Source of the DNA: a virus
Taxonomy: Duplodnaviria > Heunggongvirae > Uroviricota > Caudoviricetes
Virus record (IMG/VR): IMGVR_UViG_2531839666_000021
Location: 1 to 10,930 of that record
DNA: 10,930 nt
Direction: 5' to 3' (one strand)
Part shown: positions 1 to 10,930 of the stretch, piece after piece
How the letters are laid out: every line of letters begins with the position of its first letter
Position numbering within the stretch: position 1 is the first letter of the stretch
Position numbers and translations under genes: made by a program
Notes under the pieces: model-generated
Seen by the model: only the letters and a program-made list of their open reading frames with translations
The model's database searches: none
What the model was told of the DNA's origin: nothing

Positions 1-2087
1 ATGTTTGCTTCAGTTAAAGAGCTGGTTGGATTACCGGGAATGCCGGGAACGGAGCAAGGCGTCCGCTATTCAATCAGGAAGTATGCAACCAGCGAAACCA
101 GCAGACGCCGCCAGGAAGGCAGTAAAGGTTTTGAATACAGCATCGACTGTTTACCTGAAGTGACGCAGCAGGCATTACGTGAACGCTACGCCCTGCAACT
201 GATGACTCAAAAAGTCGATGAATCACCGGCTCCAGTGGTGACAAAGGCCAGACGCTCGCCTGCCGTGGTTGATGCGGTGGAGGCATATCGCGGATCACCA
301 CAACTGATGGTTGAACGCCTTAATGCCCTGACCGAAAAACAGCGTCAGGTGGCTGATGCACGCATTGCGATTGTCAGCGAGGTGCTGAAATTCGCGCAAC
401 AACCCGGTTTCAGCTGCGCTAAAGCCATCCGTTTTATCGTTGACCGCCTGTCACGCTCACAACTGGACGAGCGCATTGTGGCAATGGTTGAGACGGCGAA
501 CGCCAAAAAGGGAAACCGACGAGCGTTGAGTGAAATCACGCTGAAACGCTGGATTGCGGCCTTTAACAAGGCACAGAACGCCGCTGAACGCCTGCTTTTA
601 CTGGCACCGGGTAAACGCCAGGAAATAAAAGCCGAAGATATTAACTGGCTGCCCGATTTTCTGGCGCAGTATCGCCAGTCAAACGGCCGACCAATGACCG
701 AGGCTTACGAGGATTTTGTTGCCGAATGGCAGCACCGGCACGCTGATGAGCCTTATATGCTCGATATCATGCCGTCTTACGACACCATCCGCCGCGCAAT
801 GAAGAAACTGCCGGAAGTGGTGAAACAAAAAGGCCGGGTGACAGGCAGTGAATACCGTCAGCTTGAGGGATTCACGCGCCGCGACTGGTCAAAAATGCCG
901 GTGAATTATGTCTGGATTGGTGACGGTCACGGCATGAAGCTGAAATGCGCACACCCGGTTCACGGTCGGCCATTTGCACCGGAAGTGACCTTTGTTATCG
1001 ACGGTGGCACGCGCTTTGTGGTGGGCTGGAGCCTTGACCTGGCTGAAAATGTTTTCGCCGTAGCCGGTGCCATACAGCACGGCATTCGCCATCACGGCAA
1101 ACGTTTCTGTATTACTCGGATAACGGCTCCGGGGAAACCGCCGACATCCTGGATAAGGAGGTTGTGGGGATACTGCCGCGACTGGGGATTAATCACCCGA
1201 CCGGGATTGCCGGTAATCCGCAGGGACGAGGCATTATCGAACGGCTTAACCGCACATTACCGATGCGCATAGCCCGTAAATACCGCACCTATTTCGGGAA
1301 AGGTGCAGATCGCGAGACGTTACGCAAAACCAACCGCGATTTACGCTCGGCATTTACTGCCCTGCAACAGGGCAAACGGCTGAACGCCCGGCAGCAGTCA
1401 GCGATGCGTGATTTACCGTCCTGGTCTGAACTGATTGATGCCATTCGTGACGGTGTTGAGTGGTACAACAACCGGCCGCACGATGAATTACCGGTGAAGC
1501 CGAACGGCAAGCATTACAGCCCGGCGGAGTTCAGAAAAAAACGCCTGGCGGAAGAGGACACGGAAATTGAATGGCTGTCCGATGTTGAGCTGCGGGATAT
1601 GTTCCGGCCGATGGTGGAACGCCCTGTAAGACGCTGTGAAATACGCTGGCTGAATAATATTTACTACGCGCCCGAGCTGCGTGATGAGCATGGCCGCAAG
1701 GTGCTTATCAGCTATGACATTCATGATGCCGAACGAATTACCGTACGTCGCCTGGATGGCAGCGTGATTTGCGAGGCGGTATGGGACGGTAATAAACGCG
1801 AAGCCTTCCCGGTTAGCGCGGAATACTACAAACAGCAGCAACGCCTTAAAGGCATGCGTAAACGCGCAGAGGAAAAAATCCGTGATGCCGAGGATGAGGT
1901 TGTCAACGTGCTGGAGCACAAGCCGCAGGAGCCCTGGCTGGAAAACATCTATCGCCCGGTAGGTAATACGGTGGCCGTTCAGCAACCTGCCGTTGATGAT
2001 GAGCCTGATGAAGAATACGAGCGCAATTTCCAGCGGGGATTGCAGTTGCTCGAAGCGAAATTAAAAGAAAATGACCCGCTGGCCTGA
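1..2087 (+). CDS. Mu-type DDE transposase (MuA-like); reading frame interrupted by a 1-bp frameshift near 1087-1091 (pseudogene or sequencing indel)
   Basis: Frame-1 ORF 1-1272 plus frame-3 reading open from 1047 (track ORF 1164-2087, GTG). N-terminus MFASVKELVGLPGMPGT resembles the MuA N-terminal region. Candidate DDE residues are split across frames: VWIGDGHG (frame 1), YYSDNGSGE (frame 3, about 1110-1136), GIIERLNRTL (frame 3). C-terminal RLDGSVICEA...EYYKQQQRLK resembles the MuA C-terminal domain. Frame switch is required between HGI (1078-1086) and PSRQ (1089-1100). Confidence 0.85.
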
Positions 2088-2157
2088 AATAAAAAATAAC
2101 CCGAGCGGCGACTCAGGTTATTTGATTAAACAAGGTATCAAATGAGAGGTTAATAAT

Positions 2158-3091
2158 ATGACTGATATTAACGATGTAATCAAGACCATTGATGAACTTA
2201 TTGATGGCGGCGTACTGACGCAGTATGCCATCGCCAGAGAGGCGGGAATTTCCGACGGCACATTATCGGCTTTCCGCAAGGGGAAATATAAAGGCGATAA
2301 CGCCGCTGTGGCTGCTTCCCTGCGTTCCTGGTATGAGAACTGGAATAAACAAAGCGCACTGCCGGAACCGCCGCAGTTTGTGGAAACGCAGACAGTTCAG
2401 GAGCTGCGCGCACTGTTTCAGGCGGTTCGCCTGATGGGCTGTATTAACGTCATTGTGGGCGTGCCGGGGGTAGGTAAAAACGGCCACCGCCCGTAATTAC
2501 TGCCAGGAGCAACCAAACACCTGGATGATCACCCTGTCACCCGCGCACTCCAGCGTCACGGAGTGTCTGCTGGAGCTGGCCGATGCGCTGGGGATTGATT
2601 ACACCCGCGCGAACAAAGGGGCATTATCCCGCGCCATCCGCCGTCGCCTGATGGGAACGCGTGGACTGGTGATTGTGGATGAGGCGGATCATCTTGGTAT
2701 TGACGGTCTGGAGCAACTCCGGGCAATTCAGGACGCCACGGGGATCGGGATGGTGCTTATTGGTAACCCGCGCGGATTGTTTAAAGGTGGACGCCGCGCC
2801 TTTGATGATTTATCGCGCCTGTTCAGCCGTCTTGCCCGTACAAAACAACTTCGCAAGGCCAAAAAGGCGGATGTGCTGGCCATTGCCAGGGCATGGGGTA
2901 TCAGTGGTGAGGCCGAGCTGGCCGTCATGCAGGCTATCGCTGAAAAGCCGGGAGCGTTACGCGTTCTGACACATACGCTTAACCAGGCGTGGCTCACCGC
3001 CAGCGGTGAAGGTGCGGCGCTGACAGAAAAACATATTAATGCGGCCTTTAAAGAGGTTTATACCAACCCTGAATTACTCTCACAGGTGTGA
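2158..3091 (+). CDS. MuB-like AAA+ ATPase (transposition target-DNA activator B); frameshifted at A5 run 2476-2480
   Basis: RBS GAGAGG 2144-2149, ATG 2158. Frame-1 ORF 2158-2496 ends GVPGVGK-NGHRP*; frame 2 continues KTATARNY...WMITLSP to stop at 3091. The joined product has Walker A GVPGVGKT and Walker B LVIVDEADHL and resembles MuB over its N-terminus and core. Confidence 0.85.
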
Positions 3092-3315
3092 TTATGGCGG
3101 TATTTTATATTCCTGATATTTACGGACGCTTTTACCTGGTTAATTTCGATAACGTGAAGGTGATTTCACTGGCCGAAAATAAAGAATGTGGCGATTTACT
3201 TTTTGAATTTAATGACCGCACACGAATGGTGATATCTGCCGGACTTGATCGCGAAGGTGCGACAGAAGTTTACAGCGGAATATGCCGTTCTGTTGGTGCG
3301 AAACAAGTCAGCTAA
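3088..3315 (+). CDS. small hypothetical protein (73-75 aa) immediately downstream of B; occupies the position of kil in Mu
   Basis: ORF with GTG 3088 or ATG 3094, overlapping the B stop (3089-3091); AGGTG at 3084-3088. No recognisable motif; the Kil suggestion is positional only. Confidence 0.5.
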   Translation: MIMAVFYIPDIYGRFYLVNFDNVKVISLAENKECGDLLFEFNDRTRMVISAGLDREGATEVYSGICRSVGAKQVS

Positions 3316-3327
3316 ATGAGGTGTTAT

Positions 3328-3429
3328 ATGAATATGCAATCCTGCGGTAACAAAATGAATTTATTCGACTCCCTGAACAGCGCGCGCCGTCTGACCGAAC
3401 TTGCCGGTGCGGTACTGGAAACGCAGTAA
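3328..3429 (+). CDS. very small hypothetical ORF (33 aa)
   Basis: ATG 3328 preceded by GAGGTG 3318-3323; product MNMQSCGNKMNLFDSLNSARRLTELAGAVLETQ. May be part of a longer frameshifted gene together with the frame-2 reading 3377-3580. Confidence 0.3.
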   Translation: MNMQSCGNKMNLFDSLNSARRLTELAGAVLETQ

Positions 3430-3581
3430 GCGCTACCACACGTTTTGCACTGAAACCACGCCGCCGGTAGGCAACGTGCAGGGAACCGGTGAAATTGAAA
3501 TCACCATACAGACCAACGGCCTGCGCCGCCGTGTGAAGGCCACCCGCATCAGCGGCTGCACGGTTTACTGGGAGGTGTGAG

Positions 3582-3863
3582 GTGAAAAAAAATCTCATTG
3601 CATGGGCGTGGTCGAGTGGTCTTATTGAGTTTGGTTACGTCCTGCCGGAAGGTGCATTGCCGATAGTTGCCGGAAAGCCTGCCACGGTACGGCATGTGAT
3701 TGAGGTTATGGCGCGTCATGGACGTGATGAACAGGAGCAGTTACTGGTTCCGGGGATACCGGAAGCGGTGACGGAGGAAGAAGCCTTTAATGCCATGATT
3801 CGGTTCTGCCGTGAGGTCAGACGCCGGGTCAGTTATCCAAACAGAACGAGGACCAGAGGATGA
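3582..3863 (+). CDS. hypothetical protein (93 aa)
   Basis: GTG 3582 with GGAGG 3571-3575 at a 6-nt spacer; stop overlaps the next start (ATGA at 3860-3863). Confidence 0.55.
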   Translation: MKKNLIAWAWSSGLIEFGYVLPEGALPIVAGKPATVRHVIEVMARHGRDEQEQLLVPGIPEAVTEEEAFNAMIRFCREVRRRVSYPNRTRTRG

Positions 3864-4132
3864 GTAAAGTCGTACGCATTATTTTCGAATACAAGGAGCA
3901 CGTTATCCATAAAAACGCTGATGGAACAGTGCGCATGGGGGTAAGTCTGGACATACGTTCAACCGGGATAAAGCAGAAAGGTGATGGACCCGCCATGATT
4001 TTTGGAGTGGTTATGCTCGCGGAAAGCAGAGACTTTGCTGAACTTGTGGCAATGAAAGCCAGAGCGCTCATGAAAGATATGAACATGAGTTCCGGGGTTA
4101 TTAAAGGTAATGAATTTAATCAGCAGGGGTAA
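3860..4132 (+). CDS. hypothetical protein (90 aa), member of a tandem paralog pair
   Basis: ATG 3860 in an ATGA overlap with the upstream stop; RBS AGAGG 3855-3859. N-terminus MSKVVRIIFEYKEH is shared with the next ORF. Confidence 0.55.
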   Translation: MSKVVRIIFEYKEHVIHKNADGTVRMGVSLDIRSTGIKQKGDGPAMIFGVVMLAESRDFAELVAMKARALMKDMNMSSGVIKGNEFNQQG

Positions 4133-4136
4133 TTCC

Positions 4137-4430
4137 ATGAGCAAAGTACGCGTTATTTTTGAATTTGAGCATGTTTCGCATGACGAAAAACCGGCAGGCA
4201 ATGACAGTGTTGAAGTGCATGAAAAGATTGGAGTGGATGTGAAAACAGAACGTGATACGGATAACAGGCCGACGTCACTCTGTGACGTTTATGCAAGCAT
4301 TCTCCAGTATCACAGTCCTGTAATTATTCAGTTTCTCTCAGCGGAATTTCAGGCATCTGTACAGGCTTTTGGGGCGGATGCCATCATTAAACGCCACCGC
4401 GTGCATAAAGCATCAGGCACACTGCAATAA
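4137..4430 (+). CDS. hypothetical protein (97 aa), paralog of 3860-4132
   Basis: ATG 4137 (the track ORF starts at 4110, but ATG 4137 follows the upstream stop at 4130-4132 and a G-rich RBS 4126-4129). N-terminus MSKVRVIFEFEH. Confidence 0.55.
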   Translation: MSKVRVIFEFEHVSHDEKPAGNDSVEVHEKIGVDVKTERDTDNRPTSLCDVYASILQYHSPVIIQFLSAEFQASVQAFGADAIIKRHRVHKASGTLQ

Positions 4431-4440
4431 GGAAAACAAA

Positions 4441-4970
4441 ATGGCTAAACGTGTTACAAAATTAAAGGCCGCAGCCGAGGCTGCACCGCAGACCCGTGAA
4501 GAGGTCAGCCGCGATATCCGCACCCTGGGCGATATTCAGCGAGAGGCGCTGCGCCTGGAAACAGCGATGAATGATGAAGTGGCAGAAATCACCGCCCGTT
4601 ATACGCCGCAGATTGAAAACCTTAAAAAGAAATCAAAGTGCTTTTTAAGGGGATTCAGGACTGGTGCAAAACCAACCGTGATGAGCTGACGAACGGCGGC
4701 AAAACCAAAACTGCCAATCTGACCACCGGAACGGTGTCATGGCGACTGGGGAATCCATCATGCAGCGTCAGTCGTGATGTGGAAGGTGTGATTGAAATGC
4801 TGCGCCGTATGGGGCTTGAGCGATTCATCCGCACGAAAGAGGAAGTGAACAAGGAAGCCGTCCTGGCGGAGCCGGATGCGGTGAAAGGCATTGCCGGTAT
4901 AAAGGTGAATAAAGGCGCTGAAAGTTTTTATGTCGAGCCTTTTGAACAGGACGCCGGACTGAATAAATAA
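4441..4970 (+). CDS. gam: host-nuclease inhibitor protein Gam (Mu Gam family); frameshifted near 4624-4629
   Basis: RBS AAGGA 4429-4433, ATG 4441. Frame-1 part MAKRVTKLKAAAEA...LRLETAMNDEVAEIT and frame-3 part (from 4626) KEIKVLFKGIQDWCKTNRDELTNGGKTKTANL...FIRTKEEVNKEA...PFEQDAGL both match the Mu Gam pattern as I recall it; the join requires one extra base in the A5/G run 4624-4629. Confidence 0.85.
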
Positions 4971-5067
4971 CACCACATTAAATCTTTAAATATCACATCG
5001 TTTTAATTATGGCGCTCGCGTCAGGGGACTGCCTGCGCCTGAAAGCTGAAAATAAGGAATCGGAAAC

Positions 5068-5610
5068 ATGGCATATTTTTATTTCAAATTAGACATAGTG
5101 TACACAAATAAATATTTCACCGAATATCAGCGGGATGTTTTACCGCTACGCAACAGTATTCTTCGGGCATTACTGAAAAATACAGGCGCTGCCGGATTGC
5201 GCTTAAAGCCGTTCGCCATGGACGTAATCAGTGAGTTTTATTTTTCTGGTTCTCTGCCTGCGGGCTGGCGTAAGCGCGATGATGTGGCTTTTATCGGGGA
5301 CGGACCGTGCTTTATTGCCAGACCTGATGAGTTATGCCCTGAAGGACCGGCGATTGCCGCAATGGTTGAAGCCGCTGAACGCGATTTAAGAAAGCATCCT
5401 GATTTCCTTGTCTGGCTCTGTGAAAAGCTGGGGGTAATGAGAATCCCCTCCATGTTTAACACGGACTCCTGGTGGACCCCTTCGTTCTCCCGTGATGCCC
5501 TGTGCGTGGTGTTTAAAGTGGGCGCTTATGGCAGGGAAATAAACGGGTGTATTCCTGAAGAATGCCAGGAAATTAAACATTCTGAATATGTGGCGCTGAC
5601 GGAGGAATAA
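5068..5610 (+). CDS. hypothetical protein (180 aa)
   Basis: ATG 5068 with AAGGA 5054-5058; strongly AT-rich 5' end; no recognisable motif. Confidence 0.5.
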   Translation: MAYFYFKLDIVYTNKYFTEYQRDVLPLRNSILRALLKNTGAAGLRLKPFAMDVISEFYFSGSLPAGWRKRDDVAFIGDGPCFIARPDELCPEGPAIAAMVEAAERDLRKHPDFLVWLCEKLGVMRIPSMFNTDSWWTPSFSRDALCVVFKVGAYGREINGCIPEECQEIKHSEYVALTEE

Positions 5611-5620
5611 TTCATGATTG

Positions 5621-6145
5621 ATGCAAAAGTGCTTGAGGGTTAAAAACTGGCTGCGTATTTACGGACGTCTGACCTGCGGCATTCTGGCTGAAAAAATGAA
5701 TATGCCGCCATCCTCGATGGTTTATTTTCTGCGTGATGCGGTCGATGCCGGGGTGCTGACGGAATGTAACGGTTTTTATGATATTCCGCGTCCCCGCCCG
5801 GTGCAGCCGGTTCGTCGCAAATGCAGCCAGGAAGGTGCGGCTGATGATGTTCAGTGGTGCAGCTTCAGAAAGTCCCTGCCGTGGATTGAGGGGCATGATA
5901 TTCCGTCGATGGCGTGGGAATTTGCTCAGGGCGTACTGACCTGCGAAACCGTTTATGTGGTGGCTGAAGTTGATGAGCAGGCCATGAAAGAAGGTGTACC
6001 CCAGTTTGTGATGGCGTATATCGACATACGCCTGGGTGTCATTATCTGCGGTTTAAGCGGCTGGAATATCACCGGACATGTTCTGCGTTACCTGATTGTT
6101 GACCGGACGGCTGCACCTGCCGGGATATCTGCGGAGGTGGCGTAA
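5621..6145 (+). CDS. hypothetical protein (about 174 aa) with a possible winged-helix-like N-terminus
   Basis: Frame-3 ORF, TTG 5618 or ATG 5621. N-terminal segment LRIYGRLTCGILAEKMNMPPSSMVYFLRDAVDAGVLTE looks HTH-like. The start is uncertain (see finding on the SD at 5601-5606). Confidence 0.5.
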   Translation: MQKCLRVKNWLRIYGRLTCGILAEKMNMPPSSMVYFLRDAVDAGVLTECNGFYDIPRPRPVQPVRRKCSQEGAADDVQWCSFRKSLPWIEGHDIPSMAWEFAQGVLTCETVYVVAEVDEQAMKEGVPQFVMAYIDIRLGVIICGLSGWNITGHVLRYLIVDRTAAPAGISAEVA

Positions 6146-6660
6146 TGTTCTTTAAAACATCAAACCCTTCCGCGCTGGCTGCGTGGCAAAAATACCAGCA
6201 GGACTACAAGAAAGTTAAGGATGAGGCAAAACGTCTTGAGGCCGTGCTGAATGTTGATTGTCGGTCGGTATTTGTATCCGGTATCAATGGTTTTTATTTT
6301 AAAGGACTGCGTTTTACGGATAACAAATATCCTTTTCATCGCGACTTATGGCGAAAACCGACTGCGTCGAATGGCTGGAGCTGCACGCCGCGCACATCGT
6401 GTATTCCCAAAGCCCTGTGCGCTGCCTCTGACGAACTTAACAGTCTGTGGCGTGAATATTCGCCCGTCACGTATGCCAGAACCGATGCCCTGTTGTTCTG
6501 GCTGGGTATTGATTTCTCGGCAATCCTGTTTGGCCCTGTGGAGTGGTTCTGCGTTGACGATGTGATTTACCTTCAGTGCGGCGTAAAACCCGCAAAACAG
6601 AAAATGACCGAAATTCTGTCTGATGAGTTTTATGCTGCTGAAAAGCGAGTCAGGGGGTGA
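6145..6660 (+). CDS. hypothetical protein (171 aa)
   Basis: ATG 6145 overlaps the upstream stop by 1 nt (TAATG); no recognisable motif. Confidence 0.5.
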   Translation: MFFKTSNPSALAAWQKYQQDYKKVKDEAKRLEAVLNVDCRSVFVSGINGFYFKGLRFTDNKYPFHRDLWRKPTASNGWSCTPRTSCIPKALCAASDELNSLWREYSPVTYARTDALLFWLGIDFSAILFGPVEWFCVDDVIYLQCGVKPAKQKMTEILSDEFYAAEKRVRG

Positions 6661-6663
6661 TGT

Positions 6664-7215
6664 ATGATGATTTTACAACCCATGGGGAGAAAAGGCCGTG
6701 CACCCGCTCATGTCCGTGCGTGGACACCTGAAGAAGATGCACTGCTGATTGCGCTTTATCCATCCACCCCGGTTAAGGATATTGCTGTCAGGGTAAAAAG
6801 AAGTTTCTGGGGTGTACATAACCGGATTGTTTTATTACGCGGTACTTACCCGGAGTTGCTCAAATGCAAACGTCCAAGATTTAAACATGATGAAGATAAA
6901 TTTATCCGAAAAAATGCCAGAACGATGACCGGTAAGCAAATAGGAGAATATCTGGGGCGAGACCGGGATTCTGTCCACAAACGGGCGCGATATATTGGCG
7001 TAAGCATGAAAAAATACGGAGAGTTGCTGCCCTTCACCCGTATACCTGATGATGATGTTCATCTTATTCGTGAATTACGGGATGCTGAATCACCACGACG
7101 TCTTACCTTCCGGGAAATAGGCGAGAAATTTGAATTATCCGAGAGTACGGTGAATTTTATTTATCACCATCGCCGGACTGCCGAAGATGTTGTATTACGG
7201 GAGTTAATGCCATGA
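6664..7215 (+). CDS. putative DNA-binding protein with repeated Myb/SANT-like or GcrA-like HTH motifs
   Basis: RBS GGGGG 6654-6658, ATG 6664. Motifs AWTPEEDALLIALY, MTGKQIGEYLGRDRDSVHKRARYIGVS and LTFREIGEKFELSESTVNFIYHHRR. First gene of the AT-rich island. Confidence 0.55.
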   Translation: MMILQPMGRKGRAPAHVRAWTPEEDALLIALYPSTPVKDIAVRVKRSFWGVHNRIVLLRGTYPELLKCKRPRFKHDEDKFIRKNARTMTGKQIGEYLGRDRDSVHKRARYIGVSMKKYGELLPFTRIPDDDVHLIRELRDAESPRRLTFREIGEKFELSESTVNFIYHHRRTAEDVVLRELMP

Positions 7216-7427
7216 TAACGACATTATTTGTTGAATCAGACGAGCCTCTGGTATGTGCCGCCGGAATGTCGGTTTGTGGCGGAACGCTGACCGGTGTTTA
7301 TTTCGGGGATTTGCGCGGTTATCCCTGGCATTCACTGGATGACGCATTTCCGCCTGATATGGAGGCAGTCGTGCTGATTGTTCAGTATGGTGCAACAGGA
7401 ACTGCGCATCGGCCATATGGGGTATGA
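7212..7427 (+). CDS. hypothetical protein (71 aa as given; probably 103 aa, 7212-7521, if one G is removed from the G4 run at 7419-7422)
   Basis: ATG 7212 in an ATGA overlap with the upstream stop. Frame 1 continues from about 7417 to the stop at 7519-7521, which would create an ATGA overlap with ATG 7518. Confidence 0.45.
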   Translation: MITTLFVESDEPLVCAAGMSVCGGTLTGVYFGDLRGYPWHSLDDAFPPDMEAVVLIVQYGATGTAHRPYGV

Positions 7428-7493
7428 AGGCTTTTTTATTGATGAAGAAACCGGAGCCTGCCTTGAAGATGAGGACGGACAGGTGACGCACTG

Positions 7494-7901
7494 GTGCCAT
7501 ATTTCAGCTTTACCGGAATGACGGGAGGTGAATGCGTGAGAAGTTATATTGATAATGAAAAACTGAAGACAATCAGCGACTGTCTTAGCTTGCTGGCAAA
7601 AATAAAAGAAACCATTGAAGAGATTAAATTTCAGCTTGAATACGCACCCTGTGGTGATGATACATGGCGTAACTCTGCCAGAAAAGCACTGGCTGTCTTT
7701 CAGAAACAACGCCGGACTGTTGAATACCGCCTTGCTGTATTACGCCAGGAGGAAAAGGAAAGAAATATAAGATGTCACGAGCGCGTTAATAACTTCCTTG
7801 TTCGTGAATTAAAGAACGTGTGCCGGAGTCGGTATTTTTTGAGTGTGAGGCTGTTGCCCGTAGCAAAGCACTGGAAACTGATTAAACAGGCAGGTGAATG
7901 A
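7494..7901 (+). CDS. hypothetical protein, predicted coiled-coil-rich (122-135 aa depending on start)
   Basis: Frame-3 ORF; candidate starts GTG 7494 (SD AGGTGA 7481-7486), ATG 7518 (ATGA coupling if the upstream frameshift is corrected) or GTG 7536 (SD GGGAGG 7523-7528). AT-rich. Confidence 0.5.
   Translation: MPYFSFTGMTGGECVRSYIDNEKLKTISDCLSLLAKIKETIEEIKFQLEYAPCGDDTWRNSARKALAVFQKQRRTVEYRLAVLRQEEKERNIRCHERVNNFLVRELKNVCRSRYFLSVRLLPVAKHWKLIKQAGE

Positions 7902-10930: not shown

Follow-up and report, generated by a model that had tools for sequence, protein, structure and literature searches.

The transposase of phage Mu, MuA (NP_050607.1; PDB 1TNS, 1BCO/1BCM, 4FCY), is built from an N-terminal DNA-binding domain, a DDE core and a Mu-transpos_C domain, and its gene is followed by one for a B-type AAA+ protein. 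The window examined here, by which we mean the whole 10,930-nt stretch of viral DNA that was analysed, shares this domain plan and gene order, although overall identity between MuA and the A protein of the window is just 23%, and the D-to-E spacing is 56 in MuA but 40 residues in the window. The transposases A of the Pseudomonas phages D3112, DMS3 and MP22 are homologous to that of the window over ~90% of the length at 30–31% identity (E ~1e-79, tblastn), and that of phage VW-6B over ~90% of the length at 47% identity (tblastn). The D3112 group and VW-6B retain the sequence motifs surrounding D308, D374 and E414. In all four phages the transposase gene is uninterrupted; their hosts and phage genera differ from those of the window.

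Much closer matches were found among Mu-like prophages of E. coli. Megablast matched its first 3.2 kb, and then all 10.9 kb of the window, in about 230–250 complete E. coli genomes, with identity reaching 98.5%; the closest intact relatives, with an unbroken A gene (e.g. WP_042957518.1, from O157:H7 strain Z1825, NZ_CP062717.1), showed 98.1–98.5% DNA identity over its full length. Two records of Stx phages annotated with an inserted Mu-like phage also matched in the megablast search, the inserted phage (LC727881) reaching the same 98.1–98.5% over the 10.9 kb. These relatives and the window have in common the gene order A, B, kil, gam, gp11/gp12-like genes, gemA, mor, lysozyme and Rz/Rz1, and their A protein is 695 aa long, as is that of the window once repaired. 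Relative to them, the window alone has lost one nucleotide in A and gained one in B, and it carries ~12 more private indels. Sp18, a Mu-like prophage of O157 Sakai whose lineage may differ from that of the window, is described as intact, spontaneously inducible and packaged (PMC2669165). In a search of representative genomes for related loci, only two distant ones were found, at 74% identity.

Judged by these matches, the window is assigned to a Mu-like transposable prophage of a type common in E. coli, of which it covers the early (left) region. The window begins at the start codon of A and includes neither the left and right ends of the phage nor the repressor/ner regions. In the relatives, A carries the RefSeq label 'Mu transposase C-terminal domain-containing protein', and the genes after it encode, in order, an AAA family ATPase, Gam, gp16/GemA, Mor, lysozyme and Rz/Rz1. 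The window likewise has a MuB-type AAA+ ATPase gene adjacent to A and a set of Mu-like early genes (kil, gam, gemA, mor and lysozyme in the colinear relatives); gene names for the window were taken from Pfam labels of the relatives. The features on which the analysis turns are as follows.

1..1102, + strand: 5′ part of the A gene, in frame 1; codons 1–367 and the first base of codon 368, with the Mu-type N-terminal DNA-binding domain and the first catalytic Asp, D308 (nt 922–924)
1102..1103, + strand: frameshift site, one C lost from a CC in codon 368, from alignments to intact relatives
1103..2087, + strand: 3′ part of the A gene, in frame 3, with its stop at 2085–2087, from translation; D374 (nt 1119–1121), E414 (nt 1239–1241) and the Mu-transpos_C domain
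2158..3091, + strand: gene for the MuB-type AAA+ transposition ATPase (B), frameshifted, read as ORFs 2158–2496 and 2525–3091
3419..10886, + strand: ~12 further private indel events, from pairwise and panel alignments

The first-pass annotation of this DNA had described a MuA-type DDE transposase split between frames 1 and 3, and translation of both frames agreed with that description. Frame 1 starts with an ATG at nt 1, translates as ...GWSLDLAENVFAVAGAIQHGIRHHGKRFCITR... and stops at 1270–1272, giving an ORF of 423 aa. Frame 3 has a TGA at 1044–1046 and is open from 1047, reading KCFRRSRCHTARHSPSRQTFLYYSDNGSGE...; it carries ...HSPSRQTFLYYSDNGSGETADILDKE... and is stop-free up to the TGA at 2085–2087. 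The third frame has many stops across the gene. In the relatives, A is one unbroken 2088-nt ORF of 695 aa, or, in a variant whose N-terminus differs, of 696 aa, and in all relatives examined it is a single ORF of 694–696 aa. Both halves of the window's gene match this single unbroken ORF, by which the split is judged not to be a chance pattern.

The lesion itself was located in DNA alignments with three intact relatives, where the sole gap in the A gene was one C of a CC at window position 1102/1103, in codon 368 (Pro). At this point the relatives read AAACCG and the window AAACG (in longer context, GGCAAACCGTTTC and GGCAAACGTTTC, respectively). With the C put back, the protein was exactly 695 aa long, matching the earlier estimate that restoring one base would give about 695 aa; the junction after this repair is GIRHHGKPFLYYSD, within the longer stretch ...GIRHHGKPFLYYSDNGSGE... 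of the restored protein. The first-pass annotation had, however, placed the lost base in a CC run at 1087–1091 (CC at 1089–1090), and the true site is 12–15 nt downstream, so that a read check of 1080–1095 would miss the lesion. A repair at 1087–1091 was rejected from the alignments and translation, as it gives GIRPSRQTFLYY, found in no relative, whereas all relatives read GIRHHGKPFLYY; the junction it would create is GIRPSRQTFLYYSD. That annotation had also considered an outcome that would count against it, in which the frame-1 continuation is the conserved one and the second Asp lies elsewhere. Frame 1 is conserved through RHHGK, 12–15 nt beyond the point given in that annotation, and the second Asp is D374 in frame 3.

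Domain searches with the restored protein supported its placement with MuA. Pfam identified an N-terminal HTH_Tnp_Mu_1 domain (PF02316, E = 8.2e-8, residues 6–141) and a C-terminal Mu-transpos_C domain over the full length of the profile (PF09299, E = 1.4e-17, residues 532–592), and the structure of the MuA N-terminal domain, PDB 1tns, was matched with E = 2.5e-5. The catalytic core was less readily recognised: in a plain sequence search of the PDB, MuA (1bcm) was barely detected (E = 0.01) and retroviral integrases scored better. The DDE assignment therefore rests on the alignment to integrases and on a six-sequence MAFFT alignment that includes MuA.

The catalytic triad of MuA consists of D269, D336 and E392. 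In the six-sequence alignment, D308 and D374 of the restored protein are invariant columns that fall on MuA D269 and D336, the identity of the two MuA residues being confirmed by position; alignment to the MuA family had been the check named by the first-pass annotation, and it placed the second catalytic Asp in frame 3, as that annotation had it. Four of the five aligned transposases share E414, which is offset by three columns from MuA E392. In a phmmer search against the PDB, residues 362–425 aligned with RSV/ASV integrase, with D374 and E414 on D121 and E157, in a numbering for which we assume that the 1C0M construct begins at residue 49. By its N-terminal domain, DDE triad, Mu-transpos_C domain and adjacent MuB gene, the gene is thus classed on sequence as that of a MuA-type transposase.

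As written, the gene departs from a MuA-type transposase gene in not being a single ORF, since it is split at 1102/1103, six codons upstream of the second catalytic Asp. The DDE triad is present after the missing C is restored and is absent from either single frame. The central proposal of the first-pass annotation, that the frameshift parts the first Asp in frame 1 from the second Asp and the Glu in frame 3, was upheld; with D308 separated from D374 and E414, neither piece could be an active transposase. The sole downstream start codon in frame 3 is a GTG at 1164, which is beyond D374.

A two-frame gene could in principle be functional. Frames 1 and 3 might be joined by a programmed −1 ribosomal frameshift, as in IS3 or IS1, or the 423-aa fragment, comprising the DNA-binding domains and the first Asp, might act as an inhibitor of transposition. 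Passage from frame 1 to frame 3 does need a −1 shift, and the overlap at 1047–1272 is long enough to hold a signal. In other systems, shortened transposases are known to inhibit transposition. However, no in-phase X XXY YYZ slippery heptamer occurs in 1047–1272, the split is not conserved, A being a single ORF in all relatives examined (274 places in E. coli and 19 aligned loci), and 13 other frame-breaking indels lie in unrelated genes of the same window. A functional role for the split in either form is accordingly very improbable, and programmed −1 frameshifting, with neither a slippery heptamer nor a conserved split, was effectively excluded.

The deletion was private to the window in every collection searched. 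It was present at 0 of 274 matching places in 230 complete E. coli genomes, where the best identity at the lesion was 101/102 with the gap as the only difference. A frameshifted 30-mer across the lesion had no exact match in GTDB representative genomes, IMG/VR or JGI metagenomes, and megablast against phages, plasmids and complete E. coli genomes returned no sequence identical to the window.

A similar lesion was found in the next gene. Alignment of B to the relatives identified an extra A, AAAA becoming AAAAA at 2476–2480, within the Walker A codons GVPGVGKT. The restored B protein, of 310 aa, matched Phage-MuB_C (2.5e-25) and AAA_22 in Pfam. The remaining private indels are spread over the rest of the window.

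~3419, 3437, 3439 and 3452: kil-like gene (~3328–3580), four indels within 34 nt (+1, −1, −1, −1)
~4623: gam
~5636: gp11-like gene
~7392 and 7810–7816 (about 7813): two hypothetical genes
~8696: gene upstream of gemA
~8982 and 9195: gemA, +1 then −1, 213 nt apart
~9239: intergenic T5 run
~10886: Rz1

In total, 10 of the 22 genes in the window are broken, A and B included. Over the whole window, BLAST against the best relative gave 184 mismatches and 20 gap openings, and most of these gaps were one-base changes in short runs, mostly inside genes. Approximately 11 of the 14 events are deletions, for the most part one-base contractions of A, T, C or G runs of 2–6 nt. Several indels nevertheless fall outside long homopolymers (a CC, AA runs, a 2-nt AC deletion and a T insertion), so that no single sequencing platform is indicated. 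The four indels in the kil-like gene are accompanied by two apparent substitutions in 3419–3452; the sequence here looks locally unreliable, and the changes do not look like independent mutations. The first-pass annotation had singled out the A-gene lesion as notable in itself, but ~14 private indel events, this one included, are spread across the 10.9 kb. The relevant explanation is therefore an artefact or wholesale decay, and nothing specific to the transposase.

The window was aligned first with seven relatives and then with 19 relatives from independent assemblies. In the final panel, 17 indel columns (about 14 events) and 12 substitutions were private to the window, two of the substitutions lying inside the indel cluster, while the 19 relatives pooled had 296 private substitutions and no private indels, with 0 in each (Fisher p = 2e-18 for the indel versus substitution contrast, window against relatives). 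Between ~1000 and 4500, a stretch of 3.5 kb, only 7 substitutions but 6 gap columns separated the window from the segment-wise closest relative. The neutral indel:substitution ratio is roughly 1:10 in E. coli mutation-accumulation data. If that ratio applies, the binomial probability of 14 indels among 24 private changes is ~2e-9; at a ratio of 1:3 it is still 5e-4. In an exact-protein look-up, five ORFs created by the frameshifts were absent from an index of 153 billion genes, in which one intact ORF of the window was found in 130 blocks.

These data suggest that the C missing from A was most probably lost in sequence determination, with no mutation in the DNA itself. Gene-fragmenting errors in long-read assemblies are mostly false deletions in A/T-rich homopolymers of 2–8 nt (PMC12007338), and the indels of the window, mostly short-run deletions, match this profile. 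They resemble the indel errors of long-read or other low-accuracy assemblies, such as those described for the Kastor tool (PMC12007338), in the excess of single-base indels, in false deletions at short A/T-rich homopolymers and in the fragmentation of conserved genes, and differ in that some fall outside homopolymers. The combination found here, an excess of private single-base indels across unrelated genes with substitutions still under purifying selection, is the one expected of an artefact of indel miscalls.

The same lesions could instead be real. The deletion would then belong to a defective, decaying prophage whose A and B genes, together with many further early genes, were inactivated by frameshifts, leaving a grounded Mu-like element no longer able to transpose or replicate. 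The lesions are present in the sequence as given, frameshifted defective prophages are common in E. coli O157 (PMC2669165), and the bias towards deletions also fits natural bacterial mutation. B has, moreover, been inactivated naturally and independently in prophages seen in short-read assemblies, by three different nonsense changes and one 1-nt deletion; these natural knock-outs, however, keep every other gene intact, unlike the window. Real decay is also difficult to reconcile with the balance of changes, since 14 private indel events stand against only ~10 clean private substitutions, which are still enriched for synonymous changes (6 of 10 are synonymous third-position changes). The pN/pS of the window against relatives was 0.18–0.25 (given as 0.19), resembling the 0.14–0.15 between intact relatives, and there were no nonsense substitutions in the reference frame in the window. 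No IS insertion, large deletion or rearrangement was found, the window being colinear with its relatives from end to end, and four indels in 34 nt are hard to explain as independent mutations.

The low pN/pS, the lack of nonsense substitutions and the synonymous character of the private changes indicate that selection acted on this lineage until essentially the present. Long-term decay as a pseudogene was judged unlikely from pN/pS and from the indel:substitution ratio, and overall we consider real decay of a defective prophage an unlikely account of the deletion. Real frameshifts might also have come in a burst of −1/+1 mutagenesis in a freshly grounded prophage (for example, by an error-prone polymerase on replicating Mu DNA), disabling A, B and eight further early genes nearly simultaneously, with the 423-aa fragment retained as a DNA-binding inhibitor of incoming Mu-like phages; we find this hardly credible.

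The identity of the gene, its exact lesion, the uniqueness of that lesion and the window-wide excess of private indels are established, and from these we infer that the indels arose in sequencing and not in the cell. On the preferred reading, a base-calling or consensus miscount of a short run would have dropped one C at 1102/1103. Frame 1 as written consequently ends in a 423-aa product bearing the first Asp only, and D374, E414 and the C-terminal domains are stranded in frame 3 without a usable start. The real A gene would probably be intact, and the real phage would probably transpose as its relatives do.

If the split were taken at face value, A, B and eight other genes would be annotated as pseudogenes and the phage called defective. 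Going by the comparisons above, the phage probably remains intact and able to move, as do its relatives, which are present in hundreds of E. coli genomes, many from Shiga-toxin-producing strains. Were the lesions true, it would be one more defective prophage, a well-known outcome. Phages of this type are common and have RefSeq annotations already, and there is nothing new under either explanation, each of which leaves a known gene carrying a trivial lesion. The lesson is that a single frameshift should be weighed against the surrounding density of indels before it is given biological meaning.

The natural losses of B were observed in the related prophages L012 (~9990), L013 (~9975), L014 (~7405) and L017 (~330), the changes being TGG to TAG, CAG to TAG, CAA to TAA and a 1-nt deletion in GGG. 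In each case A and the other early genes are intact, and all four changes lie no more than ~60 nt upstream of an internal ATG. The assemblies were found through an exact match to the 188-aa C-terminal ORF of B, and this clustering is probably an effect of searching by that downstream ORF. As read from these assemblies, the four cases show that loss of B recurs naturally in this phage type.

Variation among the relatives was also seen in the small gene 3′ of B (window 3088–3315), which is 73 aa in the closest relatives of the window. It was called as just 45 aa, or missed in gene calling, in L025 and L029 (8024–8161) and in L027, L031, L032 and L033 (~8024–8250), relatives that are otherwise intact. 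This gene may be dispensable or variable.

Several features of the alignments may reflect exchange between prophages. Window positions 1 to ~131, in A, match only a subset of the relatives, those with a 695-aa A, a 76-aa Ner-like HTH protein and a 186-aa repressor; in the remaining relatives, A is 696 aa long and differs at its N-terminus, and the ner and repressor module is of another kind. From this pattern, the immunity/left-end module appears to have been exchanged, with the breakpoint within A. When the window was compared with the first seven relatives, substitutions were densely clustered at 333–858 and 5042–5135, those in A mostly at third codon positions, and were no longer private once relatives with the same hyp6 variant were added. 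The likely source of the two patches is thus mosaic recombination among lineages of Mu-like prophages, as opposed to errors.

Finally, the draft contigs L015, L016, L018 and L019 start almost exactly at window position 2523–2525. This point, inside B, is where Mu-like prophages become near-identical in sequence, which suggests that these genomes hold more than one such prophage copy, collapsed in short-read assembly.

Follow-up and report, generated by a model that had tools for sequence, protein, structure and literature searches.

Is the MuB gene of this Mu-like phage truly interrupted, or was the interruption introduced when its sequence was produced? The question is raised by a stretch of 10,930 nucleotides from IMG/VR record IMGVR_UViG_2531839666_000021 (hereafter, the window), in which the first-pass annotation noticed that one additional A in a run of five breaks the Walker A motif of a MuB homologue. 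According to that annotation, deleting a single A would give back the canonical P-loop GVPGVGKT, followed by the rest of the ATPase.

The run of five adenines (A5), read directly from the sequence, occupies exactly positions 2476-2480, inside ...GGGGGTAGGTAAAAACGGCC..., and bases 2460-2499, run included, are CGTGCCGGGGGTAGGTAAAAACGGCCACCGCCCGTAATTA. Translation from the ATG at 2158, which is preceded by a GAGAGG Shine-Dalgarno sequence, gives in frame 1 ...VIVGVPGVGKNGHRP and ends at the stop codon 2494-2496; the terminal stretch of this ORF, as translated to 2496, is ...CINVIVGVPGVGKNGHRP, and the C-terminal end of its 112-aa product is GVPGVGKNGHRP, the stop following in each case. Frame 2 reads (V)KTATARNYCQEQPNTWMITLSP... 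and stays open up to 3091, so the run splits the two frames just as had been claimed. The alignment to Mu B places the lesion between the Walker A lysine and threonine codons: the lysine codon (AAA, 2476-2478) encodes K107, the counterpart of Mu B K106, while the threonine codon of T108 (ACG, 2480-2482) is shifted out of frame by the extra A. In the same alignment, the 112-aa N-terminal ORF matches residues 3-106 of Mu B.

What remains of the gene after this point is separated from its P-loop. The Walker B motif (VIVDEADH, 2669-2692) lies in a different frame from Walker A as the sequence is written, and the Phage-MuB_C domain follows at 2825-3055. Judged from the sequence, the P-loop threonine and everything downstream of it would be lost from the N-terminal product. 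The earliest start codon in frame 2 is the ATG at 2525, which opens a 188-aa ORF (2525-3091) from which the P-loop is absent, and the sole Shine-Dalgarno-like element there is an AGGAG located 15 nt 5' of this ATG, a poor spacing; separate expression of the two halves is thus unsupported. From the established biochemistry of AAA+ proteins, neither piece could be a working ATPase. No single ORF holds both an intact GxxGxGKT Walker A and a Walker B as written, and both are found together, in a continuous ORF of 310 aa, once one A is removed.

The repaired protein leaves little doubt about the identity of the gene. It is 100% identical over its 310 aa to ECs_4946 from the Mu-like prophage Sp18 of E. 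coli O157:H7 Sakai, where it is annotated as a 'DNA transposition protein' (NP_312973.1), and equivalents of ECs_4946 are labelled 'AAA family ATPase' in other RefSeq E. coli records. The Sakai gene is also identical at the nucleotide level, with 0 substitutions, apart from the extra A: Sp18 has four adenines (A4) where the window has A5. The exact repaired protein is encoded in 14 fetched loci as well. Residues 4-302 align with residues 3-302 of phage Mu B (PDB 8xvb; E=2.7e-84, about 48% identity), a full-length match, and a tblastn search against phage Mu (AF083977) gave 48.3% identity over 96% of the query. In addition, residues 223-299 score 88.6 bits against PF09077 (Phage-MuB_C), for which the cut-off is 25 bits, and residues 98-207 score 66.4 bits against the Pfam family AAA_22. 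In the alignment, Walker A GVPGVGKT (residues 101-108) pairs with GNPGVGKT of Mu, and Walker B VIVDEADH (residues 171-178) pairs with VIIDEADH.

Homology to phage Mu B (PDB 8xvb, 1f6v and 2mqk) extends over the full length, and the two proteins have in common the GxPGVGKT and (I/V)DEADHL motifs and the Phage-MuB_C domain. They also share their genomic position, as both are encoded immediately downstream of MuA; the 8xvb entry bears the name 'ATP-dependent target DNA activator B'. The window gene differs from Mu B in being interrupted, as written, after the Walker A lysine, and it represents an orthologue from a diverged Mu-like lineage rather than Mu itself. MuB adjoins the downstream side of MuA, the position expected in a Mu-like early operon, and is followed by Kil-like, Gam, Gp11/Gp12-family, GemA, Mor, lysozyme, endopeptidase and LysC genes; the order in Sakai Sp18 is the same (MuA, MuB, Kil-like, Gam, ..., GemA, Mor, lysozyme). 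The window is the early region (transposition, semi-essential and lysis genes) of an E. coli Sp18-type Mu-like prophage, with its MuB orthologue at positions 2158-3091; the predicted role of this AAA+ ATPase is to form polymers on target DNA and to activate MuA, the transposase. MuB is already known, as are Sp18-type prophages and null alleles of MuB.

As to its gene, its place and its repair, then, the lesion is as the first-pass annotation described it. What did not hold is the view of the break as a feature of MuB, since about 14 other private small indels break nine further genes in the window, a pattern that points to an artefact of sequence quality. The alignment to Sakai Sp18 contains many single-base indels beyond MuB, and 10 of the 22 window genes are broken (MuA, MuB, Kil-like, Gam, Gp11_C, hyp103, hyp116, hyp98, GemA and LysC; Table 1). 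MuA, which encodes a protein of 694-696 aa in all relatives, is split into ORFs at 1-1272 and 1164-2087. The changes in the Kil-like gene are the gain of an A at 3419, the loss of a C and an A at 3437-3440 and the loss of an A at 3452, a net change of -2, and an intergenic T5 is shortened to T4 at 9239. The cluster in the Kil-like gene (3419-3452) resembles a low-quality stretch.

Table 1. Features of the window and its private changes (positions counted from the first base of the window)
Feature	Position	Strand	Observation
MuA transposase	1..2087	+	Private CC->C at 1101/1102; premature stop at codon 424 of 695
N-terminal ORF of the split MuB	2158..2496	+	112 aa; N-terminal domain and truncated Walker A, ending GVPGVGK-NGHRP*
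Walker A / P-loop codons, GVPGVGK(+A)T	2458..2482	+	From the sequence and the Mu B alignment
A5 run	2476..2480	+	A4 in all relatives; one-base insertion causing the frameshift
MuB remainder, frame 2	2480..3091	+	Rest of the AAA+ domain and Phage-MuB_C
Kil-like	3328..3580	+	Four private indels in a 35-base stretch; stop at codon 34 of 84
Gam	4441..4970	+	A6->A5 at 4623/4624; stop at codon 83 of 176
Gp11_C-family	5614..6145	+	2-base deletion at 5636/5637; stop at codon 10 of 177
hyp103 and hyp116 (two small genes)	7212..7885	+	2-base deletion at 7392; 1-base deletion at 7813
hyp98 and GemA/gp16	8413..9240	+	-A at 8696 in hyp98; +T at 8982 and -A at 9195 in GemA
LysC (Rz1-like)	10703..10930	+	Private 1-base deletion at 10886; gene runs off the window end
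Private inserted bases (3)	2476, 3419, 8982		
Private deleted bases (14)	1101; 3437 (two); 3452; 4623; 5636 (two); 7392 (two); 7813; 8696; 9195; 9239; 10886		
Private substitutions (9 genuine)			5 synonymous, 4 non-synonymous

Changes were called private by comparison with a panel of 17-18 close relatives aligned with MAFFT, made up of four complete E. coli genomes, Sakai, three contigs found through the 188-aa product and 10 contigs found through a 180-aa protein that is intact in the window and that they encode exactly. By this measure the window carries 17 private indel bases in about 15 events, mostly changes in homopolymer length. Every one of the 17-18 relatives has 0 private small indels, despite having 0 to 122 private substitutions each. 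Private small indels thus exceed private substitutions in the window, hit many genes, and are found in none of the relatives. The roughly 14 further indels in nine more genes argue that the extra A is an indel error of a low-accuracy assembly and that MuB is probably intact in the organism, a reading to which we give a probability of roughly four in five (0.78). On this account, about 15 small indel errors (roughly 1.5 per kb), mostly homopolymer miscalls with a bias towards deletion, would have arisen during sequencing or consensus calling, and the real gene would have A4, an intact GVPGVGKT P-loop and a 310-aa product identical to Sakai ECs_4946.

The main competitor of this explanation is a biological one, namely that the window belongs to a decaying, immobilised Mu-like element in which slip-strand frameshifts have inactivated MuB, MuA, Gam, GemA and other genes. 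The domestication of prophages through loss of their replication and transposition genes is well known, and such a loss here would fix the prophage at its site and abolish the lethal transposition-replication pathway. O157 strains are described as having a pool of defective prophages (PMC2669165), and natural indels likewise favour runs and deletions (PMC6330053). The spectrum of private changes, however, is far from what such decay would predict, with 15 indel events against 9 substitutions where an indel to substitution ratio of about 1:10 is expected. In mutation-accumulation lines of E. coli, substitutions outnumber indels by 10-12:1 (PMC6330053, table 1); at that ratio, the probability that 15 or more of the 24 private events would be indels is about 1e-10, and it is still only 7e-6 at a ratio of 4:1. 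Moreover, several of the broken genes have 0 substitutions against their relatives: substitutions and indels relative to the nearest relative number 0 and 1 in MuB (Sakai), 0 and 2 in hyp103, 0 and 1 in hyp116, and 0 and 1 in LysC. The four indels within 35 bases of the Kil-like gene (3419-3452) also speak against decay, as such a cluster has a probability of about 1e-4 for 15 uniformly placed events, and so does the count of 0 private small indels in each of the 17-18 relatives.

Decay also usually leaves other marks. Nonsense mutations, IS insertions and larger deletions are its usual company in prophages, and none of the three is present in the window. Five of the nine private substitutions are synonymous, too few sites to decide on ongoing selection. 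Of the 14 deleted bases, 13 belong to runs of two or more, compared with 48% of all bases (P about 5e-4). This association with homopolymers and the bias towards deletions were nevertheless dropped as a means of discriminating between error and slippage, because both processes show them. Weighing these points, we consider a genuinely decayed prophage an unlikely explanation, though one that retains some weight, and we infer that the indels are technical rather than biological.

If the A5 allele were real, it could be expected to be shared with other isolates. We searched for it in several collections and it was absent from E. coli complete genomes, GTDB, IMG/VR and JGI. Of 234 matching records from E. 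coli complete genomes, the best 30 listed, all full-length matches, align at 99.9% and with one base fewer than the query (1050 vs 1051). A 65-base probe spanning the A5 site had no perfect match among 106 matched places in the E. coli complete genomes. A pattern scan for A4 or A5 returned 0 matches in the GTDB representative genomes and three in IMG/VR, all of them A4, and a degenerate pattern specific for A5 returned 0 matches in the JGI metagenomes. When a second copy of the A5 allele was sought in plasmids (PLSDB, query 900-4800) and in phages (INPHARED, query 2100-3150), the best matches were 98.3% and 97.6%, respectively.

The products of the broken genes are similarly rare. A collection of 153 billion gene positions contains no exact copy of the 112-aa, 116-aa, 71-aa or 97-aa broken product, so that four of the five broken products tested are absent from it despite the very dense sampling of E. 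coli, a further point against decay; the 180-aa product that is intact in the window appears in 130 of its blocks. The exception is the 82-aa Gam fragment generated by the A6->A5 change at 4623, which also occurs in two assemblies unrelated to each other, GCA_033723935.1 (L028) and Logan SRR018270 (L029), at positions 2001-2530 in both loci. Over 767 bases, 17-19 substitutions separate these loci from the window; they represent a different haplotype and have none of the other indels in common with it, so the Gam frameshift does not mark a common ancestor with the window. The presence of the same slip on a different haplotype indicates that such slips can recur, biologically or technically, and the Gam change is a recurrent event, which could be either, at the longest A-run involved. 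Its recurrence in two other assemblies counts in favour of a decaying element and against sequencing error. L028 carries several more private 1-base indels of its own.

A second argument against sequencing error is that MuB null alleles do occur in nature, and the independent inactivations seen in other assemblies also lend support to decay. We found W122* (TGG->TAG) in L002, at about position 9998 of that locus, Q116* in L003 (about 9980), Q118* in L004 (about 7410) and a 1-base deletion of a G in L007 (about 340), just before the P-loop. In all four, as in the window, the lesion lies within about 20 codons of the P-loop and leaves the 188-aa ORF from M123. The resemblance ends there: unlike the window, all four have A4, three of the four lesions are substitutions, and no second lesion is visible in any of these prophages, the remaining genes of which are full length. 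That the genuine nulls of L002, L003 and L004 are single lesions among full-length genes favours the artefact explanation for the window, with its ten broken genes. These alleles were found through the 188-aa product, and it is this choice of query, an ascertainment effect, that makes them cluster near the P-loop; we rejected for this reason the idea that the region is a mutation hotspot.

It is also tempting to ask whether A5 might have a function. It could act as a slippery site, either because tRNA-Lys slips by +1 on A-AAA-A or through slip-strand switching between A4 and A5, and either mechanism would tune the level of MuB or yield separate N- and C-terminal products. By inspection of the sequence, ...GKT... 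would be restored exactly if the P-site tRNA-Lys moved by +1, from AAA at 2476-2478 to AAA at 2477-2479. Five adenines, however, make a short run for transcriptional slippage, and the codon that follows, AAC, is neither a hungry nor a stop codon. All the relatives examined carry A4 in a single uninterrupted 310-aa ORF, and the two-frame architecture is therefore not conserved. The start available to a separate C-terminal product, at 2525, has only the distant AGGAG already described, and it is not possible for all of the other roughly 14 indels of the window to be sites of recoding. Since neither A5 nor the split gene is conserved, a programmed frameshift is effectively excluded, and we regard a functional slippery site, whether for tuning MuB or for producing two proteins, as highly improbable. 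The same very low likelihood attaches to a genuine A5 that would work as a leaky knock-down, with low amounts of full-length MuB made by the +1 slip, or as a reversible A4/A5 switch silencing transposition.

The value of recognising indel errors in this record is that of a quality flag, since annotators would otherwise call ten genes pseudogenes and describe an apparently active Mu-like phage as defective. Other single-base frameshifts reported from the window, and probably those from its source as well, should be treated likewise. If the lesion were true instead, it would amount to the ordinary inactivation of a well-known gene for which null alleles already exist in other strains.

The family to which the window belongs appears to be an active one. 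Sp18 has been described as predicted intact and inducible (PMC2669165), and the relatives are located at many different chromosomal sites (see also PMC7430833); together, these observations indicate that the family is an active transposing phage that needs both MuA and MuB, a point in favour of indel error in the window. In L002-L004 and L018-L027, the prophage is flanked in each strain by entirely different host genes, which is consistent with active transposition of the Mu type.

Two further observations concern the structure of these prophages. The window has a mosaic structure: its identity to any one relative is only 97-98.5%, and patches at 333-858 and 5042-5520 match only some relatives. 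The cassette at 7218-7886 (hyp103 and hyp116) is present in the window and in most relatives and absent from Sakai Sp18, which has in its place a shorter stretch with a 61-aa ORF, ECs_5772. Finally, five draft assemblies contain a contig (L005, L006, L008, L009 and L010) that starts 0-2 bases before the ATG of MuB M123, and this recurrent break point possibly reflects the divergence of two copies of a Mu-like prophage within one genome.

Follow-up and report, generated by a model that had tools for sequence, protein, structure and literature searches.

Two small, consecutive genes upstream of gam in the early region of an Sp18-type Mu-like prophage of E. coli, here called ORF1 and ORF2, are true, very diverged homologues of one fast-evolving accessory family, as judged from profile comparisons of their protein sequences. 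The best explanation overall, which we consider probable rather than secure, is that they are tandem homologues that result from a derived duplication and that their products are early-expressed stoichiometric binders. Both genes are coding, are under relaxed or partly diversifying constraint, and are exchanged as cassettes among otherwise similar prophages.

The gene pair and its setting in the early operon

The window, meaning the whole stretch of 10,930 nucleotides that was analysed, represents an Sp18-type Mu-like prophage of E. coli. The DNA of the ORF1/ORF2 region is 97.9% identical to the Sakai Sp18 genes ECs_4950 and ECs_4951, and Mu-like elements inserted in Stx phages are 97% identical to the window. 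In E. coli AUSMDU00014361, the RefSeq record is 100% identical over 3860-4430 and both ORFs are annotated there with matching boundaries. The earlier note had described two same-strand ORFs of 90 and 97 aa at this place, and both the ORF list and the RefSeq boundaries agree with that description (Table 1).

Table 1. Features of the prophage early region discussed in the text (window coordinates).
Feature	Length	Position	Strand	Assignment and remarks
phrog_1518 gene	93 aa	3582..3863	+	Upstream neighbour of ORF1; 'host nuclease inhibitor' label by annotation only
ORF1, begins MSKVVRIIFEYKEHVIH	90 aa	3860..4132	+	ECs_4950-type; phrog_4107; RefSeq CDS WP_000049431.1
ORF1 5' head, MSKVVRIIFEY	codons 1-11	3860..3892	+	Predicted N-terminal beta-strand
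ORF2, begins MSKVRVIFEFEHVSH	97 aa	4137..4430	+	ECs_4951-type; phrog_2230; RefSeq CDS WP_000049303.1
ORF2 5' head, MSKVRVIFEF	codons 1-10	4137..4166	+	Most conserved segment of the family
gam		4441..4970	+	Host-nuclease inhibitor Gam; PF07352 matches both halves; intact in reference

The genes are ordered as transposase A, B, a 73-aa gene, a Kil-like gene, the phrog_1518 gene, ORF1, ORF2 and gam, and 3' of gam there are more early genes, gemA (gp16-family) and mor homologues, and a lysozyme gene. The ORF1 ATG overlaps the stop codon of the upstream gene (ATGA), 4 nt separate the ORF1 stop from the ORF2 start, and 10 nt separate the ORF2 stop from the gam start. A scan of the + strand from 3000 to 5200 found no promoter-like or terminator-like site, and an Rfam scan of the window returned zero matches. 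From the tight gene spacing together with the absence of such sites between 3000 and 5200, we infer that ORF1 and ORF2 are co-transcribed within the early operon. The longer ATG at 4110 offered by the ORF finder as the start of ORF2 was rejected, as all homologues begin with MSK or MSNK, corresponding to 4137; antisense ORFs at 3829-4086 and 3959-4201 were likewise set aside, as they overlap the conserved sense frames.

In the window, gam is split by a one-base deletion, with the indel at 4624. Aligned with NZ_CP045827, which at 98% identity is the nearest complete genome, the window shows about 19 indels of one or two bases (at 1102, 2091, 2476, 3419-3453, 4433, 4624, 4982-4986, 5637, 7393, 7817, 8697, 8982, 9196, 9240 and 10887), which leave transposase A, B, the Kil-like gene, gam and further genes each in two ORFs; the stretch 3860-4430 is free of them. 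These indels reflect either error-prone (long-read-like) sequence or a decaying prophage.

Several other features of the region vary. The phrog_1518 gene, which has no Pfam match, is found in some prophages and missing from others that are otherwise colinear (window 3582-3863; locus L004, 3926-4000; proteins P0001 and P0039-P0041). It is missing in strain CI5, and where it is absent a short leader (MKLLHGSALSSGQTPG...) joins the start of ORF1 or ORF2. The ORF1 start codon is polymorphic, being GTG in Sakai Sp18 (L003, 5000) and in three other loci of the 39 surveyed, and in strain NCCP 13905 (L056, 2501-2803) the ORF1 stop codon is lost, giving a 100-aa product that overlaps the ORF2 start; protein P0005 is alike. 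Farther along the early region, at window 6664-7215, there is a 183-aa ORF whose homologues in other strains are labelled by RefSeq as SANT/Myb-like DNA-binding or DNA-binding proteins; a SANT/Myb-like domain is unusual in the early region of a Mu-like element.

Copy number, allele exchange and the origin of the second gene

The copy-number survey of related prophages that the earlier note had proposed gave the following pattern. One copy is found at this slot in Salmonella (L048), Klebsiella (L051), Serratia (L050) and a few E. coli, namely CP022279 (L053) and CI5 (L004), and two copies are found in Sp18-type prophages. The position of the slot, directly upstream of gam or of a DUF3164 gene and after kil and the phrog_1518 gene, is the same in the window, Sakai, Salmonella, Klebsiella, Serratia and CP022279, and the 90-92-aa gene upstream of the single copy in Salmonella and Klebsiella is a phrog_1518 homologue, not ORF1. 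Of 5426 complete E. coli genomes, 228 carry ORF1, with 271 occurrences in all, and 232 carry ORF2, with 274 occurrences, so that the pair forms a fixed two-gene module in approximately 4% of them; ORF2 follows ORF1 at constant spacing in all 39 of the IMG/VR loci that extend far enough. No homologue of ORF1 or ORF2 was found in 42 distant Mu-like loci fetched through Gam, including those of Gilliamella, Haemophilus, Pseudomonas and Rhodobacter. Because related prophages hold one copy at the slot, we take two copies to be the derived state, fixed in the Sp18-type lineage.

In Salmonella and Klebsiella (L048, 4303-4941; L051, 4303-4941), the gene following the ORF2 homologue encodes a 212-aa DUF3164 protein (PF11363), not Gam. 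The DUF3164 protein may be a functional replacement of Gam at the same slot.

Comparison of five prophages by the Nei-Gojobori method gave dN/dS values of 0.26-0.38 for ORF1 (with one near-identical pair at 1.05) and 0.23-0.59 for ORF2. Lower values were found for the phrog_1518 gene (0-0.22) and for B, kil and gam (0-0.07). The divergence of both genes is sharply bounded. Between Sakai and strain 7_12_30A, the ORF2 bodies differ with a dN of 0.32 and a dS of 0.92, while B, kil and gam are identical; this divergence begins right after the first 30 nt and stops at the last codons, and the ORF2 heads are 100% identical between alleles whose bodies differ at a dS of about 0.9. ORF1 shows a like pattern between Sakai and DLI.5a, with divergence only after the first 30 nt. 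When two ORF1 alleles (a0 and a1) and two ORF2 alleles (b0 and b1) are considered together, all four combinations are present (16, 5, 14 and 1 loci), and therefore recombination has occurred between ORF1 and ORF2. Such free reassortment argues weakly against the two products forming an obligate co-evolving heterodimer.

We would also like to note a natural in-frame ORF1-ORF2 fusion from E. coli, P0036, which is 67 aa long (MSKVV...GPAMIFG followed by ADAIIKRHRVHKASGTLQ). It was made by a deletion at TTTTGG microhomologies found in both genes, joining window position ~4006 to ~4371.

The simplest reading of the two-copy state is that the pair arose by in-situ duplication followed by fast divergence, and we regard this as moderately likely. 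The ancestor would have had one gene directly upstream of gam (or of the DUF3164 gene in Salmonella and Klebsiella), and the E. coli Sp18-type lineage would have acquired a second copy, most simply via tandem duplication. The upstream copy, ORF1, would then have diverged until its N-terminal strand alone remained recognisable in pairwise comparison. Of the two, ORF1 is the more derived copy, and ORF2 is the one that most resembles the single-copy genes found in Salmonella, Klebsiella and Serratia.

The alternative that survives best, although we think it somewhat unlikely, is that ORF1 is a divergent family member imported from another Mu-like phage. Recombination in the conserved 30-nt head, acting as the crossover point for the exchange of cassettes, would have placed it in tandem. 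The ORF1 HMM ranks the Klebsiella and Salmonella members (16.2 and 14.5 bits) above the adjacent ORF2 (5.3 bits); by this measure the profile of ORF1 is nearer to the genes from Klebsiella and Salmonella than to its own neighbour, which fits a recent in-situ duplication less easily. An import is also compatible with the replacement of the bodies of both genes as cassettes in near-identical prophages, the borders lying just after the head and at the stop codon, and with the joints seen in two E. coli strains. In CI5 and CP022279, the single-copy gene has an ORF2-type body preceded by the leader otherwise known from upstream of ORF1, and the head of the CP022279 gene is a hybrid, reading ATGAGTAAAATCGTACGC as in ORF1 and then GTTATTTTTGAGTTT as in ORF2, which marks the head region as a junction. 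These two genes may represent either the pre-duplication ancestral single gene or the loss of ORF1 by recombination between the two heads. Nevertheless, ORF1-type genes were found in the E. coli two-gene module and nowhere else, and the head of ORF1 has the E. coli form (MSKV.R.IFE) and not that of Salmonella and Klebsiella (MSNKVQVIFT). The local duplication suggested by the earlier note is thus borne out as to homology and as to the derived two-copy state; duplication in situ is the most parsimonious route and a fairly probable one, and import of a divergent allele is the less likely of the two.

Homology beyond the conserved head

Pairwise comparison of ORF1 and ORF2 detects the start of the proteins and nothing after it. 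The family begins with the motif M-S-(N)-K-V-[RQ]-V-I-F-x-F-E, which reads MSKVRVIFEFE in ORF2 and MSKVVRIIFEYK in ORF1. BLASTP aligned residues 1-17 of ORF1 with residues 1-15 of ORF2 (12/17 identical, with two one-residue gaps) at an E-value of 7e-4, which is a single-comparison value, and 9 of 5000 residue shuffles equalled or beat the Smith-Waterman score of 45. Once the heads were cut away, the pair scored 21, equal to the shuffle mean, and no pairwise similarity was found past residue 17. The heads differ mostly at synonymous or conservative sites and by two in-frame codon indels, which indicates that their likeness reflects old, protein-level conservation and not a recent DNA copy. A gapless repeat finder run on the window did not report the shared heads, presumably because two 3-nt indels separate them.

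At the nucleotide level, five of six genes of the single-copy or ORF2 type (ORF2 of the window at 4152-4160, CI5, CP022279, Salmonella and Klebsiella) encode V-I-F of the head as GTT ATT TTT, and the genes sharing these codons are otherwise only about 30% identical as proteins. The corresponding codons are GTC ATT TTT in Serratia and ATT ATT TTC in ORF1. This suggests a possible nucleotide-level constraint near the start, related perhaps to translation initiation or to a role as a recombination anchor.

Each ORF is matched by its own PHROG family: ORF1 matches phrog_4107 over its whole length (E 2.2e-60), and residues 3-97 of ORF2 match positions 1-88 of the 89 in the phrog_2230 profile (E 2.5e-39). 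In the PHROG scan there was no cross-match between phrog_4107 and phrog_2230 at E <=1, and ORF1 was not matched by the phrog_2230 model. The ORF1 family is restricted to E. coli, with members 72-98% identical. The ORF2 family seemed just as narrow initially, but an exhaustive profile search added Salmonella and Serratia members of approximately 30% identity, and a wider alignment search yielded at least 159 clusters at 90% identity, mostly from Salmonella with others from Klebsiella and Serratia. A search of 1.84 billion representatives with the ORF2 profile did not return ORF1 at E <=0.001.

Direct profile-profile comparison gave a different picture from the pairwise one, and the alignment grew with the depth of the ORF2 profile. 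Using hhalign against the ORF1 profile, an ORF2 profile of 8 sequences (A2) aligned over 33 columns with a probability of 81.7%, one of 14 sequences (A4) over 65 columns with a probability of 86.7%, and one of 85 sequences (A5) over 74-76 columns with a probability of 88.8-92.4% and E-values of 5e-7 to 2.5e-6. When the first 23 residues were cut from both families, the register was unchanged and the score was 28.1. This score was reached by none of 150 column shuffles (mean 10.1, sd 2.3, maximum 20.0) and by none of 150 block shuffles (mean 11.0, maximum 16.8), and the reversed profile scored 6.2. In the aligned columns the Gly-Pro of the loop, an aromatic residue and the hydrophobic sites of helix 1 are retained. 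The reciprocal HMM searches agree: the ORF2-family HMM matches ORF1 at 17-24 bits (E 1e-3 to 2e-6), with the next ORF at E >1, all other ORFs in about 100 loci at 8 bits or less, and ORF2 itself at 114 bits, while the ORF1 HMM matches the Klebsiella, Salmonella and CP022279 members at E-values of 4e-4 to 4e-3.

The earlier note had described two paralogues with a common start and strong divergence thereafter. The common start and the divergence are plain from the BLASTP result, and paralogy was upheld against the possibility that the similarity stops within the first 10 residues and lacks significance, the profiles aligning over 74-76 columns and the trimmed score exceeding all 300 shuffles. 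That only the 5' head is common to the two genes, through a partial duplication or a mosaic joint, and that their bodies are unrelated proteins, is in our view very unlikely. It would account for the silence of BLASTP and Smith-Waterman past residue 17, for the separate PHROG families, and for the departure of the low-confidence ORF1 model from ORF2 at residues 45-53. It does not accommodate an alignment of trimmed profiles that keeps its register and lies about 8 sd above shuffles, the conserved positions in the aligned columns, or head differences of the old, protein-level kind described above. A weak pairwise signal is moreover normal for this family, because undisputed members are likewise undetectable by BLASTP (ORF2 against Klebsiella P0162, E 0.025). 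Similarly, a common head with a diverged body is the pattern of the whole family, not the mark of a partial duplication, because residues 1-11 are by far the least variable family-wide (mean column entropy of 0.45 bits, against 1.1-2.0 elsewhere). We conclude from these comparisons that phrog_2230 and phrog_4107 very probably constitute one family, specific to Mu-like prophages of Enterobacteriaceae.

The structure predictions that the earlier note had called for were informative for one of the two products. The AF2 model of ORF2, made with 84 homologues, has a pLDDT of 86 and a pTM of 0.71, and shows strands at 4-21 and 24-39 forming a long beta-hairpin, helices at 48-58 and 60-77, and a disordered tail; a long hairpin plus two helices can be confidently predicted as the ORF2 fold. 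The ORF1 model was made from a shallow alignment and is unreliable (pLDDT 64). In that model the hairpin (3-18 and 24-38) and the last helix (57-73) are like those of ORF2, and a strand at 45-53 stands in place of ORF2 helix 1, so that a fold common to both products is tentative. A comparison with BFVD returned zero matches. When the family profile was searched against PDB sequences, the best E-value was 0.18, and there was no convincing match to a solved fold.

Finally, that one or both ORFs are chance reading frames in the kil-gam spacer, as small products without a curated family match might be, is extremely improbable in view of a dN/dS of about 0.3 with length and frame kept across alleles saturated at synonymous sites, hundreds of constant-length homologues, the confident ORF2 model, and a tight neighbour spacing consistent with translational coupling.

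Possible role and comparison with known systems

Scans of both ORFs with Pfam, NCBIfam and PADLOC gave no match that passed the cut-off, the one hit being that of ORF2 to ASRT at an E-value of 0.041. Identity with Gam or another host-nuclease inhibitor of PF07352 was ruled out for both, as neither matches Pfam and the real gam is the next gene. There was also no match to a known defence or anti-defence protein in PADLOC, which models defence rather than anti-defence proteins and is hence a weak test here. No hydrophobic span of membrane-helix length was found in ORF1 or ORF2 (maximum 19-residue hydropathy of 1.2), and a membrane or secreted protein was rejected on this basis; an acidic DNA mimic of the Ocr/ArdA kind was rejected on the predicted pI values of 9.45 for ORF1 and 6.03 for ORF2. 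Nothing relevant on ECs4950/ECs4951, on Mu gp7 or on anti-defence genes of Mu turned up in the literature that was searched.

The pair lies between Kil and Gam, both of which act on the host, Kil by blocking cell division and Gam by shielding DNA ends from RecBCD. ORF1 and ORF2 would presumably be expressed at induction or infection, along with transposase, Kil and Gam. ORF2 lacks catalytic, DNA-binding and membrane features, and because of this stoichiometric binding would be its likeliest mode of action. The bound partner may be a variable host or rival-phage protein, the outcome being host takeover, anti-defence or exclusion, and the two copies may have different specificities. The N-terminal strand would be the invariant structural core and possibly a subunit interface. 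Overall, we infer an early accessory role in binding a host or rival-phage factor. The earlier note had linked the duplication to host-interaction genes; the faster evolution of the pair (dN/dS of about 0.3, compared to 0.07 or less) and its allele swapping lend that idea indirect support.

A bolder reading, which we regard as quite unlikely, is that the slot upstream of gam is a dedicated hypervariable cassette locus for a hitherto unclassified small alpha/beta fold that works in anti-defence or exclusion. Recombination anchored at the invariant 30-nt head and at the conserved end of the gene would swap the bodies that set specificity, and E. coli would have doubled the slot to hold two specificities.

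As such, it is common and ordinary for the early region of a prophage to hold small accessory genes that form a tandem pair and have diverged. The locus, beside the anti-RecBCD gene gam, is a hotspot of allele exchange and of lineage-specific duplication, and these genes are therefore reasonable candidates for inclusion in host-takeover or anti-defence screens of the Mu-like prophages of STEC and Salmonella.

Among known genes, one of the closest is Mu gp7 (Mup07, formerly E6; phrog_10252), an 87-aa product encoded, like the pair, between kil and gam in the semi-essential early region of Mu. Its start, MAKVIIEIK, resembles that of the pair, it has a hydrophobic helix after a Gly-rich loop, and it matches phrog_2230 at a borderline E-value of 0.009 over nearly its full length; unlike ORF1 and ORF2, it is parted from gam by gp8 and gp9. 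In hhalign, an alignment of the Mu, SfMu and Yersinia gp7 proteins scored 9.1 against the ORF2 profile, below the shuffle mean of 10.3, and 12.9 (E 0.11) against the ORF1 profile, and a tblastn search of 50,697 phage records with ORF1 and ORF2 returned no Mu match at E <=1. Membership of Mu gp7 in the family is therefore not supported, the profile comparisons being no better than shuffles and the match to phrog_2230 the lone link. It is a hypothetical protein in the Mu record, and we know of no function assigned to it.

The closest known systems also include, by our reckoning, the two-layer alpha/beta sandwich dimerisation modules (the M20 peptidase dimerisation domain, the RNA polymerase alpha N-terminal domain and the ACT domain). 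A likeness in concept is provided by the Mu-like (transposable) phages of Pseudomonas, for which Cazares et al. (2014, PMC4378225) describe accessory 'regions of genomic plasticity' with variable small genes, including anti-CRISPRs. Those regions are located elsewhere in the genome and have no sequence relationship to ORF1 or ORF2; in both cases, a conserved transposable-phage backbone has fixed slots that exchange small, variable, lineage-specific genes. The most direct comparison remains that with phrog_2230 and phrog_4107, which match ORF2 and ORF1, respectively, over their whole length and are both annotated as 'unknown function'. PHROGs keeps them as unrelated families, whereas the profile-profile and reciprocal HMM evidence joins them here, and the new element of this work is the merging of these two phage families into one.

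Follow-up and report, generated by a model that had tools for sequence, protein, structure and literature searches.

A split gam gene in a Mu-type prophage draft sequence: probable homopolymer miscall at an A-run

In the 10,930-nt stretch of prophage DNA analyzed here (the window), the gam gene is interrupted at a short run of adenines. This raises the question of whether the interruption is an error in the deposited sequence, a genuine mutation of the prophage, or a site at which recoding could still deliver a full-length protein. The whole locus lies at positions 4441–4970 on the plus strand, measures 530 nt as compared with 531 nt in intact relatives, and is predicted to encode a dsDNA-end-binding protein of the Mu Gam family. 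A likely gam ribosome-binding site, AAGGA, is located at 4429–4433 on the same strand, 7 nt upstream of the ATG at 4441.

Layout of the gam locus and its relation to Mu Gam

The N-terminal gam ORF (4441–4689, plus strand, frame 1) begins at the ATG at 4441 and comprises 82 codons and a stop codon (4687–4689). The frame-1 translation of 4441–4692 reads MAKRV...ITARYTPQIENLKKKSKCFLRGFRTGAKPTVMS, ending in a stop. Residues 1–63 of this ORF (MAKRVTKLKAAAEAAPQTREEVSRDIRTLGDIQREALRLETAMNDEVAEITARYTPQIENLKK) are authentic Gam sequence, in agreement with the relatives in our alignment, and are followed by 19 out-of-frame residues (KSKCFLRGFRTGAKPTVMS). The continuation of the gene is found in frame 3 from position 4626, where the translation starts with KEIKVLFKGIQDWCKTNRDELTNGGK... 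and finishes with the C-terminus FEQDAGLNK; this plus-strand segment (4626–4970) supplies Gam residues 63–176 and a TAA stop codon (4968–4970). In the program-made list of ORFs, the gene is given as two pieces, 4369–4689 and 4638–4970, the second starting from a GTG at 4638, and gam in the window thus amounts to an 82-codon and a 110-codon ORF.

Around the break (4612–4634), the window reads ...GAA AAC CTT AAA AAG AAA TCA..., with the frameshift located at an A5 homopolymer (4624–4628, plus strand) that is followed by G4629. In a DNA alignment of the window with two intact relatives, the sole gap inside gam was placed at this run (CTTAAAAAG in the window vs CTTAAAAAAG), and the A6 of the relatives forms the codons AAA AAA for Lys62 and Lys63. 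Adding one A to the run of the window gives a 531-nt gene and a 176-aa Gam, as annotated in the E. coli relatives; as deposited, the window holds no uninterrupted frame for the whole Gam domain. The first-pass annotation of this DNA, which was made from the letters alone, had placed a split of gam at the A-run and proposed that one missing base would restore a Gam of about 176 aa. Both proposals were borne out, the split by the alignment of A5 in the window with A6 in intact relatives, and the restored length by the A6 relatives, which encode 176 aa spanning the whole PF07352 profile. The strings, frames, and coordinates that it reported, with 4441 in frame 1 and 4626 in frame 3, were also found to be correct.

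Comparison with the PF07352 profile revealed that the intact 176-aa Gam of relative L003, which corresponds to the repaired window gene, matches profile positions 1–149 of 149 with a score of 142.2 bits (E=1.5e-41). When the two window pieces were compared separately, the N-terminal piece matched positions 1–50 (30.2 bits, with a cut-off of 28.3) and the C-terminal piece matched positions 50–149 (98.7 bits), so that the two abut exactly. The latter match confirms the earlier suggestion that frame 3 reads a Gam region, and the resemblance of the two pieces to Gam is not a matter of chance. In addition, the C-terminal part is identical to the intact Gam of L003 at 114 of 114 residues by tblastn. 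An alignment to the Mu Gam family, which the first-pass annotation had named as a check, returned an end-to-end match with Mu and D108 Gam at 57% identity (56.6–57.1% to Mu_3F6 and D108 gam over residues 1–174 by tblastn), and one solved structure of a putative Gam (PDB 2p2u, 'Gam, putative') was matched at E=4.4e-11. The gene also follows A, B, and kil within a transposable-phage early operon. By its sequence and gene position together, the window gene can be assigned to the Mu Gam family.

The repaired window protein shares with Mu and D108 Gam an alignment over 174 of its 176 residues and the same early-operon position. Mu gam nevertheless differs from the window gene in that the identity is only 57% and in that its corresponding codons (ATT AAA ACC GAT) contain no A-run. 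Mu Gam, a Ku-like protein, binds to the ends of double-stranded DNA and guards phage DNA against RecBCD (PMC3809393), and homology suggests that the Sp18-type Gam may likewise bind DNA ends and protect against RecBCD. The gam gene of the Sp18 prophage of E. coli O157:H7 Sakai (ECs_4952, WP_001129553.1) is 97–98% identical to the window in DNA sequence, both across the gene and over the whole 10.9-kb region, with a shared gene order and with identical C-terminal 114 Gam residues. Sp18-like gam genes such as ECs_4952 are set apart from the window by their A6 run and unsplit ORF, and by lacking the 12–14 further private indels of the window described below.

Source draft and private indels of the window

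The window covers the early and middle parts of a Mu-type prophage resembling Sp18, with the ATG of the MuA transposase gene at its first base. This gene is followed by MuB, a 73-aa ORF (hyp73), Kil, three small ORFs, gam, and about nine more ORFs, and then by GemA/gp16, Mor, a lysozyme, and an endopeptidase. An 801-nt probe around the site found matches of 90–98% identity in 233 complete-genome records of E. coli; the matches listed are annotated as 'host-nuclease inhibitor Gam family protein' and include Sakai Sp18. The whole window is collinear with such prophages, at up to 98.5% identity. For the comparisons that follow, we used a set of 23 relatives composed of complete genomes, contigs with the same Gam fragments, one viral contig, and seven contigs that carry a shared neighbor protein.

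The broken fragments of the window are exact matches to GenBank proteins, and Escherichia coli 9.0111 is the only recorded source of these proteins. Exact matches were obtained for a 423-aa piece of MuA (EII22928.1), a 112-aa piece of MuB (EII22934.1, EC90111_0339), a piece of GemA (EII22921.1), Mor (EII22915.1), and EC90111_0352 (EII23000.1), while the 82-aa Gam piece, identical to the N-terminal ORF of the window, is recorded as EII23001.1, 'Gam-like protein [Escherichia coli 9.0111]'. Strain 9.0111 is an O128:H2 strain with the WGS prefix AEZZ from the J. Craig Venter Institute (JCVI) (PMC3359367). These protein matches place the window in the draft of this O128:H2 strain that JCVI produced in 2011. 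JCVI drafts of that period probably relied on pyrosequencing. A search by way of the strain-specific proteins found no independent assembly of strain 9.0111, these proteins being on record only in NCBI nr.

Compared with the 23 relatives, the window displays 6 private substitutions, 3 private insertions (at 2476, 3419, and 8982), and at least 9 private deletions (at 1101, 3439, 3452, 5636, 7392, 8696, 9195, 9239, and 10886). The indels at two further sites, 3437 and 7816, vary in their exact placement between the pairwise alignments but were private in all of them, and the private 1–2 bp indels besides that of gam number 12–14 overall. Their effects on genes, all on the plus strand, were mapped by tblastn. 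A change from C2 to C1 at 1101 splits MuA into the ORFs 1–1272 and 1164–2087, and a change from A4 to A5 at 2476 splits MuB into the ORFs 2158–2496 and 2525–3091. The changes at 3419, 3437, 3439, and 3452 (+A, −C, −A, and −A, respectively) break kil. The remaining indels were mapped to the Gp11-like gene (5636, 2 bp), hyp103 (7392, 2 bp), hyp116 (7816), hyp98 near its C-terminus (8696), GemA/gp16 (8982 and 9195), an intergenic position (9239), and the region of the lysC-like gene (10886). Altogether, about 9 of the 21 genes are broken in frame, namely gam together with MuA, MuB, kil, the Gp11-like gene, hyp103, hyp116, GemA, and hyp98, the last of them near its end. On either side of the breaks, the encoded protein is 95–100% identical to that of the intact relatives (tblastn), reaching 100% on both sides in MuB.

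Pairwise comparison with the first two relatives revealed 16 gap openings in 10 kb, with the window being nearly always the odd one out, while the clean relatives differ among themselves by 41–69 substitutions and one indel, which lies in an intergenic A-run. Seven loci that share an exact 180-aa neighbor protein with the window are 98–98.5% identical to it; all seven carry A6, and none of the private window indels is shared by them. Private nonsense changes and large deletions are likewise absent from the window when it is compared with its relatives. The fraction of runs changed in length relative to L003 increases with the length of the run, from 0.02% for single nucleotides to 0.3%, 0.55%, and 1.8% for runs of 2, 3, and 4 nt, 8.3% for runs of 5 nt, and 21% for runs of 6 nt or more.

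The four indels that fall within 34 bp of the kil-like gene (3419–3452) are suggestive of poor consensus quality at this site, more so than of four independent mutations. At the scale of the whole window, about two private indels per private substitution, in genes that display no relaxed selection, point to a poor consensus and not to prophage decay. Long-term decay of the entire prophage region was considered and rejected, as private indels (12–14) outnumber private substitutions (6) and the broken genes show no other difference from intact ones.

The A5 allele in other assemblies and the origin of the break

Among complete-genome records, A5 was found in 1 of 232 and in-frame A6 in the other 231, and the intact Gam protein is present on at least 1000 contigs as compared with 1–11 for the fragments. 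The A5 run is shared by several haplotype groups, among which the distances are no smaller than those to A6 carriers: the window, L006, L015, L007, and L008 stand individually, L009/L010, L012, and L018 form one group, and L016 and L017 form another. Some of these occurrences (in L006, L015, L016, and L018) are clearly errors. A comparison of L006 (GCA_033723935.1, JAWVHP010000005.1) with Sakai Sp18 over 10.8 kb yielded 4 mismatches and 26 homopolymer indels; this public assembly, which is of an uncorrected long-read type, is to be handled with caution. Most prophage genes of L006 are called in pieces. L015 shows three undercalls in long A-runs relative to Sakai, L016 equals L017 but for four further undercalls, and L018 equals AR-0430 but for four further undercalls. 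An exact-pattern scan for further A5 carriers gave 0 matches in genome contigs and 0 in metagenome contigs; among viral contigs, it returned one short contig, L008, which itself has several homopolymer indels.

In other assemblies, A5 is probably genuine. The complete genome of E. coli O157 AR-0430 has A7 and A8 runs that agree with those of clean relatives, and its gam gene (F4V42_RS25740, NZ_CP044140.1) is annotated by PGAP as 'frameshifted'. In L012 and L017, no coding indel was seen besides that in gam. The occurrence of A5 in these three clean assemblies indicates a real allele in nature, at a frequency of roughly 0.4–1%. F4V42_RS25740 resembles the window in carrying the identical A6-to-A5 change at the same run, with the same split into 82 and 110 aa, but it lies on another haplotype, which differs from that of the window at 30 of the 1173 columns aligned around gam, and all of its neighboring genes in the 12-kb stretch shown are intact. 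The AR-0430 allele is probably genuine, whereas the window allele sits among many private indels. Two otherwise intact Sp18-like prophages carry gam lesions of other kinds, a CAG>TAG nonsense change at codon 57 in L011 (9803–10333) and a TT deletion immediately ahead of the A-run in L013 (9805–10333). Since broken-gam contigs, including L011 and L013, were found by way of the orphan C-terminal fragment, their counts say nothing about enrichment.

Taken together, the break in gam is probably a homopolymer-length miscall in an error-rich draft, which is a statistical call. The true gene would be an ordinary intact gam with A6, encoding a 176-aa Ku-like product that would bind dsDNA ends and would shield the phage DNA from RecBCD. 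One A would have been dropped from the run in the deposited sequence, as a dozen other short runs in 11 kb would have been lengthened or shortened, artificially splitting gam into the 82-codon and 110-codon ORFs. The indel itself, the intact condition of the gene in relatives, the surplus of private indels, and the strain of origin are shown by the data, and we infer from them both that sequencing or assembly caused the indels and which technology was used. In support of a miscall, private indels outnumber private substitutions, the probability of an indel rises with run length, and the broken genes are undiverged. The same A6-to-A5 change in the demonstrably error-laden L006 and L015 and the rarity of A5 among complete-genome records (1 of 232) were also counted in its favor, while the dependence on run length, which is expected of real slippage mutation as well, was counted against it. 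From the private changes of the window, we estimate the chance of a miscall at a run of 5–6 nt as roughly 5–10%, against a genuine A5 frequency of about 0.4–1%, and an artefact is therefore favored by roughly an order of magnitude. The pattern is similar to that of flow-based or long-read homopolymer errors, with single-base gains and losses in runs that become more frequent as runs lengthen, and with ORFs split without other divergence. It differs from classic long-run undercalling in that several indels fall in runs of 1–3 nt and two are 2-bp losses.

A genuine 1-nt deletion by replication slippage in the A6 run, leaving gam inactivated as an ordinary prophage pseudogene, is a doubtful alternative, for which the clean A5 assemblies provide the main argument, as AR-0430, L012, and L017 represent three different insertion sites or strains. 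The independent lesions of other kinds in L011 and L013 argue in the same direction, as does the second Mu-like copy of strain 9.0111, considered below. Gam is encoded in the Mu early region that is dispensable for phage growth, and the position of the break, at one third of a single Gam domain, means that neither fragment is expected to work. Long-term Gam production leads to poor viability of E. coli (PMC3809393), and loss of gam could thus be mildly favored. These points have to be set against the poor record of the window, with its 12–14 private indels vs 6 private substitutions, and against a miscall estimate that exceeds the population frequency of the real allele. Moreover, neither gam piece has accumulated an amino-acid change relative to intact relatives, and the extra nonsynonymous changes, stops, or larger deletions of a decaying pseudogene are not seen in the window. 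Less probable by far is a stronger version, in which the window truly carries A5 and Sp18-type gam has a natural hot spot of slippage in its A6 tract, through which resident Mu-like prophages turn Gam off repeatedly and perhaps in a reversible manner. According to this reading, leaky Gam would be costly to the host because Gam blocks RecBCD. The clean A5 assemblies (AR-0430, L012, and L017), the L011 and L013 lesions, and the presence of A5 in both copies of two strains are consistent with it.

The existence of two Mu-like copies bears on both a miscall and a real allele. The 9.0111 draft contains a second, different 82-aa Gam fragment (EII21171.1), and the DEC10A draft likewise has two 82-aa Gam fragments. 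The same slip thus appears twice in one assembly, once per prophage copy, for which systematic undercalling is a simpler explanation than parallel mutation. On the other hand, the 82-aa fragment of the second 9.0111 copy is the same as that of AR-0430, and strain 9.0111 may therefore truly carry one A5 copy. Gene conversion between the 9.0111 copies could conceivably have passed A5 to the window copy; possibly, the assembly recruited reads from the other prophage copy, which would itself be an artefact.

Recoding at the A-run would allow A5 to be retained without loss of Gam, in that a −1 ribosome slip on CUU-AAA-AAG (tetramer A_AAG), or RNA polymerase stutter, would still yield full-length Gam. 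This could provide a leak or a regulated low level of Gam expression, with the normal sequence ...NLKKEIKV.... As read from the sequence, the exact wild-type protein would result if the Lys tRNA in the A site moved back from AAG to AAA at 4626–4628. The most shift-prone tetramer in E. coli is A_AA.G, yet tetramers without a stimulator remain near background there, at 0.147% vs 0.112% (PMC4066793). The slippery heptamer X_XXZ_ZZN is missing; the in-frame heptamer is T_AAA_AAG, in which the P-site tRNA cannot re-pair, and only the A_AAG tetramer is present. The 71 nt downstream (4630–4700) fold at −13 kcal/mol, no better than shuffled sequences (mean −14.6, z = +0.60), and no upstream Shine-Dalgarno-like stimulator was noticed when the sequence was read by eye. 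The out-of-frame arrangement is also not conserved, given the in-frame A6 of 231 of the 232 complete-genome records, and the gam genes of Mu, Yersinia phage Tongde, and Pseudomonas phage DMS3 have no A-run at these codons. For efficient transcriptional slippage, five A are probably too short. With no heptamer, no stimulatory fold, no conservation, and tetramers near background, we rejected programmed −1 frameshifting and transcriptional slippage, and recoding at this run is very improbable.

Since the gam slip is one of about 13–15 small indels private to the draft, the question it poses is one of sequence quality and not of Gam biology. The window stretch of the 9.0111 draft is unfit for inferring pseudogenes, prophage decay, or recoding, and the GenBank 'Gam-like protein' and similar 9.0111 fragments most likely result from the artificial splitting of intact genes. 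A real allele would be a further case of accessory-gene inactivation in a resident prophage. This is nothing new, since a RefSeq genome already has the identical allele under the annotation of a frameshifted pseudogene. New biology would follow only from a demonstration of recurrent, selected gam loss at the tract.

Variation among Sp18-like prophages

Several features of the comparison concern the prophage family rather than the gam break. At 333–789, the window carries 21 substitutions that are mostly spaced in multiples of 3 and that were private only with respect to the first 16 relatives. When more relatives were included, the cluster was no longer private and proved to be a mosaic MuA N-terminal segment common to some other prophages, which indicates recombination among these phages. 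In the middle region, the window and most relatives keep a 103-aa and a 116-aa ORF at 7219–7885, whereas in Sakai Sp18 (L002) this segment is missing or replaced, with a 61-aa ORF in its place, representing a small module swap.

Sp18-like Mu-type prophages were also found to lie inside other prophages. The left flank of the AR-0430 copy (NZ_CP044140.1) consists of terminase and capsid genes, and the records of two Stx-converting phages (LC727881.1 and LC727895.1) are annotated with an 'inserted Bacteriophage Mu-like phage'. As the insertion sites differ between strains, the Sp18-like element appears to be mobile.

Finally, three intergenic A-runs, at 2085–2090 (A6 or A7), 3579–3586 (A8 or A9), and 4433–4436 (A4 or A5), display natural length variation among otherwise clean relatives. 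The last of these follows the likely gam ribosome-binding site and is A4 in the window and some relatives and A5 in others. All three runs are located close upstream of the next start codon, that of MuB, of an 88-aa ORF, and of gam, respectively, and their lengths might tune the spacing of the ribosome-binding sites.

Follow-up and report, generated by a model that had tools for sequence, protein, structure and literature searches.

Three small early genes downstream of gam in an Escherichia coli Mu-like prophage: a gp11 homologue flanked by two probable remote paralogues

Three consecutive genes directly downstream of gam in a Mu-like prophage of Escherichia coli belong to the dispensable early region of the phage and are ordinary components of it: a homologue of Mu gp11 (ORF2), a homologue of Mu gp12 (ORF3), and ahead of them a divergent member of the DUF5420 superfamily (ORF1) that appears to be a second, distant gp12 copy. 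The case for ORF1 and ORF3 as remote paralogues on either side of gp11 is well supported by profile comparisons and predicted structures, if not proven. The sequences themselves are already known, being 90–98% identical to public proteins and falling into existing, uncharacterised Pfam and PHROG families, and their discovery value is small; hundreds of E. coli genomes already list them as hypothetical proteins. What is new here is the link between gp12 and DUF5420, the modular architecture around gp11, and a conserved intergenic element; together, the superfamily, the modular slot, and the element provide handles on early genes that are among the last in a classic model phage to await characterisation.

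Results

Genomic context of the three-gene block

The stretch of DNA that we analysed (10,930 nucleotides, hereafter the window) corresponds to the early region of a Mu-like transposable prophage of E. coli, with all long open reading frames on the + strand. Pfam and PHROG matches give the gene order transposase A, B, small early genes, gam, ORF1 to ORF3, further small genes, gemA, mor, and endolysin, which places the block in the Mu semi-essential early (SEE) region downstream of gam, as a first-pass annotation made from the sequence alone had proposed. Among 5426 complete E. coli genomes, 249 contain a prophage with 98.1–98.5% nucleotide identity to the whole 10.9 kb. Most of these genomes come from O157, O111, and other bovine or STEC strains, and their annotation lists the three genes as "hypothetical protein" (e.g., ILQ54_RS18340-18350 in NZ_CP062721). 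These Mu-like prophages of O157:H7, O111, and other STEC have the same gene order at about 98% identity across the entire window, and their reference copies are intact, whereas the copy in the window carries 19 small indels (see below).

The three reading frames had been described as coupled to one another behind a 97-bp gap, and each of these features is real: the frames are present as open frames on the + strand, the gap separates the end of gam from the start of ORF1, and a Shine-Dalgarno motif precedes each start (Table 1). The ORF2 stop and the ORF3 start share one base, and the same coupled run continues into the downstream neighbour, which begins 3 nt past the ORF3 stop. Purifying selection acts on all three genes (median dN/dS against diverged relatives of 0.44, 0.16, and 0.22 for ORF1, ORF2, and ORF3, respectively), so that they are genes and not chance ORFs. 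The AT-rich 5' end ascribed to ORF1 was also borne out, with 23.3% GC over its first 60 nt compared to a window-wide 51.3%; no 60-mer of the window lies lower (0.02% of all 60-mers).

Table 1. Coordinates of the three-gene block, its signals, and its neighbours in the window.
Feature	Position	Strand	Evidence or sequence
gam (host-nuclease inhibitor)	4441..4970	+	Pfam Phage_Mu_Gam on both pieces, 4e-07 and 4e-28
1-nt homopolymer deletion in gam	4624		
gam-distal intergenic region, 97 nt	4971..5067	+	conserved element core 5001-5043
Possible hairpin in element, first pairing	5011-5015 / 5035-5039		GGCGC / GCGCC
Possible hairpin in element, second pairing	5020-5022 / 5027-5029		GTC / GAC
Shine-Dalgarno of ORF1	5054-5058		AAGGA
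ORF1, 180 aa, divergent DUF5420-superfamily protein, PHROG 2260	5068..5610	+	phrog_2260 6e-71
Shine-Dalgarno of ORF2	5601-5606		GGAGGA
ORF2, Mu gp11 homologue: probable N-terminal winged helix, Pro/Arg-rich linker, Gp11_C domain	5614..6145	+	Pfam Gp11_C 2.4e-40; phrog_1949 6e-101
ORF2, open frame as present, 175/174 aa	5618/5621-6145	+	TTG 5618 or ATG 5621
2-nt deletion in ORF2	5637		GAAGGGG -> GAGGG
Shine-Dalgarno of ORF3	6133-6137		GGAGG
Overlap of ORF2 stop and ORF3 start	6143-6147		TAATG
ORF3, 171 aa, Mu gp12 homologue, PHROG 2314	6145..6660	+	phrog_2314 2e-83
Downstream neighbour, 183 aa, C-terminal HTH, PHROG 323 "transcriptional regulator, D5-like"	6664..7215	+	phrog_323 6e-58; several sub-threshold HTH Pfam matches, residues 131-167

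No promoter or terminator signal above chance was found in or around the block, which makes read-through of the early operon combined with translational coupling the simplest mode of expression. The genes would thus lack a promoter of their own and be transcribed with the rest of the early operon at the onset of lytic growth, and the closely spaced or overlapping stop and start signals would allow their joint translation. The same observations bear on the idea that one of the genes is a "moron" expressed in the lysogen to protect the host, e.g., by superinfection exclusion or as a defence system. The genes are indeed prophage-borne and variable, but they lie on the same strand and tightly coupled inside a repressor-controlled early operon, have no promoter or terminator of their own, and yield no PADLOC match, so that we find this idea barely credible.

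Small indels in the window and the start of ORF2

Relative to an intact prophage of about 98% identity, the window contains 19 indels of 1–2 nt, mostly homopolymer-length changes, that split A, B, gam, gp11, gemA, and other genes. The E. coli reference gene of gam is intact at 531 nt, and a single homopolymer deletion breaks it in the window. In ORF2, the start had been placed at ATG 5621, and this needs correction: The conserved start of the family is the ATG at 5614, located 3 nt past the ORF1 stop and opening the N-terminus MIDAKVL(E/N)GV in Mu, SfMu, and E. coli O157; in the window, the 2-nt deletion takes this ATG out of frame and brings a stop after 9 codons. The start at 5618 or 5621 is therefore a substitute in the wrong frame that contributes ~7 spurious residues at the N-terminus, while the body of the gene is intact. 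In this respect the window copy of gp11 differs from its intact relatives with the N-terminus MIDAKVL.GV, and none of 120 related loci carries the same deletion.

One way to read these lesions is that the block is a relic within a decaying, non-functional prophage, as the number of split genes and the uniqueness of the gp11 deletion to the window could suggest. Homopolymer-length changes, however, classically point to sequencing or assembly error, and real decay would be less homopolymer-biased; moreover, substitutions are few, and ORF1 and ORF3 are free of indels compared to the reference and without any stop. We therefore regard a decaying relic as rather improbable. Because the indels mostly sit in homopolymer runs, they (including the one at 5637) are probably assembly errors or, less likely, the product of very recent decay. 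Should they be real, this prophage copy would be defective, with A, B, and gam also split, and the three-gene block would be inactive here.

Family assignment of the three proteins

The first-pass annotation had seen no recognisable family in any of the three proteins, and this did not hold: All of them belong to PHROG families (E 1e-71 to 1e-101), and ORF2 and ORF3 are clear homologues of conserved proteins of the Mu semi-essential region. ORF2 matches Gp11_C (PF25754) at 137.2 bits against a cut-off of 27, with its residues 88-165 covering positions 1-78 of the 78-position profile, and is collinear with Mu gp11 over its full length at 68% identity (E 4e-78). It shares both this domain and the position downstream of gam with Mu gp11 (Mup11, NP_050615; PF25754; PHROG 1949), which in Mu directly follows the gam gap, whereas a DUF5420-like gene is inserted ahead of gp11 in the window. 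The suggestion that the ORF2 N-terminus resembles a helix-turn-helix (HTH) received consistent though weak support in the form of sub-threshold Pfam matches. All such matches among 34 gp11 members are to winged HTH (wHTH) families, namely HTH_20 in 5 of the 34 (best E 0.012), PCI in 4, WH4_Lhr in 3, HTH_CodY in 2, and HTH_10 in 1; a search of the gp11 profile against PDB sequences found no HTH protein. Judging from these sub-threshold matches, gp11 is probably a winged-helix DNA binder.

Identity between ORF3 and Mu gp12 is 54% across 169 of the 171 residues (E 7e-67); ORF3 has diverged further from its Mu counterpart than gp11 has. Mu gp12 (Mup12, NP_050616; PF26885; PHROG 2314) lies directly downstream of gp11 with a start-stop overlap, just like ORF3. 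A D5-like HTH gene follows in the window where Mu has gp13 and gp14. We assigned ORF3 to PF26885 through annotated relatives, since this model is newer than the Pfam copy that we used; all 46 ORF3 relatives from a collection of 5.8 billion proteins, including the 90%-identical ones, carry the precomputed PF26885 annotation.

ORF1 has no counterpart in Mu. Its direct match to Pfam DUF5420 (PF17457) reaches 11.9 bits (E 0.2) and is below the gathering cut-off of 26 bits, as are the matches of its close clade (best E 0.0075), including the protein that NCBI names "DUF5420 family protein". A profile of the ORF1 clade run against 1.84 billion proteins recovered only 26 representative clusters, aligned over positions 1-181 and all single-domain proteins of ~180–210 aa, of which 19 match PF17457 (best E 9.3e-28). 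DUF5420 proteins are marked by an N-terminal YFK and by EIK(K/H)SE(F/Y)(I/V)A(L/I)TEE at the extreme C-terminus, and ORF1 retains both signatures (YFYFKLD at residues 3-9 and the C-terminal end EIKHSEYVALTEE). This transitive profile homology, together with the conserved termini, places ORF1 within the DUF5420 superfamily as a divergent member. End to end, it shares 39% identity with the "DUF5420 family protein" of Shigella phage SfMu (YP_009152197; E 3e-42), which as SfMu gp11 sits at the corresponding place, between the gam gap and the gp11 homologue, and has the C-terminal motif IKHSE(Y/F)VALTEE in common with ORF1. ORF1 differs from DUF5420 in its central motif, which reads PDELCPEGP instead of PDRRYKEGK and has lost its basic residues; this sets apart a divergent E. 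coli clade. It is also the fastest-evolving of the three, with a dN/dS of 0.5-1.15 among close relatives that is based on small counts (about 25 substitutions).

ORF1 and ORF3 as remote paralogues

Beyond these separate assignments, several comparisons point to a common origin of DUF5420 and the gp12 family. Aligned with hhalign, a deeper DUF5420 alignment and the gp12 family are collinear over 159 columns with a score of 24.8 (E 0.0034), which exceeds the scores of a reversed control and of all 200 column shuffles (mean 13.0, standard deviation 2.3, maximum 20.5); the probability that hhalign itself gives to this match is only about 10%. The signal is present in the DUF5420 core without the ORF1 clade as well, where a score of 25.6 stands above all 100 shuffles (null maximum 21.0). 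Under this alignment, made from sequence only, the predicted secondary structures coincide at 73% of the 157 positions compared to 15–48% in shifted registers, and the conserved motifs fall into correspondence (DUF5420 YFKxD with gp12 FFKTS, LG with LG, and EIKxSEFiAL with EILSDEFYAA). AlphaFold2 modelled ORF1 with a pLDDT of 94.6 and ORF3 with a fair 80.2, and the two predicted topologies are nearly alike: a beta strand is followed by a long helix and a beta hairpin, then comes a variable insert, and two helices, three strands, and a C-terminal helix complete the order. We conclude that the relationship of ORF1 and ORF3 as remote paralogues is well supported by these profiles and models, short of proof, and that DUF5420 and Mu gp12 could be merged into a single superfamily, a link that is new here. 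As for gp11, a paralogous relationship to either neighbour was tried in the same way and rejected (hhalign probability below 0.5%).

A modular slot around gp11

The variation of this region was followed across IMG/VR, which we sampled separately via ORF1 and via gp11 before mapping the genes with local HMMs. Every Mu-like locus has the same layout of gam, a conserved gap of ~98 nt, an optional DUF5420-like gene, gp11, an optional gp12, variable small genes, gemA, and mor. Counted with redundant contigs included, 49 loci carry DUF5420-like, gp11, and gp12 genes as in the window, 22 have gp11 and gp12 with the DUF5420-like gene missing (the Mu arrangement), 16 have a DUF5420-like gene and gp11, and 15 have gp11 alone; at one further locus (L032), two tandem DUF5420-like genes precede gp11 and gp12. 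A canonical DUF5420 gene followed by gp11 and gp12 was also seen in a Mu-like prophage of Citrobacter braakii. It follows that gp11 is the constant core of the slot while the DUF5420-like and gp12 paralogues are each optional, so that the post-gam region of Mu-like phages is best described as modular. The low dN/dS of gp11 (0.16) fits its status as a constant core. ORF1 itself lies too far from the DUF5420 core to retrieve DUF5420 loci in contig scans, and a further scan retrieved three loci only.

Distant DUF5420 proteins occur outside Mu-like phages, in each case without gp11 or gp12: between primase and terminase in a non-Mu phage context (L040), near DNA ligase and integrase in a Desulfobotulus MAG (L118), and adjoining baseplate genes in an Izemoplasma prophage (L119). 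Because of these loci, the DUF5420/gp12 superfamily can be viewed as phage-borne, early-region, and not tied to transposition. Two stricter models were rejected on the way: a dependence of gp11 on at least one DUF5420/gp12 paralogue by the 15 loci with gp11 alone, and an obligate association of DUF5420 with gp11 by the three non-Mu loci. With gp11 found without paralogues and DUF5420 found without gp11, there is no need for the proteins to act jointly.

A conserved element between gam and the block

The gap behind gam contains a conserved non-coding element with the core TTTTAATTATGGCGC...CGTCAGGGGAC...GCGCCTGAA, which is kept in Mu, in SfMu, and in 114 of the 121 sequences examined. It lies ~68 nt upstream of the first gene of the block, whichever gene that is. 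The core could form a hairpin (Table 1), with 92.8% of cells paired in the alignment and one compensatory pair; the folding energy as RNA is unexceptional (z -0.52), and an Rfam search with the intergenic element gave no match. We consider this element ahead of the post-gam slot as one of three modest but useful points of the analysis. Given that it is present in nearly all Mu-like loci and absent from the non-Mu DUF5420 loci, the element is a candidate binding site.

Among the functions located to the SEE region is arm (amplified replication of Mu), which has no gene assigned (PMC4553209). The distribution of the element fits a helper role in replication or transposition, in which gp11, possibly with gp12, would provide arm or a similar SEE function and enhance replicative transposition by binding phage or host DNA. 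We take arm to have been mapped to the gp11/gp12 interval. The constancy of gp11, its strong constraint, and its probable DNA binding (as suggested by the Pfam matches) would likewise agree with such a role, yet relatives of DUF5420 are found in non-transposable phages, and altogether we consider a replication helper quite improbable.

Possible functions of the block

As in the first-pass annotation, we found no catalytic motif in ORF1 to ORF3 that could be defended, and few of their polar residues are invariant. Searches with the three proteins gave no NCBIfam match and no PADLOC match at E up to 1, and sequence searches with the proteins and the gp11 profile against PDB chains returned nothing below E 0.4; no fold match in the PDB was found for the proteins of the block. 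Against the viral structures in BFVD, Foldseek produced five significant matches for ORF1 (TM 0.63-0.75), all of them unnamed phage proteins of similar size and none a functional lead, and the fold of the DUF5420/gp12 superfamily is without a characterised relative. A literature search retrieved nothing on DUF5420, Mup11, or Mup12 (matches to "Mup" were mouse genes) and no functional assignment for gp11 or gp12 at the level of the gene.

The explanation that we favour, with some confidence, is that the block encodes non-enzymatic early accessory proteins, with gp11 as a probable DNA binder and the paralogues as fast-evolving binding modules. None of the three proteins would then be an enzyme. 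The gp11 core would bind DNA via its N-terminal winged helix, with Gp11_C serving as effector or oligomerisation domain, while the DUF5420/gp12 paralogues would be small alpha/beta proteins that bind a host or phage partner. We read the paralogues as binding proteins because catalytic features are absent, and they may represent add-ons, both dispensable and exchangeable, through which the early phase of lytic development is tuned in certain hosts. A parallel exists in the small early-region accessory proteins encoded in regions of genomic plasticity of Pseudomonas Mu-like phages, such as Tip and Aqs1. Like the proteins of our block, these are small, non-enzymatic, and variably present, and they bind host proteins; the analogy concerns the way of working and not family membership.

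A more specific proposal is that the block is an anti-defence module in which at least one of the three proteins inhibits a host anti-phage system early in infection. The neighbouring Gam blocks RecBCD, and the block adjoins gam in the early operon. The proteins are small, non-enzymatic, and without cellular homologues, relatives of DUF5420 sit in early regions of unrelated phages, the presence or absence of the paralogues varies among closely related phages (with one tandem duplication), and ORF1 evolves fast (dN/dS about 0.5-1.15 among close relatives, though on only about 25 substitutions). On the other hand, typical arms-race proteins do not show the strong conservation of gp11 (dN/dS 0.16), and no similarity to a catalogued anti-defence protein emerged: PF17457, PF25754, PF26885, DUF5420, and Gp11 are absent, by text match, from the 10 supplementary files of one catalogue, EVADES, a compendium of 268 anti-defence proteins. 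Taken together, we deem an anti-defence role unlikely, albeit worth considering.

Accessory binding proteins remain our preferred reading. A bolder extension, to which we would give only a minor chance, is that gp11 and the DUF5420/gp12 superfamily constitute an undescribed early toolkit for host takeover or counter-defence in transposable and other phages, with gp11 as a DNA-binding core (possibly acting on the upstream element) and the paralogues as host-specific inhibitor modules. The variable gene content of the slot and the fast evolution of ORF1 are compatible with the original suggestion of a host-takeover or anti-defence function for this block.

Conserved element upstream of the block

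A strongly conserved non-coding element (Table) is situated in the gap that follows gam; it was found in 114 of the 121 sequences examined and lies about 68 nt upstream of the first gene of the block, be it the DUF5420-like gene or gp11. Non-Mu DUF5420 loci lack it, and comparison with Rfam families, promoters and terminators gave no match. A possible hairpin within the element (paired cells, 92.8%) is accompanied by one compensatory pair, C:G to U:A, and by wobble-compatible changes. The element could serve as a binding site for a protein, possibly gp11, as a site of RNA processing or as a recombination junction through which modules are exchanged.

In one Mu-like clade (relative loci L032, L034-L037, L116 and L117), no recognisable gam was found within 1.5 kb upstream of the block, and both the intergenic element and the block are retained. 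The approximately 700 nt upstream of the block in this clade (locus ~4260-4940) are coding and had no match in the reference set used.

Table. Coordinates of features in the window and in related phages.
Feature	Location	Remarks
Conserved non-coding element	window 4971-5067, core 5001-5043	gap after gam; TTTTAATTATGGCGC...CGTCAGGGGAC...GCGCCTGAA
Counterpart of the gap in Mu	NC_000929 6326-6423	
Counterpart of the gap in SfMu	6263-6353	
Two tandem DUF5420-like genes, then gp11 and gp12	L032 5001-6130	IMGVR_UViG_2663762818_000004
Truncated gp12-family ORF	SfMu NC_027382 (L003) 7602-7970	HMM E 2e-63
252-aa ORF in place of gp12	L054, L056, L080 ~4467-5225; L057 3341-4099	some Mu-like prophages
Next coupled gene, 183 aa	window 6664-7215	PHROG 323 "transcriptional regulator, D5-like"
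Mor-family activator, then endolysin gene	window 9172-10280	~70 nt between
Indels	window 1102, 2091, 2476, 3419-3453, 4433, 4624, 4982/4985, 5637, 7393, 7817, 8697, 8982, 9196, 9240, 10887	

Variable contents of the post-gam slot

The L032 phage carries three copies of the DUF5420/gp12 superfamily, and the tandem pair among them is evidence that duplication in this slot is ongoing. SfMu 7442-7957, between gp12 and gp13, is unannotated in the record and contains a truncated gp12-family ORF. SfMu therefore has, unlisted in the record, either a remnant of gp12 or a mis-annotated gene. The 252-aa ORF that takes the gp12 position in other relatives matches Mu gp13 at its C-terminus (93-94%); it represents an alternative cargo gene or else a fusion.

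Reading frames and downstream layout

Compared with the 98%-identical intact E. coli prophage, the window contains 19 indels of 1-2 nt, mostly changes in homopolymer length, which split transposase A, B, gam, gp11, gemA and other genes. The pattern suggests error-prone assembly or, failing that, a prophage in fresh decay, and gene calls in the window need checking against the reference frame.

The product of the gene following the block has a C-terminal HTH (residues ~131-167) and a weak, homing-endonuclease-like PADLOC match (E 0.0017). No gene occupies this position in Mu; the same type of PHROG label falls on Mu gp9, upstream of gam. Further downstream, the endolysin gene closely follows the Mor-family activator, and the separate C-type late activator and gp18-gp20 equivalents that Mu has in this interval are lacking from it. 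The arrangement of middle/late regulation in this prophage type therefore differs from that in Mu.

Follow-up and report, generated by a model that had tools for sequence, protein, structure and literature searches.

The short open reading frame (ORF) at positions 7212-7427 of the window, the whole stretch of 10,930 nt analysed here, is what remains, at the 5' end, of a conserved 103-aa gene whose frame has shifted; the gene belongs to the early (semi-essential) region of a Mu-like prophage. The frame is lost through the absence of two base pairs (AC) between 7392 and 7393, and the truncated gene is most likely an error of the draft assembly and, failing that, an ordinary prophage pseudogene. 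The ORF encodes 71 aa; it starts at an ATG (7212) that overlaps the TGA at 7213-7215 closing ORF 6664-7215, and it stops at TGA 7425-7427, shortly after a GGGG run at 7419-7422. The original prediction held that this G run truncates the gene, given that with one G removed the frame continues as YEGFFIDEETGACLEDEDGQVTHWCHISALPE to TGA 7519-7521, which overlaps ATG 7518-7520 in an ATGA arrangement read as coupling to the next gene. All the coordinates on which it was built (the ORF, the GGGG, the stops, ATG 7518 and the ATGA sites) were verified in the sequence. The features of this part of the window are the following.

6664-7215, + strand: upstream HTH regulator gene (phrog_323), overlapping the target gene by a true 4-nt ATGA at 7212
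7212-7521, + strand: frameshifted copy of the conserved 103-aa Mu-like prophage gene (phrog_6925; 312-nt CDS in relatives)
7392-7393 junction, + strand: causal lesion, 2 bp (AC) missing; relatives read GGTGACCAACAGG, the window GGTG--CAACAGG
7419-7422, + strand: GGGG run, unchanged in all relatives, where CAT ATG GGG TAT encodes H-M-G-Y, the conserved residues 69-72
7425-7427, + strand: premature TGA, met in the shifted frame only

At this site the relatives carry an annotated 312-nt, 103-aa CDS that runs from the equivalent of 7212 to the equivalent of TGA 7519-7521, so that the prediction was right in taking ORF 7212-7427 for a truncated gene and TGA 7519-7521 for its true stop. The comparison with related prophages, which had been proposed as a check for a protein of about 103 aa, indeed returned homologues of 103-113 aa in E. 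coli and Salmonella, conserved in their C-terminal half, and not of about 71 aa. The intact 103-aa protein was found on at least 1000 contigs, and for the 71-aa product EII23000.1 (locus tag EC90111_0352, E. coli 9.0111) is the sole record; the window's own 71-aa ORF agrees with the family at residues 1-60 only. The AC is missing in the window alone in both three-way and nine-way alignments (the AC-less form of the site is GGTGCAACAGG), and restoring it returns the true frame from ATG 7212 to TGA 7519-7521. Its loss converts residues 61 onward into 11 wrong residues followed by a stop. Over 7150-7950 the closest relative differs from the window by one substitution and two indel events. A 70-nt query across the junction reached a best identity of 97.2% (70/72) at 137 places in 128 complete E. 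coli genomes, and therefore none of the 128 shares the deletion. Exact searches of IMG/VR gave the same picture, with 0 contigs for the deletion junction and 8 for the intact version.

The window comes from E. coli O128:H2 strain 9.0111 (Stx2), whose genome is listed as a JCVI draft with the WGS prefix AEZZ (PMC3359367). The annotations of collinear relatives (96-98% identity) mark the window as the early region of a Mu-like prophage, in which MuA transposase, MuB AAA ATPase, Gam, GemA (gp16), Mor and lysis genes follow one another in Mu order. Collinear DNA is present in 249 of 5426 complete E. coli genomes, the best places having mostly 95-99% identity, and two Stx-phage records name the same DNA "inserted Bacteriophage Mu-like phage". 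The gene order in relatives begins with MuA transposase, MuB AAA ATPase, five small genes, Gam and four genes including the HTH regulator, and continues with the 103-aa gene, a 116-aa gene, three small genes, gp16/GemA, Mor, lysozyme, endopeptidase and LysC; the target gene lies between the HTH regulator and the gemA/mor genes. The 183-aa protein encoded by 6664-7215 matches phrog_323 ("transcriptional regulator, D5-like") with E=6e-58, shows AsnC/sigma-70 region 4 type HTH matches near residues 131-167 that are all sub-threshold, and bears varying RefSeq labels (AsnC family, DNA-binding, hypothetical). In two Salmonella Mu-like loci (L014 and L015, 1826-2896) the 113-aa homologue of the target protein is followed by a 356-aa gene matching PF04447 (dATP/dGTP pyrophosphohydrolase-like), which stands in place of the 116-aa and 110-aa genes of E. 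coli; this is a mosaic replacement downstream of a conserved pair formed by the HTH regulator and the DUF551-like protein discussed below.

The AC deletion does not stand alone. Fifteen indel events in the window are private, that is, absent from all eight complete-genome relatives aligned to it; they comprise 12 deletions and 3 insertions, mostly of one base in A/T runs, and are distributed as follows.

1101: -1, MuA
2090: -1, intergenic
2476: +1, MuB Walker A (inside the GVGKT codons)
3419: +1, small gene (L003 3329-3583)
3437: -2, small gene (L003 3329-3583)
3452: -1, small gene (L003 3329-3583)
4623: -1, Gam
5636: -2, gene of the DUF5420 family (L003 5620-6153)
7392: -2, target 103-aa gene
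7813: -1, next gene (116-aa family)
8696: -1, gene at L003 8424-8720
8982: +1, GemA
9195: -1, GemA
9239: -1, intergenic
10886: -1, LysC

About 10 of the 15 fall in runs of at least three bases, which hold only 17.7% of the bases of the window. Nine of the 21 CDS of the window are frameshifted, among them MuA, MuB, Gam and GemA, and all of them are intact in the eight relatives; it is because of these private indels that the window reads as split ORFs (for example 1-1272 with 1164-2087, and 2158-2496 with 2525-3091). Private substitutions number 39, of which 25 lie in a MuA tract at 333-843, two stem from the complex indel at 3437 and about 12 are scattered. None of the 175 substitutions that separate the window from L003 creates a stop codon (102 synonymous, 73 nonsynonymous). 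Run length also varies naturally among complete genomes: the A8 run at 3584 (GAGGTGAAAAAAAATCTC) is A8 or A9, shifting the PGAP start of the small gene behind it (3585 in L005, 3601 in L003), and the A-run at 4432, before the gam start, is A4 or A5.

Since the AC deletion belongs to a set of 15 small indels found in this draft only, the truncation of the target gene is most likely a sequencing error, and we infer, at a probability of about 70%, that the private indels as a group, the AC deletion included, arose through base-calling or assembly and would not represent mutations in strain 9.0111. In E. coli mutation-accumulation data, the natural indel-to-substitution ratio is roughly 1:10. The private changes of the window show a ratio of at least 1:1 (15 indels against about 12 scattered substitutions), roughly tenfold above it. 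JCVI drafts of the era of strain 9.0111 were presumably made with 454 sequencing. The window resembles the homopolymer indel errors of early drafts (pyrosequencing or long-read) in its many one-base gains and losses in A/T runs private to one assembly, as well as in its broken conserved genes whose products form singleton clusters. Independent analogous cases occur in other assemblies: P0046 (77 aa, from an E. coli contig of 2.7 Mb) is a scrambled version of the 103-aa protein, and P0018 (121 aa, from an NCBI contig of 5.5 Mb) is a frameshifted 116-aa protein whose shift lies in a T6 run (about 7835-7840 of the window) and whose out-of-frame tail LSVRLLPVAKHWKLIKQAGE is the same as that of the window's product. 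On the other hand, the target-gene lesion differs from such errors in being a 2-bp deletion outside any homopolymer; pure pyrosequencing error does not typically look like this, and it is the main point against a simple run-length miscall. The case for an artefact is indirect and consists of the excess of private indels over private substitutions and of the uniqueness of the lesion.

The alternative that the indels are real, so that the prophage of strain 9.0111 is decaying or defective with many genes hit, perhaps after a slippage-prone or mismatch-repair-deficient history, is unlikely, although it has several points in its favor. The frameshifts are in the deposited sequence and are annotated as such (EII23000.1, EII22937.1), natural indels and slippage mutations are themselves biased towards homopolymers, and the events at 3437, 5636 and 7392 are 2-bp or complex changes, unlike simple run-length miscalls. 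However, the excess of private indels over substitutions is far above the natural ratio, the window is free of nonsense substitutions, large deletions and IS insertions, and its gene order and length agree with those of intact relatives throughout. Additionally, the changes in the MuA tract at 333-843 are mainly at third codon positions, and therefore selection for function would have acted until very recently. In a narrower version of this reading the prophage was inactivated by a burst of mostly homopolymer deletions nearly without substitutions, for example in a transient mismatch-repair-deficient episode; this version appears slightly less probable still. The MuA tract itself, with its 25 substitutions absent from the eight relatives, mostly third-position, and its lack of indels, looks like a recombined allele under purifying selection; a 41-nt exact pattern gave 0 matches to another copy of this private allele in IMG/VR and the JGI metagenomes, and searching proteins with the MuA N-terminus yielded only cluster representatives that were partial or divergent. 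A second, clean assembly carrying this prophage allele did not turn up in these searches, which counts against the artefact reading.

Whether technical or biological, the lesion is not where the original prediction put it. An extra G in the run at 7419-7422, by slippage or by miscall, is a highly improbable cause of the truncation. Dropping one G does produce a long ORF with the correct stop, which is the strength of that model. Nevertheless, the run does not differ in length from that of intact homologues, as GGGG is present in every one of the at least eight aligned relatives, where it codes for the conserved M-G-Y in their own frame, and a relative combining GGG with an intact 103-aa frame was not seen among those aligned; locally, the AC deletion 27 nt upstream of the run is the sole difference between the window and the relatives. 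The C-terminus reconstructed by removing a G fits the family from YEGFF onward and fails before it, with ATGTAHRPYG at residues 61-70 in place of the family's conserved DQQELRIGHMG, an error that arises because the true lesion is the AC deletion at 7392/7393. Less credible again is the reading of the 71-aa ORF as a genuine product, or of the site as a programmed frameshift yielding two products: it has the existence of the ORF in its favor and nothing more, and against it stand the occurrence of the 71-aa form in one genome only, the single continuous frame of 103-113 aa in all other full-length members, a distribution of lengths by which it was ruled out, the lack of a slippery heptamer at 7392, and the loss through truncation of the best-conserved residues together with most of the predicted barrel.

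Downstream of the true stop the features below bear on the proposed coupling.

7518-7521, + strand: ATGA; the intact 103-aa gene ends at its TGA, and its ATG is probably no start codon
7523-7529, + strand: Shine-Dalgarno-like GGGAGGT, read from the sequence, 6 nt upstream of GTG 7536
7536-7885, + strand: next gene (116-aa family, phrog_6158), with a GTG start and its true stop at TAA 7883-7885
7813-7814, + strand: second private lesion, one base missing; relatives read TTAAAAGAACG or TTAAAGGAGCG, the window TTAAA-GAACG
7901-8233, + strand: following gene (110 aa, phrog_1988), which in relatives starts at the second ATG of ATGATG

In relatives the next CDS begins 15 nt past the TGA, at the GTG equivalent to window 7536, and this start is given both by PGAP and by the annotation of the source genome itself, where the product (P0016) begins MRSYIDNEKL. 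The protein aligns with phrog_6158 over residues 2-116 on profile positions 3-117 of 118, leaving no room for six further residues, and a start at ATG 7518 is therefore disfavored. With GTG 7536, preceded by GGGAGGT, as the annotated start of the next gene, the ATGA at 7518 is probably fortuitous, and the coupling predicted there did not survive the comparison. ATGA occurs 104 times on the + strand of the 10.9-kb window, so that an A before a TGA stop is in itself no evidence of coupling. As for the three other ATGA sites cited as precedents, relatives have a true 4-nt overlap both at 3860 and at 7212, the latter kept also in the Salmonella relatives (L014, L015). The one at 7898 exists only through the frameshift at 7813: the upstream gene misses its own stop, TAA 7883-7885, and reads on as far as TGA 7899-7901, so that its product has 121 aa and forms a singleton cluster. 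A further genuine stop/start overlap in relatives, at 8705-8708 between a 98-aa gene and gemA, is masked in the window, where the upstream gene runs beyond its stop codon owing to the deletion at 8696. The region thus resembles ATGA-coupled phage operons in the overlaps that relatives have at window 3860, 7212 and 8705, and departs from them at 7518, where the downstream gene starts 15 nt beyond the stop with its own Shine-Dalgarno sequence, and at 7898, where the overlap is a product of frameshift. A Pfam scan of the 116-aa and 110-aa neighbor proteins gave nothing significant.

The repaired protein, as found in relatives, matches phrog_6925 (PHROGs v4, unknown function) from end to end, with E=2.4e-52 and residues 1-103 falling on profile positions 1-112 of 113, and shares its position behind the Myb/HTH regulator with a 4-nt overlap in E. 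coli and in Salmonella (L014, L015); it is the same protein as this family and as RefSeq WP_000633438.1 and WP_044192708.1 ("hypothetical protein") of E. coli Mu-like prophages, whereas the window copy lacks 2 bp and retains 60 correct residues only. A library-wide profile search gave 17 cluster representatives only, and the family of 103-113 aa is therefore narrow. Its best-conserved residues in the family alignment are W39, P47, G68, G74, V92-T93-H94-W95 and P102. Three members score against the same part of Pfam DUF551 (PF04448), a small phage domain (P0001 13.0, P0050 15.9 and P0053 15.2 bits), all under the gathering threshold of 22 bits, so that they do not formally belong to that Pfam family. 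The THW...P motif of the family resembles the C-terminal hallmark of DUF551, whereas the extra N-terminal segment of about 45 residues sets the family apart. On the structural side, an AlphaFold model obtained with four distant members added to the alignment (pLDDT 80) was compared with BFVD by Foldseek, and the top matches were dominated by DUF551 proteins (probability 1.00, TM 0.4-0.56, best DUF551 E-value 1.9e-3), a similarity that holds for the predicted model. An earlier AlphaFold run with 11 close homologues had given a pLDDT of 53 and was too poor to use; a profile search of PDB sequences found no match. The intact protein may hence be described as a predicted DUF551-like small beta barrel of the Tudor/SH3 type, a small Tudor/SH3-like binding module being the furthest that a prediction of its role can go. 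The frameshift at residue 61 would remove most of the predicted barrel strands together with the conserved motif (G68, G74, V-T-H-W 92-95, P102), and on this model the 71-aa product, if it is made at all, is almost certainly non-functional.

These results have first of all a bearing on quality control, in that the 71-aa and 121-aa "hypothetical proteins" of the window are not to be taken as gene variants, and conclusions on operon structure drawn from its split ORFs, including ATGA coupling at 7518 and 7898, are unreliable. They also illustrate that repairing a frameshift at the nearest homopolymer may restore the right stop and yet misplace the lesion, inventing about ten wrong residues; since such a repair can mislead, comparison with relatives is needed. 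If the burst of indels were nevertheless true, the window would be a snapshot of very early prophage decay in which the DUF551-like barrel protein is disabled as well. A minor gain concerns the family itself, whose intact protein can now be described, at the level of the predicted model, as a DUF551-like small barrel of the Tudor/SH3 type that is conserved in enterobacterial Mu-like prophages.
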